Below are positions 1 to 64,000 of a stretch of 64,000 nucleotides of DNA, piece after piece; position 1 is the stretch's first letter; each line of letters starts with the position of its first letter. The translations under genes were made by a program, and so were the position numbers. Where the stretch lies: positions 32,001 to 96,000 of the forward strand of contig CAWVRN010000002.1 of the NCBI GenBank assembly GCA_963932905.1, in the 5' to 3' direction. Below the pieces are notes generated by a model that saw only the letters and a list, made by a program, of their open reading frames with translations, was not told the origin of the DNA and made no database searches. Source of the DNA: an uncultured Bdellovibrio sp. Its GTDB lineage: Bacteria > Bdellovibrionota > Bdellovibrionia > Bdellovibrionales > Bdellovibrionaceae.

Positions 1-1114
1 CATAGTAAGGCGCGATCAATTCCCGTAGTTCTTTGGCAAATACATCGATATTCACTTGGTCGGTAAAAGGCGCTAAATCTACATATTCATAGGCCAAGCG
101 ATCGTAATCTTCCTTTGACAGGGCATAAAGCATATTAGCGATCGAACTTTGAGTTTTAGAATTAAGGCGGCCAACGACACCGAAATCGATTAAACCAATC
201 GCGTTTCCTGAAAATACAAAGAAATTTCCGGCGTGCAAATCGCCATGGAATAGTCCATCAAAGAAAACCATTTTTAAATAGGCACGTAAGCCTTTCTTAA
301 TAATTTCATGGGAATCTACATTCGCCTGGTTCAAAGCGCCATCGTCGGAAAGGGGGATTCCCTTTAATTTTTCCATAACTAAAACGCGTTCGGTGGTTAG
401 ATCTTGATAAACTTTAGGAATAATAATGTCGGATTGAGACTGAAAATTTAAAGCAAACCGGCGAATATTATTCGTTTCAACGATAAAGTTAGTTTCTAGT
501 TCCAGAGTTTTGAAATATTCATCGACAATCGCTTTTGGATTAAAAGCACGCGATTCTGGAATATACTTCGTTAGAAGATCGGCAATGAAATAAAGGACAC
601 CTAAATCATCATTGATAACATCAATGATGCCCGGACGTTGAATTTTAAGGACGACGTCTTCGCCTGTTTTTAATCGTGCTTGATGTACCTGTGCAATACT
701 GGCTGACCCGATAGGATTGGGATCAATATTTTCAAATAAATCTAATTGAGCACCGATTTCGTGCTGTAAAACGCCTTGGATAGTTTCAAACGGTAAGGGC
801 TGGACATTGCCATGTAGTTTAGAGAATTCAATGACGTAGTCTTCTGGAACCAAATCGGGACGAGTCGCAAGAAGCTGGCCTAGTTTAACAAATGTAGGTC
901 CTAGTTCTTCAAACGACATGCGAATACGTTCTGCCGTCGAAAAATTTTCGTAATTCGACGACATGAAACGCTCGATTAAGTATTGTCCTAGGTTGATCTG
1001 CTCGGCAACTTTATAGAAACCGTGCTTAGCGAACACCCCTACGATGGTTCTTAACCTGGCCGCGTTTTTTAGAGTTTTTCCTAGAGGATTCAGCCTTTGC
1101 CCCAGACCCGCCAC
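1..1114 (-). CDS. ubiB: AarF/ABC1/UbiB-family atypical kinase (3' end runs off the window)
   Basis: Not in the ORF track; hand translation gives EELGPTFVKLGQLLATRPD, GSASIAQVH, VVLKIQRP and FHGDLHAGN. GTG at 1114 is preceded by AAGGAG; overlaps the 3' end of rnr. Confidence 0.85.
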   Translation of the reverse strand, partial: MAGLGQRLNPLGKTLKNAARLRTIVGVFAKHGFYKVAEQINLGQYLIERFMSSNYENFSTAERIRMSFEELGPTFVKLGQLLATRPDLVPEDYVIEFSKLHGNVQPLPFETIQGVLQHEIGAQLDLFENIDPNPIGSASIAQVHQARLKTGEDVVLKIQRPGIIDVINDDLGVLYFIADLLTKYIPESRAFNPKAIVDEYFKTLELETNFIVETNNIRRFALNFQSQSDIIIPKVYQDLTTERVLVMEKLKGIPLSDDGALNQANVDSHEIIKKGLRAYLKMVFFDGLFHGDLHAGNFFVFSGNAIGLIDFGVVGRLNSKTQSSIANMLYALSKEDYDRLAYEYVDLAPFTDQVNIDVFAKELRELIAPYY

Positions 1115-3674
1115 TGTTTTTCTCCTTATTTTTGAAGCTACGCTGTGAACCACGATCACGGTTATGGTCGCGATCACGATCCTTTTCTCGATCTCCACGC
1201 TGCGAATTTTCGCCTTCAAATTGTGGTTTTCTTCTATCACCACCACTATACGATTCATTGCGAGAACGTGATTGAATCGCTTGATCTAGTTTTTCTAATA
1301 TCGAGCTACGTTTTGAAGTTTGAACTTTGTATTCAACACCGCCGCTAGAACTAAAACCAGAAGTCTTGTCGCCACCTTTTTTTACTTCATAAGGTGTTTC
1401 AAAAGGATTTTCAGATCGTTGGCTTTTGTTTTGGGATTGGTTTTGGCCTTGCGATTTGAAGTCTCGGTCAATTCGTATCTCTTCAACATCATCTTGCTTC
1501 GCTGCCTGATGAAATTGCGGACGATTTTTATTGGAATTTGGTTGTCCAAATCCAAGTTTATCTTTCTTTTTAAACATACGCTCTGCAAAAGAACCACCAC
1601 GTTTTTTCTTGAACTTCTTGTTGCCACCACCGCTGCGAGCATTGGCTTGATTACGGTTTTGGTTTTCATTTTGTTGTTGAGGTTGCTGACGATTATTGGG
1701 ATTGCGTCGTGAATCATGCTTGAGTTGATTCATGTTCTGCTGTTCGCGCTTAGCAACCAGTTCTAGAGGCATAAAGTTAATCTGACCAAGTTCAGAATCC
1801 GTAGCGACAACTTTAATCTTGATAGAATCACCGATGGTAAATCGCAATCCTGTCTTTTTGTTGTAAAGGCTTAGAGTTTTTTCATCAAACTCAAGACGCT
1901 GCGATGATAATTCATCGATCTTAACTAGTCCGTCGATTTCGTATTCACGTAGTAGAACAAAAACACCGAAACGAACGACCGAGCTGATCATGCCTTCGAA
2001 TTCGTCGCCCAGGAATTTTTCCATGAAACGGGCTTTTTTGATCGAAGTGATTTGGCGTTCGGCTTTAGCGGCTTTTTGCTCGCAGCTGGATAACCAAGTT
2101 GCGGCCGTTGCTAAATCTTCCTCTTCCACCACGTTATATTTTTTGCCTTTTAGAATTTGGCTCTTAATCAAACGATGCACGATTAAATCAGGGTAGCGAC
2201 GGATCGGCGAGGTAAAATGAGTGTAATTCTCAAAACCTAAACCAAAGTGACCGACGTTGTTTACTGAATATTTCGCTTGGTTCATAGAACGTAAAGTTAA
2301 GATATTCAGCACGTGAGCTTCTGGTTTGCCAGAGAATTCTTGCAAAGCGCGAGTTAGGCGTTTTTGCAATTTACCGTCATCCAGCTTAACTTTACCGCCA
2401 AAATTATGTAGATAGCGTTCTAGCATCTTGATGGCCGTTTCGTTAGGTGGCTCATGGATGCGATACATGGACGGGATTTGCGAGTTCGTTAAAAACTCGG
2501 CCACGGCCACGTTTGCTATCAACATTAACTCTTCAATCAAACGATGCGCGAATAAACGTTCAGAACGGATAACGTCGACGGGAACGCCGGATGCATCGAT
2601 TTCTAGCGCTGTTTCGGGAATTTCTAAATCTAAAGATCCATCGCGGAAACGTTTGGCCATTAAAACTTTAGCTAGCTCGGCACACTTAAGGATATTGTCT
2701 TTAACATGTTCGAATTTTTCGATCGTTTGACCTTCGATAATTTCTTGAGCTTCACCGTATGTAACGCGTGCTTTGGATTCCATAACAGCTTCATAAAAAC
2801 GGCTTTCTACTTTGGTACCGGCGAAATCAAAATACATTTCAGCGACCATACACAGCCTTGGTACGTGCGGATTCAGCGAGCATAGACCGTTACTCAATAC
2901 TTCTGGTAACATGGGAATAACGAAATTAGGGAAATAGATACTATTTCCACGCAGGTAAGCTTCTTCATCGATCGCGGTTTCATTTTTCACATAGTGACTG
3001 ACGTCGGCAATGGCTACAAGTAAACGAAAGCCTCGATCGGAACGTTCAACATAAACAGCGTCATCGAAATCTTTCGCTGTTTTGCCATCGATCGTAATCA
3101 AGTTTAAATCGCGGATGTCCTTACGACCTTTGAAATCTTTTTCGTTAGGTTCTGATTTAAACTTCTTAGCCTCTTTTAGAACTTCTTCAGGAAAATTCAT
3201 CGTAATTTGCTGAGTCAGGGCTACGCGTTTGATATCATTCAAAGGATCTTCAATATCCCCGATGATTTCCACAACTTTTCCAATTAATTCTTTGCCTTTT
3301 TCAGGGTATTGAATAATTTGGGCAGCAACAAGATCGCCAGTTTGGCAATCCAAATTGTTTTTAGTTTCGATAACTAGATCGCTACCCCAGGAATTGGATT
3401 CATCTTTTAAGATGCCGTAGCTTTTCGTAATCTGTTTATATTTACCTACAACGGTAACCGTAGATCGTTTAATGATTTCGATGATTTCACCGCGGAATTT
3501 TTGTGATCCAGATTCTGGAAAAACATCGGCTAGGACATAGTCATTAGTCATCACCCCATCCATTGCGTGGCGGGGGATATATACATCTTGGTGCTCTTTG
3601 GAATCGGGAATCAGGAATCCAAATCCGTCAGGGTTGCGCTTAATAATTCCCTTCAGAAATTTCTTTTTAACCAT
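1026..3674 (-). CDS. rnr: Ribonuclease R
   Basis: GFGF cold-shock domains, TIDGKTAKDFDDA catalytic motif, HFTSPIRRYPD, S1 domain, long basic low-complexity tail. Confidence 0.96.
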   Translation of the reverse strand: MVKKKFLKGIIKRNPDGFGFLIPDSKEHQDVYIPRHAMDGVMTNDYVLADVFPESGSQKFRGEIIEIIKRSTVTVVGKYKQITKSYGILKDESNSWGSDLVIETKNNLDCQTGDLVAAQIIQYPEKGKELIGKVVEIIGDIEDPLNDIKRVALTQQITMNFPEEVLKEAKKFKSEPNEKDFKGRKDIRDLNLITIDGKTAKDFDDAVYVERSDRGFRLLVAIADVSHYVKNETAIDEEAYLRGNSIYFPNFVIPMLPEVLSNGLCSLNPHVPRLCMVAEMYFDFAGTKVESRFYEAVMESKARVTYGEAQEIIEGQTIEKFEHVKDNILKCAELAKVLMAKRFRDGSLDLEIPETALEIDASGVPVDVIRSERLFAHRLIEELMLIANVAVAEFLTNSQIPSMYRIHEPPNETAIKMLERYLHNFGGKVKLDDGKLQKRLTRALQEFSGKPEAHVLNILTLRSMNQAKYSVNNVGHFGLGFENYTHFTSPIRRYPDLIVHRLIKSQILKGKKYNVVEEEDLATAATWLSSCEQKAAKAERQITSIKKARFMEKFLGDEFEGMISSVVRFGVFVLLREYEIDGLVKIDELSSQRLEFDEKTLSLYNKKTGLRFTIGDSIKIKVVATDSELGQINFMPLELVAKREQQNMNQLKHDSRRNPNNRQQPQQQNENQNRNQANARSGGGNKKFKKKRGGSFAERMFKKKDKLGFGQPNSNKNRPQFHQAAKQDDVEEIRIDRDFKSQGQNQSQNKSQRSENPFETPYEVKKGGDKTSGFSSSGGVEYKVQTSKRSSILEKLDQAIQSRSRNESYSGGDRRKPQFEGENSQRGDREKDRDRDHNRDRGSQRSFKNKEKNSGGSGAKAESSRKNSKKRGQVKNHRRGVR

Positions 3675-3717
3675 GGACTAAGTTTGGGGTTCTGACTTTG
3701 CAAAGTCAAATAGGGAA

Positions 3718-4269
3718 ATGAATGATGTCTATTTAAACAAAGCCCCAAAATTTTTCTATTTCCGAACTCGGATATTTCATCGTGAAAAGTCCGACAAAAA
3801 GCCCAAACGGAGAGAGTTCCTTGCCACCGAGGAACAGCAGATTTGGGAAAAAACTCTCAGTGCCCTCGCTGAACTACAAGATGAGAGTGGAATTGAGGTT
3901 TATGGGCTGGTGTTAGACAAAGACGGCCTTCACGTCGTGTTTTCGACACCGTATTTTAATGAAAATATTTTAGTTTTAGATTGGGAAATGCGTCTTAAGC
4001 GAGATATTCCGATTGAATTTGCTCGTCCTATACTATGCGAACCAGTAGGGACTCACGAACAAATGAAAGCACTTTTGATTGAAATCTATGGATCACAACT
4101 GAATATAGAAAGTAATCAATTACAATGGCGAAATCCGTTTAATAGCTTGAAACTTATATTCGATGGACACCGAAAGGCGCGATTGTTTAAAGATCCGTTA
4201 CGTGTAGTTTTTCAACCCTCTTTAGTTTTCGAAATCGGTAAACATGGCTCACACTCTTCATTTTGTTGA
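3718..4269 (+). CDS. Hypothetical protein resembling a degenerate REP-associated tyrosine transposase (RAYT/Y1 HUH fold)
   Basis: IEVYGLVLDKDGLHVVFSTP parallels the RAYT motif IHAFVLMxNHxHLxxxTP. HuH and YxxxNP are not intact. By-eye comparison only. Confidence 0.45.
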   Translation: MNDVYLNKAPKFFYFRTRIFHREKSDKKPKRREFLATEEQQIWEKTLSALAELQDESGIEVYGLVLDKDGLHVVFSTPYFNENILVLDWEMRLKRDIPIEFARPILCEPVGTHEQMKALLIEIYGSQLNIESNQLQWRNPFNSLKLIFDGHRKARLFKDPLRVVFQPSLVFEIGKHGSHSSFC

Positions 4270-4701
4270 GATTAACTGCATAAGAAAACGGCTAAACAGG
4301 GGCAAATGTACGCACCGCATCAGGGTGGATAAAATGCCCCATCATTCTTAAAATCAATGTCGAACGAGTTTGTTTTTTGAAATTTATGTTCAAAAAAAAA
4401 TTAAAAAATTTTAATTCAATAATCTCTTCGAGATGCGCTGTCATCAGTACTTTGAGAGAAAAATTATTTCTTAAATATAATTTAATAAAATATTAAACGT
4501 CTGTTCAATTTCGTAGCACATTTTTGTGATGTTAATTGGACACGTTTTTTTTCGCTTAATGTTTTTAACTGCTCGAAATTGCTAAAACGTTTTTAGATTG
4601 ATCTCAACTTCAAGACTTATTACCATTTATTTATTGAGATTAAAAAATGGTTAAATTAACCAAATAAACTAGCAGACATAATCTGCAAGGAAGGAATTAA
4701 T

Positions 4702-5817
4702 ATGAAAAAGATGACAATTTTGGTTGCTGTTGCTTTGTGTGCAACTTCAGCTTTTGCTTCTAAAGCTAGATTGAAAGCTCTTCAATCATCTCCACACTTA
4801 CAAGACTCTCGCGACGTAATCAGCCGTGAGCCAGATCAAGCGCTTGTACACGGCGAATTCGTGTCGATCGAGACTGCATCTGTGACTCCAGGTACTAACG
4901 GTGCGAACAATGCGGCAGTAGCTCCAGCTACAACTCCGATCAACGCAGAAGGTGGTTTCGTTCGTAAATTGAGCGACACTTCAGCATTAGGTGCTTGGAT
5001 CGGTGCTAAAAATGAAAATTTAGCTAATCAATCTTTGGCTCTTGCAGGAACTACTCAACAAGTTCAAAATCCTTTGAATCTATATTATGCAAATAAAATG
5101 GGTGATATGGCTTGGGGTCTTGGATTAAACTATTCAAACTTTGAAGATAAAACAGCTAAAACAAAAGCATCTTCTATGGGTTTGAACGCAAGTTTATCTA
5201 GCGCTGCTGGTTGGGAAGCTCAATTAGGTCTTGGTTTGACTGGTGAAGCTACTGTTTCTGACGCAAATAAATTCGAACAAAAATCTCCAATGTTCTTATC
5301 TGGTGGTTACTGGATGGATACAATGTTCCTATACGGTAAATACGCTATGGGTGGCGGAAAAGCTAAAGGTGTTGCTTCAGGCACAACTACAAAAGACCTT
5401 GAAGCTAGCCAAATTGAAATCGGTGTTGTTAACTCTCACAAAAAAGACGGCGCAGATTTCTTCTACGGAGTATCTTACTTAATGACTACGGCTAAAGATA
5501 AAGTAACTGGCGGTTCTAAAACTGAAGAATCTTCTCTTCCAGTTGTTATCGGTATCGAAGCTGATGCAACTTCATGGATGGTATTACGTGGATCTATCAA
5601 ACAAAACGTATTGTTAGGCTCTTCAAAAACATCTACTGACACTGCGACATCTTCTGAAACAAGCTTAGTTGACAGCACAGTTGTTGGCGCTGGTGTAGGC
5701 TTAAAACTTGGCAAATTTATGGTTGACGGTTCATTAGCAGCAGCTAACGGCCAAAGCGGTAAATTCGGTTCTGACACTAATTTCTTGTCAGACGTAAGCT
5801 TAACTTACGCGTTCTAA
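4702..5817 (+). CDS. Major outer membrane porin-like protein, Bdellovibrio PopA (Bd0427)-like
   Basis: Signal peptide then ASKARLxAL, AEGGFV, QNPLNLYYAxKMG, FFYGV, SWMVLR; C-terminal YAF beta-signal; strong RBS and high-expression-type codons. Confidence 0.75.
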   Translation: MKKMTILVAVALCATSAFASKARLKALQSSPHLQDSRDVISREPDQALVHGEFVSIETASVTPGTNGANNAAVAPATTPINAEGGFVRKLSDTSALGAWIGAKNENLANQSLALAGTTQQVQNPLNLYYANKMGDMAWGLGLNYSNFEDKTAKTKASSMGLNASLSSAAGWEAQLGLGLTGEATVSDANKFEQKSPMFLSGGYWMDTMFLYGKYAMGGGKAKGVASGTTTKDLEASQIEIGVVNSHKKDGADFFYGVSYLMTTAKDKVTGGSKTEESSLPVVIGIEADATSWMVLRGSIKQNVLLGSSKTSTDTATSSETSLVDSTVVGAGVGLKLGKFMVDGSLAAANGQSGKFGSDTNFLSDVSLTYAF

Positions 5818-5843
5818 TTTTAGACGTATATAAGTTATCAACG

Positions 5844-5875
5844 AAAAGGGCTGATGAAAATCAGCCCTTTTTTTT
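5844..5875 (+). terminator. Intrinsic terminator (possibly bidirectional)
   Basis: AAAAGGGCTGAT-GAAA-ATCAGCCCTTTT followed by a T run. Confidence 0.85.
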
Positions 5876-5876
5876 G

Positions 5877-5927
5877 GTGCCAGGCTACTTTTCAGGAAGC
5901 AACGCTTCCGTAAAAGTAGCCTGGCAC
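5877..5927. repeat. REP-like inverted repeat, copy 1
   Basis: 16-bp perfect arms GTGCCAGGCTACTTTT / AAAAGTAGCCTGGCAC with inner hairpin GGAAGC-AAC-GCTTCC; second copy at 60626-60680. Confidence 0.8.
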
Positions 5928-5930
5928 TTT

Positions 5931-7190
5931 TTATTTGTTTATCTTTGCGAGTATGTGAGCTTGTTTTAGATTGAAGTCCTTTAGAATTTCTAGACGTTTG
6001 TTCTTAACTTCAAAAATCTTTTCTGATGCAGATAGCATGTCTGGAGAGTTTTTTACTCCGCGTGCGTATTCCGATTGCGTTAGTTTATAATATTTTTCGG
6101 CTCGTACTATATTTTCTTCGGCATCGTGGACTTGGCTGTGTAGTAGTTTGAGTTCGGCTACTTCGTTTTCTACGTGAGCATGTGCTTGCTGCCTTTGATA
6201 ATTAGCTAGTTTGCGGAAGGCCGCGGATTCTTTAGCCTGCGCTGCGGATTCTTTATTGGATTCAAAGCTATCTGATAAACTGATTGAGACTCTTAATCCC
6301 ACATAGGATTCTTTTCTTTGCTCGGCATCCGAGGAATCCTCTTCAAGTTCATTGAATTGATTGTATCCCGCAACGGCGTCTACTTTAGGCCACCAAGTGC
6401 GATTTAGTTTCTTGCTGGAGAGCTGACTTAAATTAGACTGGATTTCATTTTCCTTTGCCAGAATATCGTGGTCTTCATGAGAATGCTTCACGTTGGCTTC
6501 AAAATCATGCTCATGGCCAATTTCCTTCGGCAGCAACAAAGTCGCCGATGAGTCGATATTGAGCATTACACGCAGTTCAGCCGTTTGAGTCCTGAGCTGA
6601 AGTCTTGCCGTCTCCAAATCTTGCTTTAAACTGACAGCTTTGATTTCAAATTCCATTTTGTCGGATTCAGTCGCAACGCCACTGCGAATACGCTTTAATG
6701 CCGACTCTGCATTCTGAGAATTAATTTTATTAACTGATTCAAGGAGCGCAATTTTTTCTTGAGTGTATAGGATTTCCCAAAAGAGAGTGCGTGCTTGCAA
6801 TAACTCATCAGCCGTTGTTTTAACCAGTTGAACGGACTTCTTCTGGGAGTTTAGATCACGCATTTCAGATTCGATACTATCCTTGCCGCCGTTAAAAATA
6901 TTTATCTTGGCTTCGACGCCGTAAGCGGGCTGAGTTTTTTGTGAGCCTGTTCCTTTCCTGAAACTTTCCTGACTTGCATGCAATTCAAGTTGAGGAAGGA
7001 ACGATCTATTCAAAGATCCTTCTTTAATTTTGGCCGCTTCCACATCAAGACGATGCGCCTCTAGTTTGACGTTTCGGGATTCCAGTAATGACTTCAAGTT
7101 GTCGTAGTTCACCGAAACGTTGTCCGCGAATAGGGGGAGGGGTTTTAGAAACCCTGCCATAAAATAGAAAACCAGATATTTTGTTTTCAT
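5931..7190 (-). CDS. TolC/CzcC-family outer membrane efflux protein
   Basis: Two OEP-type repeats (RSFLPQL, INIFNGG, RTWWPKV, YARG); last gene of the RND operon. Confidence 0.85.
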   Translation of the reverse strand: MKTKYLVFYFMAGFLKPLPLFADNVSVNYDNLKSLLESRNVKLEAHRLDVEAAKIKEGSLNRSFLPQLELHASQESFRKGTGSQKTQPAYGVEAKINIFNGGKDSIESEMRDLNSQKKSVQLVKTTADELLQARTLFWEILYTQEKIALLESVNKINSQNAESALKRIRSGVATESDKMEFEIKAVSLKQDLETARLQLRTQTAELRVMLNIDSSATLLLPKEIGHEHDFEANVKHSHEDHDILAKENEIQSNLSQLSSKKLNRTWWPKVDAVAGYNQFNELEEDSSDAEQRKESYVGLRVSISLSDSFESNKESAAQAKESAAFRKLANYQRQQAHAHVENEVAELKLLHSQVHDAEENIVRAEKYYKLTQSEYARGVKNSPDMLSASEKIFEVKNKRLEILKDFNLKQAHILAKINK

Positions 7191-7198
7191 TTGCGGTC

Positions 7199-7642
7199 CT
7201 ATTTTTTTAGTTCGATAGTAAATTCGATTTTGTCGCCATGATCTTCTTTTGCGTCTTTCACCTCTAACACCAAAGAATAGCGATGAGTGTTTTTTGGTTT
7301 ACTGTTCACTTCGTAGTGAGAGAACTGGCCACTGGTAGAATCGGTAATACTATCCAATTTTAGTTTTTCAATTTTTTTACTCTTCGGAAGTTTCATTCCG
7401 GCCTTTAAAGTATAGGTTTTGGTGTCTTTGACTTTACCATCGACATCGTAGACGTAAATTTCCTGTTTGGAGTCTTTGTTGACGACTTCGATATTGATAG
7501 ACTCGGTAGATTTTACTACACCGCCTTTTAACGGCTGGAATGAGCTTGGTCCGTCGTGGTCATGATCGTCATGGGCCAACGCTGTTGATGCGATAGTTGC
7601 AGAAAATAATGCGATTGTAAGTGCTTTGATAAATGTATTCAT
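7199..7642 (-). CDS. Periplasmic His-rich putative metal-binding protein
   Basis: Signal peptide ending ALA, then HDDHDHDG and PLKGG; lies inside the metal-efflux operon. Confidence 0.65.
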   Translation of the reverse strand: MNTFIKALTIALFSATIASTALAHDDHDHDGPSSFQPLKGGVVKSTESINIEVVNKDSKQEIYVYDVDGKVKDTKTYTLKAGMKLPKSKKIEKLKLDSITDSTSGQFSHYEVNSKPKNTHRYSLVLEVKDAKEDHGDKIEFTIELKK

Positions 7643-7656
7643 AAAATTCTCCTATT

Positions 7657-10600
7657 TTAAATTTCTTCTGTTTTATTATTGTCGTTAATATAGTGTTCTG
7701 CTGATTTTCTTCCGAAGCGAAAAAACAATGTGGGCGTCACGATGATGTCCAAAATTGTTGAGCTGATTAATCCCCCGACGATCACGACGGCCACCGGGTA
7801 CAGTACTTCGCTACCGGCGTGTCCCTTGGCGAATACTAAAGGCAGCAAAGCCAATGATGCCACACACGCTGTCATCACAACCGGAACAAGACGTTCCTGT
7901 GAGCCACGAATAATCATTTCTTTGCTGAACGATTCATTTTCGTACTTCATCAGATGCAGATAGTGCGAAATCATCATGATGCCATTGCGTGAGGCCACTC
8001 CGCATAGTGTGATGAAGCCGACCAGACTGGCGACCGTGATTGTTTTGTCAGTTACATAGAGCAAAATAATGCCGCCAATAAACGCCAGTGGGATAGTAGC
8101 CATGATCTGCGCCATGATGGTGGTTGATCGAAAGTGGCTGAATAGAACCATCGCGATTCCTAGTATAGAAATCAGTCCAAACAAAGCAATTTTCTGAGTC
8201 GCAGTCTGCTGGCTTTCAAACTGCCCACCGTAAACAACATAGTAGCCTTCAGGTAAAACCACTTTTGATTTTACTTTATTTTGAATTTCTTCAACCAGGC
8301 TGCCTAGGTCACGCTTACTCACATTCGCGCTAATAACAATCCTTCGCTGACTGTTTTCGCGATTGATTTCATTTGGTCCCGTCGTTTCATAGACGTCGGC
8401 GACATCCTTTAGACGAACTTTTCGACCGTCGGGCATAATCTTTAAAACAGTTTCTTCCATCTTCTCCATGGAGCCACGCGAATTTTCATCAAATTGGAAG
8501 AATACATCGTATAGTCGAGTATCTTCAATCACTTGTGCGACGGTTTCACCATTAAAAGCAACCTCCAGAAGTTCAGTGACTTCCCCAGGGCTAAGTCCAA
8601 AAGCGGCTGCTTCTGGACGCAACACTTTAATTTTTATTTGTGGGATTAAGCCCTGCTGTTCGATTTTTAAATCGACCAAGCCTTGAGTATCTTTAATCGC
8701 CGTGTGTAGCTCGGCCGCTTTTTGTCGAAGCAAAGTTAAATCGGGACCAAATATTTTGATCGCAATCGCTGCGCTGACGCCGGAAAGCATGTGATCTATC
8801 AAATGAGATATGGGTTGTCCCACATTCACACCAACTCCTGGTATTTGAGTCTTCAAATTATTTCTGATTTCTTCAAGTACGACATCTCGAGGGCGTCCGT
8901 TAGGATTGAAATCAACATCGATTTCACTGACATTTACGCCCATGGCATGCTCATCAAGTTCTGCGCGGCCTGTGCGTCGAGACGCTGACTTAATTTCTTT
9001 TGTTTCTAATATTAGTTTTTCGGCTTTTTTTCCCAGTTTGTTTGATTCAGCTAAACTAATCCCTGGTTTAGCAATGATTGAAATCATCGCTGTGCCTTCA
9101 TTAAACTGTGGTAAAAAGTCACGACCCATAAATGGTACTAAGCCGACAGCGAATATGAGTAACCCAGCACTTCCAGCTAGTACTATATTGGAGTGATTTA
9201 AAGACCAATTTAAAATGCGGCGATCTAGATTTTTTAAAGCGATGACTAGTTTAGTATCCCGATGTTCTTTTGGTTTTCCTTTTAAAAAATAAGAACACAA
9301 CACTGGAGTCAATGTCAGTGAAACTACCAATGATGAAATCAGCGCTGTTAAGTAAGCGACACCCAAAGGAGTGAATAGACGGCCCTCTAACCCAGTTAAG
9401 TTAAATAGTGGAAAGAAAACCATCGCGATGATGACAGTGGCCAGTACGATCGAGTTTCTGATTTCGCTAGATGCCTCGAACACGACTTTCAAAGCCGATT
9501 TGGGATTTGAACTTAGACTATTTTCTCGCAATCTACGGAACACATTCTCGACATCCACAATCGAATCATCTACGAGTTCACCGATAGCGATAGCCAATCC
9601 ACCTAGTGTCATCGTGTTTACTGTAAGACCAAAAAAATTAAATACGATTGCGGTTACCAGGAATGAAACAGGGATGGCTGTCAAGGTTATGACTGACATT
9701 CTTAGGTTGGCCAGAAAAACAAACAAAACGATAAATACTAAGATGGTACCAAATTTTAATTTACCTTGAATCCCATTTATTGACGCTTCGATAAAATTTG
9801 ATTGTTTGAAAACATCTGTATGAATCACAACACCTTTTGGCAAAGATGGGCTGACGTCTGTAATTGCTTTTTCCACCGCTTTGGTAATTGAGATGGTGTC
9901 TGCCCCAGGTTGTTTCTGAATCGTTAGCACGACCGAAGGGTTTCCATTGAAACTACCGTCGCCGCGTTTTAGTCGAGGAGCTTCAACGACTTCGGCTATG
10001 TCGCTGACGCGGATGGGTTTTCCAAAGTGCATTCCGATCAATGATTGTTTGATATCGTCAATGTCTTCCACAATACCGATATTTCTGACTAGAAATTCTT
10101 GTCCTGATTTTTCTAAAAATCCACCTGTGGTGTTTTGACTGATTTGCGAAAGAACTTTATTTAGCTGTTCCATCGTCAATTGATAGCGATTCATTTTTTC
10201 TGCGGAAACTAAAACTTGGTATTGTTTTAATCCACCGCCAATCGCGATGACCTGAGATACACCTTGGATCGTCATTAAACGAGGACGAACAACCCACTCG
10301 GCTAAATTACGCAGTTCCATGGGGCTAATTTGATTTGAGTCTGTCGTTAGTGCGATCTGTTGAATTTGTCCCATCAAAGATCCAATGGGGCCCATGATGG
10401 GCGTGATGTCTTTTGGTAGTCGTTCTTTGGATAGATTCAACTTTTCCTGAACGAGTTGACGGCTTCGATAAATATCGGTGCCCCATTCGAATTCTACGTA
10501 AATCGCGGATAATCCAATTCCTGACTGCGAACGAATTCGTTCCACACCTGGGATGCCGTTCAAATAGCTTTCAATCGGTAATGTCACTCGAGTTTCCACT

Positions 10601-10779
10601 TCTTCAGGTGCCATACCATGCGATTCCGTGACGATCGTTACCGTAGGTTTAGTGATGTCGGGAAAGACATCAATTGGTAAATTTTTAAGAGTGATTGAAC
10701 CATACACAATCAGTAATGCCGTCATAGCAATCACCAACAAACGATGGTTCAATGCAAATCTAATAATAGAGTTAAGCAC
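7657..10779 (-). CDS. CusA/CzcA-family heavy-metal efflux RND permease
   Basis: 1040 aa; LPIDVFPD, APEEVE, GLAIAIGELVDDSIVDVENV, ERLVPVVMTA. Confidence 0.93.
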   Translation of the reverse strand: MLNSIIRFALNHRLLVIAMTALLIVYGSITLKNLPIDVFPDITKPTVTIVTESHGMAPEEVETRVTLPIESYLNGIPGVERIRSQSGIGLSAIYVEFEWGTDIYRSRQLVQEKLNLSKERLPKDITPIMGPIGSLMGQIQQIALTTDSNQISPMELRNLAEWVVRPRLMTIQGVSQVIAIGGGLKQYQVLVSAEKMNRYQLTMEQLNKVLSQISQNTTGGFLEKSGQEFLVRNIGIVEDIDDIKQSLIGMHFGKPIRVSDIAEVVEAPRLKRGDGSFNGNPSVVLTIQKQPGADTISITKAVEKAITDVSPSLPKGVVIHTDVFKQSNFIEASINGIQGKLKFGTILVFIVLFVFLANLRMSVITLTAIPVSFLVTAIVFNFFGLTVNTMTLGGLAIAIGELVDDSIVDVENVFRRLRENSLSSNPKSALKVVFEASSEIRNSIVLATVIIAMVFFPLFNLTGLEGRLFTPLGVAYLTALISSLVVSLTLTPVLCSYFLKGKPKEHRDTKLVIALKNLDRRILNWSLNHSNIVLAGSAGLLIFAVGLVPFMGRDFLPQFNEGTAMISIIAKPGISLAESNKLGKKAEKLILETKEIKSASRRTGRAELDEHAMGVNVSEIDVDFNPNGRPRDVVLEEIRNNLKTQIPGVGVNVGQPISHLIDHMLSGVSAAIAIKIFGPDLTLLRQKAAELHTAIKDTQGLVDLKIEQQGLIPQIKIKVLRPEAAAFGLSPGEVTELLEVAFNGETVAQVIEDTRLYDVFFQFDENSRGSMEKMEETVLKIMPDGRKVRLKDVADVYETTGPNEINRENSQRRIVISANVSKRDLGSLVEEIQNKVKSKVVLPEGYYVVYGGQFESQQTATQKIALFGLISILGIAMVLFSHFRSTTIMAQIMATIPLAFIGGIILLYVTDKTITVASLVGFITLCGVASRNGIMMISHYLHLMKYENESFSKEMIIRGSQERLVPVVMTACVASLALLPLVFAKGHAGSEVLYPVAVVIVGGLISSTILDIIVTPTLFFRFGRKSAEHYINDNNKTEEI

Positions 10780-10843
10780 AGTGTCCCCTTATAGAGCTAA
10801 AGTAGTAAGTATTTGAATGCTTCTAATTGTTAAGAAATAACAA

Positions 10844-11188
10844 TTAAGCTCGAGGAGGTTGAAAAGGTCCGTCTAAGGTTGGAGATTTCTTTGCGGAAAA
10901 TAAAGTATCTTCATGAACAACAGAAGTTACTTCTAATAAAATAAAACGATCACTTTTGGCTAACGCTGTTATTGGATTGCAACCATTCATACGGTGCTGT
11001 GGACACGCACACTCGCTACCGCAATCAGATTTCTTACTATGTGACTCTTCATCGCTATGTTGGTGGCTAACAGAATTTGATTCAGAGGAATGACCGCATG
11101 AATGAGCATGATACGGTTTAAAAAATAACGCCAAAATCATAAAACAAAGTGAAAGTATAAATAAAGTTTTAAACTGGTTTTGGCGCAT
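10844..11188 (-). CDS. Small His/Cys-rich exported protein / putative metal-responsive leader (DUF2946/CzcI-like architecture)
   Basis: N-terminal hydrophobic helix, HAHSCGH, HQH, ECACPQH, C-terminal FQPPRA; directly upstream of the RND permease. Confidence 0.55.
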   Translation of the reverse strand: MRQNQFKTLFILSLCFMILALFFKPYHAHSCGHSSESNSVSHQHSDEESHSKKSDCGSECACPQHRMNGCNPITALAKSDRFILLEVTSVVHEDTLFSAKKSPTLDGPFQPPRA

Positions 11189-11251
11189 TTATATCTAAAG
11201 GTTAGGTTTTAAAGTCTCAAAAGTCAATTTGGTCGCACCTATATGAGACGT

Positions 11252-12037
11252 TTACCAAAGTTTTCCTTCAATCGACAAATAAACTAGAGTTTGATTCTCT
11301 GTCCCCGGATTTGGACCTATCGTAGACGGCAATGCTAAACCCGGCACGATTTGCCATTCACCAATGTCGATTCCGTAGCGAATACTAGGGCTTACAATGA
11401 ATTGTGACCCCCATTCCGTTTGGTTCTTGCCAGTCGTAGTTTCTTTTTGGGATGAGGCAAATTCTAACATGAAGTTGAAACTGTCTGTTAACAGGTACAC
11501 ATTGCTTAAATTCCAGAAAAATCGATTGTTATCGGCGGTATCGCCACTAGCGATTTTCGCTTTGGGAGTGTGCGAGGCACCAACATTCCAGTGCTGAACC
11601 CACTTTTCGGAAATTTTAACAGAGGTAACTAAGGAGGCTTCGTAACTACTTACACCGGCTCCTAAACCGTCCTCGAATTTACCAGTGGTTGTTACATAAC
11701 TTAAACGACCCGTAGTTGTGAATTTTTCGTTGCCGTAAATTTCATAACGATAGTTAAGTTTAATATCGCCGAGTCCTGTTTTATCTGTGGATTCGACGTG
11801 GCTATAAGGAAGTTCATACGAAAACTGGTGATCGCGTGATAAAATCGGAAGTTCGTTAATGAAAACGTAATTCCAATCTTTTGTTTTATTAGATTTTTGG
11901 TATACGTTGATGAATTGAACAACGCCCGGATCTTGATTGTAGGCTTCTTCAACTAGAAATGAGTTGTCTTCAACTGGTTCTGCTAGTGATAGAAATGAAA
12001 AACACGAAATAAGAACTAAAATTTTAGTAAAATTCAT
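11252..12037 (-). CDS. Putative outer membrane beta-barrel channel (MetA-pathway/phenol-degradation-like)
   Basis: Signal peptide, EDNSFLVEEAYNQ, GLGDIKLNYRY, amphipathic strands, terminal W. Confidence 0.6.
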   Translation of the reverse strand: MNFTKILVLISCFSFLSLAEPVEDNSFLVEEAYNQDPGVVQFINVYQKSNKTKDWNYVFINELPILSRDHQFSYELPYSHVESTDKTGLGDIKLNYRYEIYGNEKFTTTGRLSYVTTTGKFEDGLGAGVSSYEASLVTSVKISEKWVQHWNVGASHTPKAKIASGDTADNNRFFWNLSNVYLLTDSFNFMLEFASSQKETTTGKNQTEWGSQFIVSPSIRYGIDIGEWQIVPGLALPSTIGPNPGTENQTLVYLSIEGKLW

Positions 12038-12106
12038 ATGATGGCTCCCCTTAAGTAAAAACTGTAACGTTTATAACTTTGTTTGAGTAGCCAAGATTTC
12101 TTGAAT

Positions 12107-12268
12107 CTAATCTTTAGGCTTACGTACGGAGCTCATCATGATCCCCAGTAAACCCAGCGTGAAAAAAGCGGCGATGATGGGATCGTGGGGATTCATTTTG
12201 TAAAATCCGAATCCCCCTATTAGACAAAGGGCTGTAAGAAGTAAGATTTTGAATCTTTTAATTGCCAC
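12107..12268 (-). CDS. Small 53-aa membrane protein with two hydrophobic segments
   Basis: Hand-found ORF MAIKRFKILLLTALCLIGGFGFYKMNPHDPIIAAFFTLGLLGIMMSSVRKPKD; its GTG overlaps the TAG of the upstream nuclease; AGGA RBS. Confidence 0.55.
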   Translation of the reverse strand: MAIKRFKILLLTALCLIGGFGFYKMNPHDPIIAAFFTLGLLGIMMSSVRKPKD

Positions 12269-13365
12269 TATTTTCCTACTTCAGATTTTTTAAGTTCTGT
12301 TTTTCCAGTGTAGTCCGGTGGAATAAAGTCGGGAGTATGTGGATATCTAAAACTTTTGTATGCTTGCAAAGAGGGTGATCCCGCATCGTGATACGATTGA
12401 TCCCAGAGGTGAGCGAGCGCTACTGCTGAACGAGCCATATGAAGAACGATTAGGTCTTTAAATTTTTTAAAGCCCACTTCGGCAGGGCTGCGTTCTGCAG
12501 GAGTTTTAATGTCCATTCCCTTATCGCTTTTAATTTCAGATTTTTTCAATACCGGATCTAGCTTTAAGACTTTTTCGATATCTTTAGCAGCTAGTGTATT
12601 TAAGTGCTGCATGATTTCGATCGTTGTTCCACTTGTTAATTTCGCGTCTTTAATTGTCTTGGCTTTATCCGCGATTAACTTTTGCATATCCGGACCAAAG
12701 TAAGCGACGGTTTGTTCTTCATAGTAAGAATGAATTCCGCCATGCTGAGCTTTCCAGCCGTCATGATCGGATGTAGCGTGAAATGGCTGAGAGGCATCGC
12801 CGACGTAATGTCCCATGATACCCATATATTGGATCATGCTAAAGACTGCTTGGTTGTAGGGAAGTTTGTCGTCTTGTTCTTCTTTATAATTTTTCGGAGT
12901 TACAATATTTGAAAATGAAGGTTTTAATTCAGTGATTAAACGGAAAAATTGATCTGCCCGCCACCACAAGGAACCCATTTCTTTAGGAATAGAAAAGATT
13001 TTGTTCCCGTTGTTTTTAAAAAGATTTTCTGTGCCCGTGTATTTTTCCATAATGGATTTGTAGTCTTTAGGCAGGGTCGAAGCATCCATTCCAATAATTT
13101 CAGGATCTATGTAGTGTGTGGGATTGCCAACTTCGCCGACATCGGGTCCCAGCGATTTCCAGTAAATGTCAGGAATGTTGCAAAGGTGACCCATGCTATG
13201 CATACGAAATCTTAAAAACGGACGAAGTGCATCGTCTTTTACTAAGTGAGTAGCCGCGATACAAATCTCATGATGTCCGCGGTTTCCCCAAGAGAAGGCT
13301 TTTTCAGAAAAAAAAGATGTTATTAAAACAAGAACACCGATTTTAGAAATTGTAGAAATATGCAT
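12268..13365 (-). CDS. Secreted S1/P1 nuclease / zinc-dependent phospholipase C fold protein
   Basis: Signal peptide ending AFS, then mature WGNRGH; HYID, GHYVGDASQPFH and GIHSYYE zinc-ligand motifs. Confidence 0.8.
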   Translation of the reverse strand: MHISTISKIGVLVLITSFFSEKAFSWGNRGHHEICIAATHLVKDDALRPFLRFRMHSMGHLCNIPDIYWKSLGPDVGEVGNPTHYIDPEIIGMDASTLPKDYKSIMEKYTGTENLFKNNGNKIFSIPKEMGSLWWRADQFFRLITELKPSFSNIVTPKNYKEEQDDKLPYNQAVFSMIQYMGIMGHYVGDASQPFHATSDHDGWKAQHGGIHSYYEEQTVAYFGPDMQKLIADKAKTIKDAKLTSGTTIEIMQHLNTLAAKDIEKVLKLDPVLKKSEIKSDKGMDIKTPAERSPAEVGFKKFKDLIVLHMARSAVALAHLWDQSYHDAGSPSLQAYKSFRYPHTPDFIPPDYTGKTELKKSEVGK

Positions 13366-13372
13366 GAATACC

Positions 13373-13403
13373 TCGATCCTTGATTTATGATATCAAGGAT
13401 CGA
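13373..13403. promoter_or_regulatory. 12-bp perfect inverted repeat overlapping the nuclease RBS
   Basis: TCGATCCTTGAT-N7-ATCAAGGATCGA; no U tract on the coding strand. Confidence 0.45.
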
Positions 13404-13518
13404 AAAATTCAAGCAGTAATCACCATTGAAATCCTTGCTCATAACAGAATCCTGACGAACGCGCGGTGAAAGCTTGCTCAGAAACGATATGCAAATCGCC
13501 TTATAGTAATAAAGAAAT

Positions 13519-14394
13519 CTATCGTTTACCTAAATAAGCCGGAGCCTGGCTACGACCAAAAAAGCCAGCCAGCAATACGATAGTCAACACGTAGGGAAGA
13601 ATTTGAATCCACTGAACTGGAATTATAAATCCATTGATAGGTACACCTTGCAGGCGAATCTGAAGAGCATCAAAAATTCCAAATACTAAACAACCGACAA
13701 GTGTAGGCACCGGCTTCCATTTACCAAGAATCAAGGCACTCAAGGCAATGAAACCACGACCACCAGTCATCAAAGGTGAATAGGCCGACGATAAAAATAA
13801 AGATAAACTAGCGCCGCCCAAGGCCGCTAGTCCGCCGCACAGGAAAACACTGATCCATCTGACTTTTTCAACAGAAACTCCGCAAGCGGTTAATCCATCA
13901 GGATATTCGCCAGCGAACTGAATCCAATAACCCCAGCGGGTTTTGGAAATCAGAAAATAAATTCCAATCACAACAGCAAAGGCAAACGCAGTTACTTCGT
14001 AAGATAATCGAAGTTCAATAGGAATAGGCGGCGTTGAGCCCGTAGAATTAAAAATAAATTTAGTCAGAAACGGAATCAAACCCATCATTAAAAAATTAAA
14101 ACCAGTTCCCGCAACGATCGCGTCTGTTTTTAACCGAACTACTAGCAAACTAAATAGTAAGCTAGCGAAAGCACCGCACATGAAGGCCATTAAAAAACCA
14201 AGGTAGGATGAGTGCGTAATATGTGCGAATACGGCGCCAGAGAATGCTCCGGCCAACATAAATCCTTCAAGGCCAATTTGTACTACACCCGATTTTTCAC
14301 TTAGCAAACCCGCTTGGGCCGCAAAAATTAGCGGAGTTGAAACTCGTAGGGCACTGAGAACAAAACCTAAAGAAAAAATATCGATTTCGCCCAT
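13519..14394 (-). CDS. Nucleoside/sugar ABC transporter permease (BPD_transp_2)
   Basis: SEKSGVVQIGLEG, GRGFIAL, ILPYVLT. Confidence 0.9.
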   Translation of the reverse strand: MGEIDIFSLGFVLSALRVSTPLIFAAQAGLLSEKSGVVQIGLEGFMLAGAFSGAVFAHITHSSYLGFLMAFMCGAFASLLFSLLVVRLKTDAIVAGTGFNFLMMGLIPFLTKFIFNSTGSTPPIPIELRLSYEVTAFAFAVVIGIYFLISKTRWGYWIQFAGEYPDGLTACGVSVEKVRWISVFLCGGLAALGGASLSLFLSSAYSPLMTGGRGFIALSALILGKWKPVPTLVGCLVFGIFDALQIRLQGVPINGFIIPVQWIQILPYVLTIVLLAGFFGRSQAPAYLGKR

Positions 14395-14395
14395 G

Positions 14396-15457
14396 TTACA
14401 TATTTCCTGAAGAGTTTATTTTTTTCTTTTTAAAGAAACCAAAATTCACGCCGTATTTATTTAAGTAATACTGAAGACCGACGCCAAATAAAACCATAGC
14501 TTGAATAATTTTAGAGAAATCTTTCGTGATCGTTTCAGTTTCAATATCTAGATCGCTGGCACCTTTATGAAACAAGGACATGATAAATGCATTGGCAATA
14601 ATTCCAAGGGGATGATTGTTTGACATAAGTGCCACCGCTATCCCCATAAACCCAAATTCAGGCGAGAATCCAATTTTGTATTGCCCGCTGTAGCCAATAA
14701 CTTCATTCATTCCTGCACCGCTAGCCAAAACGCCAGATAAGACTAAACTAATCACGACAAATTTCTTAGATGAAATAGAAGCGCGCTCCGCCGCTGATGG
14801 GTTTTCGCCCACGGCAATCATTTCGTATCCCAATACGGATTTAGTGAAAAAGAAATACATTCCGACCGCAGTTAGAATGGCGATAATAAAGAATAGGTTG
14901 ACCGGCGATTCTGGTAATAGCTTATTTAAAAAATCAAACGAATTTGTCCTGAACGCATCGCTAATTACAGCGCTTTCCGGATTTTGCGAATCAGGGTTTT
15001 GTAGCTTTTGCGAAATAAAATAACTAGAAATACCTGCCGATACAAAGTTCAGCATCATAGTGACGATGACTTCATGGCTGCCGCGATAGGCTTTCAACAG
15101 GCCGGGGATCGCGCCCCAAATTGCACCCGATAAAATGCCAACCAATAATATCATCAATAAACTGCCAGGAAATGTAATGCCTGGGTACGAAGTCGCAAAT
15201 ACAACCATACAGAGTGCACTAAAATTCAATTGCCCTTCGGCACCGATATTAAACAATCCTGATTTGAATGCGGTGGACACCGATAAACCCGTGAAAATCA
15301 GCGAGGTCATGTAAAACAAAGTTAAACCGAAATCATATTTACTGCCAAAACTGCTGCGTATTAGGATTTCCAAGATATGAAGAGGATTTTCGCCTGCCAG
15401 TAAGACAATCATCAGGGCGCAGAATAAGCCGAATAGGAATCCAAAGAATGACTTCAT
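14396..15457 (-). CDS. Nucleoside/sugar ABC transporter permease
   Basis: GLFNIGAEGQ, EVIVTMMLNF, GFMGIAVA. Confidence 0.9.
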   Translation of the reverse strand: MKSFFGFLFGLFCALMIVLLAGENPLHILEILIRSSFGSKYDFGLTLFYMTSLIFTGLSVSTAFKSGLFNIGAEGQLNFSALCMVVFATSYPGITFPGSLLMILLVGILSGAIWGAIPGLLKAYRGSHEVIVTMMLNFVSAGISSYFISQKLQNPDSQNPESAVISDAFRTNSFDFLNKLLPESPVNLFFIIAILTAVGMYFFFTKSVLGYEMIAVGENPSAAERASISSKKFVVISLVLSGVLASGAGMNEVIGYSGQYKIGFSPEFGFMGIAVALMSNNHPLGIIANAFIMSLFHKGASDLDIETETITKDFSKIIQAMVLFGVGLQYYLNKYGVNFGFFKKKKINSSGNM

Positions 15458-16974
15458 TGCACGACTCCAAGCATACTACGGCCAATTTCTTTTTCGCTGA
15501 AGTTAGCTCGAATTTGTTCGCCCATGATTTTTCCATTACGTACAACTAAAATACGATCAGATAGTTTTAATAATTCATCAAGCTCGCTAGAGATCAGTAA
15601 GACGCCTTTGCCTTTTTCTTGGGCTTGAATCAGTTGTTCGTGAATCAATTCAATAGCACCTATATCAACCCCGCGTGTCGGGTGAGCCGCGATGATAATT
15701 TCAGGATCGTGAAACAGTTCACGTGCGACGACGATCTTTTGCTGGTTACCACCAGAGAAAGCGTTGAAGTCTAGATTGATGTTGTTGGGTTCAACTTTAA
15801 ATTTGTCGAACATCGATTGAGTCAGCGTTTTAATTTTGGCCCAATCTAACGCGCCTTTAGAAAACCACTTCGATTTTCTTTGATAACCTAAGATGAAATT
15901 TTGAAATGCTTTTAATTCTGGAAGTACACCCAACTTCAAACGATCTTCAGGAAAAATCCCGATGGGTAATTCACGGGTACCGTACGCGCCCAGTGTCTGA
16001 GCATCTTTACCCAAAATCGTGGCTTTGCCGGTATAATCATATTTTTTAGAATTCAAAATAAACGGAATCAGTTTTTCTTGACCGTGTCCTTCGATACCTG
16101 CGATTCCTAGGATTTCACCACGGTGAAGTGTCAAATTTAAATGAAAATCTTTGTTTTCGTCCTTGAACTGTACGTTATCTAGTTTCAATAATTCTTCTTC
16201 GCCCGTGAATTTTTCAAACGCGCGCTTTTCAAACGAAACGGGTTTGCCCACCATTCGTGATGCCATTTCTTTTTCATCTAGTTCGCTTGCGGGATAAGTC
16301 CCAACCATTTGGCCTTTGCGGAAAATAGTGATGGTGTCAGCGATACGTTTTACTTCTTTTAATTTATGAGTGATCAGAATGACGGTCTTGCCTTGGTTTT
16401 TTAGTTCCAGCAATTGATTCAATAGCTCGTCAATTTCATGCGGAGTAAGTACCGCCGTCGGTTCATCGAAAATCAAAATCTGATTATCCAGACAAAGCAG
16501 TTTTAAAATTTCAATTTTCTGCTGAATCCCAACACCTAGGTCGCGAACTAATGTATCCCAAGGGATATCAAACTTATATAGTTTTGCCGTAGCTTTGATC
16601 TTTTCGATTTTATCTTTTTTAAAATAGGGCTCTAAGGCTTTTTGGTTCGGATCCACAAGAAGGACATTTTCTAAAGCCGTGTGGGCTGGGCTTAGCATGA
16701 AATGCTGATGAACCATACCGATTTTGTATTTCATAGCATCGATTGGGGAACTAAAACGAACTTCTTTGGAATTTACTTTTATTAATCCCGCATCGGCAGA
16801 ATAAATCCCGAATAGGATCTTCATGATAGTAGACTTGCCAGCGCCGTTCTCGCCAATGATGGCATGAATGGTGTTACGTTGAATGCCGAAGGAAATATCT
16901 CGATTGGCCCATACGTTGCCAAAGCGTTTACCTACGTTCGAGAATTCAATTTCTGGACCAGAGTTAATTTCCAT
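15454..16974 (-). CDS. Nucleoside ABC transporter ATPase (two NBDs)
   Basis: GENGAGKST, FDEPTAVL, SGGNQQK, HPTRGVD. Confidence 0.92.
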   Translation of the reverse strand: MEINSGPEIEFSNVGKRFGNVWANRDISFGIQRNTIHAIIGENGAGKSTIMKILFGIYSADAGLIKVNSKEVRFSSPIDAMKYKIGMVHQHFMLSPAHTALENVLLVDPNQKALEPYFKKDKIEKIKATAKLYKFDIPWDTLVRDLGVGIQQKIEILKLLCLDNQILIFDEPTAVLTPHEIDELLNQLLELKNQGKTVILITHKLKEVKRIADTITIFRKGQMVGTYPASELDEKEMASRMVGKPVSFEKRAFEKFTGEEELLKLDNVQFKDENKDFHLNLTLHRGEILGIAGIEGHGQEKLIPFILNSKKYDYTGKATILGKDAQTLGAYGTRELPIGIFPEDRLKLGVLPELKAFQNFILGYQRKSKWFSKGALDWAKIKTLTQSMFDKFKVEPNNINLDFNAFSGGNQQKIVVARELFHDPEIIIAAHPTRGVDIGAIELIHEQLIQAQEKGKGVLLISSELDELLKLSDRILVVRNGKIMGEQIRANFSEKEIGRSMLGVVQ

Positions 16975-16984
16975 TAGAACTTTC

Positions 16985-17019
16985 TAGAGTTTGTTTTAAG
17001 TCTACGTAAACAAACTCTA
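16985..17019. promoter_or_regulatory. Intercistronic stem-loop between the binding-protein and ATPase genes
   Basis: 12-bp arms TAGAGTTTGTTT / AAACAAACTCTA; typical position for an mRNA-stabilising or attenuating hairpin in ABC operons. Confidence 0.5.
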
Positions 17020-17038
17020 AGCTGAATTCAAAATCAGA

Positions 17039-18022
17039 TTACTTTTTTTTCATCAAATAAAAATCAGGAACAACGATTTTACCAGAAACGATATCGGCTT
17101 TGATGGCATCCAATTTTTTAACATCGTCTTTTGTGACGAGCTTTTCATTGTATTTATCCATAGCGTAATCTATGCCTTTGTCTTTCAAACCATAGCGAAC
17201 CGTGCCCGACGTGAATTTGCCATCTTTTAAATCTTTGATCGTTGCATACACGCCTTGATCTACGCGTTTAAGCATGGATGTTAAGATAAATCCTGGTTTC
17301 ATCCAGTTTTGATTGCTGTCAACACCAATAGCGAGTTTCTTTTTCTCTTCAGCGGCATCGAATACGCCGGAATTAGACGCACCGGCGGCTACGAAAATAA
17401 TATCGGCACCTTGTTGATATTGGTTCAGTGCTAGCTCTTTCGCTTTAGCGGGATTGTTCCAAGAATCAGCGGTGATACCGATGTAGTTTTCAAGAACAGT
17501 GAACGACTTATCGAAATGTTTAACACCCGCTTCGTAACCCACAGCAAATCGACGAATTAAAGGAATATCCATTCCACCGATATAGCCCACTTTTTTAGTT
17601 TTAGATTTCATGGCCGCAAGGTAGCCAACAAGGAATGAACCTTGGTGTTCTTCAAACATTAACGAACGAACATTGCTAGCAGACACTTCACCGTCAACTA
17701 TCACAAATTTTGTGTCTGGATTTTGAGCTGCCACTTTTTTAACCGCGTCTTGCTGAGCAAACCCGATTCCAATGACTAGGTCGAATTTCTTCTTTGCGAA
17801 CTGGCGATGTAAATTTTCGATAGAATTTACGTCGGTGGCCTCGACATATTTCAATTCGATCCCTAATTCTTTTTCAGCAAGGGTGGCACCTTGGTAAGCA
17901 GCCGAGTTAAATGACTTATCTTCTTTACCACCTTTGTCTAGAACTAGACCTATTTTTAACTTCTCGGCAGTTTGCCCCAACAGGGCGAAAAAGAACAACG
18001 CTAGGGTGCATTTTATAAACAT
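17039..18022 (-). CDS. BMP/PnrA-family nucleoside ABC substrate-binding protein
   Basis: DKSFN, FEEHQGSFLVG, AIGVDSNQ, SMLKRVD; ATG start chosen at 18022. Confidence 0.9.
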   Translation of the reverse strand: MFIKCTLALFFFALLGQTAEKLKIGLVLDKGGKEDKSFNSAAYQGATLAEKELGIELKYVEATDVNSIENLHRQFAKKKFDLVIGIGFAQQDAVKKVAAQNPDTKFVIVDGEVSASNVRSLMFEEHQGSFLVGYLAAMKSKTKKVGYIGGMDIPLIRRFAVGYEAGVKHFDKSFTVLENYIGITADSWNNPAKAKELALNQYQQGADIIFVAAGASNSGVFDAAEEKKKLAIGVDSNQNWMKPGFILTSMLKRVDQGVYATIKDLKDGKFTSGTVRYGLKDKGIDYAMDKYNEKLVTKDDVKKLDAIKADIVSGKIVVPDFYLMKKK

Positions 18023-18178
18023 TTGATTTTCCAAGGTTATTGGGTTTTTACCCAGGGTTTCTAAGATTTATATTTAAAACTTTAGACTGGGTCAAAGTAT
18101 TAATTGAACTATTATCTGGCAAATTAGTTTAAAAAGATGTAAACCTAATATAGCGTTTATTTATATTTGGAGGTTAAG

Positions 18179-18928
18179 ATGAACGAAACTCTACTGCTCT
18201 CTGGAGGCTACAATAGGCCCAACCTCGCAACTGGACCTGCTTATAGTACTCCGTCGTCTGGCGGCCTCATGCAGCCATTCGAAAAACAAAGCGAAATCCC
18301 TTATGAAATTATTCATGTCAAAGAAGGGGATGTTATCTTTAGGGAAGGCGAACCAACTCGTGGACTGTTCTATGTTCAGTCTGGGTGTATCAAGATGTAT
18401 GTTAACCGTAGTCAGGCACGTGGTCGTACCACAACTCCTGAATATGTGACTAAGCTTGTGGGACCTGGCGAATACTTTGGATACAAATCACTAGTTAAAG
18501 GTGGACCTACTTTAGCGACAGCTAAAGCAATCAAAACATCGACGGTTTGGTTGTACTCTAAAGAAATGGTGCTGTCGGCACTGCAGGATTCAAGTCCTTT
18601 GTTTAAAGTACTTTTGAATCAATCCGTTGCGGATTTAGAAGCTTACGAAATGACAAGTCAGCTTCACTATCTAGCTTCGGTGCAAGAAAGAATTGCGCAT
18701 CAGTTAGTATTGTTGAGCGATAAATTTGGCGTGCAAACTCCAAATGGCGTATCAATCAATTTAAAACTGACTCGTAATGAATTCGCGCAGTTAGCTAGCA
18801 CAATCAATGAATCACTGTCTCGTCATTTGACCGAATTCAAAACCGAAGGTTTGATCGATCTAAACGGGAAAGAAATCATCATCAAGAACCGCGAGGGCTT
18901 GATGGCGAAATCGGGTAACTATAAATAG
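18179..18928 (+). CDS. Crp/Fnr-family transcriptional regulator
   Basis: IFREGE cNMP-binding domain, GEYFG, LTRNEFAQL..ESLSR HTH; GGAGG RBS before ATG 18179. Confidence 0.9.
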   Translation: MNETLLLSGGYNRPNLATGPAYSTPSSGGLMQPFEKQSEIPYEIIHVKEGDVIFREGEPTRGLFYVQSGCIKMYVNRSQARGRTTTPEYVTKLVGPGEYFGYKSLVKGGPTLATAKAIKTSTVWLYSKEMVLSALQDSSPLFKVLLNQSVADLEAYEMTSQLHYLASVQERIAHQLVLLSDKFGVQTPNGVSINLKLTRNEFAQLASTINESLSRHLTEFKTEGLIDLNGKEIIIKNREGLMAKSGNYK

Positions 18929-19024
18929 CGATTCATGAGTAAAAAGTTCCAGCTCGGTGGTCATCCATTACCCATGGGAATTTTCTCTATAGAAATCGGA
19001 AACTATACTGTATAGGTAGTTTCC

Positions 19025-19735
19025 ATGGGAATGACCATAGAGCCAATTGGCGTTTTGGAATCGTGTTATTTAGATAAGTTTGGTACCCCCCGACAGCCGG
19101 GATTGGTGCCGACTTCGTTTGGTCGCATCCGTATTTTTCCCGAATGGCAACCGGCAGATTCTCTGCAAGGGTTAGAAGAATTTTCCCATATCTGGGTGCT
19201 ATTTCATTTTCATCAAAATCAAGTTTCTAGTTTCAAAGCCAAGGTTCATCCTCCTCGTATGGGTGGGCAAAAGATAGGGGTTTTCGCAACAAGGTCGCCT
19301 CATCGTCCAAATCCAATTGGTTTATCGCTAGTAAAATTGGACCGTATTCAAGATGGGTATATCTATATATCTGGGATTGATATTGTCGATGGAACGCCCG
19401 TGTTTGATGTGAAGCCCTATTTAAGCTACGTGGAATCTATACCAGATGCGGTTTCTGGGTGGGTTCAAAAGAAAGTGGACGGGGATATTGAAGTGGCTTT
19501 CCCAGAGGCTTTTGAAAAAAAAATGGCGACTATTCAAAAGAAGCATCCGCAGTTTCGCGAACTTGTGGTCAGCACGTTGAAATTAGACCCACGACCGACA
19601 GTCTACAAAGGCTATGAAGCTGAAAAAAACTCTCCGTATCGTCAAAAGCATGCTGTAAGAATTATCCAGTACGATATTCATTTTGAATTTATTTCCAAGG
19701 ATCAAATTCAAGTTATCGATATAGTTGACCTTTAA
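19025..19735 (+). CDS. tsaA: tRNA (N6-threonylcarbamoyladenosine-37-N6)-methyltransferase TrmO
   Basis: KFGTPRQ, GVFATRSPHRPNPIGLS, DGTPVFDVKPY, DPRP. Confidence 0.92.
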   Translation: MGMTIEPIGVLESCYLDKFGTPRQPGLVPTSFGRIRIFPEWQPADSLQGLEEFSHIWVLFHFHQNQVSSFKAKVHPPRMGGQKIGVFATRSPHRPNPIGLSLVKLDRIQDGYIYISGIDIVDGTPVFDVKPYLSYVESIPDAVSGWVQKKVDGDIEVAFPEAFEKKMATIQKKHPQFRELVVSTLKLDPRPTVYKGYEAEKNSPYRQKHAVRIIQYDIHFEFISKDQIQVIDIVDL

Positions 19736-19832
19736 TTAATACACTGGAATTTCACCAAGAATAATTTTCTAGCCTATTGCGTATTTTTGTCGCACATTTT
19801 ATAGTGTGCGTTATAAACGTCTAAGGGGTCAT

Positions 19833-20813
19833 ATGTCATTAGAAACATCGAAACACGAATCAAGAACATCGGCTCAACCTAAAGAAACTCTACGTAAAGT
19901 TCCTACGTTAAGTTTGAAAGACTACACTCACGGTAGTGAAGAGCAAAAAAACCAATTCATTCTTGGTTTGTTTAACGGAATCAAAGACTACGGTTTCATC
20001 ATTCTAAAGGACCACCCAGTACGCGCTGAACTTATTAATCGCGCTTATGAAATTCTAGAGGCGTTTTACAAATTACCTACTGAAGCAAAAAAGAAATATA
20101 TATCTCCCGCTGGTGGCGGACAAAAAGGTTACACTCCGTTTGGTAAAGAACACGCTAAAGACGCATCGGTAATGGATTTAAAAGAATTCTACCATGTTGG
20201 TCGTGAAACGGCTGACGAGAAAAATATTTGGCCAACGGAAATGCCCGAATTCAAATTGATTTTCTCGCAGTTATACAATGATCTAGAAAAAGCGGGCATG
20301 ATCATGATGGAAGCTTTGACTGGTCCACTTCAAGTTGAGAAAGATTTTTTCACTAAAAAGGTGACTGGCGGAGTTTCTATTCTAAGACTTCTTCATTACC
20401 CACCAATTCCTGAAGGTGTTGATCCACGTTGTTTACGTGCGGCTCCACACGAAGATATTAATTTTATCACTTTACTTCCAGCGGCCACTGCTTCTGGTTT
20501 GCAATTAAAAGATAGAAATGGCGAATGGTTAGATGTTGTTTCTGAGAACAATACTTTGATCGTTGATGCTGGCGATATGTTAGCTCGTATGACGAACGAT
20601 GTGATTCCATCAACAACTCACCAAGTTGTAAACACAGAAGAGGGTCGTGTGAAGAGCCGCTATTCAATGCCATTCTTCATGCACCCACGTCCAGAAGCTA
20701 GTCTTGCGTGCTTGCCATCGTGCCGTGGTGATAAAGAAAAATATCCACCGATCACAGCGGGCGAGTTTTTAACTCAGCGATTGATCGAAATCGGTTTGTT
20801 ACCGAAACAATAG
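19833..20813 (+). CDS. Isopenicillin N synthase-family 2OG-Fe(II) dioxygenase
   Basis: LRLLHYP, HED iron motif, distal His (STTHQV), RYS. Confidence 0.88.
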   Translation: MSLETSKHESRTSAQPKETLRKVPTLSLKDYTHGSEEQKNQFILGLFNGIKDYGFIILKDHPVRAELINRAYEILEAFYKLPTEAKKKYISPAGGGQKGYTPFGKEHAKDASVMDLKEFYHVGRETADEKNIWPTEMPEFKLIFSQLYNDLEKAGMIMMEALTGPLQVEKDFFTKKVTGGVSILRLLHYPPIPEGVDPRCLRAAPHEDINFITLLPAATASGLQLKDRNGEWLDVVSENNTLIVDAGDMLARMTNDVIPSTTHQVVNTEEGRVKSRYSMPFFMHPRPEASLACLPSCRGDKEKYPPITAGEFLTQRLIEIGLLPKQ

Positions 20814-20816
20814 TAA

Positions 20817-21743
20817 TTGTTCTTTAAGGGTTGGCGTTTCGCCGGGGGCTATTTGAAGAAATTTTTTGTATTAATATTTTTATTCCAAAGTGTTTCTTCT
20901 CTAGCTCAAGTGGCGGCTAATACCGATTTGCCTGAAGTAAAACTGCGCATGATTTATATGAATCGTGATTCATTTATTAAACCGTGTGCAGCGAATCCGT
21001 CACCGTGTGGTTTGACTCCGGCGGAATTAAAACAAGCTACTGATCTATTGGCGGCTTCGCCGATGTTTCAAGGCCTTGAATTTACGAGTTCGTCATGGAT
21101 GCCTCAGTTGCCAACGACGCCGGGAACTGGCCGACAAACTCCATTGTATACATCTGAAAAAATGATGGGTGCAAAAATCATGGTGAACAGCGCGCGGTTG
21201 TTAAATGCGCCGTTTAAACCCGTGGCTCCGTTTGAATTGTATGTAGAATCAATGCTGGGTTATATGTTTTTTCAGCCGTCTCAGAAACTAGCACCAACTG
21301 CGGCGTTGGCGAAAAAGTTTTCTTTGTTCTGGGGGCAGCTATTTAAATCCTATGGTTTAGATCAACTCAAAGAAGATCGTATTGAACTTTTGGTTTTCAA
21401 AAACAAAGAAGTTCGTGTGATGTTACTAGATTCGTATCAAGCTCATTTTCTAAATCCCTACATTTTGAAAAATTTGAAATGTGATGCTGGTTCCGCAGCT
21501 AATTTATTGACGAGCTATTCAAATTTAGGTTGGACGCAGTACAAACCGAGCACAACGGGTTCTAAAGCTAGTGGTCGTATGCAGGTCACTTATGAATGTG
21601 CGTCTTCATCGGCCAGACAAGCGATGGCTGCTGAGTTAACATTTGAAACTGAGTTCCTTGGCGCCGATAAAAAACAATGGAACAACGCTAACTTTCTTGT
21701 GAAGGTGGGCGCCTCTCGTCGTGGTGGAGCCGTTCGTAGATGA
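20817..21743 (+). CDS. Hypothetical secreted protein
   Basis: 308-aa ORF with signal-peptide-like N-terminus and paired Cys; start uncertain. Confidence 0.6.
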   Translation: MFFKGWRFAGGYLKKFFVLIFLFQSVSSLAQVAANTDLPEVKLRMIYMNRDSFIKPCAANPSPCGLTPAELKQATDLLAASPMFQGLEFTSSSWMPQLPTTPGTGRQTPLYTSEKMMGAKIMVNSARLLNAPFKPVAPFELYVESMLGYMFFQPSQKLAPTAALAKKFSLFWGQLFKSYGLDQLKEDRIELLVFKNKEVRVMLLDSYQAHFLNPYILKNLKCDAGSAANLLTSYSNLGWTQYKPSTTGSKASGRMQVTYECASSSARQAMAAELTFETEFLGADKKQWNNANFLVKVGASRRGGAVRR

Positions 21744-22480
21744 GATTTTATCTAATCATCACTATCGTTGCCGTTTCTATGTACTTGCTGCTTAGACCAA
21801 GTGGTTCGCCATCGACGACGGATTCGACGAGTGCCTCGGTCTCGGAATCGACAGCGTCAGTGGAAGCTGCCGAGCCTTCTTCGGCAGCGGCCTCATCCAT
21901 GGTGAGCCAGCCAGCTATATCTGTACCGGCCGTTCCTGCGGATGCTGATAGCGGTGTCATCGGCCGAAGCAACATAGCTTTGATGTTGAATAAACTGAGT
22001 GAGTGCACAGAAATCAAAAATACTGTTCCGTCGGGTCCTGTGGAACCCGTGTTGTCTTCGGTGTTGGATTCAGTTCAAGCGGAATTGGGCGAACCGGTCA
22101 TTCGATCTGAAGACTGGAATACGACGGAAATCAACACGGCCGATGGTGGCAAACGGGTTATTAAAATTGAAACTGTATACGAAGATGATGATATCATTAA
22201 ACGTCTTAAATACTATCAAGTGACAGGCGATGCGCTCGTTCCGTTAGAACTAACATCGGAACAATCCGTTAATCCATCGGAAACGTTTTTAGCCTCTTTA
22301 GAAAAAGAAGGCGAAGTCAGCAGCCGTGAGCGCAGTGAACGTGTATTTTTTCAAAACGGAGAGGAAGTTACGTACACTGAACGTAACGGCAAATTACTGA
22401 ATACTGAAATCATTCGCGCGGGTAAATCCTTAAAGTGTAATGATTACGGCATGTCTTCGTTTAAGTGTCAGTGTTTTTAA
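21740..22480 (+). CDS. Hypothetical membrane-anchored protein
   Basis: N-terminal TM helix, Ser/Ala linker, C-terminal CQC; ATGA overlap with the upstream gene. Confidence 0.65.
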   Translation: MRFYLIITIVAVSMYLLLRPSGSPSTTDSTSASVSESTASVEAAEPSSAAASSMVSQPAISVPAVPADADSGVIGRSNIALMLNKLSECTEIKNTVPSGPVEPVLSSVLDSVQAELGEPVIRSEDWNTTEINTADGGKRVIKIETVYEDDDIIKRLKYYQVTGDALVPLELTSEQSVNPSETFLASLEKEGEVSSRERSERVFFQNGEEVTYTERNGKLLNTEIIRAGKSLKCNDYGMSSFKCQCF

Positions 22481-22758
22481 TCTTGCGCTTCTAATTTTTT
22501 TATATTTTCTTGGGTTTGTTTTAATAGTTTTTGGTTCTCTTGTTCAATTTTGACCAGATTTTCTTTATCTCTTTTTGACAAGTCGGATCGTTTGTGGAGA
22601 TCTTTGTAAGTCTTGCGGCTGTCTTTTGCGAACTGGACGACGAGTTTCATTTCCTCTATGACCTTACGGTTGAGCTTTTCGGTGTCGGATTCTTTTTTTG
22701 ATTTGATAGCACCGAGAGATTGGATTGCGATGAATAATATTAAAATACATTTTGCCAT
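22477..22758 (-). CDS. Hypothetical small secreted coiled-coil protein
   Basis: ATG 22758 gives a signal-peptide-like N-terminus followed by K/E-rich helices. Confidence 0.5.
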   Translation of the reverse strand: MAKCILILFIAIQSLGAIKSKKESDTEKLNRKVIEEMKLVVQFAKDSRKTYKDLHKRSDLSKRDKENLVKIEQENQKLLKQTQENIKKLEAQD

Positions 22759-22842
22759 GTCTTCGAGCTTATCAAAGAGTTGGCCGTAACTTGATGTAAG
22801 TGATTTGGATTTAGAATTCGAAATTTGATTTGGCCGAAAGCG

Positions 22843-22873
22843 AAAAAAGGCGCCGGACAAAATCCAGCGCCTT
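22843..22873 (-). terminator. Intrinsic terminator after valS
   Basis: Minus strand AAGGCGCTGGATTTTGTCCGGCGCCTTTTTT. Confidence 0.8.
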
Positions 22874-22887
22874 GAAATAGAAACTAG

Positions 22888-25584
22888 CTAATTCTGAAAA
22901 CGAACCAAAGATTCTTGTAGGGCTACGATGCGAACTTTAGATTGCTCTAATAGTTCACGGTCAGCCTTAACAACCTCTTCATCGGCGTTGGCTAAGAATT
23001 TTTCGTTGCTAAGTTTGCCGCTTAGGATGCTGATATCTTTTTGCAGTTTTTCAACCAGCTTTTGGATACGTTTCACTTCTTCTTCGATGTCTACAATGCC
23101 TTCCAGTGGAATGATCACTTTGGCTGCTAGACCTGCCTGTGCGATCGAATTTACAGCGCATTTTGACATGTTTCCTTCGGCACCGATTTGGGTCACTTCA
23201 ACGCGGGCCAGTGTTTCGATCACTGTTTTGTTTTCGCCCACGATTTTTTGTGCGCGTTCTTCATCGATACCGATTCTGATTTTTAATTTCTCGGCAGGAG
23301 AAATTCTGTTTTCACCTCGGATATTGCGAATCGCTGAAATGATGTCTTTGATGAAATCCACTTCTTGCGAAACGGCTTCGGAACCGAATTCTAATAATGC
23401 CCGATCAGAACGAATGTTTGGATACGCATCCGTGATACACGCTGTATTTCTGATAGGAAGCTTTTGGTAAATTTCTTCCGTGATGAACGGGCAGAATGGG
23501 TGAAGCAAGCGGATGAAACGATTCATCACTTGCGCCATCACCAACTGAGTCGCCTTGCGCTCATTTTGACGATCGCTGGTTAGAATTGGTTTCGAGAATT
23601 CGATGTACCAATCACAGAATTCATTCCAAATGAATTGGTATAAAGCCGTTGCAGCGTCGGAGAAACGTTCTTGTTCTAACGCCTCTTCGATATTTTTTTC
23701 TAACACACCCAGTTTAGTCAGGATCCATTGATCAAATAAACTCATGTAGGCTTTTTGTGGAAGCGCTTTTTCTTTTTCCGCAGGAACTTCGAAATCTTTT
23801 AAGTGAGTCAGCGCATAGCGGGACGCATTCCAGATTTTATTCATGAAATTGCGGTAGCCTTCTAAACGTTGTTCCGAGAATTTCAAATCACGGCCCGAGA
23901 ACAAGTGAGCTAAAAATGAAAAACGAAGTGCATCGGCACCGTGTTTTTCAATCATCTCTACAGGATCAACAGAATTACCAAGGCTCTTCGACATTTTCTG
24001 TCCATTGGCATCGCGAACTAATCCGTGGATATACACTGTACGGAACGGAACATCGCGCTTGAATTCAAGGCCCATCATAATCATGCGGGCTACCCAGAAG
24101 AAAATAATATCATGACCGGTAACTAAATAATTAGTAGGGTAGAATGTTTTCTGTGTTTCTGTATCATTCGGCCAGCCCATCGTTGAAAACGGCCATAGAG
24201 CAGAACTGAACCAAGTATCTAAAACGTCTTCATCCTGAGTGATATTTTTTTGTCCGCACTTTTCACACGCATGAGGCGCTGTTTCAGCCACAGTGATAGT
24301 GCCGCAATCCGCGCAGTTCCACGCCGGAATACGATGTCCCCACCAAAGCTGGCGAGAAATACACCAGTCTTCGATAATGTTCATCCAGTGAAGATAAACT
24401 TTTGTCCAACTTTCTGGCTCGAAACGGATGGTGCCGCTTTCAACTACGCGTTTCGCCGGCGTAGCTAAGTTTTCTGTTTTAACGAACCATTGCTCTGACA
24501 AGAATGGCTCAACAACGGCGCCGGAACGCGAGCAGTGACCAACAGAATGAACATGTGGTTCTTCTTTTTCCATCAAACCAAGTTCTTTTAATTTTTCTAC
24601 AACTTGTTTGCGGGCTTCTTGAACTTTAAGGCCTTTGTATGGGCCTGCGTTTTCATTAAGCTCCGTTTTTTTATCCAAGATGTTGATGAATTCTAATTTA
24701 TGTTTAACACCGATTTTGTAATCGTTGAAATCGTGCGCCGGAGTGATCTTCACAACGCCAGAACCGAATTCTTTATCCACATACGTGTCGGCAATTACAG
24801 GAATCGCGCGATTGATGATCGGGATGATTACCTTTTTGCCAACAAGATGTTTATAGCGTTCATCATCAGGGTGAACACAAACAGCCGAATCGCCCAGCAT
24901 AGTTTCTGGACGAGTCGTAGCGATCACAACGAAATCTGAAGTGCCTTGGATTTGGTACTTGATATGGTACATCGTACCTTTGATTTGTTTGTGTTCAACT
25001 TCAAGGTCTGAAATTGCGGTTTCTAAAGGACCGCTCCAGTTAACCAGGCGTTTGCCTTTATAGATCCAGCCTTTTTTGTAAAGGTGAACGAAAACTTTGT
25101 TAACGGCTTTGGAAACGTTGTCATCCAAAGTGAACGTTGCTCGTTCCCAATCACACGAATCACCTAGGCGACGCATTTGATTGTAAATGCGATCGCCGTA
25201 GAGTTTTTTCCATTCCCAAATTTTTTCCACGAATTTTTCGCGGCCTAATTGATGACGAGTAACATTTGTTTTCTTTAATTCTTTTTCAACAACCGTTTGA
25301 GTCGCGATACCGGCGTGATCAGTGCCCGGCAACCACATAACGTTGAAACCTTGCATCCGTTTCCAACGAACTAATAAATCCTGAATCGTGTGATCAAGCG
25401 CATGACCCATGTGCAAGAACCCAGTGACATTCGGCGGAGGCAAAATAATGCTAAACGGAGGCTTGTGAGATTGATCAACAGATTTAAAATAACCGCTACT
25501 TTCCCACCAAGTGTATATTTTAGTTTCAACTTCATTTGGGTGATAACGATCCGACAATTCATTTTGAGTATTTTGTGAATTCAT
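22888..25584 (-). CDS. valS: Valine--tRNA ligase
   Basis: PPPNVTG, HMGH, DWCISRQLWWGH, KMSKS, C-terminal coiled coil; start is 25584 or 25602. Confidence 0.98.
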   Translation of the reverse strand: MNSQNTQNELSDRYHPNEVETKIYTWWESSGYFKSVDQSHKPPFSIILPPPNVTGFLHMGHALDHTIQDLLVRWKRMQGFNVMWLPGTDHAGIATQTVVEKELKKTNVTRHQLGREKFVEKIWEWKKLYGDRIYNQMRRLGDSCDWERATFTLDDNVSKAVNKVFVHLYKKGWIYKGKRLVNWSGPLETAISDLEVEHKQIKGTMYHIKYQIQGTSDFVVIATTRPETMLGDSAVCVHPDDERYKHLVGKKVIIPIINRAIPVIADTYVDKEFGSGVVKITPAHDFNDYKIGVKHKLEFINILDKKTELNENAGPYKGLKVQEARKQVVEKLKELGLMEKEEPHVHSVGHCSRSGAVVEPFLSEQWFVKTENLATPAKRVVESGTIRFEPESWTKVYLHWMNIIEDWCISRQLWWGHRIPAWNCADCGTITVAETAPHACEKCGQKNITQDEDVLDTWFSSALWPFSTMGWPNDTETQKTFYPTNYLVTGHDIIFFWVARMIMMGLEFKRDVPFRTVYIHGLVRDANGQKMSKSLGNSVDPVEMIEKHGADALRFSFLAHLFSGRDLKFSEQRLEGYRNFMNKIWNASRYALTHLKDFEVPAEKEKALPQKAYMSLFDQWILTKLGVLEKNIEEALEQERFSDAATALYQFIWNEFCDWYIEFSKPILTSDRQNERKATQLVMAQVMNRFIRLLHPFCPFITEEIYQKLPIRNTACITDAYPNIRSDRALLEFGSEAVSQEVDFIKDIISAIRNIRGENRISPAEKLKIRIGIDEERAQKIVGENKTVIETLARVEVTQIGAEGNMSKCAVNSIAQAGLAAKVIIPLEGIVDIEEEVKRIQKLVEKLQKDISILSGKLSNEKFLANADEEVVKADRELLEQSKVRIVALQESLVRFQN

Positions 25585-25633
25585 AGGCTTGTAGGGTATC
25601 ATAAGTAGCCGGCATCATTCAACTTATAGGAGG

Positions 25634-26407
25634 CTAGGGCTGGGTCTGACCGGACGCACAACATTTGTAGTATAGCTCGATATTGCCCTGAGAGAGACTG
25701 TCATAAAAAACACTCTGACTTGTGTATTGAGTTTTTGCTACATGGGCTTGCTCCGACATAGAGGGGCTTAAAATCACTTTACGAGACGGATGAACAGTTA
25801 CCGGCAAGACTAGATCAGAATATTCCGTTAGCTTTTGCGTGAGCAGTTGGTAGGTCCAATGGGATAGATATGTTTTTACATATTTAGCATTAAAGAAATC
25901 CTGTATAAATAGTGTTTTCTGACTGTCAGAGTAAGATCCGATTCTGATTTCCGTTTGGTTCAAAACGGTTTTGTAAGGCGAATCCTCATAGAACTCTAGA
26001 TCGAAGTCAGAAAATGTCTTAATAGCTGCCTCGAAGGTGATCAAATGATCGATATGCCAACCAATGCCCAAAGGAGAATAGATCTTTACTGCCTTAGGGA
26101 TTTCATTTTTTAGACGTCTTAGTTCGTCGATCAGTTGCTTGATAGTTTGAGCTTCTTCGGAAATATTTTGAAACAAAACATCTGAACTGCCTCTACGAAT
26201 TGGTGCGTCTTCAAATCCGAGAAGTCGCTGAGTACACCCTAAAATTCGAGTCGCTTTGAAATCTTCGTTGATTCTGTCGCGATTGCCCTCAGAAAAAACA
26301 GTGACGATTTCGACATCATCCCCTTGATCCACGCACTGTTGAATCCGACCCGCGCAGGAAAAAATAGCATCATCTAAATGTGGTGATAAGAAAACTACTC
26401 GTCCCAT
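25634..26407 (-). CDS. PIG-L/LmbE-family N-deacetylase
   Basis: SPHLDD, HIDH, YEDSPY, YTSQ motifs. Confidence 0.85.
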   Translation of the reverse strand: MGRVVFLSPHLDDAIFSCAGRIQQCVDQGDDVEIVTVFSEGNRDRINEDFKATRILGCTQRLLGFEDAPIRRGSSDVLFQNISEEAQTIKQLIDELRRLKNEIPKAVKIYSPLGIGWHIDHLITFEAAIKTFSDFDLEFYEDSPYKTVLNQTEIRIGSYSDSQKTLFIQDFFNAKYVKTYLSHWTYQLLTQKLTEYSDLVLPVTVHPSRKVILSPSMSEQAHVAKTQYTSQSVFYDSLSQGNIELYYKCCASGQTQP

Positions 26408-27135
26408 AGTGCCGCTCCGACACCGTAGCCAAGTGTCACAATAAGACTTTTACCGGGAACAAGGTGATTCTGTTCGTAGATTTGCCTGGCTGTTAAAACA
26501 GCATCATTCATAAATTCTATGTCCGCGTTGGTAATTCCGGCAAAAAGATTTTTTAGATTGCCCTCTAAACCCTCATAGGTCGATGGTTCGGCGTTTAGCT
26601 GATGATCCATTTTTAAAGGCAGTGCTAGGCCAATTTTTTTAGGTGAGGACTGGCCCAGTAGTTTTGAAAATTGGTTTCTAATTTTGATTTTACTGTCTGT
26701 ATTTGAAATATTTTGCGGAGATGTCGAACACCTGATTGGAAATTGATTTAGGTCTCTTTGCCATACCTGTTTTCCTTTAGGTGTATAGCATTTAATAGTT
26801 GTTTGACCCCAATCAATAGTGACATCGTAGGCATAAAGGCAAGTAAGGTCTTCGATTAACTTGATATCAAAGGGCAGATCTGTGTTTGCCAACTTTTTGA
26901 AAATCAATTGCGCTTTGCCACCGGCCAAGTAAAGGGTTTTAAAATTCTTTGCGTGAACTAAAGCGCTCTGGTCGGATTCATACAGTACAGTTGCAGTTCC
27001 GCGATACAATTTGCTTAAAAACTCAAACAACGCCAAATCTAAATAGTCTTCGGCCACCTTGAACAATGATCCCTGTGAGGTTTGACCATGCCAAATTTCA
27101 AGAGGTCGCAATTTTGGATGCTCATAGAGCCTCAT
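26395..27135 (-). CDS. ROK-family sugar-kinase-like protein, apparently circularly permuted
   Basis: IDWGQTTIK, IGLALP, MNDA and VTLGYGVGAA lie in the C-terminal half; LEIWH and LYLAGG lie in the N-terminal half; ATG overlaps the TGA of the upstream gene. Confidence 0.6.
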   Translation of the reverse strand: MRLYEHPKLRPLEIWHGQTSQGSLFKVAEDYLDLALFEFLSKLYRGTATVLYESDQSALVHAKNFKTLYLAGGKAQLIFKKLANTDLPFDIKLIEDLTCLYAYDVTIDWGQTTIKCYTPKGKQVWQRDLNQFPIRCSTSPQNISNTDSKIKIRNQFSKLLGQSSPKKIGLALPLKMDHQLNAEPSTYEGLEGNLKNLFAGITNADIEFMNDAVLTARQIYEQNHLVPGKSLIVTLGYGVGAALWDE

Positions 27136-28082
27136 GTTAAATCCTTGGTTTCTACCACTGGCTTCCAAGTGGGGCAGTACTGTTTTGATAAATATCTGTA
27201 GTAAAATTTTTCCAATTCATAGCCTGCTTTGCAAAGATACAGACCTATTAGAAATAACATGTAGTAGCTGATTTCAGAAATAGGACGATTGAGAATTAGT
27301 TTTTTCTGTAATCGGCGCCTTCCGAAATTTTGATGCGTTTTAACCGTTTCAGGAAAAAAATAATTTAAACGTTCAATTTCCAATTTCATTCTTTGGTACT
27401 TTCTATACATTCCCTGCAATGTTTCAGGTGGGCGATACCATATTGCAGTTTGAGTGCAGAAAATACTTTCTGGTCCGTAGCGTTTTAACAAATCACGTGA
27501 AATAAAAATATCGTCACAGCGTATTCCGGCTTCTAAATTAAGAAAATTGTCATTGTCTTCGGCGTTCCAAATCAAAGATGTCTTTTCGGGAATGGACCAA
27601 TTGCGAATGGCAAACAGCTGACCATTAAGATACTGCCGACGGTTTTGATAACCATTGTTTAAATTGTAAAGATAAAGTGCGCGAGCCAGAGGTGATTTGC
27701 GCTTTGGTTGCAAAGGGTATTTTTCCGAGTAGGCCACTTGCAAATTATTATTTTCTATCATGCTTTTGCAGATTTCAGTAATGCAATCTTTTTCAATGAT
27801 TAAATCAGCATCGCTAAAAATCAAAAATGAAGCCTCCGGTTTCATTTTTTTTAAAAAACGTTGAGCTTCAACCAGTCCACCAGTGGTATGCCACACATTG
27901 ATAAACGGAACTGTATTTAGAAAAACTTCAGAGTCATCGGAATTATCATTCAGTAATGCATGAACTTCAAATTGAATTCCTAGTTGAGTTGTTGCAAAGT
28001 CGACCGATTCTTTTAAACTGGCAATTAAAACCGGTAGGTTTTTGGATTCATTCTTGGCTGTGATTCCAATTGGAATGATCAT
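27132..28082 (-). CDS. GT-A fold glycosyltransferase (GT2-like)
   Basis: IGITAKNE, DNSDDS, FSDAD (DxD), NGQLFAIR, CDD. Confidence 0.75.
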   Translation of the reverse strand: MIIPIGITAKNESKNLPVLIASLKESVDFATTQLGIQFEVHALLNDNSDDSEVFLNTVPFINVWHTTGGLVEAQRFLKKMKPEASFLIFSDADLIIEKDCITEICKSMIENNNLQVAYSEKYPLQPKRKSPLARALYLYNLNNGYQNRRQYLNGQLFAIRNWSIPEKTSLIWNAEDNDNFLNLEAGIRCDDIFISRDLLKRYGPESIFCTQTAIWYRPPETLQGMYRKYQRMKLEIERLNYFFPETVKTHQNFGRRRLQKKLILNRPISEISYYMLFLIGLYLCKAGYELEKFYYRYLSKQYCPTWKPVVETKDLT

Positions 28083-29239
28083 ATTAATGCCTCGATCAGT
28101 TCGGCACTTTTTCGTGAGCCGTCTATTTGATAGCTTCGTGCTACGCGGTTGATATTTGTTTCAATTTCACGGCTGTTTAATATCTGTTTGATTCTTTCTT
28201 TAATTTGGATGGTGCTAAGTTTTCTGATATCCTCGACCAAGCCAATTCCTGATTTATTTACATAGTGACCTTGATGAAATTGATCATTGCACATAGGAGT
28301 TACCCATAGTTTTGTTTGGAAATAAATTGATTCCATAACCGAGTTGGCGCCTCCGTGGGTGATAAACAATGTGCTTTTAGGCAAAATTTCTAGTTGAGGA
28401 GCGTACCTATAGAGCGTGACATGATCAGGCTTTTGCAGTTTTTCTATTAAGTCACCCACCGAAAGAATCAAACGCCAATTCTCGCCTTGAGTTGCCGTCA
28501 TTAGTTTTTCAAAAATTTCTGGCCAGTAAAAAATCTGACTTCCAAAAGAGGCGTATATGGTTAGTTCTTCATTGTTTTCTATGACGACCGTTTCATCTCC
28601 TCGGTTTTTTATTGGTAACGAGGGACCCACCATATGAACGTCGCTTCCTCTTTCACCAACAAACTCTGGCGTACAAAAGGCAATCGTTAAATATTTTGAC
28701 AGAGCATCACAGCCTTTAAAATCAACTTTCACATCAAAAGTTTGAAAGAGTTTGTCTCGTTGGATTCTTATTTCCTGTAAGGTGTCGAGTAAATCACTTG
28801 TTACATCACCTTCTAGGACTGGATTTAAAGAGTTAGACATCGAAACCCATGGAATACCACTTAACTCGGCGGCGATCACAGACGTGTAAGCCAACGGGTC
28901 AATGACCAAAACATCTGGCCTGACTAATTTTAGCCAGTCCAATTGTCTGGTCACGTCTTCTTTGGAAACATTCAAAAGTAAGCTCTGTATCCACTTTTTC
29001 ATGGCAATTTTGTTGTTTACTAAATCGACCAGCTCTTTACCTCTCATGGGTTGTTCTGGTGCTTTTTTAGATACTAAAGAGAGATCAAATTCCAAACCTG
29101 CTTTTTCAATTTGTTCAGAAATATTCCCGATAGATGCAAACGAAACTCTATTTCCATTTTTTTGTAGAGCTTGCGCGGGGCCAATGTAAGGATTGATGTG
29201 CCCCTTTTCAGGAAGCACTAAAAAAATTATTTTTTTCAT
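28079..29239 (-). CDS. GT1/MGT-family small-molecule glycosyltransferase
   Basis: GHINP, APQLEIL, FITHGGANSVME, NDQ (PSPG-like box). Confidence 0.9.
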   Translation of the reverse strand: MKKIIFLVLPEKGHINPYIGPAQALQKNGNRVSFASIGNISEQIEKAGLEFDLSLVSKKAPEQPMRGKELVDLVNNKIAMKKWIQSLLLNVSKEDVTRQLDWLKLVRPDVLVIDPLAYTSVIAAELSGIPWVSMSNSLNPVLEGDVTSDLLDTLQEIRIQRDKLFQTFDVKVDFKGCDALSKYLTIAFCTPEFVGERGSDVHMVGPSLPIKNRGDETVVIENNEELTIYASFGSQIFYWPEIFEKLMTATQGENWRLILSVGDLIEKLQKPDHVTLYRYAPQLEILPKSTLFITHGGANSVMESIYFQTKLWVTPMCNDQFHQGHYVNKSGIGLVEDIRKLSTIQIKERIKQILNSREIETNINRVARSYQIDGSRKSAELIEALI

Positions 29240-30960
29240 AAAAAACGTCTCCTCCAGATAAGGGTTGCCAGAAGTCTAAATTCAAGTCCCACGTCGTAAT
29301 CAGAAAGGTTCTCACTGGTTCGTTTAGTCCAACTCGTAACGGTGTCGGGGTCGACAATGTCGGTTAGGGTTTCGCCATATTTTTTCCAGTATTCGACAAA
29401 ATAGCGATGAATAGTCGCCTGGGCTTTCAAATTTTTTGTCAGTGCAGATTTAGGTCGTTGAGCCAGTTCGGGGCTGACCGCGGTCGAAGCGACTTGGCGT
29501 AAATGGAATTTTTCGGGCCCTTCGATAGGTTTAAGTAGTTGAGCTGCGTGTAAAACATTGATGTCAGCAAATGGAACTCGGGCTTCCAGTGAATGGGCCA
29601 TTGTGTGAGTGTCGCCGTTATGTAGGAGTCGGCGTAGCCAGAAATCAACGATAATTTTAGACATCGCAAATCGCTGATCGGGTAGGGTTTTCCAATTGTA
29701 GCCACTTTCAATCGAATAAGATCTATAAAAATCACTAAAATCCGCCACAGCATTAACTTTTCGCAGAGGAACATGTCCAAAAAACTGAATCACATTTTGC
29801 ACTGACGCCACCATGTTTTTGCCCAGCAAAAATGGATATCCAAAGTGGGTTTCGTCAGCGGCGTCACCGACTAAGACGGCCTTCACATGTTGGGCTGCCG
29901 CGAGTGCAAGTGCGTGCTGCGAAACTTCTTGTTCCCAGGCAGAGATCAAATCGTTTTTTTCGAGAGTTTTTATAAGCAATTCAGGATAGTCGGTTGCTGT
30001 TACTTTCACGTCATGTAATTCGTGTCCTAATTGCTGACTGGCGCTGACTGCAAAATCATAGTCTTCACTTTTAACTATCAATGCTTTTTTATAGTCCTCT
30101 TCTTTATTGTCTTCATATCTTATCGTCCACGTTTTTAGTTTTTTGTCCGACAAACTGGCGATGAGTGTAGAGTCCAATCCTCCTGATAGGAAAAGTCCGA
30201 CCTCGCTATCGGCATGAAGTGTTTTATTTACAGCATCCTTCAGTAACGTTTTCCAGTCAGAGGCGTCCACTGAATCAGATGGATTGAAGTGATAGGAAAA
30301 ATATTTTTCAATTGATAGAGATCCATTTGAAACAGTCAGTGTGTGCCCAGGCAGAAGTACTTCCACGTTTTTGAATGGAGTTGATACCGATCCCGTAAAA
30401 TACGGAGCTATCAGATATTCGCAAAGATAGTCTTCATTAATTTTGAATTCCATCAGTTTACTTTGGACCAATACCGAGGCTTCGGAGGCACAAGTAAATA
30501 GTGTTTTATTGGAATAGTAGAAAAATGGTTTTACGCCTAACGGGTCACGTGCCGCAAAACCGCGTTCATTTTTATTATCCCAAATAAAGAAGGAAAACAT
30601 TCCATTGAATTTTTTAACACAATCTGGTCCCCATTTTTCATAGGCAGCCAGGACTACTTCAGAATCTGATCGCGTTTTAAAATCATAAGAGGCTTCTAGT
30701 TCTTTTCTTAATTCTTGGTAGTTGTAAATTTCGCCATTATAAATCAGTGTCAGTTGTCCGTTGTGATTCTGCGTAGGCAAGCTAAGATTTCTTAGATCGA
30801 GCATAGATAATCGGTTCTGACCCAAAACACAATGATCAAAAACTTTATGTCCGCTGCCGTCCGGACCGCGGTGTAATTGCATCCGTAGCATGTTTTCGAC
30901 GATATGTTTATCGTTAGGCAACAATCCTTTTTTTCTTACGATGGCTGCTATGGCGCACAT
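29236..30960 (-). CDS. asnB: Asparagine synthase (glutamine-hydrolysing)-family amidotransferase
   Basis: N-terminal MC (Ntn Cys), HRGPD, NGEIYN, RDPLGVKP, LSGGLDS, GDAADE, EARVPF. Confidence 0.9.
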   Translation of the reverse strand: MCAIAAIVRKKGLLPNDKHIVENMLRMQLHRGPDGSGHKVFDHCVLGQNRLSMLDLRNLSLPTQNHNGQLTLIYNGEIYNYQELRKELEASYDFKTRSDSEVVLAAYEKWGPDCVKKFNGMFSFFIWDNKNERGFAARDPLGVKPFFYYSNKTLFTCASEASVLVQSKLMEFKINEDYLCEYLIAPYFTGSVSTPFKNVEVLLPGHTLTVSNGSLSIEKYFSYHFNPSDSVDASDWKTLLKDAVNKTLHADSEVGLFLSGGLDSTLIASLSDKKLKTWTIRYEDNKEEDYKKALIVKSEDYDFAVSASQQLGHELHDVKVTATDYPELLIKTLEKNDLISAWEQEVSQHALALAAAQHVKAVLVGDAADETHFGYPFLLGKNMVASVQNVIQFFGHVPLRKVNAVADFSDFYRSYSIESGYNWKTLPDQRFAMSKIIVDFWLRRLLHNGDTHTMAHSLEARVPFADINVLHAAQLLKPIEGPEKFHLRQVASTAVSPELAQRPKSALTKNLKAQATIHRYFVEYWKKYGETLTDIVDPDTVTSWTKRTSENLSDYDVGLEFRLLATLIWRRRFL

Positions 30961-31847
30961 AACGACCTCCGTAGTATATCCAAGCTTTGATTGTAGGAAT
31001 CAAAACCAAAGCGTTTATCGGGAAAATAGCTTGGTTTTTTCTTTTCAGAACCGATCTGCCATTTCAGGTGTGCCCAATTCCTCAGTGGCTCTTTGTTTAA
31101 AAACGGGCCGTTCTCATTCGCCCAAAGCAAAAGTGGCCAATTCGCCAGCGGCGTAATTAACTCAACATTGAAGTGTTCAAAACATTGCTTTGTCAGAAAA
31201 AACAAGTCGCAAAATTCTGATCCAGCAAATGATTGATCTGCCCCGTCTCCGGAATATATTTGAGTCACTCCAAGTTTAGAAATTTCACGAGCGAGTATCC
31301 ATTTTGATACTGGGTGGAGATTATAAATTGGACATTCTACTTTTTCTAAAAAACTCGGAAGCGATTGAATGAATTCTAGATAGTCAGTTTCTATTTGAAT
31401 ATATTCGATAGAATGGTAGTTGCAGAATTTTTGAACCTGCTGCGATTCACAGTATCCATCAATGTTAGTTTGCAAATAATAGGCGTTAACATGAAATCCT
31501 TTATCTCGTGCGTAAAGAGCTAATACCTGTGAATCTAAGCCACCACTGATGGCTAAATTGATCGAATGGCAAGTCATCCTATTAAAATGTAAATCGAGCA
31601 AGTTTAAAAAACTTGAGCTGATGTGTGGGTGGGGCCAAGTGATATTAGATATTTTTTCTATGCCTTGAACGGGGGTCATTGGCCAAGTGTCTTTTCCTTG
31701 CCTATAAAGGGAAATGAAATCGAAATTCCACTGCCAAGTCGGTTTTTCTCTGATCAACGTTTTCAGCGACGAGCTTGTTTGCAGATTGCTTTTGTCCTGA
31801 TAGATAAAATCAGTTTTAAAAAGTCCGAAGTTTAAATTTGACTGCAT
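30948..31847 (-). CDS. Asparagine-synthase C-terminal-domain ATP-dependent ligase lacking a glutaminase domain
   Basis: ISGGLDS PP-loop, SGDGAD, KEPLR; no N-terminal Cys; ATG 31847 overlaps the end of the radical SAM gene. Confidence 0.75.
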   Translation of the reverse strand: MQSNLNFGLFKTDFIYQDKSNLQTSSSLKTLIREKPTWQWNFDFISLYRQGKDTWPMTPVQGIEKISNITWPHPHISSSFLNLLDLHFNRMTCHSINLAISGGLDSQVLALYARDKGFHVNAYYLQTNIDGYCESQQVQKFCNYHSIEYIQIETDYLEFIQSLPSFLEKVECPIYNLHPVSKWILAREISKLGVTQIYSGDGADQSFAGSEFCDLFFLTKQCFEHFNVELITPLANWPLLLWANENGPFLNKEPLRNWAHLKWQIGSEKKKPSYFPDKRFGFDSYNQSLDILRRSLCAP

Positions 31848-32653
31848 ATATTTAATATCGTTTCTCTTTGAGATTTGATTTCTTGTGGTGACATCTGTTG
31901 CTGCGTACTGAGTGTAGATTGACCCCCTTTGCACAGATAGCACGAATTTATTGGCTCGCTGGATTCCAGATGTTGCTTAATTAAAATAGCTAGCGCACTT
32001 TCGTTATGTGCATGCAGATCAATCCCGTCCTCTTTGAACGTTTGAGGATTCGCAGCCATACGCTGGATATACTGTGGTCGTGTGCAACTATAGAATCTGC
32101 CGTCTTTCACGCTGTTGCATCGGTGGTGGATCCAACACCCTTGAAAAGTTTTTTTTGCTTCTTCGTAAGTGGCTTTTTCTGAGCGATTTAAATTTACAAA
32201 TTTATCTTGTGTTTTCCAGCTCACTGAAATTCCGTGGTCGGTTGCTTTTTGGCGAATCCATTTTAGTAAATCTTTTGATAGTGGCGGAGATGGGTAAATT
32301 GAAACTGTTAGCATTTCAAATTCGTTCCAGGCCTCGTCAGCGAGTTTAGTCAGGAGGTGGCCGTTGGTTGTAACGCTAATTTTTTTCGAAATTCCAGTTT
32401 TTTTTGCAATTTTTAGAAGTCGCGGCAGCTCTGGATGCAAAAGCGGTTCTCCGCCAACAATTTTTAAAAATGAAGGCTCAACTACTTTTCCCACTTGAAT
32501 TAAGTCTTTTTCGAATTGGTCTGGATCGACTTGCCAAAACTTTAACATTGGGGAAAAGGAGCAACACTGGGCACATCTTAAATTGCAGTGGTCCACAATG
32601 TGATATTCAAGAGCACGAGTCTGAACACGTCCATTTACTATTTTATAATCCAT
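31832..32653 (-). CDS. Radical SAM enzyme with C-terminal Cys cluster (Twitch/SPASM-like)
   Basis: CNLRCAQC, GGEPLLHP, TTNG; C-terminal CWIHHRC..YSC..CYLC. Confidence 0.9.
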   Translation of the reverse strand: MDYKIVNGRVQTRALEYHIVDHCNLRCAQCCSFSPMLKFWQVDPDQFEKDLIQVGKVVEPSFLKIVGGEPLLHPELPRLLKIAKKTGISKKISVTTNGHLLTKLADEAWNEFEMLTVSIYPSPPLSKDLLKWIRQKATDHGISVSWKTQDKFVNLNRSEKATYEEAKKTFQGCWIHHRCNSVKDGRFYSCTRPQYIQRMAANPQTFKEDGIDLHAHNESALAILIKQHLESSEPINSCYLCKGGQSTLSTQQQMSPQEIKSQRETILNICSQI

Positions 32654-33395
32654 AATAGGCTCCTTCAATTTCAATCAGTAAATCTGAACGGCAAATTTCT
32701 GCAGAAACAAACTCGATAGATTTTCCTAGTTTTTCTTCTAAATCCGATTTTATTTTCGTTTCGATAGCTGGGTCCCGCATGTAAACTCGCCATGACATTT
32801 GGTTTTTTAAAATAGGTTTTTTAAGTGTTTGTTGAGCCTTGTTTATAACTTCATCAATATTTTCGATAGTGCATTTAATTTGTCCATCTAGGTCACCCAG
32901 AAACATTGTTTTATGGCCGCGAATACTAGCAGTGCCTGAAAGAAAAAACATGGAATCAATTACAGCGGCACGTGCAAAGGAAGGCGACGTGGGACCGTAT
33001 TCATTCGGGTAATCGTAGGCTTCGATCTGTAGACGATTGGAAATGGGCATTGGTTTGGTTTTACCAAAGAGAAACCGAAACTGAATTGATGAGCCTTGGC
33101 TTCCTACCGCACTGGCGGCTGGAAAGGAATTTTGGTCTATATTCAGTCGGTTGTAGGCGTTTTTTCTACCAGCGCAGAAGTGTTGGTAGTTCTCAATTCC
33201 CTCAGTGAACCGATTGATTTCTGGAATATAGTTCCAGATTCTTATTATTTCTGAAAAACCCATGCTCAAAGCGCTGCGCCAAGCTTCCAGGTACACGGAT
33301 TCAGTAACGTCTTGAATTTTAGAGGATTCGATAGATTTTGAAAAGTTAATTTCAAGTCCAAATTTAGTAGTGCGAGTGTTTAGAGTTTGTTCCAT
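32643..33395 (-). CDS. Chorismatase, FkbO/Hyg5/XanB2 family
   Basis: RIWNY, YQHFCAGR, PAASAVG, YDYPNEYGPTSPSFARA, SGTASI, ICRSDLLIEIEG. Confidence 0.85.
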   Translation of the reverse strand: MEQTLNTRTTKFGLEINFSKSIESSKIQDVTESVYLEAWRSALSMGFSEIIRIWNYIPEINRFTEGIENYQHFCAGRKNAYNRLNIDQNSFPAASAVGSQGSSIQFRFLFGKTKPMPISNRLQIEAYDYPNEYGPTSPSFARAAVIDSMFFLSGTASIRGHKTMFLGDLDGQIKCTIENIDEVINKAQQTLKKPILKNQMSWRVYMRDPAIETKIKSDLEEKLGKSIEFVSAEICRSDLLIEIEGAYYGL

Positions 33396-34051
33396 TAAAT
33401 TCCCCTCTCGGTCAATGCATACATATAGGGTGAACGGTAAGCTACATCGGTAAGTTTAATTTTTGTTTTTTTAATAAGTCCACTTGAGATAATATATTTT
33501 CTAAAATTTCTTTTATCGATCGAAGTATTCAGAATGCCTTCATACAGTTGCTGAACCTGAGTGAGAGTAAAGTTTTCAGGCAAAACCTTCAGTGCAATAT
33601 TATTTTTGTATAAGTTTTCGATTAACCATTTCCGAGAAAATTCTACGATGTCGACGTGATCAAAAGCCAGATCCAATTTTTTTTGGTGTAAAGAGATCCA
33701 CTTGGCTTCTTTCGCATCTGTTCCCGCAGATAGTTTGAAATCGGTGGATTTAACCATTGCAAAAAACGCGACAGTTATTACTCGTTCTCGCGGATCACGA
33801 TCGATGGCGCTAAATGCCTTTAGCTGGGTCAGGTGAGATGTTCTTAAAGATGTCTCTTCAAAAAGTTCGCGTTCCGCAGCTTCTTCTAATGTTTCATTGT
33901 TTCGAACAAATCCACCTGGCAGCGCCCAGCGATTCCGATAGGGAGCGATACCTCGTTTAACAACTAAAACAGAAGGAGCATTGTTCGCGATACCAAAAAC
34001 AACTATGTCGACAGTCAGGGCCGGTCGGTCATATTTGTAAGTAAATTCCAT
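33395..34051 (-). CDS. nrtR: NrtR-family Nudix/wHTH transcriptional repressor
   Basis: Nudix box in WALPGGFVRNNETLEEAAERELFEET, RDPRER, LAFDH, FTLTQVQQLYE, KRNFRK; GAGGTG RBS before ATG 34051. Confidence 0.9.
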   Translation of the reverse strand: MEFTYKYDRPALTVDIVVFGIANNAPSVLVVKRGIAPYRNRWALPGGFVRNNETLEEAAERELFEETSLRTSHLTQLKAFSAIDRDPRERVITVAFFAMVKSTDFKLSAGTDAKEAKWISLHQKKLDLAFDHVDIVEFSRKWLIENLYKNNIALKVLPENFTLTQVQQLYEGILNTSIDKRNFRKYIISSGLIKKTKIKLTDVAYRSPYMYALTERGI

Positions 34052-34068
34052 GAGCACCTCTATTACTG

Positions 34069-34093
34069 ACTTAGTGTATAACAAACACTAAGT
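34069..34093. promoter_or_regulatory. Putative NrtR operator
   Basis: Perfect palindrome ACTTAGTGT-ATAACAA-ACACTAAGT (GT-N7-AC core), 17 nt upstream of the nrtR start. Confidence 0.8.
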
Positions 34094-34220
34094 ATTTTCA
34101 ATGCCCAGTTTTTATCGGTACTAAGTGGTTGAAATAACTCAATGTAAAAATTTTCAGGTTGGCTTATTTTCAGGCATTTTTGTCTGCGTCCTTGAAAAAA
34201 CCGCCCATGAGACTGGGTGT

Positions 34221-34286
34221 TAAACACTTGATTTCATTGGTATTCGTTTTCTAGAGGTGCTACTCCAGTCTGGCATTACTTTGGCA
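34221..34286 (+). promoter_or_regulatory. Candidate IHF site plus sigma-54 promoter
   Basis: AATCAAGTGTTTA (minus strand, 34221-34233) fits WATCAANNNNTTR; TGGCATTACTTTGGCA (34271-34286) has GG-N10-GC. Confidence 0.4.
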
Positions 34287-34372
34287 ATATGAATTCAATA
34301 TTCATTTTCCGTTGAATGCTTAACACTTATTCTGTCGAAACTTTTGACGGTTCGACGTTGATAGGAAATTTT

Positions 34373-35563
34373 ATGACTAAAACATTTAGTAGAATTACAA
34401 GTTTGTCAGCAGCGCTTGTGGTGGCAATTGCGTTGTCCGCGTGTGATGTTCGAAACGAACTGAAAGACATGCACAAAAGCACAGGCAACATGGAAAAAAA
34501 TACGGAAAAGATGGTGGAAATCACAGACCGTATGGAAAAAATGACCGGCAACATGGGTGGCGACGTTAAAGTTATGAAGAACGAAACCGGCGAAGTGAAT
34601 GGCAGCGTTACGGAATTCAACGGCAAGCTCGACAAACTTCAAGACGTCATTGATAGCATGGAAACGCGTGTTGGTACTGGTATCGAAGAAGTCTACGACG
34701 GTCTTCGCCAAGGGGATTCGTCTAATTTACGTCGCTTGGCTCTTCAGGGTGTGCTGAAAGCACGTGCCCACGAGAAGAAATTATTGGAAGCGGCTCAATA
34801 CTTGGCTGGTTATGAATTCTATTTCTGGCGCGCGTTCGGTATGGATAAAGATCTAAAACGCCGTGATGAGCTAGTATTTGGTGCGACTCAACAATTCTTC
34901 AAAGACATTTACGAATTCTATAATTACAAAGCTGCCGTGTTTCCTTTGGCTGATCCTGATCTGGGCGATAGTTTCAATCGTGAAGCTTCGTTCAACGCGA
35001 TCGCAGCGGCTTTGCACATGGACAACCCAAAACAAAAAGAAAACATCAAATTGATGGCTGCTCAAGGTATCAAAGTTGAAGAACTTACGTTCTTGAAATT
35101 GATCAAAACAGGTCTGTCAATGAAGCCTGACATTGAAAGCGGTAAACTCAAGCTTGATGAAATTCCATTGCAGTACAAAGAAGTTCTGATCAATGAAGAA
35201 GTGGCAATTAAATTATTGCAAGCTCGTTGGAATTTCTTGTCGGTGGCAGCACTTGATAAAAGCTTTCACTTTAAACAAGCCGGCGTATTTAAATATGTTC
35301 GTTCGGCTTGGAATTTAGCAACGACTTGGAAATTAGATTTTTCAAAATTAAACACGATTCAAATTGCAGATCTACATTTCTATTTAAAAGAAGCTAAGTC
35401 GGCTCGTGAATTTCTAAATTCAATCGGTGTGCAAACGAAACCTGATTTCTTGTTAGTGGCATTCATCAAACGTATGAAACCAGTGGGCCTTGATCAATTA
35501 TCTGAAGAAAGCCTGGCTAAAGCTCAAGAAAGCTTAGCGATCTTAGAAACGTTAAAACAGTAA
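34373..35563 (+). CDS. Hypothetical lipoprotein with N-terminal coiled coil
   Basis: Lipobox LSAC; Met-rich heptad segment. Confidence 0.7.
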   Translation: MTKTFSRITSLSAALVVAIALSACDVRNELKDMHKSTGNMEKNTEKMVEITDRMEKMTGNMGGDVKVMKNETGEVNGSVTEFNGKLDKLQDVIDSMETRVGTGIEEVYDGLRQGDSSNLRRLALQGVLKARAHEKKLLEAAQYLAGYEFYFWRAFGMDKDLKRRDELVFGATQQFFKDIYEFYNYKAAVFPLADPDLGDSFNREASFNAIAAALHMDNPKQKENIKLMAAQGIKVEELTFLKLIKTGLSMKPDIESGKLKLDEIPLQYKEVLINEEVAIKLLQARWNFLSVAALDKSFHFKQAGVFKYVRSAWNLATTWKLDFSKLNTIQIADLHFYLKEAKSAREFLNSIGVQTKPDFLLVAFIKRMKPVGLDQLSEESLAKAQESLAILETLKQ

Positions 35564-35588
35564 TCCTATGAAACCAGCGATGTTGTTT

Positions 35589-36974
35589 CTATTGGAACAA
35601 CATCGTAAAGCCGATCAACACGAATACGACACTTGTCTTAATCAACGTAATAACGAAAATATCTTTGTAGCACTGCTTGTGAGTTATGCCCGTGATGGCC
35701 AACAATGTGATGACGGCACCGTTATGGGGAAGTGTATCCATACCACCCGAAGCCATCGAAGCCACGCGGTGAAGCAGCTCTGCGCTGGTCCCGTGTTCTT
35801 GTGCCCAGCGCAAGTATTCCGCACCGAAAGAATCCAAAGCGATACTTAATCCGCCCGACGCGGATCCCGTTACACCCGACAAAACATTCACCGTAATGGC
35901 TTCAGATAATAAAGGACTGCCACCGCGACCGATGCTCATCATCGATTCCGCAATTGTCTTAAAGCCCGGTAATACTTTAACCACGTTACCAAAGCCCACT
36001 TCTGAAGCCGTATTCATGATTGCTAGTAAGGATCCTGTCGCTCCTAAGCTGATAGCGTTTGCTAATTTTCCAGAAAGTTTTTTTGGGTTCAGCAAGGTAG
36101 CTAGCAATACGCCAACAGACAACGCGATGATGAGCGCCCAGTTGTTCATCGTACCTTTTAAAGTATTTAAATCCATTTTGTACGGAGGCTCACCGGCCCA
36201 CGAAGAAATATCCCATCCAGGAAACACAACTTTTTGCAGCAACAAAGTGACCGCAAGAACGCTGATCAACGGAATAGCCGCTACCATTGGCGAAGGCAGA
36301 GTCGTTTTTTGTTCCGTCGATTCGGCCTCTAGAACACCATAACCTTCGCCGGCGGCCTGCAGTTTTCGGCGACGATATTCCAGAAACAGCATACCACTGA
36401 CAAAAATAATTATACCGCCGACCGTTCCAAAAATAGGAGCCGCATATAAATCAGTATTGAAGAATTTCATGGGAATTGAATTTTGAATTTGCGGAGTTCC
36501 TGGCAATGCATCCATCGTAAACGTGAACGCACCTAGGGCAATGGTTGGAGGCAGCAAACGTTTAGGAATATTCGCGCTTTTAAATAACGAAGCACCGAAG
36601 GGATAAACAGCAAATGCGACAACAAATAAACTGACACCACCGTACGTTAAGACCGCGCATGATAGAACAATCGCTAAAATACTATGCTTAGTTCCTAATT
36701 TTTGAGTGATGGCCTGTGCAATGGATTCCGCAGCGCCTGATTGTTCCATCACTTTACCGAAAACAGCGCCTAATAAGAAAAAGGGAAAGTAAACTTTTAC
36801 GTAGCCAGCCAGCTGAGGCAAAAACAATTCAGTGAATGTCGGTAGAGGAGATAGTCCTGAAAACGCAGCCGCCAGTAACGCAAATATCGGCGCGAAGAAA
36901 ATGACCGAGAAGCCTCGGTACGCCATATACATTAATAACCCTAAACTGATTAGAATCCCTAAACTTGCCAGCAT
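35589..36974 (-). CDS. GntP-family H+/organic acid permease (3-hydroxybutyrate-permease-like)
   Basis: LTYGGVSLFVV, PGTPQIQN, TGSASGG, DTLPHNGA. Confidence 0.85.
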   Translation of the reverse strand: MLASLGILISLGLLMYMAYRGFSVIFFAPIFALLAAAFSGLSPLPTFTELFLPQLAGYVKVYFPFFLLGAVFGKVMEQSGAAESIAQAITQKLGTKHSILAIVLSCAVLTYGGVSLFVVAFAVYPFGASLFKSANIPKRLLPPTIALGAFTFTMDALPGTPQIQNSIPMKFFNTDLYAAPIFGTVGGIIIFVSGMLFLEYRRRKLQAAGEGYGVLEAESTEQKTTLPSPMVAAIPLISVLAVTLLLQKVVFPGWDISSWAGEPPYKMDLNTLKGTMNNWALIIALSVGVLLATLLNPKKLSGKLANAISLGATGSLLAIMNTASEVGFGNVVKVLPGFKTIAESMMSIGRGGSPLLSEAITVNVLSGVTGSASGGLSIALDSFGAEYLRWAQEHGTSAELLHRVASMASGGMDTLPHNGAVITLLAITGITHKQCYKDIFVITLIKTSVVFVLIGFTMLFQ

Positions 36975-37005
36975 AGTCACCTCGTGAAAAAGGTTCTATA
37001 CTGGT

Positions 37006-39387
37006 TTAATTAATTTCGCTAGGGACTTTTTCTTTATCAAAGATTAATTCAAACGGCGCCAGGTCAGGTTCAAGCTCTGTATTCAAATTTAATTTACCTA
37101 GCTTTTCCTTATCGATCACGATGCGTTTAATTTTATCTTCCGGGAATGGGAAATCGATTTTTGGATTGTCCTTCAAAGCCGTTTTCATAAATGACGACCA
37201 AACAGGAACGGCTCCAGACCCCCCCGTTAAACCCGTCACTTCATTTTGATCATAGCCAACCCAAACAAGTGTCGTTTTCATCGGCGTCATTCCGATAAAC
37301 CAAGTGTCTTTGTAATCGTTTGTTGTTCCCGTTTTACCGGCGATCGGGATATCAAATCCTGCCGAGGCCAGAATTTTAGCCGTCCCCGATATAGGACCTT
37401 GTTTCATGACTCCAAGAAGGATCGAAGTTAAAACTTCGTCAAAAACAGGTTCCGGTGTTGGTTTGTATTCATAAACTAACTGGCCTTTAAAATCATAAAC
37501 ACGTTTGATGAAACTTAATTCTACTTTTTTACCTACGTTCGCTAACGTTGTATAAATTTGTAAGGCTTCGATCGGGTACATTTCAAATGCGCCAAGTACC
37601 AGTGACGGGAAAGGTTTCAAGTCGGAATAGGCACCTAGTTTTTTCGCATTTACAATAATATCATCAAGACCTACGCTTTTTCCTAACAGAGCCGTCGATG
37701 CATTCAATGAATTTTTCAATGCGTAATACAAAGGAACCGGTCCAAAAAATTTCTTCGCGTAGTTTTCTGGTGACCATTTCTTTTTATTCATCACCCATAC
37801 AAATGGTTCATCCTTGATTGGTGTGAGTGGGGTAAAAGGGCGGTAACTGCCGAATAGTTTGCCTAACCCGGTGGCTTCGACAAACCCTTCTTCGGTTTTA
37901 ATTTTTTCCAGCGCCGTAAGGTATACAATCGGCTTAAAGATCGATCCCACCTGACGATGGCCATCGATAGCGCGATTGAACTGAGTCATGCGGAAACTAC
38001 GTCCACCCACTAGAACATCGACAATACCCGTTCGTTGATCAGTGGAAATGACAACGCCCTCTAGTGATTTACCGGCTGCTTTTTTTTCGGCAATTTTTTT
38101 ATTTTCTTTTTCTAAATTGGCCAGGTGTGCTTGCAAAGATTCTTGAGCTTTTTGCTGAAGATCTAAATTCAATCCCGTTTGAATACGTGTTCCATCTGCT
38201 GGCAGGTTGAGTTTCTTCATTTGTTTGCGAACGGCATCCAAATAAAACGGTGCGGTCTCTGACGCTTGAGCCGGGCGCTTTTTAGGCATTGGTTTTTTTG
38301 CGGCTTCGTCGAATTCAGCGTCAGAAATTAATTTTAACTCTTTCATTTTCGTTAAAACTAAATTTCTGCGAGCCATGGCTTTGTCGACTTTAGTGAAGGG
38401 ATTGTAAACCCCTGGTCCATTTAGGACAGCAGCTAGTAATGCGCATTCGTCCAAACTTAGATCAGATATTTTTTTATCGAAATAAAACTGACTGGCTGAT
38501 CCAAAACCAATAATTTGGAACGGTCCGTTTTGTCCCATGTAAATGACGTTCATGTAGGTTTCAAGAATTTCGTCCTTCGTCATTTTCTTTTCGATCAATA
38601 CAGATAAAATAAACTCTTCAGCTTTCCTTCGAATGGATCGCTCGTTCGTTAGGAAATAATTCTTCACCAGCTGCTGCGTGATTGTGCTGCCACCTTGAGG
38701 TTTTTTCCCTTTTAAAAGAGGCGCCAAAACACCGCGAACCGTGCCTTTGATGCTGTAGCCTTTGTGTTCTAAGAAATTAGCATCTTCGATCGCCATGATG
38801 GCGTTCGGGCAATTGGTCGGCATGTCTTTGATTTCGATCATTTCCTGCATGATCGGTTCTGAGTTTAAATACTGAGCTAAGATCTCGGGATCCAATTCTA
38901 CATTTTCTTGAGATTCCGGATGGCCATTGATGCGAATATCGACGATGCGCTGATCGGGACCCAAGAAAACTTGAAATACTTGGATTTCTGACTCGGCGAC
39001 TTCAAGATTCGTCGTCGTTTGCTTCTTGGCGAACAGTAAACAGTTCGCATATTCGAAGTCTATTTCTGGCACCATGGCCTTGCATTCTGCTTGGTTTTGG
39101 CCCCAAAAGAAGTCGCCGTAAATGATGCGCTGACCATTTTGGCGCAGGCGGAAATTTTGCCGGCTGAAATATTGAGCCAAAGACTCTTTGGGAATGACGT
39201 ATCCCTTTTTTAATGCAATTGGTGCTGCATAGAAGATCGTTGGGTTTAAGAACTTCTTAGTTTTTAGTCGTTCTTCAAGATCCTTCTCATAGTTGGTGAA
39301 CGCCTGTGCCGAGTAGATGATCGACAGCGTCAGAGTGATTGTAAAAGCTAATAAAATAGTCTTTAATCGACTTCGAATTAAGGGCAT
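37006..39387 (-). CDS. mrcB: Class A penicillin-binding protein (PBP1B-like)
   Basis: EDANF and GGSTITQQL transglycosylase motifs; SIFK, SLN and KTG transpeptidase motifs; UB2H-like insert. Confidence 0.88.
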   Translation of the reverse strand: MPLIRSRLKTILLAFTITLTLSIIYSAQAFTNYEKDLEERLKTKKFLNPTIFYAAPIALKKGYVIPKESLAQYFSRQNFRLRQNGQRIIYGDFFWGQNQAECKAMVPEIDFEYANCLLFAKKQTTTNLEVAESEIQVFQVFLGPDQRIVDIRINGHPESQENVELDPEILAQYLNSEPIMQEMIEIKDMPTNCPNAIMAIEDANFLEHKGYSIKGTVRGVLAPLLKGKKPQGGSTITQQLVKNYFLTNERSIRRKAEEFILSVLIEKKMTKDEILETYMNVIYMGQNGPFQIIGFGSASQFYFDKKISDLSLDECALLAAVLNGPGVYNPFTKVDKAMARRNLVLTKMKELKLISDAEFDEAAKKPMPKKRPAQASETAPFYLDAVRKQMKKLNLPADGTRIQTGLNLDLQQKAQESLQAHLANLEKENKKIAEKKAAGKSLEGVVISTDQRTGIVDVLVGGRSFRMTQFNRAIDGHRQVGSIFKPIVYLTALEKIKTEEGFVEATGLGKLFGSYRPFTPLTPIKDEPFVWVMNKKKWSPENYAKKFFGPVPLYYALKNSLNASTALLGKSVGLDDIIVNAKKLGAYSDLKPFPSLVLGAFEMYPIEALQIYTTLANVGKKVELSFIKRVYDFKGQLVYEYKPTPEPVFDEVLTSILLGVMKQGPISGTAKILASAGFDIPIAGKTGTTNDYKDTWFIGMTPMKTTLVWVGYDQNEVTGLTGGSGAVPVWSSFMKTALKDNPKIDFPFPEDKIKRIVIDKEKLGKLNLNTELEPDLAPFELIFDKEKVPSEIN

Positions 39388-39391
39388 ATAT

Positions 39392-39670
39392 ATGAAACTA
39401 ACAAATCAGCAGCTCGAAGTCATCGTCAATAAAGTCATGAAAGCATGGAAAGATAATCATGTGATCGAATTTAAAGAAGATGAAAAAAAGGTTCTAAACC
39501 GTATGCTTGAAAGCCTAAAGCAAGACTTCCAAAAAGAATTGGATTTAGAACGTGAAGTCAATGCCATGTTGGATAAACTAGAAGCGTCTAACTCAGGTGA
39601 ATTCCAGCGTTACAAAATGTACCCACTACTTAAACAAAAGTTAGCGAAAGAGAAAAAGGTAATTCTATGA
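39392..39670 (+). CDS. DUF507-family protein
   Basis: MKL..Q start, ELDLEREVN, KQKLAKEK..IL; first gene of the typical pair. Confidence 0.75.
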   Translation: MKLTNQQLEVIVNKVMKAWKDNHVIEFKEDEKKVLNRMLESLKQDFQKELDLEREVNAMLDKLEASNSGEFQRYKMYPLLKQKLAKEKKVIL

Positions 39671-39936
39671 TTTTATCAGAAGAACGCCAATCGCACTGGG
39701 CCCACTTGCTGACAGATAGTATCTGGAACGACGACATGGTGGATTACACCGACGAAGACCAAGCATTGCGTTTGGCTAAAGTCGCCATCAAGGAATTTGT
39801 AAATGAAGACAGCGCTATTGATAAACGTGCTCGGGAAAAAGTCGCGTCACTAAAACGCGGTGTTATTGAAGGTTCTCCTGAGTGGGATGTTATGTATAAG
39901 AAATATTACGAAGAGGAAAAAAAGAAAAATGGCTAA
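39667..39936 (+). CDS. DUF507-family protein
   Basis: GSPEWDVMYKKYYEEE C-terminal motif. Confidence 0.8.
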   Translation: MILSEERQSHWAHLLTDSIWNDDMVDYTDEDQALRLAKVAIKEFVNEDSAIDKRAREKVASLKRGVIEGSPEWDVMYKKYYEEEKKKNG

Positions 39937-40570
39937 GGCAAAAAAAACAGCTCCAAAGAAAACTCCAGCGAAAGCCAAAGCAACGGCAAAAGCTAAACCG
40001 GCGGTGAAAGCGAAGCCAAAGGCGGCGCAAACGAAGCAAGCGAAGCCAAAGGCGGCGCAAACGAAACCTGCGCCGAAATCGGCAGCAAAGAAAACGGCTA
40101 AGCCTGGAGCCAAGGCTAAGGTTTCGACTAAAGCCAAAACAACTACAAAAACTCCGGCTAAAAAAGCAATGCCAAAAAAAGCGGCGCCTAAAGCTCCCGC
40201 AAAACCAGCTGCGAAAACAACACTAGCTCGTGCAGCGACTACACCGACGGATAAAAAAACAGAAAGCTATTTCAAATCGTACTTAAAACCTTTGGATGAT
40301 CGTATCGTGGTGCTTGTTGGAGCTAACGAACGTGTAACTTCCGGGGGATTAATTATCCCGGACACGGTAACGGACGTATCTGGAAATTTTCAAGGAAAAG
40401 TCATGGCGATTGGTCGTGGTCATATGAATAAAAAAGGCCGCGTGCAACCGTTGGACGTTGCTCTAGGCGATAAGGTTGTATTCTCGCAATTTGCGGGAAG
40501 CCAAATTGATGTAGATGGAAACAATATCATGATCATTCGTGAATCTGACGTTCTAGGAATTGTAAAATAG
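39929..40570 (+). CDS. groES: Co-chaperonin GroES (orphan, GroES2-like) with long Lys/Ala/Pro-rich N-terminal extension
   Basis: LKPLDDRI, TSGGLIIPD, GDKVVF, RESDVLG; no groEL adjacent. Confidence 0.88.
   Translation: MAKAKKTAPKKTPAKAKATAKAKPAVKAKPKAAQTKQAKPKAAQTKPAPKSAAKKTAKPGAKAKVSTKAKTTTKTPAKKAMPKKAAPKAPAKPAAKTTLARAATTPTDKKTESYFKSYLKPLDDRIVVLVGANERVTSGGLIIPDTVTDVSGNFQGKVMAIGRGHMNKKGRVQPLDVALGDKVVFSQFAGSQIDVDGNNIMIIRESDVLGIVK
40008..40065 (+). repeat. In-frame 30-nt tandem duplication (AKPKAAQTK)
   Basis: AAGCGAAGCCAAAGGCGGCGCAAACGAA occurs twice with a 30-nt period. Confidence 0.85.
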
Positions 40571-40577
40571 GAATTAT

Positions 40578-41978
40578 ATGAAAATACTTTTATTTTTAAT
40601 CACAGCAGCTCAACTTGTACTCGCAAATCAAATCGACTGGAACGGTGGCTATCGTTTTGAATATCTATCAATCGATCGCCCAAGTTTAGCAACGCCTTAT
40701 CAACGCAAAGAATATGGAATGCATTTTCTATATTTGTCTCCGCGCTTGATTGTTTCTGACGGTATCCAAGTTGTAACACGTTTCGATGTTATGGGTGATG
40801 GCGGTTCAAGTTACAATTCCTACCTAGGCACAGTTTGGGGACAAGGTAACACAGATGCGGCAAGACCCAGTTCCAAATCAAATACGATGGGTCGCAACTC
40901 GACAAGTTCGATGATCCGCGCTTCACAAATGTATTTCAATTTGAGCCAAGAAAATGCGTCGTTGATCGTTGGTCGCGCCCCATTTGATTTCGGTATCGGT
41001 ATGAGCTACAGCGTGGGCAACGGTTTGTTTGATCACTGGAATAGCAATCGCGATCAAGTGTCCTACAAAATGTTAGTCGACAACATGGTATTAATGCCGT
41101 TTATCTCTAGACACTATGATGATGGGTATGCGCAAGGCAGCCTGGTGCAAGACGAAGGTTTCCTTGTTCTGTACGATAACAAACAAACAGGTAACCAAAT
41201 CGGCGTGATGTTAGAGCGTCGTAAAGCTAGCTTAGCTTCAAATGATATCCCAGTAGGTAATACAACAACTAATCCCAGCGCAATTGGCGATGCGGTTCAA
41301 GGTGATATGAGCGTCCAAAAAACGAATTTCATCCTTGGTAAAGATTGGGATTCATTCAGTTTCCGTTTAGAAGCTGGATTTAATTCTGGCGATCTTGGTA
41401 TCGTTAAGAACGGACAAAATGTAAAATCAACTGGTTATGGTATCGCATCTGAATGGAATTTCAAAAATGCATCTAGCTGGAACTATACAATCAAAACGGG
41501 TGTTGCCAGCGGCGACAATCCAGACACTACAGATTACGAGGGCTTTCAATTTGATCGTAACTATGACGTTGCATTCATGATGTTCAATCATCGTTTGGGA
41601 ACTTACGATGTATTAAGGTCGGCAGTGATTCGTGACACTGTTAATTTGAATGTTGGCAACAGCCCAGATGACGAAGCGATCAGCAATGCATTTTACTTTG
41701 CTCCTGTTGTGAAGTATCGCTGGAATGATAAATTAGATTTGAATCAAACATTTGCATGGGCTCAGTTAATGGTGAGTCCGTTTGCTGGTGGTAAAGGATC
41801 TAAAGAATTGGGTTTTGAGTATGATATTGAGTTGAACTACAAAATTCGCGAAAAAGTTATGTGGTCAAATCAGTTAGGTTTCTTATTCCCAGGCGCTGCG
41901 TTTAAATCCGAAACTGTTCCTGGTTCAGAAAATAATTTCACGTTCGGTTTCGCGACTAAAATCGGTCTACAATTCTAA
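40578..41978 (+). CDS. Outer membrane beta-barrel protein (alginate-export-like porin)
   Basis: Signal peptide, GVASGD, ELGFEYDI, GFLFPG, terminal F. Confidence 0.7.
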   Translation: MKILLFLITAAQLVLANQIDWNGGYRFEYLSIDRPSLATPYQRKEYGMHFLYLSPRLIVSDGIQVVTRFDVMGDGGSSYNSYLGTVWGQGNTDAARPSSKSNTMGRNSTSSMIRASQMYFNLSQENASLIVGRAPFDFGIGMSYSVGNGLFDHWNSNRDQVSYKMLVDNMVLMPFISRHYDDGYAQGSLVQDEGFLVLYDNKQTGNQIGVMLERRKASLASNDIPVGNTTTNPSAIGDAVQGDMSVQKTNFILGKDWDSFSFRLEAGFNSGDLGIVKNGQNVKSTGYGIASEWNFKNASSWNYTIKTGVASGDNPDTTDYEGFQFDRNYDVAFMMFNHRLGTYDVLRSAVIRDTVNLNVGNSPDDEAISNAFYFAPVVKYRWNDKLDLNQTFAWAQLMVSPFAGGKGSKELGFEYDIELNYKIREKVMWSNQLGFLFPGAAFKSETVPGSENNFTFGFATKIGLQF

Positions 41979-42004
41979 TTTAGTCTGTCCCAGAAAATCC
42001 AAAA

Positions 42005-42027
42005 CCCAAATCCGTCATGGATTTGGG
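42005..42027. terminator. Hairpin between convergent genes
   Basis: CCCAAATCC-GTCAT-GGATTTGGG; T run on the minus strand. Confidence 0.55.
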
Positions 42028-42061
42028 GGAGGACTAAATCAATTAATAAATCTTATAAATA

Positions 42062-43696
42062 TTATTGGCCGCGAGATCCTCTAGATCCCGATCCGGACGA
42101 CAATACTTGGCGAACCAGAGCTGCCGCTCCAGAGTTACTGACGGAGCCACTTGAGACATTTCCGCGCATTCCACGAGCCGCGTTTGTAACTCCGGTTAAT
42201 GAAGAATCCAAAGAATTAACACCCATTTCAAGAATTCTTGGGTTGTTGATAAATTCCTTTAAGATCGCGGCTCTGAAGCTATCCATTTCGCGAGAAATTT
42301 CGCGTGATGAATCGCTGTCGATTAAACCATTACGACGTGCGAAGCTTAAGCTGTCGCTAGTAGTAGAGTATAGTTCGGTGTTAAGCGTTCTTAGTAAACC
42401 GAAGTTTTCTAGGAAGCTTGCAAGTGATGCTTGAGCTTTGGGATAATCCTGAGCTTTTGCGTAGTCGTTTCTTGCCGTTAAGCTTTCTAAAGCATCACGT
42501 TTTTGTTCTTCTAAAGACTCTTTGTATAGAGCGGAAACTGCTTTACGAGTATCGCTGTAAGAACCGTCGATATCGCGTAACAATGACTTAATTAAGTCTT
42601 TAGCCGAATTTCTATCTTCGCGTGCTTGTCGTTTTTCGCTTAAAAGATCAGAATTGATATCTTCTAGTTCAAGACGTTGCTCAAAAGCGGACGTGCCTTC
42701 GACTGATTTGATATCAAATTTATGGGTTAACATTTCTTTAATACCGTCGCGGATTTCTTCGTTGAAAAATGTTTCAGCATCGCCGTCAGTGACAAAGCGT
42801 TCTTTTTTGTTACCGTCTTTGTCTTTTTTAACTTTTTTCTTGTCTGCTTTTAGAAGTCTTACGAATTCTTTTGCTTTACATTCGGTTTCAAGGCGACCTT
42901 CGCTTAGGTGTTTGCAGCGTTGGTGAACTTTAGCTTTTAAAAAAATATAGCCTTTAGAAACTTCCTCTTTGTCATCATCGTCATCATTAGACGCAGTTTT
43001 GCTGCCTTTTTTACGAGTGATGTCTTTAGGAATTAATTCTTCTCTAATTTTAGTTTTAATTTTATCGATGTTTTGGCCTTCTGCTGCCGGGAAAATTTCA
43101 ATCCGAGCTTCTTTACCGCACTCACCTTTGCAATCGCTGCCTTCTGGTTTTTCAGAATAGATAGCGCGTGTTTCGCCGTTAGCCATGATAATAGATACTT
43201 TATAATCGTGTCCATCTACATGCACTGTGTAGTCTTCGAACGCGGGCGGAGATGATGCGCGACCAGTTGATTCTGGGCCGTTGCCGCGAGATTTAACTGT
43301 AGCCGAAGCTGTTGCCACCGCGGGAGCCGTTAAGGGCTGTGGAGATGACACTGTAGCTGAGGCAGGAGTCACAGTCTGAGTTGTAGACGTTGAGCCGGAT
43401 TCTTGAGTTTGAGTGGGAGGCGTTTTTTTAGCGGCCTCTTCTGCGCGAGCCGCTTCGGCTGCTGCAGCAGTGTCAGTCGGAGTCACCGTAGCGCCTTCTT
43501 TTGCGCGACCTGCTTTAATCGCATCAGCTTTAGCTTTTAAGTTAGCTTCCGCTTCTGCAGATGGTTTAGTAGGCGAGGCAAGGGTTGCCGACAAATTGGT
43601 GTGACCTTCGAGTTTGTTATCTGTGCCTGACACTGAAAATCCCAGTGCCGCGAATAGTGTTCCGTACAGGAACCACTGTTTAGTTTGCGTTTTCAT
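42062..43696 (-). CDS. Hypothetical secreted protein
   Basis: Signal-like N-terminus, Ala/Thr/Pro-rich linker, CxxxC, helical C-terminal domain. Confidence 0.7.
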   Translation of the reverse strand: MKTQTKQWFLYGTLFAALGFSVSGTDNKLEGHTNLSATLASPTKPSAEAEANLKAKADAIKAGRAKEGATVTPTDTAAAAEAARAEEAAKKTPPTQTQESGSTSTTQTVTPASATVSSPQPLTAPAVATASATVKSRGNGPESTGRASSPPAFEDYTVHVDGHDYKVSIIMANGETRAIYSEKPEGSDCKGECGKEARIEIFPAAEGQNIDKIKTKIREELIPKDITRKKGSKTASNDDDDDKEEVSKGYIFLKAKVHQRCKHLSEGRLETECKAKEFVRLLKADKKKVKKDKDGNKKERFVTDGDAETFFNEEIRDGIKEMLTHKFDIKSVEGTSAFEQRLELEDINSDLLSEKRQAREDRNSAKDLIKSLLRDIDGSYSDTRKAVSALYKESLEEQKRDALESLTARNDYAKAQDYPKAQASLASFLENFGLLRTLNTELYSTTSDSLSFARRNGLIDSDSSREISREMDSFRAAILKEFINNPRILEMGVNSLDSSLTGVTNAARGMRGNVSSGSVSNSGAAALVRQVLSSGSGSRGSRGQ

Positions 43697-43758
43697 AAAT
43701 ATCCTCCATTATAGCGAGCCATCCCGGCCCTAATTTTTCTTTATCCAACTAAAGAAAT

Positions 43759-43774
43759 TGCAAGCCGATGACCA
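43759..43774 (-). promoter_or_regulatory. Candidate sigma-54 promoter
   Basis: Minus strand TGGTCATCGGCTTGCA (GG-N10-GC with TTGCA), 62 nt upstream of ATG 43696. Confidence 0.5.
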
Positions 43775-43953
43775 AAAGGCCGTCGTGCTAACCCGTGGGG
43801 AATTAGGCCTAACTCGTTGAAATTGATAAATTATTTGAAGATTTTTTTGAGCGTATCAGTATGAAACGCTGTCAAACATTTGGTGTCTCAGCCTGAGAAA
43901 ATAAAAATTACCGAGGATTTTCAATAGCTTGACTTAAAAGGTACAAACTAAGT

Positions 43954-45183
43954 ATGAGTCATAAAATGCCTCTGTTTAAATACGAAAAGAATCCCACCAT
44001 TCCAGCTCATTTACTGGCTCGCGATTTACCCATCACAGAAACAGATTGGCTGAATCCTCAGTGGCAGATGCAGAACTCTTTAAGGGGGTTGGCAGATTAT
44101 CAGCGCTATTTCGATTTGGTTGAAGATGAATCTAGCGTGTTTCAAGAATCTTCAGATCTATTTAATATCCGGTGTACACCATACTATGCGGCCCTTGCGC
44201 AAAATAAACCTCATCATCCTATTCGTAAAATCTTGATGCCAAATCGGAAAGAATTAACATCGGCTAATCAAGAAATGTTAGATCCTTTGGGCGAAAAGAA
44301 AAATCAAAAATCTAAACGCTTAATTCATCGCTATTCAGATCGTGTGTTGTTATTGATCACCGATTTCTGCAGTGTCTATTGCCGCTACTGCACGCGCAAA
44401 CACTTTACTGGCCAAGACCAGGCGCTAGCCAAGAAAGAAGAACTAGATGAAGCTTTAGCCTACATCAAGGCTCATCCCGGAATCAAAGAAGTGATTCTAT
44501 CAGGTGGTGATCCGTTAACATTATCAGATGCGGTGCTTGATCGAGTGCTTTTTGAAATCAGAAAAATCGAACACGTAGAAATTATCCGCATCGGATCGCG
44601 TATGCCGGTAGTGTGTCCTCAAAGAATCACCGAAGACTTATGCAAAATATTTAAGAAATATAAACCGGTGTATTTCATGAACCATTTCAACCATCCAAAA
44701 GAAATCACAGAACTTGCGGCTGAAAAGCTAGAGATGATTGTGGATCACGGTGTGCCGTCGTTCAACCAGATGGTTTTGTTAAACGGCGTGAACAATCACG
44801 AAGCGATCGTACAAGCGTTATCACGAAGAATGCTCTACTTACGAGTCAAGCCGTACTACATGTTCCAATGTGATCCTTCGCGAGGCACGGATTACTTAAG
44901 AACTAGCATCACGAATTCACTGAAGATCCAAAAAAATCTGTGGGGTCATCTGTCCGGCCTAGCGATGCCAAACCTAGCCATCGACATCCCCGACGGCGGC
45001 GGCAAAACGTACTACACCCCAAACTTTGAAGTCGCCCGCACGGAAAACACAATTCACTACAAGGGTTGGGACGGCGTAGAAGGCAAATACATAAGCCCCC
45101 CCGAGAGCGACATCATAACCCCCATCGACGCCGAAGACTACTTCCCCGAATGGCAATCCATCCAAAACAAAGGTACCTCCTAA
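43954..45183 (+). CDS. KamA-family radical SAM protein (lysine 2,3-aminomutase/EpmB-like)
   Basis: HRYSDR, CSVYCRYCTRK, SGGDPL, HFNHPKE, DIPDGGGK. Confidence 0.9.
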   Translation: MSHKMPLFKYEKNPTIPAHLLARDLPITETDWLNPQWQMQNSLRGLADYQRYFDLVEDESSVFQESSDLFNIRCTPYYAALAQNKPHHPIRKILMPNRKELTSANQEMLDPLGEKKNQKSKRLIHRYSDRVLLLITDFCSVYCRYCTRKHFTGQDQALAKKEELDEALAYIKAHPGIKEVILSGGDPLTLSDAVLDRVLFEIRKIEHVEIIRIGSRMPVVCPQRITEDLCKIFKKYKPVYFMNHFNHPKEITELAAEKLEMIVDHGVPSFNQMVLLNGVNNHEAIVQALSRRMLYLRVKPYYMFQCDPSRGTDYLRTSITNSLKIQKNLWGHLSGLAMPNLAIDIPDGGGKTYYTPNFEVARTENTIHYKGWDGVEGKYISPPESDIITPIDAEDYFPEWQSIQNKGTS

Positions 45184-45277
45184 CATTCTGGTACCCACAG
45201 CGTTAAACGCTGTTGATTTCAGAAGGTCATGAGCTGGATTTTTTGATGCGGCGGGTACCAGAATGTTAGGAGGTACC
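45172..45277. repeat. REP/MITE-like element with 25-bp perfect terminal inverted repeats
   Basis: GGTACCTCCTAACATTCTGGTACCC (45172-45196) / GGGTACCAGAATGTTAGGAGGTACC (45253-45277); inner hairpin ACAGCGT-TAA-ACGCTGT; the left arm supplies the stop codon of the KamA-family gene. Confidence 0.8.
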
Positions 45278-45281
45278 CCCG

Positions 45282-47279
<1,998 letters not shown>

Positions 47280-47287
47280 TTGCAGTC

Positions 47288-49075
47288 CTACTTTTTAATA
47301 TAAACTTTTAAATCCACGCGGCGATTTTTAGCTCGGCCGGCATCAGTTTTATTCGTAGCGATTGGACGGGCTTCCCCGAAACCAATGGCCGTGATCTGAT
47401 TATCGCGAATATCCAAATTATCAAGCAAATTGTTCTTAATCGTTTTAGCCCGACGCTCACTTAGGTTTTGATTGTAGTCGTCAGAACCCATTGAATCCGT
47501 GTGGCCTTCGATAATCAATGATTTGATGTTTAAATCAAATAGCGTTGAAATGATTTTTTCGATCTCTTTCTTAGAATTCTTAGTCAGTGTGTCGCGGTCA
47601 AAATCAAACTCTAAGTTTTTCAAACGAATCAATTTATCTGGTTTAGGGATTTCTTTGACTTTAACAGTCGCTTTAGCAGAGCGCCCCACGCTATCCACAA
47701 CTTCGACAGTTACGTTCTGTGATTCTAATGGCGCTTTAAACAAACCATTCTGACTGATTGTTCCTGATCCATCAATCACGCCATAACGGAACGGAGCCTT
47801 GCCACCAACTGCGCGGAACTGAATCGTTTGGCCTTCAAATAAATCGGCATGCTGAGGACGGATACCTAAATCACCCGCAAATTCACTGGGCGCTTTGTAC
47901 GTTACAAGTGCCGTTGTCGTTTGTCCTAAAGAATCTTTAAATTCAATTTCGCTGGCGCCCGGTTTTTCAGGTGATAAGAAATCGCAGTACTTACCGATGA
48001 ATTGTCCGTCGCCGCTTAAGATTTCGCACTGATACGGCGCTTTTCCACCGATGAATTCAAAACTGACTTGCTCCCCAACCACAACTGTAGAGTCTTCTGG
48101 AGTTACACGAAATCCAGTCGGGGATACACGCGGTTGAGCTTTGCGAGCCACCGGTGCCGGAGTCGATGCTTCCGAGCTAGCCGGTTTCCAGTACCATACA
48201 AGACCCGCGAACACGCGCCAAGCGGGAGCTAATGAATCGACGCCTGGTTCGATCGTTGCGCCCCAATCAAAATTGGTATTTTTCCACCAACGATGTTTTA
48301 GACCTAACAATAAATCTAAAGACGAAGCATCGTCTGCACGCTCGTAAGGTTTTTTCTCTAAAGGATAGCTGAAGATAGTTTCAAATACCCAGCGACTTGT
48401 TTCTGTGAATTCATTTGAATACCCATAGGACATCGTCAACTGATCATCTAAAGGAAACATGCGTTGAGTCGGTGGGCGTTCGCTAGGTTCGCGAACACGA
48501 ACACCGGCGTTGATACCGTGAACGGCTTTGTCATTTCTGTGAGTGAATGCTAATTCAAAATTGAAAATCGGTTTCGGACTAACGCCCGTATAGGGACTGT
48601 CGACTAAAGATGGAATATCCACCGAAGCCACCATCGCCCATGACGGAATTTCCGCATCACCGAAGGAATACTTTACGCCAGGACGTAAAGAGTGAACCCC
48701 TTTGTCGATATTAATTTTAATACCTTCTTTAGTTTCTGAATTGAAGTACCACAAGAATGGCGCTTGCAAAAACGCCGATAGATTTTTAGTAAATCCATAA
48801 CCGATAGAAAAATCATATTCGGCTAATTCATTCGCGTAGGACATTTTCGTTTGTGTGTTGATATCTTTAAATACCAACAAGTGGTCTTTAGCGAAATTCA
48901 AATACTGAGATAGAACTAAGTAATCACCATACAGCGGACGCGATGAATGGACGGTAATAAAATCAAGACCATCTGAATTAGGAACAAACGTTTGCATATC
49001 TCCTAAAACATTAGGAAATGCGTGTGTCGAAATTAGAAGTGGCAACAAGATAATCTTAAAAATCCATTTCTTCAT
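47288..49075 (-). CDS. OmpA-family protein (N-terminal barrel, two Ig-like repeats, peptidoglycan-binding domain)
   Basis: EGHTDS..YNQNLSERRA, NRRVD; repeated GGKAPY/GGKAPF modules. Confidence 0.85.
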   Translation of the reverse strand: MKKWIFKIILLPLLISTHAFPNVLGDMQTFVPNSDGLDFITVHSSRPLYGDYLVLSQYLNFAKDHLLVFKDINTQTKMSYANELAEYDFSIGYGFTKNLSAFLQAPFLWYFNSETKEGIKINIDKGVHSLRPGVKYSFGDAEIPSWAMVASVDIPSLVDSPYTGVSPKPIFNFELAFTHRNDKAVHGINAGVRVREPSERPPTQRMFPLDDQLTMSYGYSNEFTETSRWVFETIFSYPLEKKPYERADDASSLDLLLGLKHRWWKNTNFDWGATIEPGVDSLAPAWRVFAGLVWYWKPASSEASTPAPVARKAQPRVSPTGFRVTPEDSTVVVGEQVSFEFIGGKAPYQCEILSGDGQFIGKYCDFLSPEKPGASEIEFKDSLGQTTTALVTYKAPSEFAGDLGIRPQHADLFEGQTIQFRAVGGKAPFRYGVIDGSGTISQNGLFKAPLESQNVTVEVVDSVGRSAKATVKVKEIPKPDKLIRLKNLEFDFDRDTLTKNSKKEIEKIISTLFDLNIKSLIIEGHTDSMGSDDYNQNLSERRAKTIKNNLLDNLDIRDNQITAIGFGEARPIATNKTDAGRAKNRRVDLKVYIKK

Positions 49076-49250
49076 ATCAGATCCTTTTTTGCGGGTAAAA
49101 GTTCGTGCTCAGTCTACGTTGAAATCCATAACGAAAGCAAATGGTTAAATCATTTTAATGGGTACGGTTTTATGAAAAAAATTATTCATCTGTGGCGCGC
49201 AATTCGCAATAGACAGTAGGGTGAATTCTAGTTACTTTGCGATACAGAAT

Positions 49251-49772
49251 ATGGAAAAAAATCAGCCCAGTTTGCGGCCAAGCTTAATACTGAAAATAGC
49301 GGAAATAGTTTCGACATGGTTTTACGTGGGCAAAATTCGCTTTGCTCCGGGAACGTGGGGGACTTTGGCAACTGTTCCCTTTGTTGTCGCATTCCAATCA
49401 TTTGGATCTATCTTATATATGGTCTGCGCATTCCTCATTCTGCTTGCGGGAATTGTTTTTTCCGATCTCTATGAAAAATCTAAAGGCGATCATGACCTGT
49501 CTGAAATTGTCATTGATGAAGTCGCGGGCTATTTGATCGCGATGACGATGCTGCCGATGACTTGGCAGGCGCTGACGGCCGGGTTCATCATTTTTAGATT
49601 CTTCGACATTTTAAAGCCGTTTCCGATTAGTTGGTTAGATCGAAAAATAAACGGTGGGCTGGGCGTAATGGTAGATGATGTGGCTGCTGGCGTAGTTACA
49701 AATGCCATTCTTCAGTTTTTGTACGCAAATACAGCTTGGTTGGGTGTTCAGCTCATTCAAATCAACACCTGA
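49251..49772 (+). CDS. pgpA: Phosphatidylglycerophosphatase A
   Basis: APGTWGT, IVIDEVAG, FRFFDILKP, DDVAAG. Confidence 0.93.
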   Translation: MEKNQPSLRPSLILKIAEIVSTWFYVGKIRFAPGTWGTLATVPFVVAFQSFGSILYMVCAFLILLAGIVFSDLYEKSKGDHDLSEIVIDEVAGYLIAMTMLPMTWQALTAGFIIFRFFDILKPFPISWLDRKINGGLGVMVDDVAAGVVTNAILQFLYANTAWLGVQLIQINT

Positions 49773-49834
49773 GGGCCGATTGACCGATTTGTGGGCTAGT
49801 TTTTTATGCCTCAAAGCAACAAAGAGATTTTTTT

Positions 49835-50320
49835 ATGGACACATTTACATATAAATTACACACTCTATTTAAGCAACTACGCCGTACCAAATCGGTGATT
49901 GGTTTTGCTGAAAGCTGCACCGGTGGCAAGCTTTCAGCAAAACTGACAGAGAACCCCGGAGTCTCTGACATCTTTATGGGATCGGTAGTTTGTTATGCCA
50001 ATTCGGCGAAGGAAGATATTCTAGGCGTTCTTCGCGATTCAATTGAAAAAGAAGGCGCGGTCAGCGAGACCGTGGCTTTACAAATGGCCAAAGGCGCTCA
50101 ACGAGTTCTTAAAACAACTTGGGCGGCTGCTATTACAGGTATAGCTGGCCCGGACGGAGGAACGAAAACTAAACCTGTCGGCACCGTATGTTTTGGAATC
50201 GTAGGACCGAGCGTTGAATACACGGAAAGAAAGTTGTTTACAGGCTCAAGGGTTCAGATACAAGAACAGTCAGCGGAGCACGCATTAGAACTGTTAAATA
50301 AGCATCTAGAGCGGGTTTAG
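49835..50320 (+). CDS. cinA: CinA C-terminal domain / NMN deamidase PncC
   Basis: AESCTGG, GAVS, TGIAGP.GG..KPVG; pgpA-cinA-recA context. Confidence 0.88.
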   Translation: MDTFTYKLHTLFKQLRRTKSVIGFAESCTGGKLSAKLTENPGVSDIFMGSVVCYANSAKEDILGVLRDSIEKEGAVSETVALQMAKGAQRVLKTTWAAAITGIAGPDGGTKTKPVGTVCFGIVGPSVEYTERKLFTGSRVQIQEQSAEHALELLNKHLERV

Positions 50321-50434
50321 CGGACGCTTTAGAGTGCTAGTAAAGATCGCTAGAACACAACTTTAAACTTAATTTTGGTATTAACTTAAATAACTAAATA
50401 AAAAACTCAAGCGGAGTTAAGGAAAGGCAAGAAC

Positions 50435-51592
50435 ATGGCTACAAATACAGAAAAAGACACAAAAGCTCAGGGCGAAAAACTAAAAGCATTAGAGCTAGCA
50501 GTTTCTTCAATCGAAAAGCAATTCGGCAAAGGTTCAATCATGAGATTGAACGTAAATGAACCTCTACATAAAGATGTAGAAGCTATCAGTACAGGCGCAT
50601 TAAGCCTAGATATCGCTCTTGGTATCGGCGGTCTTCCTAAAGGTCGTATCGTAGAAGTGTACGGACCGGAATCATCGGGTAAAACCACAATCGCATTATC
50701 AACTATCGCTCAAGCTCAGAAAAAAGGCGGCGTGGTTGCCTTTATCGATGCGGAGCATGCATTAGACGTAAATTACGCTCGTAGATTGGGCGTAAACACG
50801 GAAGATCTTTTAATCTCTCAACCAGACACAGGTGAACAAGCTCTTGAAATCGCTGAAACACTAGTGCGTTCTGGCGCGATCGACGTGATCGTAATCGACT
50901 CCGTAGCGGCACTTGTGCCTCGCGCGGAAATCGAAGGTGAAATGGGTGATAGTCACATGGGTCTACAAGCTCGTTTGATGTCACAGGCTCTTAGAAAGTT
51001 AACTGCGGCGATTAGCCGTTCCAATACATTGATGATCTTCATCAACCAAATCCGTATGAAAATCGGTGTTATGTTCGGTAACCCGGAAACAACAACGGGT
51101 GGTAACGCTCTAAAATTCTACGCGTCGGTTCGTATGGATGTACGCCGTGTGGGTGCGATCAAAGACGGTGAAGAAGTGACGGGAAATAGAACGGCCGTTA
51201 AGATTGTGAAAAACAAAATGGCGGCTCCGTTTACTAAAACTGAATTCGATCTAATGTACAATGAAGGTATTTCTGCAGAAGGTGATATCTTGGATCTAGC
51301 GGTAACAGCGAACTTGGTTGAAAAATCAGGCGCATGGTTCAGCTACAAAGGCGAGCGTATGGGACAAGGTCGCGATCAAGCGAAATCGTTCTTGAAAGCT
51401 AATCCACAAATTCAAGCTACATTACGCACACAAATTCTTTCTATGAAAGGTATCGGTCAATTACTAGTTGATGCTGACACAAAAGCAGCGGCAACCGTTG
51501 AAGAAGCAGAAGAAACTCCGGAAGTTGAAATCACAACAGCGGATAAAGAGGCTGCTAAAGATGCAAAAAACAAAAAGAAAGCAAAACACTAA
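50435..51592 (+). CDS. recA: Recombinase RecA
   Basis: [32 protein letters not shown]. Confidence 0.99.
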
Positions 51593-51631
51593 TTAAGATT
51601 CCTTAATGGTGATGCATAAAATGTTTTAATT

Positions 51632-51660
51632 AAAAGAGGAACCGCGGTTCCTCTTTTTTT
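51632..51660 (+). terminator. Intrinsic terminator after recA
   Basis: AAAAGAGGAACCGCGGTTCCTCTTTTTTT. Confidence 0.88.
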
Positions 51661-51749
51661 ATGGTTAAAACTCACTGGACCTAAATAGAGACGAGACCAC
51701 AGATTGATGCCCTGACCATTTTTTTAGTAGTAGGCTAGAATGATAGAAA

Positions 51750-52934
51750 ATGGAAAAGTCACTACTACATCATCACCCTTATTTTGATCGTCATGAGAAG
51801 CAATTTAACAATTCTGTTTGGGATTTGGTTCGCAAAGCCAATGACGAGAAAAAAACAAAAGTCGCATTTTATCAATCGTTGAACTACATCAACAGCGATT
51901 CACATTACAATGAATCACTTTTGGAGTCTAAATCGCTGCGGGTGATGCAAGGGGGACGTCCTGTTGATATCATCTGGGATGATAGCAAAATATTTTTTGA
52001 AACAACGTTACTGAATTACAAAGATGGAACGGAACTCGCTTCCTTGCGTAAGCTCAGTGAGTTTAGTTTTTTTGATTTAAAATTGGTTCAGCTAAAAATT
52101 CGTAATGATAAAATTATTCTTAAATATGAAGATCAGTGGGAAGCTATGGACCCGTACAAGTTTTTCGATATAATGGAAGATTTGTGTAATTTTGGCGACT
52201 TTTTAGAATCCTACATGGTTAAGAAATTCAAATTTGAGAGTCCTAATCAAGCGGCTCGTACGCCAGAGTCGGATAAGCGAATCGATGCTGCATGGTCATT
52301 ATTTCAGCAGCTCAGCTTAGAAACGAAAGAGTACCTAAACGATTTCGAGAAAAAGCGATACCGCGACACGTGCGTTGAGGTTTTTTGGAATTATCTGCAA
52401 AAAATAGATTATATTTTTTCGCCGCGTGGCTATCTAAAACTTGAACTTAAAAGTGCATACACCGATTTAAACCCAAATACCGGTTTTGAAACCATGTACG
52501 CGAAAATTTTCACTAATTTTAAAAAAATTAGCGAAATTACTAAAGAGAACTTTCAATCTAGTTTCTACAAAGAGCCGTCGTTTATGCCAGCACGTCGGGT
52601 GGCCTATGTCGAGCGAACTAAACTGCATTTCGATGACTATTTAAAAAATGCATTTCAGTATCGCAACAAACAGGACTACATTTTGGCCTCGTTGTATTTA
52701 AACACTGCGATTTATTCCTTTTTAAATCGTTATTTTTGTGAGCCGGAGCTTGCGACTTATTTAAGAAATTTATTAGTCAGGGCTTCTGGTGTCAGCTGGA
52801 AAACGGCGTCTGAACGTCTGTACACGGGATTAGAAAAATACTTGATCAATCAGAACTTAATTTATCATGAAGCCGTCAATTTCGAGAGTGCGCTGAATAT
52901 TGTTATCGGCTGGTTTAAAAGGATTTCACGCTGA
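51750..52934 (+). CDS. Hypothetical protein (possible YbjN/CesT-like domain plus helical domain)
   Basis: 394-aa ORF; stop/start (TGATG) coupled to the downstream protease. Confidence 0.65.
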   Translation: MEKSLLHHHPYFDRHEKQFNNSVWDLVRKANDEKKTKVAFYQSLNYINSDSHYNESLLESKSLRVMQGGRPVDIIWDDSKIFFETTLLNYKDGTELASLRKLSEFSFFDLKLVQLKIRNDKIILKYEDQWEAMDPYKFFDIMEDLCNFGDFLESYMVKKFKFESPNQAARTPESDKRIDAAWSLFQQLSLETKEYLNDFEKKRYRDTCVEVFWNYLQKIDYIFSPRGYLKLELKSAYTDLNPNTGFETMYAKIFTNFKKISEITKENFQSSFYKEPSFMPARRVAYVERTKLHFDDYLKNAFQYRNKQDYILASLYLNTAIYSFLNRYFCEPELATYLRNLLVRASGVSWKTASERLYTGLEKYLINQNLIYHEAVNFESALNIVIGWFKRISR

Positions 52935-54028
52935 TGGTAAATTTTGAATCATTTAAAAAAAGTGTCTATAAAGTTTTGACTCCGGAATCGACGGGCAGTG
53001 GTTTTCAATTGCAGGGAGTCGATTTAGTCATCACGAATTATCATGTGATCGAAGGCCTACGTGACGTCGCCTTGGAATCCTATGATAACCGTCGAGTGAA
53101 AGCCAAAGTTCTGCTGGCTAATCCTAGAAAAGATATCGCGTTGCTGAAATTAGAGCGTCCTTTGTCTGAAGGTGGATTAGACTCAAATCCAGCTGTTATG
53201 GTTTTAGATCGCGACAGTGTGGTGGCGATTGGTTATCCACTAGGAATGAACTGTACGTTCACTCAAGGTATTGTATCGAATTCGCAGCATCGTATTCAGG
53301 ATTTAGCTTATATCCAAGTGGATGCAGCTATTAATCCTGGTAACAGCGGTGGCCCATTGTTAAATCAAAACGGGCAAGTCGTTGGAATTAATTCTAGAAA
53401 AATTCAGGAAGCAGAAAATATTGGTTTTTCAATCCCAATTAAGTTTGCGTTTGAAGATTTGGAAAAGTGGAAAACACTGAATGGCACCGAATACACAGTG
53501 CTATGTACATCTTGTGAAAACCCACTGCTAACACCAAGCGAGCATTGTCCTCACTGCGGTTTTCAAGTGGATTCCGAGAAGTATTTTAGAACTGTTGAAA
53601 TTGATCGCATGGCGATTCAAGTGGAGTCTTTGATTGCACACTCTGGCCATGATCCTATCACGCTACGTTCTGGCAAAAGTTATTGGGAACTAGTCAGTGG
53701 CAACGATGTCGTTCGAATGTTTTTTTATTCTCAGGACTATTTCTATGCGGCAAGCCCACTGGTTCAGTTACCTAAACAGAATATTGAACGTGTGATGAAA
53801 TTCATCAACTCTGAACATCAGTTTCCATTCTATCTGGGTATCGACAAGACTAAAATTTTTTATTCGTTTAGAAAACACTCTTCAGATTTGGTTCTTGAGG
53901 GGCATTTCAATTTAATAAAAGCTCAGTTCAAACGCTACATCGAGGAAGTGAAAGCTCTAGAAGATCTGTTGATCAAAGAATATGACTGTACCCCGTTTGA
54001 GAGCCTTCAGGCGAAGATTTCATCTTAG
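52934..54028 (+). CDS. Cytoplasmic trypsin-like serine protease with double zinc ribbon and YbjN-like C-terminal domain
   Basis: GSGF, TNYHV, DIALL, INPGNSGGP triad motifs; CTSC..CPHC; no signal peptide or PDZ domain. Confidence 0.8.
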   Translation: MVNFESFKKSVYKVLTPESTGSGFQLQGVDLVITNYHVIEGLRDVALESYDNRRVKAKVLLANPRKDIALLKLERPLSEGGLDSNPAVMVLDRDSVVAIGYPLGMNCTFTQGIVSNSQHRIQDLAYIQVDAAINPGNSGGPLLNQNGQVVGINSRKIQEAENIGFSIPIKFAFEDLEKWKTLNGTEYTVLCTSCENPLLTPSEHCPHCGFQVDSEKYFRTVEIDRMAIQVESLIAHSGHDPITLRSGKSYWELVSGNDVVRMFFYSQDYFYAASPLVQLPKQNIERVMKFINSEHQFPFYLGIDKTKIFYSFRKHSSDLVLEGHFNLIKAQFKRYIEEVKALEDLLIKEYDCTPFESLQAKISS

Positions 54029-54158
54029 GTATTTTTCTCTTGTGAACAAAGAAATGACCATTGAGAAGAAGGTTTAAAACTTTAAGACACGAACTGCGCC
54101 AAGCTTCCCGCAATGACAAAAGAAATCAAAAAATAAAAAGAAGCTTCATCACCATATC

Positions 54159-54644
54159 CTATTTAGCTAGTAAGTTAGCGATGTCTTTTTCAATATCCTT
54201 AGGTTCTGTGTTTGGCGCGTATCTTTGAACTACGTTGCCATTTTTATCGACTAGGAATTTTGTAAAGTTCCATTTAATCATTTCAGTACCCAGGATACCC
54301 GGTGCTTTTTCTTTCAGGAAACGATAAACAGGCGATGCGTTGTCGCCATTCACATCTACCTTGGCCATAACTGGGAACGTCACATCGTACGTCATTTTAC
54401 AGAATGTTTGAATATCATCATTCGTGCCAGGTTCTTGAAAGCCAAATTGGTTGCAAGGGAAGCCTACAATCGTAAAATTTTTGTCTTTAAACTTTTTGTA
54501 AAGTTCTTCTAGGCCCGCGTACTGGGGCGTAAAGCCACATTTACTAGCAACATTTACGACCAAAACGACATTACCTTTAAAAGTTGATAAGGGAACGTCG
54601 GCATTTTTCTCGTTTTTCACACTGAAATCATAGAATGAACTCAT
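54159..54644 (-). CDS. Glutathione peroxidase (Cys type)
   Basis: NVASKCG, GFPCNQF, WNFTKFL. Confidence 0.93.
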   Translation of the reverse strand: MSSFYDFSVKNEKNADVPLSTFKGNVVLVVNVASKCGFTPQYAGLEELYKKFKDKNFTIVGFPCNQFGFQEPGTNDDIQTFCKMTYDVTFPVMAKVDVNGDNASPVYRFLKEKAPGILGTEMIKWNFTKFLVDKNGNVVQRYAPNTEPKDIEKDIANLLAK

Positions 54645-54789
54645 AATAAAGACTCCTGAACTAATCGTTGGTTGCCTATTAAGGGTAACGATTCAGATAA
54701 CCTTAAGCAAGTCGATGTCACTTGGATTTTGGCACTGAGTCTTTAAATGAAGGTTTTCAAAACAGAGACTTTATTTTAAAGTAAGTCAT

Positions 54790-55443
54790 ATGAAAAAAAT
54801 TGCAGTTTTATATGCGGGTTGTGGTCATAAAGATGGTGCCGAGGTGACAGAGGTCGTTAGCCTTTTAGCTAACCTGGATAAGGCGGGTGCTAAGGTAACA
54901 TGTTTTTCATTGGATAAAAATGTACCAGTGACAAATCATCTAACTCAGACAACCAGTAAGACAGAGACTCGAAATATGCTAGCCGAAGCCGCGCGCATTA
55001 GTCGCGGGCAAATTCAAGAATTGAACTCGCTGGTAGTTAGCGATTTTGATGCGTTGGTCATCGGTGGTGGTTTTGGCGTTGCCTTACATTTCTGTACCTG
55101 GGCTGAAAGGGGAATGGCCTGCACGGTGGAACCCGATGTTGATCGTGTGATTAAAGAATTTCATAGCGAGCAAAAACCAATTGGGGCTGTTTGCATTTCT
55201 CCTATACTGTTGGCTAAATGTCTTGCCGGCAAAGGAATCACTATTACTTTGGGGCCAAAATCGGATAAATTTAATGAATTAAAGCGTTGGGATGTCGAAG
55301 TTGTAGAATGCCCGGTTGAAGATTTCATTACAGATCGTGATAACAAGATCATCACGTCGCCAGCATTCATGCATGATACCACATTCGGACCTGTTTTTAC
55401 TGGTATCAGTCGCATGGTAAAAGAGTTAGTAGAAATGGCTTAA
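54790..55443 (+). CDS. elbB: ElbB-like glyoxalase (DJ-1/PfpI family)
   Basis: GCGHKDGAE, EAARISRG, GGFG, CISP, TSPAFM. Confidence 0.88.
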   Translation: MKKIAVLYAGCGHKDGAEVTEVVSLLANLDKAGAKVTCFSLDKNVPVTNHLTQTTSKTETRNMLAEAARISRGQIQELNSLVVSDFDALVIGGGFGVALHFCTWAERGMACTVEPDVDRVIKEFHSEQKPIGAVCISPILLAKCLAGKGITITLGPKSDKFNELKRWDVEVVECPVEDFITDRDNKIITSPAFMHDTTFGPVFTGISRMVKELVEMA

Positions 55444-55457
55444 GCGTAAGGAAAATT

Positions 55458-56489
55458 ATGAGTTCAATTAAAGTAGCATTAATTTTTGGTGGCACATCTA
55501 ACGAAAGATTAGTTTCCGTAGCGTCAGCACAAAACGTAGTTAATTATTTTCAAAATCCTGATATTTATTTTATCAATCCGCAAGGGCAGTGGTTCACTGT
55601 AACAAAAGATGAATTATTAAATCATAAGAATCCATTCGTGCAGGAGTTTCAACCCAAGTCGGCGATGGTGGCGAATGATTTAACAGGAACATTAAGTTTG
55701 CTGAAAGGAAAAGTCAGTTTCCTAGCGCTGCATGGAACCGCTGGCGAAGATGGTACTTACCAAGACTTTTTTGAGAAACATCAACTGGCCTACACGGGAT
55801 CTGGCGCTAAAGCCAGTCGCCTTTGCTTTAACAAAGCGAGAACAAAAGAAGCGGCTCGTGCTCAGAAAATGTCATTAGCCAGTGAATTGTTAGTGCATTT
55901 TGACTCCGTGGAATCGGTTAATAAATTGAAGAAATTTTTTGCTGATAAAAAGAAGGTTGTTTTAAAACCAAATGCGAACGGGTCTAGCTTTGGATTATTT
56001 ATTGTTTCCAGTGAATCTGAACTAGAAAATGCGATTAACCAAATCACAAAATCAAACGAACACGAATATATCTGTGAAGAGTTTATCACGGGCCGCGAGA
56101 TGACGGTCGGTGTTTGGGAAAAACAAGATGGAATGGTGCCGTTAGCCCCAAGTGAAGTGCTTTTAGAGGCCGGTGCTAGCTTTGATTACCAAGGTAAGTA
56201 CCTAGGTCGAGGTAGCAAAGAAATCACACCCGCTGATCTTAATTCAGTTCAGAAAAAAGCGTGTCAAGATCTAGCGTTACAGGCTCATAAAGGCTTTGGT
56301 TGTTTGGGTTATTCGCGCACGGATATGATCTTAACCGCCAACGGTCCGGTGTTTATTGAAACGAATACGTTACCGGGAATGACGAAGGCTTCATTTATCC
56401 CGCAGCAATTAGCAGCTGATAATATTCCATTTCAAACCTTTATTGATGAGTTACTTAAGTCGGGTCTTTCTAGGTATCAGAAAGTCTAG
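55458..56489 (+). CDS. ddl: D-alanine--D-alanine ligase
   Basis: FGGTSNER, LHGTAGEDG, GSSFG, FDYQGKY, ETNTLPGMT. Confidence 0.9.
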   Translation: MSSIKVALIFGGTSNERLVSVASAQNVVNYFQNPDIYFINPQGQWFTVTKDELLNHKNPFVQEFQPKSAMVANDLTGTLSLLKGKVSFLALHGTAGEDGTYQDFFEKHQLAYTGSGAKASRLCFNKARTKEAARAQKMSLASELLVHFDSVESVNKLKKFFADKKKVVLKPNANGSSFGLFIVSSESELENAINQITKSNEHEYICEEFITGREMTVGVWEKQDGMVPLAPSEVLLEAGASFDYQGKYLGRGSKEITPADLNSVQKKACQDLALQAHKGFGCLGYSRTDMILTANGPVFIETNTLPGMTKASFIPQQLAADNIPFQTFIDELLKSGLSRYQKV

Positions 56490-56497
56490 AAAAACTT

Positions 56498-56513
56498 CGG
56501 CATTGGTTTTGCT
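56498..56513 (+). promoter_or_regulatory. Candidate sigma-54 promoter
   Basis: CGGCATTGGTTTTGCT (GG-N10-GC) upstream of the small zinc-ribbon ORF. Confidence 0.45.
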
Positions 56514-56603
56514 TTAACTAGTTTCAACACTTGAGTTGTCTGAATTTTAGGAATCATAAAATTCTTCGACAGCATAAAATGGATTTTACAAAGTGGGGAA
56601 GCA

Positions 56604-56810
56604 GTGGAAGCAAAGAAGTTAAGATATTTCGAAAATATTAATCACCCGGTTCATTCCGAGTTTATTAAATCACAAAATCATTGTGTGCTCTGTGATACAG
56701 AACTAGAGATCAATCACGTTGCCAGTGATGATTCTAAGACGATCAAAGAAGAGGCGTTCTGTCCTCAATGCACTTTGAAAACTAGAAACAAAATTTACCT
56801 GCTTAATTAG
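56604..56810 (+). CDS. Small putative zinc-ribbon protein
   Basis: CVLC..CPQC; GGGGA RBS before GTG. Confidence 0.65.
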   Translation: MEAKKLRYFENINHPVHSEFIKSQNHCVLCDTELEINHVASDDSKTIKEEAFCPQCTLKTRNKIYLLN

Positions 56811-57037
56811 AATTGCTCGCGTAAGCCAATTGCTGTCCTCGCGTCCTCTGGTTCTGTTCTTGTAAAAAATGGTCTGTAGACAGACTAAGGACCGCTATTT
56901 TCTTGAGCACGCTGAACGACATAATTTTGACAATACTGTCAGGATTTGAACTTTCCATAAGTTTAGTCAGTATCGTAAGTCTGGATATCAATTCAATGTC
57001 GCTTGTACGGTTTTAAAAAATCATCAATAATTAATCA

Positions 57038-57520
57038 ATGCTAGTTTCATTTCTTGATAGCGTGAAATATGTTGGGCATCTTGTTCCGATTTCTTTCTTG
57101 CGAATATTTTTAGGTTATTACTATTTGCAATCAGCGATGATGAAATACACGTCTGATTTTCTAAATAAGCCGAAAATTGCAGAAACTATTTCTGAGTTTC
57201 TACCATTGAGCCAAGCTCCGGAGTGGTACAAAGTTATTGTGACGGCCCAAATGATTCCGCAATGGCAAATTCTTGCATTTTTAATAACTGGCTTTGAATT
57301 CGCAATCGCAATTTCGTATTTAATTGGCTACGTTGTTAGACCGGTCGCAGTGCTTGGTGTTTTGCTTTCTTTGAATATGATTTTCATCATGGGACCGGCA
57401 TACGAGGATTTGAATAAAACGTTTTTAGCTTTACATTTTGTAATGGCATGGATCGGGGCGGGACGCTGCTTAGGTATCGATTACTATTTTTATAAACGTC
57501 GCCGTGGATTGTGGTGGTAG
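57038..57520 (+). CDS. DoxX-family membrane protein
   Basis: LRIFLG, four hydrophobic segments, AGRCLGID. Confidence 0.8.
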   Translation: MLVSFLDSVKYVGHLVPISFLRIFLGYYYLQSAMMKYTSDFLNKPKIAETISEFLPLSQAPEWYKVIVTAQMIPQWQILAFLITGFEFAIAISYLIGYVVRPVAVLGVLLSLNMIFIMGPAYEDLNKTFLALHFVMAWIGAGRCLGIDYYFYKRRRGLWW

Positions 57521-58561
57521 ATGCAGCATTTTATAATTTTCATATTTAGTATTTTCTTTGTATTAGTGCTGAGCTTTTTCAATCGCAAAACGGTAGTAGA
57601 TGAAGCGCAAAAGACTTTGCGTGTGTATGGTTATTCCTCGTTTACCTCTAAACTGGGGCCTGGTTTTGAGCTAAAAAAGAAGTTTGAATCGATTTGTAAT
57701 TGCAAAGTAGAATTCGTTGAGGCCGCAGATTCGGGTGTATTGTTGCAAAGAATTAAATTGGAAGGTGCAACTTTAGGGGCCGATTTAGTTATCGGTTTGG
57801 ATCAGTATGATTTGCAAAAAGCGTTATCTGAAATCAATTGGCGTAAACTAGATTTCTCGCAATTAGATATCGACGAAATTATCAGACCCGCACTGTCTAA
57901 TAGTTATTTTGTTCCCTTTGACTGGGGGGTTATTGCTTTTGTGGGTCGTAAAGAAGATCCACTCCCCGCACCGAAATCGCTGAAAGATTTAACAAAGTCG
58001 ATCTATAAAAATAAAATTGCATTGATGGATCCAAGAACGTCGTCTCCGGGCATGCAGTTTTTAAGCTGGGTATACGATTCAATGGGCAAAGATGAAGGCG
58101 AAAAATATTTAGAGCAAATAATGAATCAAGCTCATAGTTTTTCTCCGTCTTGGTCAACTGCGTACGGTTTTTTCTCGAAACGGCAAGTCAGCTATGTTCT
58201 GTCGTATTTAACGTCGCCTCTGTACCATCAATTAATAGAGCATAATAATTCTATCGAAGCTTTTACATTTACCGAAAAACATCCTATTCAATTTGAATTT
58301 GCTGGTATACCTTTGGACTGCAAAGAATGCAGTTTGGCCGAAGAATTTATAAATTTGATGCTATCAGATGAGGGACAGAAAATAATCATGAATAAAAACT
58401 TCATGTTTCCAGTCATTAAATCCGCTCTAGTGGGGACTCCGTTTGAACCTCTGGCGAAATTTAATCATTTAGCACAGTTCAAAATCCCGTCGGTCTCTGA
58501 TGTCGATTTTTTAATAAAATCGTGGACGTCAATACGACGGGGCGAAAAAAATGCAAAATAG
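57521..58561 (+). CDS. thiB: Thiamine ABC transporter substrate-binding protein
   Basis: VYGYSSF, ADLVIGLD, DPRTSSPG, WSTAY, LSYLTSP, NFMFPV. Confidence 0.85.
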   Translation: MQHFIIFIFSIFFVLVLSFFNRKTVVDEAQKTLRVYGYSSFTSKLGPGFELKKKFESICNCKVEFVEAADSGVLLQRIKLEGATLGADLVIGLDQYDLQKALSEINWRKLDFSQLDIDEIIRPALSNSYFVPFDWGVIAFVGRKEDPLPAPKSLKDLTKSIYKNKIALMDPRTSSPGMQFLSWVYDSMGKDEGEKYLEQIMNQAHSFSPSWSTAYGFFSKRQVSYVLSYLTSPLYHQLIEHNNSIEAFTFTEKHPIQFEFAGIPLDCKECSLAEEFINLMLSDEGQKIIMNKNFMFPVIKSALVGTPFEPLAKFNHLAQFKIPSVSDVDFLIKSWTSIRRGEKNAK

Positions 58562-60023
58562 AAATCCTATAAAGACCTTTTCGCAAGGTGTGCTGACCTT
58601 TTTTTTGCTGTGTCCTTTTTTGGTTCTATTCTTTCATTTTCAGATATCCACACGTTGGGATTGGAATGAGTTCTGGTGGGCCCTTAGAAATTCAATCTGG
58701 CAAGGGTTGTGGTCAGCTTTGTTATCAACGTGCGGTGGTATGGCTTTGGCTTCTGGGCTGATCTTTTGCGAGAATCGTTTTTCTCGCTGGGTAAACTTCA
58801 ATGTCTTTTTCTTGTTACCAAATTTTTTACCAAACCTGTTTATTTTAATTGGCCTGATGAGCTTAATAGATCCATTTCCTATGGGTTCTATTGGGGTTGT
58901 GATCGTACATGCCTTTATTAATTTTGGATTATGTGGAGTTATCCTTAAAGAAGTTATCAAAACTAAACTTTCAAAATTATCAGATGTGGCATTTATTTTG
59001 GGCGCTGGTCGTTTACATTTCTATTCAAAAGTGTTGTGGCCATTGATTCGTAAAGACATTCTGCAAGTTTTCTTTTTGGTGTTCGTGACGGCGTTTAGTA
59101 GTTTTGCCATTCCCCTGGTTGTCGGCGGCGGCAAAGGTATCAATCTTGAAATTCTTATTTTTGAAAAAATGAAAATATACAATGATTGGAGTACCGCCGT
59201 ATTGATTTCGGGTATTCAGTCGTTGTTGTTATTTGCCTTTTCTTTGATGAATTTCAATGCCAACACGGTAGTCGATGTGAATCCACATTTGCAAAGTCGA
59301 TTTCTGGAATCACGATTAAGTTTTTATGTGTTTTCATTTCTATATTTGGTATTTTTCTATTCGTATTTCAGTGGAGTTTGGGAAGGCATCAGTAGTTGGG
59401 TCGATTTTGAATTGTATGCAGAAGAAATCGTAACTGGTGTTTTTGGAACTCTGGCTATCTCGATCGGTGTAGGTTGCGCGATCTTTGCGTTACTGATGTT
59501 GATCACGCGATTGCATCAAACCAACTGGTTTCACCGCTTCCTAAACGGTTACATTGCGCCTAGCACGGCGCTAGTGGGTTTTGCATTTATGGTGGTTGGA
59601 CCTAATACATCGTCGTTTGTTTTGCTAAAAATCGTTCTTGGTTTGGCTTTAAGTTATGTGATCTATCTTTATAAAATGGGATACGGAAATTATTTGATTG
59701 AGCTTGGCCGTTATAAGGAGAAGGCGGAACTGCTAGGTGCTAGCGAGAATCAGATTTTTTGGAAAATTTTATTTCCGCTAACTTATAAACGTATGTTTTT
59801 ATATTCGGGCATAGCTGCTTTCTGGGCGACGGGAGATTACGGAATTTCCAAAATGATCGCTAACCGCGATATTTCGCTCGCTTTGTTGTCGGAAACATTT
59901 TTAAGTCATTATCGAATTGGATTCTCTTCTTTGCTGTCGTTTATTTTGTTAGTATTGGGTCTTTTGGTTTTCTTAGCTTTTCGTGGAGTGCAAATTGTCA
60001 TTAGTCGAAAAATTAATTATTGA
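58551..60023 (+). CDS. thiP: ABC transporter permease (ThiP-like)
   Basis: Duplicated permease domains with EAA-like loops; operon context. Confidence 0.75.
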   Translation: MQNRNPIKTFSQGVLTFFLLCPFLVLFFHFQISTRWDWNEFWWALRNSIWQGLWSALLSTCGGMALASGLIFCENRFSRWVNFNVFFLLPNFLPNLFILIGLMSLIDPFPMGSIGVVIVHAFINFGLCGVILKEVIKTKLSKLSDVAFILGAGRLHFYSKVLWPLIRKDILQVFFLVFVTAFSSFAIPLVVGGGKGINLEILIFEKMKIYNDWSTAVLISGIQSLLLFAFSLMNFNANTVVDVNPHLQSRFLESRLSFYVFSFLYLVFFYSYFSGVWEGISSWVDFELYAEEIVTGVFGTLAISIGVGCAIFALLMLITRLHQTNWFHRFLNGYIAPSTALVGFAFMVVGPNTSSFVLLKIVLGLALSYVIYLYKMGYGNYLIELGRYKEKAELLGASENQIFWKILFPLTYKRMFLYSGIAAFWATGDYGISKMIANRDISLALLSETFLSHYRIGFSSLLSFILLVLGLLVFLAFRGVQIVISRKINY

Positions 60024-60627
60024 ATATTCCGATTTCTCTGTTCGCATTGAAAAATGGGAATTGCTAGATTCTGGTGTGAATGTTTTATGGGGCCCTTCGG
60101 GATCTGGCAAAACTAGCGTATTCCGAGGGTTGCTGGGTTTAGAAAACGTAAAAGAATGCAAATGGAATTTCGGCGGCGAAGACTTAGGGCGACTTTCGCC
60201 AGGTCAAAAAAATATCGGCGTCGTATTTCAAACTTATGATCTGTTTCCTCATATGACAGCCTATGAAAATATCCAGTTTGCGGCTGAAGCTAGAAAGGTC
60301 GATGAAGGCACATTCCAACGTCAAGTGGATGGAATAGCTAAGAAACTTAGAATCGAACACTTGCTAAATAAAAAAGCTCCATTACTGTCGGGCGGCGAAC
60401 AACAACGAGTTGCGATGGCCCGCGCAGTCGTAGGTAAACCTCGAATGTTATTCTTAGACGAGCCGTTCTCGGCCCTAGATGAAGAGTTAAAACAGGAAAG
60501 CCGCGAACTTGTGCGCGACTTTATCAAAGAACAGAACATCCCTGTTCTGCTTATCACTCACGATAAGCGCGACGTCGACGTCCTAGGCGACAAAGTTTTT
60601 GAAATCAAAAACGGACAACTCATTTAG
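59995..60627 (+). CDS. thiQ: ABC transporter ATPase (ThiQ-like)
   Basis: GPSGSGKT, LSGGEQQR, LDEPFSALD; TTG start after GGAG. Confidence 0.75.
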   Translation: MSLVEKLIIEYSDFSVRIEKWELLDSGVNVLWGPSGSGKTSVFRGLLGLENVKECKWNFGGEDLGRLSPGQKNIGVVFQTYDLFPHMTAYENIQFAAEARKVDEGTFQRQVDGIAKKLRIEHLLNKKAPLLSGGEQQRVAMARAVVGKPRMLFLDEPFSALDEELKQESRELVRDFIKEQNIPVLLITHDKRDVDVLGDKVFEIKNGQLI

Positions 60628-60680
60628 GTGCCAGGCTATTTTTCTGGCAACGGTGCGTCCGGAAAAGTAGCCTGGCACCT
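60626..60680. repeat. REP-like inverted repeat, copy 2
   Basis: AGGTGCCAGGCTATTTTTC / GAAAAGTAGCCTGGCACCT (19 bp, 1 mismatch); same arms as 5877-5927 with a different spacer. Confidence 0.8.
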
Positions 60681-60730
60681 TTTGGAAAATAGGGTGGCGC
60701 TTTTGGTTTGAGTGGTGTAGATCCGGTGGA

Positions 60731-61552
60731 ATGAGCGAAAAGATCAAAATTCGATTTACGGTTTCTTACGATGGAACAGACTACTGCGGCTGGCAGAAAC
60801 AGAATCATGGTCATGTTAAAAGTGTCGCTTTTGTTTTAGAGCAAGCTCTGTCATCTATTCTTAACGAGAAAATTTCTTTGTTCGCTAGCGGTCGCACTGA
60901 TGCGGGTGTGCATGCTTTGAATCAGGTTTGCCATTTTGAAACGACCAAGCCGTTGAAGTTTTTCTATAACTTGGATTTCGCTTGGTCTGTAAACTCCAAG
61001 TTGCCTCCAAGTATAGTGGTGAAAGATGCCTGGCATGCGCCGGCGGAATTTCACTCCACAATTTCACCCGAATATAAAACCTATCGTTACATAGTACGTA
61101 ATAGTAATCGTCCTTCGCCTATGTTGCATCGATATGCACACTGGGTTCGTAACCCTATCGATATTGATTACTTAAATAGCTTAAGTGCCTTCCTTATAGG
61201 CAAGCATGACTTCAAAAGTTTTCAATCTATTGGCAGTGATGTACCCCATACAGTGCGTACGATTTACAAAGCTGGTTGGGTCCAAACGAAAGAAGGAACC
61301 TTTGAGTTTAGAATCACTGGCAGTGGCTTCCTTAAACAGATGGTTCGCAACATTGTGGGCACCCAATTGCAACTAGAAAGAACCAAGGAAAAACCTGAAA
61401 AATTCAAAGAAATCATAGAGTTAAAAGACCGATCAAAAGCGGGGGCGCCGGCTCCTCCACAGGGACTTTACCTGTGGAAAGTTTATTATCCTTTGGAGCT
61501 TGACAATAAGTGCCGCAAACTTTACAAAGACAAACTCATGGTCAAGGATTAG
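60731..61552 (+). CDS. truA: tRNA pseudouridine(38-40) synthase
   Basis: YDGTDYCGWQ, SGRTDAGVHA, GFLKQMVR, APPQGLYL. Confidence 0.96.
   Translation: MSEKIKIRFTVSYDGTDYCGWQKQNHGHVKSVAFVLEQALSSILNEKISLFASGRTDAGVHALNQVCHFETTKPLKFFYNLDFAWSVNSKLPPSIVVKDAWHAPAEFHSTISPEYKTYRYIVRNSNRPSPMLHRYAHWVRNPIDIDYLNSLSAFLIGKHDFKSFQSIGSDVPHTVRTIYKAGWVQTKEGTFEFRITGSGFLKQMVRNIVGTQLQLERTKEKPEKFKEIIELKDRSKAGAPAPPQGLYLWKVYYPLELDNKCRKLYKDKLMVKD
61500..61528 (+). promoter_or_regulatory. Candidate sigma-70 promoter for rplM-rpsI, inside the truA 3' end
   Basis: TTGACA-N17-TACAAA. Confidence 0.5.
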
Positions 61553-61647
61553 CCCCGTTGTAAAAAACATAATTCTAAACCTCAATGATACAACTGATTA
61601 ATGATGCAACTTAATTAGGCGTTAAAGAAAGATACTGGAGCAAGTAA

Positions 61648-62088
61648 ATGAAACAAACAAAAACTTTCATGGCAAAGTCTGAAGAAGTACAGCGCGCATG
61701 GCACTTGATCGATGCTGCTGACCAAAAAGTAGGCCGTGTAGCAACTCACATTGCTAACCTTCTACGTGGAAAGCACAAAACTATTTTCACTCCTCATGCG
61801 GACACTGGTGACTTTGTTGTCGTAATCAATACTGACAAAATGGTTCTAACTGGTTCTAAATGGGATTCTAAAAAATTCTACCGTCACTCTCGCTTTTTCG
61901 GTTCTATGAAAACGAAAACAGCGGCGCAGATCAAAGAAGAAGATTCTACTTTCATCATGCACGAAGCCGTTCGCGGGATGTTACCAACAAACAAAATGTC
62001 TAGACACTTGATCTTGAAAATGAAAGCGTACACTGGCGCTACTCATGATCACGCTGCTCAAAAACCTACAGCTTACCAAGTGAAATAA
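61648..62088 (+). CDS. rplM: 50S ribosomal protein L13
   Basis: LRGKHK, DTGDFVVVIN, AVRGMLP, HAAQKP. Confidence 0.98.
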   Translation: MKQTKTFMAKSEEVQRAWHLIDAADQKVGRVATHIANLLRGKHKTIFTPHADTGDFVVVINTDKMVLTGSKWDSKKFYRHSRFFGSMKTKTAAQIKEEDSTFIMHEAVRGMLPTNKMSRHLILKMKAYTGATHDHAAQKPTAYQVK

Positions 62089-62101
62089 GAGGATATAGAT
62101 A

Positions 62102-62500
62102 ATGGCAACTATGGAAAAATTATTTTATGCAACTGGAAGAAGAAAAACGAGCACAGCGCGCGTTTTCCTTAAACCTGGTAAAGGCACTGTTACTGTAAAC
62201 GGCGATAAACTAGACGAATACATGACACGTCTTCAATCTCGAATGGTTGTTATGCAACCGTTCGATTTATTATTACAATCTGGAAAGTTTGATGCAAAAA
62301 TCACTGTAACTGGTGGTGGTGAAGCAGGACAAGCCGGTGCTATCCGTCTTGGAATCTCACGTGCTCTTCAAGCGTTTAATCCTGAATTCAGAGCGACTTT
62401 GAAAAAAGCTGGCTATCTTACTCGTGACCCTAGAATGGTTGAGCGTAAGAAATACGGTAAATCAGGTGCTCGTAAACGTTACCAATACTCAAAACGTTAA
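62102..62500 (+). CDS. rpsI: 30S ribosomal protein S9
   Basis: TGRRK, GQAGAIR, LTRDPRMVERKK, QYSKR. Confidence 0.98.
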   Translation: MATMEKLFYATGRRKTSTARVFLKPGKGTVTVNGDKLDEYMTRLQSRMVVMQPFDLLLQSGKFDAKITVTGGGEAGQAGAIRLGISRALQAFNPEFRATLKKAGYLTRDPRMVERKKYGKSGARKRYQYSKR

Positions 62501-62523
62501 TCCGTTTTGTTCTATATGGAACG

Positions 62524-62558
62524 AAAAAAGGAACCCACTTTTGGGTTCCTTTTTTTTT
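62524..62558 (+). terminator. Bidirectional intrinsic terminator
   Basis: AAAAAAGGAACCCA-CTTT-TGGGTTCCTTTTTTTTT. Confidence 0.9.
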
Positions 62559-62597
62559 GCCTTATTCACTTTGGGGTCGGTTAAAGATATTTACGAT

Positions 62598-62987
62598 TTA
62601 AGACGATTTTCTAAACATCGTTGAAATCATACCATCTGATACGACCTCGCGATGTTTTATAGTATTTCGTTTATATTCAACTAGTGTTTCAAGTACTGTA
62701 GTTTGCAGGTCTTCGATAGAGAACGGCTTGATTAGTTGAGGTAGGTAATCTGTTTCTGCACCGGAGATTGCAACTAGTGGAACGTTTCGTTTTGAGCATT
62801 CTGACTGCAACGTTTTAAATGCGACGATCTTATTTCTATAATCGCCTAAAACGATATCGCAGTTTTGCCAGTTCATGTCTTTCAAATTGTAAAACGTCGC
62901 CACTTCATAATTTTTGGTTTCCATCATTTCTTTTAACAAATCAGCTACGTCTTTATCGTCTTCGAAAATTGCTACTTTTAAACCCAT
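62598..62987 (-). CDS. Single-domain response-regulator receiver-like protein
   Basis: IFEDD, DIVLGD, ISG, KPF; GGAG RBS before ATG 62987. Confidence 0.75.
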   Translation of the reverse strand: MGLKVAIFEDDKDVADLLKEMMETKNYEVATFYNLKDMNWQNCDIVLGDYRNKIVAFKTLQSECSKRNVPLVAISGAETDYLPQLIKPFSIEDLQTTVLETLVEYKRNTIKHREVVSDGMISTMFRKSS

Positions 62988-63170
62988 ATCGTTATCTCCC
63001 TTACCTACGATAAAAGATCGGCGCATTTGTCAATATTATGACTCAATTAATCTTGAGATAATTCGCACCATCTTGGAACACGGAAGTTGCCTTCGTTTGT
63101 TCGGCTCATAGTGAGACAAATTAAAGTCTAAATTTTGAAAACACGCCGTCCTATATTATTCTAGACCTTA

Positions 63171-63803
63171 GTGGGGTGTGATTTGAAACCGAATACTATC
63201 GCGAAAGTTATTTTGCTTTCGTTTTCCAGCGTAATTTTAGTTGGAACTTTTCAAAACTGCGCGCAGGCAACTGGATCGGCGGCATTTACGCCATCGACAT
63301 CTGGTTCTAGCGTTGATCTAAACCCTACCTCTAACTCAATGGATAAAGTCGACAACGTTGATTTAAGTACTGCTGATTATATTGATATTTCGTTACGTTC
63401 TTTGTACGCGGAGAATGAAATTCAGAGAAAATCATCACGTGATTCACAAAATTTAAAAATTAATCTATCTAACGGTGAAATGCGCTACGTGGATGTTGAA
63501 GGTAGGGTAGTGAATCCCACTCGCCTGTGCCTGAATCGACAGGAGCTTGAAGAATTTAAAGCTATTTTACAAAGCGTGCGTGTTTGTCAGCCTAACGTGA
63601 CTTCGAACCGTGAAGATATAGTGTGTACTCAGATTTATAAATATCCGTTTGCTTCTGTTGAATACGCAAGTGGTAGCAAAGTTAAGTTAGGCGAAGTCGC
63701 GGGTTGTACGCGCAGTCCAGATTTATGTGACGAACACAAAGATGTATTTAATGGCTTTGTGGCTTATTTAAGAAATCATTTAGATAATCGTAAGTGTCTA
63801 TAA
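63171..63803 (+). CDS. Hypothetical Cys-rich lipoprotein
   Basis: FQNC lipobox-like motif, common in Bdellovibrio proteins; CTQIY and DLC. Confidence 0.65.
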   Translation: MGCDLKPNTIAKVILLSFSSVILVGTFQNCAQATGSAAFTPSTSGSSVDLNPTSNSMDKVDNVDLSTADYIDISLRSLYAENEIQRKSSRDSQNLKINLSNGEMRYVDVEGRVVNPTRLCLNRQELEEFKAILQSVRVCQPNVTSNREDIVCTQIYKYPFASVEYASGSKVKLGEVAGCTRSPDLCDEHKDVFNGFVAYLRNHLDNRKCL

Positions 63804-63899
63804 GGGTATAAGTTGTTGAAACCTAGATTGGGTTTCATAAGACAATTAGAAAGATTCCGCCAATATTGGGTTTATCTTTTGCTAAAATATTAAACAAAC

Positions 63900-64000
63900 T
63901 CACTTGGGAATTTCGGAAATTCCGTGCAGGACTTTTTCTAGTGTTTCCGAGGCGACCCAAATGTCGGCCGCTCCGAATTTTTTTTTCTCCTCTTCGCAGC
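63900..64000 (-). CDS. Probable 3' end of a gene entering from beyond the window
   Basis: Open frame CEEEKKKFGAADIWVASETLEKVLHGISEIPK* ending at 63900; frame uncertain. Confidence 0.3.
   Translation of the reverse strand, partial: CEEEKKKFGAADIWVASETLEKVLHGISEIPK

Follow-up and report, generated by a model that had tools for sequence, protein, structure and literature searches.

A conserved, likely biosynthetic operon under NrtR-type control in an uncultured Bdellovibrio sp.

Described relatives and layout of the locus

The closest described regulatory systems are the NrtR regulons (Rodionov et al. 2008, PMC2330246; SoNrtR; BtAraR, PMC4666351), which share with the locus described here a repressor combining a Nudix domain with a winged helix, and a palindrome with a GT-N7-AC core lying over the promoter. 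The regulon members prs-nadV, pncA, pncB, nadM and draG likewise accompany homologues of our cassette. The NrtR-family targets described in the available part of PMC2330246 are NAD synthesis and salvage, pentose use and draG, with no biosynthetic cassette among them, whereas in the present locus the operator precedes genes for eight biosynthetic enzymes. The ARG-centred anti-ADP-ribosylation operons, as presented in the available part of Iyer et al. 2022 (PMC9503650), are controlled by Nudix repressors, variable, horizontally moved and equipped with draG, macro and NADAR genes, and some homologous cassettes sit inside ARG-like draG/macro/NADAR runs. That part of the report lists hydrolases, phosphatases and chaperones and describes no biosynthetic module, unlike the cassette.

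Individual enzymes resemble those of antibiotic tailoring. HygY (hygromycin B) and SpeY (spectinomycin; PDB 7WZV, 7WZX, 7X0B) share the twitch radical SAM family and fold of the cassette enzyme, and the logic of aminoglycoside tailoring (glycosylate, deacetylate, epimerise, phosphorylate) resembles that of the cassette. However, the cassette enzyme is about 26% identical to them, with different residues surrounding the substrate pocket, and the cyclitol synthase, aminotransferase, dehydrogenase and exporter of aminocyclitol clusters are missing from the cassette. The glycopeptide de-N-acetylases Dbv21 and Orf2* and their GT1 partners present the same pairing of GT1 and deacetylase, acting on a GlcNAc-glycoside, but the cassette has neither NRPS aglycone nor acyltransferase, and its acceptor would have to be a small primary metabolite. 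One variant of the cassette combines an NMNAT-like transferase with a glycosyltransferase, a kinase and an amidotransferase, and so follows the assembly logic of Preiss-Handler NAD synthesis; in contrast to that pathway, the core contains no phosphoribosyltransferase and carries AsnB instead of NadE. The NAD-derived clusters (SbzP, altemicidin; PMC9516700) differ in that no PLP-dependent SbzP-type enzyme occurs among the nine genes. No description of the cassette was found in the literature, in which subscription journals were thinly covered.

The window is the whole stretch of 64,000 nucleotides that was analysed. Nine ORFs, all on the minus strand, span 25634-34084 (table below), with likely ATG start codons at 34051 (nrtR), 31847 (the truncated ligase, labelled AsnC here) and 27135 (kinase). 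With these starts, the eight junctions from nrtR to the PIG-L gene overlap by 1, 11, 16, 13, 4, 4, 4 and 13 nt, which bears out the nine co-oriented, overlapping genes of the sequence-only reading. A ribosome-binding site for nrtR, AGAGGTG, lies at 34061-34055. Contigs of four DNA runs span the cassette, and no joint skips it. The Pfam-type matches (NUDIX with NrtR_WHD, FkbO_Hyg5-like_N, Radical_SAM, Asn_synthase only, GATase with Asn_synthase, MGT-like GT1, GT2 and PIG-L) agree with the families claimed earlier; the ROK-like gene has no Pfam match and was tied to ROK/hexokinase-type kinases by profile search and predicted fold. The family searches found no PKS/NRPS, carrier or exporter family among the nine proteins, again as first read, and none of the eight cassette enzymes has a hydrophobic segment above threshold.

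Features of the cassette (positions in the window)
Feature	Position	Strand	Remarks
NrtR-type operator (predicted)	34069..34093	.	9-nt arms, GT-N7-AC core, overlaps predicted -10
Sigma-70-like promoter (predicted only)	34073..34101	-	TTGAAA, 17 nt, TACACT; 9/12 matches
NrtR repressor, 218 aa	33395..34051	-	domain matches, alignment to known NrtR/AraR
FkbO/Hyg5/XanB2-family chorismatase, 250 aa, accessory	32643..33395	-	
Twitch radical SAM enzyme, SpeY/HygY family, 273 aa	31832..32653	-	
AsnC, truncated AsnB-like PP-loop ATP pyrophosphatase, 299 aa	30948..31847	-	no glutaminase cysteine
AsnB-type glutamine amidotransferase, 574 aa	29236..30960	-	distinct subfamily
GT1 glycosyltransferase, 386 aa	28079..29239	-	YjiC/OleD/Kcn28-like
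Soluble GT2 (GT-A fold) glycosyltransferase, 316 aa	27132..28082	-	
ROK/hexokinase-type sugar kinase, 246 aa	26395..27135	-	apparently circularly permuted
PIG-L de-N-acetylase, 257 aa	25634..26407	-	nearest Dbv21/Orf2* glycopeptide deacetylases
Insert at variable-cargo site	25652..34140	.	valS to lipoprotein gene

Regulation and distribution

The operator proposed ahead of the operon proved to be a perfect palindrome: its 9-nt arms are 100% complementary across a 7-nt spacer, and it overlaps the predicted promoter, with the -35 element at 34101 and the -10 element ending at 34073. Such sigma-70-like promoters alone occur at chance level (2 found against 1.4 in shuffles), and the perfect palindrome has a single copy in the 4.55-Mb genome, at the cassette. 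Its core agrees with the NrtR site consensus given in the available part of PMC2330246. A matrix built from 9 sites in 7 nrtR-bearing loci was run on 152 other loci (2.06 Mb); 9 of these scored at least 16 bits, and for 8 of the hits the first gene of the cassette operon is no more than 150 nt away, in some cases with no nrtR adjacent. Under stricter criteria, 5 of 101 cassette leaders passed against 4 of 674 other leaders, and those four, too, either belong to cassette operons or are divergent leaders that are shared. Three genomes that have the box but no nrtR in the fetched locus encode a full-length NrtR elsewhere (47-49% identical); a search of two box-less genomes found no such protein. 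In one of the three, nrtR lies on a different contig, where the gene run carries on; in a second, it is the first gene of nrtR-tpt1-draG, which has the same box. These sequence comparisons support NrtR-type control of the cassette beyond its own genome, although most homologous loci carry neither the operator nor NAD genes (Acidobacteriota, Burkholderiales and most Myxococcota).

The repressor matches PF00293 and PF21906 above cut-off, corresponding to a Nudix-like N-terminal and a winged helix-turn-helix C-terminal domain; against NF050029 it reaches 149 bits, below the cut-off of 400. Its recognition helix D179-K-R-N-F-R-K185 matches D178-K184 of BtAraR, and its Nudix box is near-intact. By overall sequence, AraR, a sensor of arabinose, is closer to it (E 7e-37) than SoNrtR is (E 7e-22). 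In the ligand pocket, Arg88 aligns with the ADP-ribose-binding Arg98 of SoNrtR, a position occupied by Gly in arabinose-sensing AraR (PMC4666351), and it is invariant in 11 of 11 cassette-linked NrtRs. Arg88 and Tyr7 are of the ADP-ribose type, whereas Ile35 and Glu66, at the positions of the phosphate-binding Asn43 and Lys76 of SoNrtR, match neither SoNrtR nor AraR. The repressor likely senses ADP-ribose, a product of NAD breakdown.

A seven-gene core (radical SAM, AsnC, AsnB, GT1, GT2, ROK-like kinase and PIG-L) or a variant of it occurs in eight bacterial phyla. Across 80 genome loci, many of them cut by contig ends, the counts are 65 for the radical SAM enzyme, 64 for AsnC, 67 for GT1, 48 for GT2, 44 for the ROK kinase and 38 for PIG-L. 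The nine-gene form is rare, being present in 2 of the 80 (L017, L051) and in the metagenome locus L113, where nrtR is divergent. Carriers include the cultured non-pathogens Chitinophaga costaii, Brevifollis gellanilyticus, Nannocystis exedens and Trinickia soli, as well as 39 of the 95 Burkholderia species genomes searched, and the genes are annotated by generic names only. The anticipated co-occurrence with nrtR holds in part: 18 of 157 loci have nrtR or NAD-salvage/ADP-ribose-repair genes within 10 kb, but most homologues have no NrtR link. The NAD neighbours are prs-nadV in L017 and NadM-Nudix-nadV in L077 and L051. In L059, L067, L081 and L085, pncB and pncA flank the cassette together with draG, tpt1, macro, sirtuin, NADAR or PARG, and in one locus the cassette lies between pncB and pncA inside an nrtR-sir2-NADAR-draG-tpt1-macro run. 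On a 54-row AsnB tree, the NAD link requires at least 10 gains or losses. Neither NAMPT nor NAPRT was found in the Bdellovibrio genome (98.6% complete), and therefore the operator controls no salvage gene there. Taken as a whole, the conserved gene set, operator and NAD-operon neighbours uphold the view of a conserved, non-canonical and likely biosynthetic operon under NrtR-type control.

The operon is horizontally moved. Vertical inheritance in close kin was rejected, as the radical SAM query returned only weak superfamily matches in 60 relatives, and a search of 400 other genomes of the phylum with its profile gave a match in 1, at E 1e-40. Searches for phage carriage gave no match, and those of plasmids gave one, a hygromycin-B-type cluster. 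The same site in relatives holds a LysR and 611-aa radical-SAM-like pair, an HxlR and AhpD-like set (named from sequence motifs) or nothing, contents that do not support a defence-island insertion site. PADLOC models gave only short, superfamily-level matches to the gene set (viperin N-terminal half, QueC, Nudix). Of 66 cassette runs, no more than 4 include a polytopic membrane protein. Relatives without the cassette also have the GntP-type transporter and the lipoprotein that adjoin it here.

Enzyme repertoire

The radical SAM enzyme is, by sequence and fold, of the SpeY/HygY type (SpeY: E 8e-53, TM 0.87). Its cysteines C23, C27, C30, C173, C190, C238 and C241, comprising the CxxxCxxC motif and four auxiliary-cluster positions, are invariant in 39 of 39 sequences. 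Of 99 homologues, 98 have Cys at the position of Cys179, which is aligned to Cys183 in the HygY orthologue of the hygromycin-B-type cluster L190 and to Ser in SpeY. At this position, Cys presumably marks an epimerase, as the hydrogen donor, and Ser a dehydrogenase; the cassette enzyme, like the HygY orthologue, keeps the epimerase cysteine. A viperin-like antiviral enzyme was considered and rejected, since viperin matches only about the first 125 residues while SpeY covers the whole protein. In contrast to L190, no cyclitol synthase/inositol dehydrogenase or aminotransferase was detected among the nine genes or in the scanned families of recurring neighbours.

AsnB scores 337 bits against TIGR01536 (cut-off 267), with the Ntn Cys2 and the PP-loop present. 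It forms a distinct subfamily (Cys2, SGGLDS, GDAADE), whose nearest solved relative is the hydroxyamidotransferase 7YLZ. GT1 carries invariant His14 and Asp114 and is nearest to small-molecule glucosyltransferases. The PIG-L protein has Dbv21/Orf2* as its closest solved relatives (E 6e-32). In the kinase, DxGxT, NDA and TLGxGxG are present, preceded by a GG motif, and the protein ends after TLGxGxG; residues 102-246 match the N-terminal half of ROK in the predicted model (Z 7.9, rmsd 2.2, 128 aligned), and the enzyme is apparently circularly permuted.

Across the loci, several families replace one another and never coexist: ROK (73) and APH (21) kinases, PIG-L (56) and NodB (11) deacetylases, and AsnC (111) and an NMN-adenylyltransferase-like protein (10). 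These swaps point to kinase, deacetylase and AsnC-step activities that are needed. The AsnC replacement matches archaeal NMNAT (E 4e-37) and keeps HxGH, TAGER and SGT; PRK01153.1 gives 115-133 bits against a cut-off of 127, one of three sequences exceeding it. An invariant Asn replaces the pocket Trp, which we take to stack on nicotinamide in NMNAT. All five genomes searched that carry the NMNAT-like gene gave no AsnC-length orthologue. Since this NadM-for-AsnC swap is confined to one clade, it counts as one event.

Proposed product and competing explanations

From the observed gene families, gene order, conservation, operator and neighbours, we infer a cytoplasmic pathway, induced by ADP-ribose, whose product is a glycoside phosphate that is amidated, epimerised at C2 and likely similar to NMN, and give this reading a probability of roughly 40%. 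NAD+ cleavage would raise ADP-ribose and release NrtR from the operator. GT1 would attach a gluco-type sugar, probably GlcNAc, to a small acceptor, which in the Bdellovibrio genome is probably hydroxybenzoate from the chorismatase and elsewhere would come from primary metabolism. The Dbv21-like enzyme would strip the N-acetyl group; the HygY-like enzyme would invert one carbon of the sugar (by analogy C2'), Cys179 donating the hydrogen; AsnB would convert a carboxylate into a carboxamide using glutamine and ATP; and the permuted kinase would phosphorylate the sugar. AsnC, adenylating with ATP, may form a second amide bond or transfer AMP to the phosphate. The product would stay in the cytoplasm, most likely as an inhibitor or decoy for NAD-consuming enzymes that helps the cell during NAD+ attack. 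A bolder form, which we regard as doubtful, holds that NrtR senses NAD+ destruction and the cell makes a natural NAD+/NMN analogue, amidated, radical-epimerised, phosphorylated and adenylylated, that blocks or decoys NADases and ADP-ribosyltransferases of phages and rivals, AsnC being an adenylyltransferase replaceable by the NMNAT-like gene.

The chorismatase bears on the aromatic amide that the sequence-only reading proposed as product. All members would then make a glycosylated hydroxybenzamide or hydroxybenzoyl amino sugar, with AsnC joining the aromatic acid to the sugar amine that deacetylation frees. In the chorismatase, the catalytic Glu244 and the Hyg5 signature residues Gly154 and Cys235 are retained (the signature of the 3-hydroxybenzoate-forming CH-Hyg5 includes Gly240 and Cys327; PMC7170507), L077, L089 and L092 encode it as a fusion with the radical SAM enzyme, and AsnC lacks a glutaminase, like amide-forming ligases. 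However, 10 of the 80 genome loci have the chorismatase, and whole-genome searches of 5 cassette carriers failed to find it in 4; the third signature Gly (Gly164 in Nat-hyg5) is replaced by Ala96, invariant in 11 of 11 by profile alignment to 5AG3; and the product of a chorismatase cannot be predicted accurately from alignment (PMC3949708). Since the enzyme is accessory, an aromatic amide is not the universal product, and the general version of this proposal appears very unlikely.

The enzymes may instead make or modify a nucleotide-sugar or a short glycan destined for a cell-surface or cytoplasmic glycoconjugate, with AsnB amidating a uronic acid, the kinase and a nucleotidyltransferase making an NDP-sugar and the radical SAM enzyme flipping a sugar carbon. 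Two glycosyltransferases, a deacetylase and a sugar kinase fit this proposal, and the APH kinase and HIGH-type transferase, which we liken to AmgK/MurU, could form an NDP-sugar salvage pair. It is nevertheless unlikely: the recurring neighbour families scanned include no flippase, polymerase, initiating transferase or NDP-sugar dehydratase, membrane anchors are lacking, GT1 is closest to enzymes acting on small molecules, and the operator and the pncB/pncA position are left unexplained. Quite unlikely, in our estimate, is a clean-up role, in which the substrate would be ADP-ribose itself, a damaged NAD derivative or a modified RNA or protein end awaiting repair, and no molecule would be made de novo. 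The embedding among draG, tpt1, macro, NADAR, PARG, sirtuin, pncA and pncB in Verrucomicrobiota favours it, as does the lack of a scaffold-forming enzyme common to all versions, and section 3.8 of PMC9503650 predicts that operons under Nudix-type repressors reverse ADP-ribosylation. Against it, the glycosyltransferases, amidotransferase and chorismatase are constructive enzymes; none of these families is named in that section, and a term search of the paper returned no passage on radical SAM, amidotransferase, glycosyltransferase or chorismate. It is highly improbable that the cassette glycosylates, phosphorylates, methylates and amidates incoming antibiotics or phenolics to inactivate them. 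The best-scoring match of GT1 is to macrolide-type glycosyltransferases (TIGR01426, 127 bits, below the cut-off of 260), and variants carry APH-family kinases, GNATs and a CmcI-type methyltransferase, but ADP-ribose control would be unaccounted for, and we know of no inactivation enzymes that act in a set series of steps together with a radical epimerase and a chorismatase of their own.

In conflicts of phages with their hosts and of bacteria with one another, NAD+ cleavage and ADP-ribosylation serve as central weapons, and the answers known to us either rebuild NAD+ or remove ADP-ribose. If the proposed NMN-like glycoside phosphate is indeed the product, a small-molecule pathway within an NAD regulon would represent a third kind of answer to NAD+ attack and possibly a natural inhibitor of NAD-consuming enzymes. 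Regardless of the product, the cassette adds a non-antibiotic member to the HygY/SpeY family of radical epimerases and an apparently permuted ROK kinase.

Organization and insertion site of the cassette

The sequence-only reading described nine co-oriented genes with overlaps at all junctions, and an ORF check confirmed nine minus-strand ORFs and every overlap. Eight of the nine family calls were reproduced by Pfam and NCBIfam, while the ROK-like kinase was recovered only through a profile and a structure model. The palindrome proposed in front of nrtR is present, with perfect 9 nt arms and a 7 nt spacer. It overlaps a predicted -10 element, and a genome search located no other perfect copy in the same genome. 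The gap to valS leaves no room for a terminator, and induction of the cassette may therefore run on into valS.

All four same-genus genomes fetched carry valS and lack the cassette. The lipoprotein gene upstream of valS is kept in three of them, the fourth having another neighbourhood, and the region between the two genes contains approximately 3 kb, 2.5 kb, or no cargo. This gap is a variable-cargo site. Its contents, named from motifs, are a LysR regulator with a 611-aa radical-SAM-like protein in G006 and an HxlR/AhpD-like set in G008; the site is empty in G004. The search of 60 relatives yielded no orthologue of the radical SAM enzyme (rSAM), and one of 400 other genomes of the phylum showed an rSAM match. 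The nearest homologous cassette is L017, from a Bdellovibrio metagenome-assembled genome.

Locations of the features in the window and in homologous loci
Feature	Location	Observation
Operator	window 34069-34093	inside the insert
Insert; variable-cargo site	window ~25652-34140; L192, L193, L194	between valS and lipoprotein gene
Gap to valS	window 25602-25634	valS starts 31 nt beyond last cassette gene, same strand
Kinase	window 26395-27135	conserved N-terminal LE(I/L)W motif; no Pfam family match
GroES-like ORF	window 39860-40570	long Lys/Ala/Pro-rich N-terminal extension
nadE, pncA	G000 (same genome), C10:46888-48547	adjoining genes
Myxococcota rSAM	L062:8601-9818; L063, L087, L168	conserved extension of ~130 aa; no Pfam match
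NMNAT-like protein	L080:9075-9998; L077:9106-9993; L089:9031-9996	degenerate N-terminal half, resembling a duplicated NadM domain; invariant Asn at position of archaeal NMNAT Trp
draG-SPFH-unknown run	L074:666-2628	upstream of cassette
HpcH/HpaI aldolase	L016:6752-8560 and related Acidobacteriota loci	upstream of rSAM; 15 loci, adjacency variable

Conservation and layouts

Homologous loci were fetched with an alignment of 43 AsnB-subfamily proteins, picked from 120 listed. This yielded 80 of 105 confirmed genome loci and 79 of 86 confirmed metagenome loci; exclusion of L096, a metagenome locus identical to the window, and of one more without a profile match left 157. Within the 80 genome loci, many of which are cut by contig ends, profiles detected rSAM in 65, AsnC (the AsnB-like ligase without glutaminase) in 64, GT1 in 67, GT2 in 48, ROK in 44, PIG-L in 38, chorismatase in 10, and nrtR in 7. 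The gene set is conserved in other genomes, with multi-gene forms in eight phyla: Acidobacteriota, Myxococcota, Pseudomonadota, Verrucomicrobiota, Planctomycetota, Bdellovibrionota, Bacteroidota, and Chlamydiota.

Three layouts are observed. Type I, that of the window, runs rSAM-AsnC-AsnB-GT1-GT2-ROK-PIG-L. Type II (Trinickia, Luteibacter, Burkholderia) has, in place of GT2, ROK, and PIG-L, a pair of methyltransferases, a NodB deacetylase, and two kinases of the APH family. Type III, seen in Chitinophaga among others, runs APH kinase-NadM-like-AsnB-GT1-PIG-L-rSAM. AsnB is missing from the cluster and located elsewhere in two Burkholderia genomes examined; the Burkholderia cepacia complex loci (L188, L189, L041, L045, L047, and L050) show a split type II cluster with AsnB alone elsewhere. 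rSAM is present in 39 of 95 Burkholderia and 5 of 301 Myxococcota genomes; among 301 genomes of the order that includes Chitinophaga, one has the AsnB subfamily. In the Acidobacteriota loci bearing the aldolase, a 2-hydroxyacid dehydrogenase is sometimes also found upstream of rSAM, and a GNAT protein follows the kinase where PIG-L is absent; these three proteins may be the source of a different acceptor.

NrtR control and the NAD neighbourhood

The window operator has the GT-N7-AC core given for NrtR sites in PMC2330246, and the NrtR helix D179-K185 agrees with the GTGT-reading residues of BtAraR described in PMC4666351. Binding of NrtR to this operator is very likely. An operator matrix, built on nine sites taken from seven loci that carry nrtR, was run on 152 held-out loci with a threshold of 16 bits. 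Nine loci matched; eight matches lie directly upstream of the cassette operon, three of these loci being close kin (L038, L046, L066), and the ninth (L058) is off target. A leader-only test was passed by 5/101 cassette leaders versus 4/674 others, and these four are cassette-operon leaders misfiled by the sorting rule or a shared divergent leader. A genome search found a close NrtR in the genomes of L038, L039, and L061, and none in those of L016 and L056. Together, these results indicate genuine control by NrtR in the minority of lineages and no detectable control in the majority.

ADP-ribose is probably the effector, since Arg88 is invariant in all 11 cassette-linked NrtRs and the genes under the same control serve NAD and ADP-ribose metabolism. 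Two observations speak against this assignment: among solved structures the nearest relative is AraR, an arabinose sensor, and two residues of the pocket differ from both SoNrtR and AraR.

Within 10 kb of the cassette, 18 of 157 loci carry nrtR or genes of NAD or ADP-ribose metabolism. In L017, the operator precedes prs-nadV-nrtR, followed by the remaining eight genes. L081 reads nrtR-sir2-NADAR-sir2-draG-draG-tpt1-macro-unknown-pncB-cassette-pncA, and L077 reads nrtR-NadM/Nudix-nadV-cassette. On an AsnB tree of 54 rows, hand-chosen to thin near-copies, this link requires at least 10 changes; it is thus either ancestral with many losses or repeatedly gained. The window's own genome encodes NadC, NadE, and PncA, and the search of it found neither NAMPT nor NAPRT (nicotinamide and nicotinate phosphoribosyltransferases).

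Enzymes and the proposed product

rSAM is a twitch enzyme of the SpeY/HygY family (E 8e-53; TM 0.87). In the alignments, Cys179 falls opposite Cys183 of the rSAM in a hygromycin-B-type cluster and opposite a Ser in SpeY, which is residue 183 if the PDB chain carries a tag of 20 residues. We take Cys183 to mark the HygY C2' epimerase and Ser183 the SpeY dehydrogenase. Three Myxococcota loci contain two tandem rSAM paralogues. The nearest relatives of GT1 are YjiC, Kcn28, and OleD; its His14 and Asp114 are invariant and presumably form the O-glycosylation dyad. The PIG-L deacetylase is closest to Dbv21/Orf2*. AsnB retains Cys2 and the PP-loop, and AsnC retains the PP-loop and lacks the glutaminase cysteine. 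The order of the ROK motifs in the kinase is permuted, and the protein appears to be a compact, circularly permuted ROK member.

ROK and APH kinases, PIG-L and NodB deacetylases, and AsnC and the NadM-like protein never occur together (0/157 loci for each pair), these swaps representing few events and the NadM swap a single clade. Such mutual exclusivity suggests that the pathway keeps a kinase, a deacetylase, and an ATP-splitting adenylating activity. Together with a glycosyltransferase and an amidotransferase, these activities outline a putative route of glycosylation, deacetylation, epimerisation, amidation, phosphorylation, and adenylation. The enzyme set of the NadM-bearing form parallels NAD assembly. 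The swaps, the outlined steps, and this parallel tentatively favour production of an NMN-like amidated glycoside phosphate upon NAD+ attack (probability about 0.4). A soluble glycoside, taken more broadly, is slightly better than an even prospect, and a true dinucleotide analogue is unlikely. No cassette enzyme is membrane-bound, and of 66 runs only four contain a polytopic protein; export of the product is therefore improbable, and it would remain in the cell.

Several alternatives compete with the NMN-like product. One is an aromatic amide as the universal product: the window chorismatase has two of the three Hyg5 signature residues given in PMC7170507, and three loci carry a chorismatase-rSAM fusion. 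Against it, four of the five cassette genomes searched yielded no chorismatase, and PMC3949708 cautions that chorismatase products are not accurately readable from sequence. The other candidates are tailoring of a glycan, a role in processing ADP-ribose or damaged NAD directly, and detoxification.

By domains and site, the cassette belongs to the NrtR regulon family. It would work similarly to aminoglycoside tailoring but falls outside that class because it has no cyclitol genes. It also differs from the SbzP-type NAD cluster and the ARG-centred system, as outlined in PMC9516700 and in section 3.8 of PMC9503650, respectively. No description was found in the literature searched, in which subscription journals are little covered; the full NrtR target lists (PMC2330246) may name some of the genes. 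The pathway is real and conserved and apparently undescribed; comparative evidence for NrtR control is good, and the putative product is a testable proposal.
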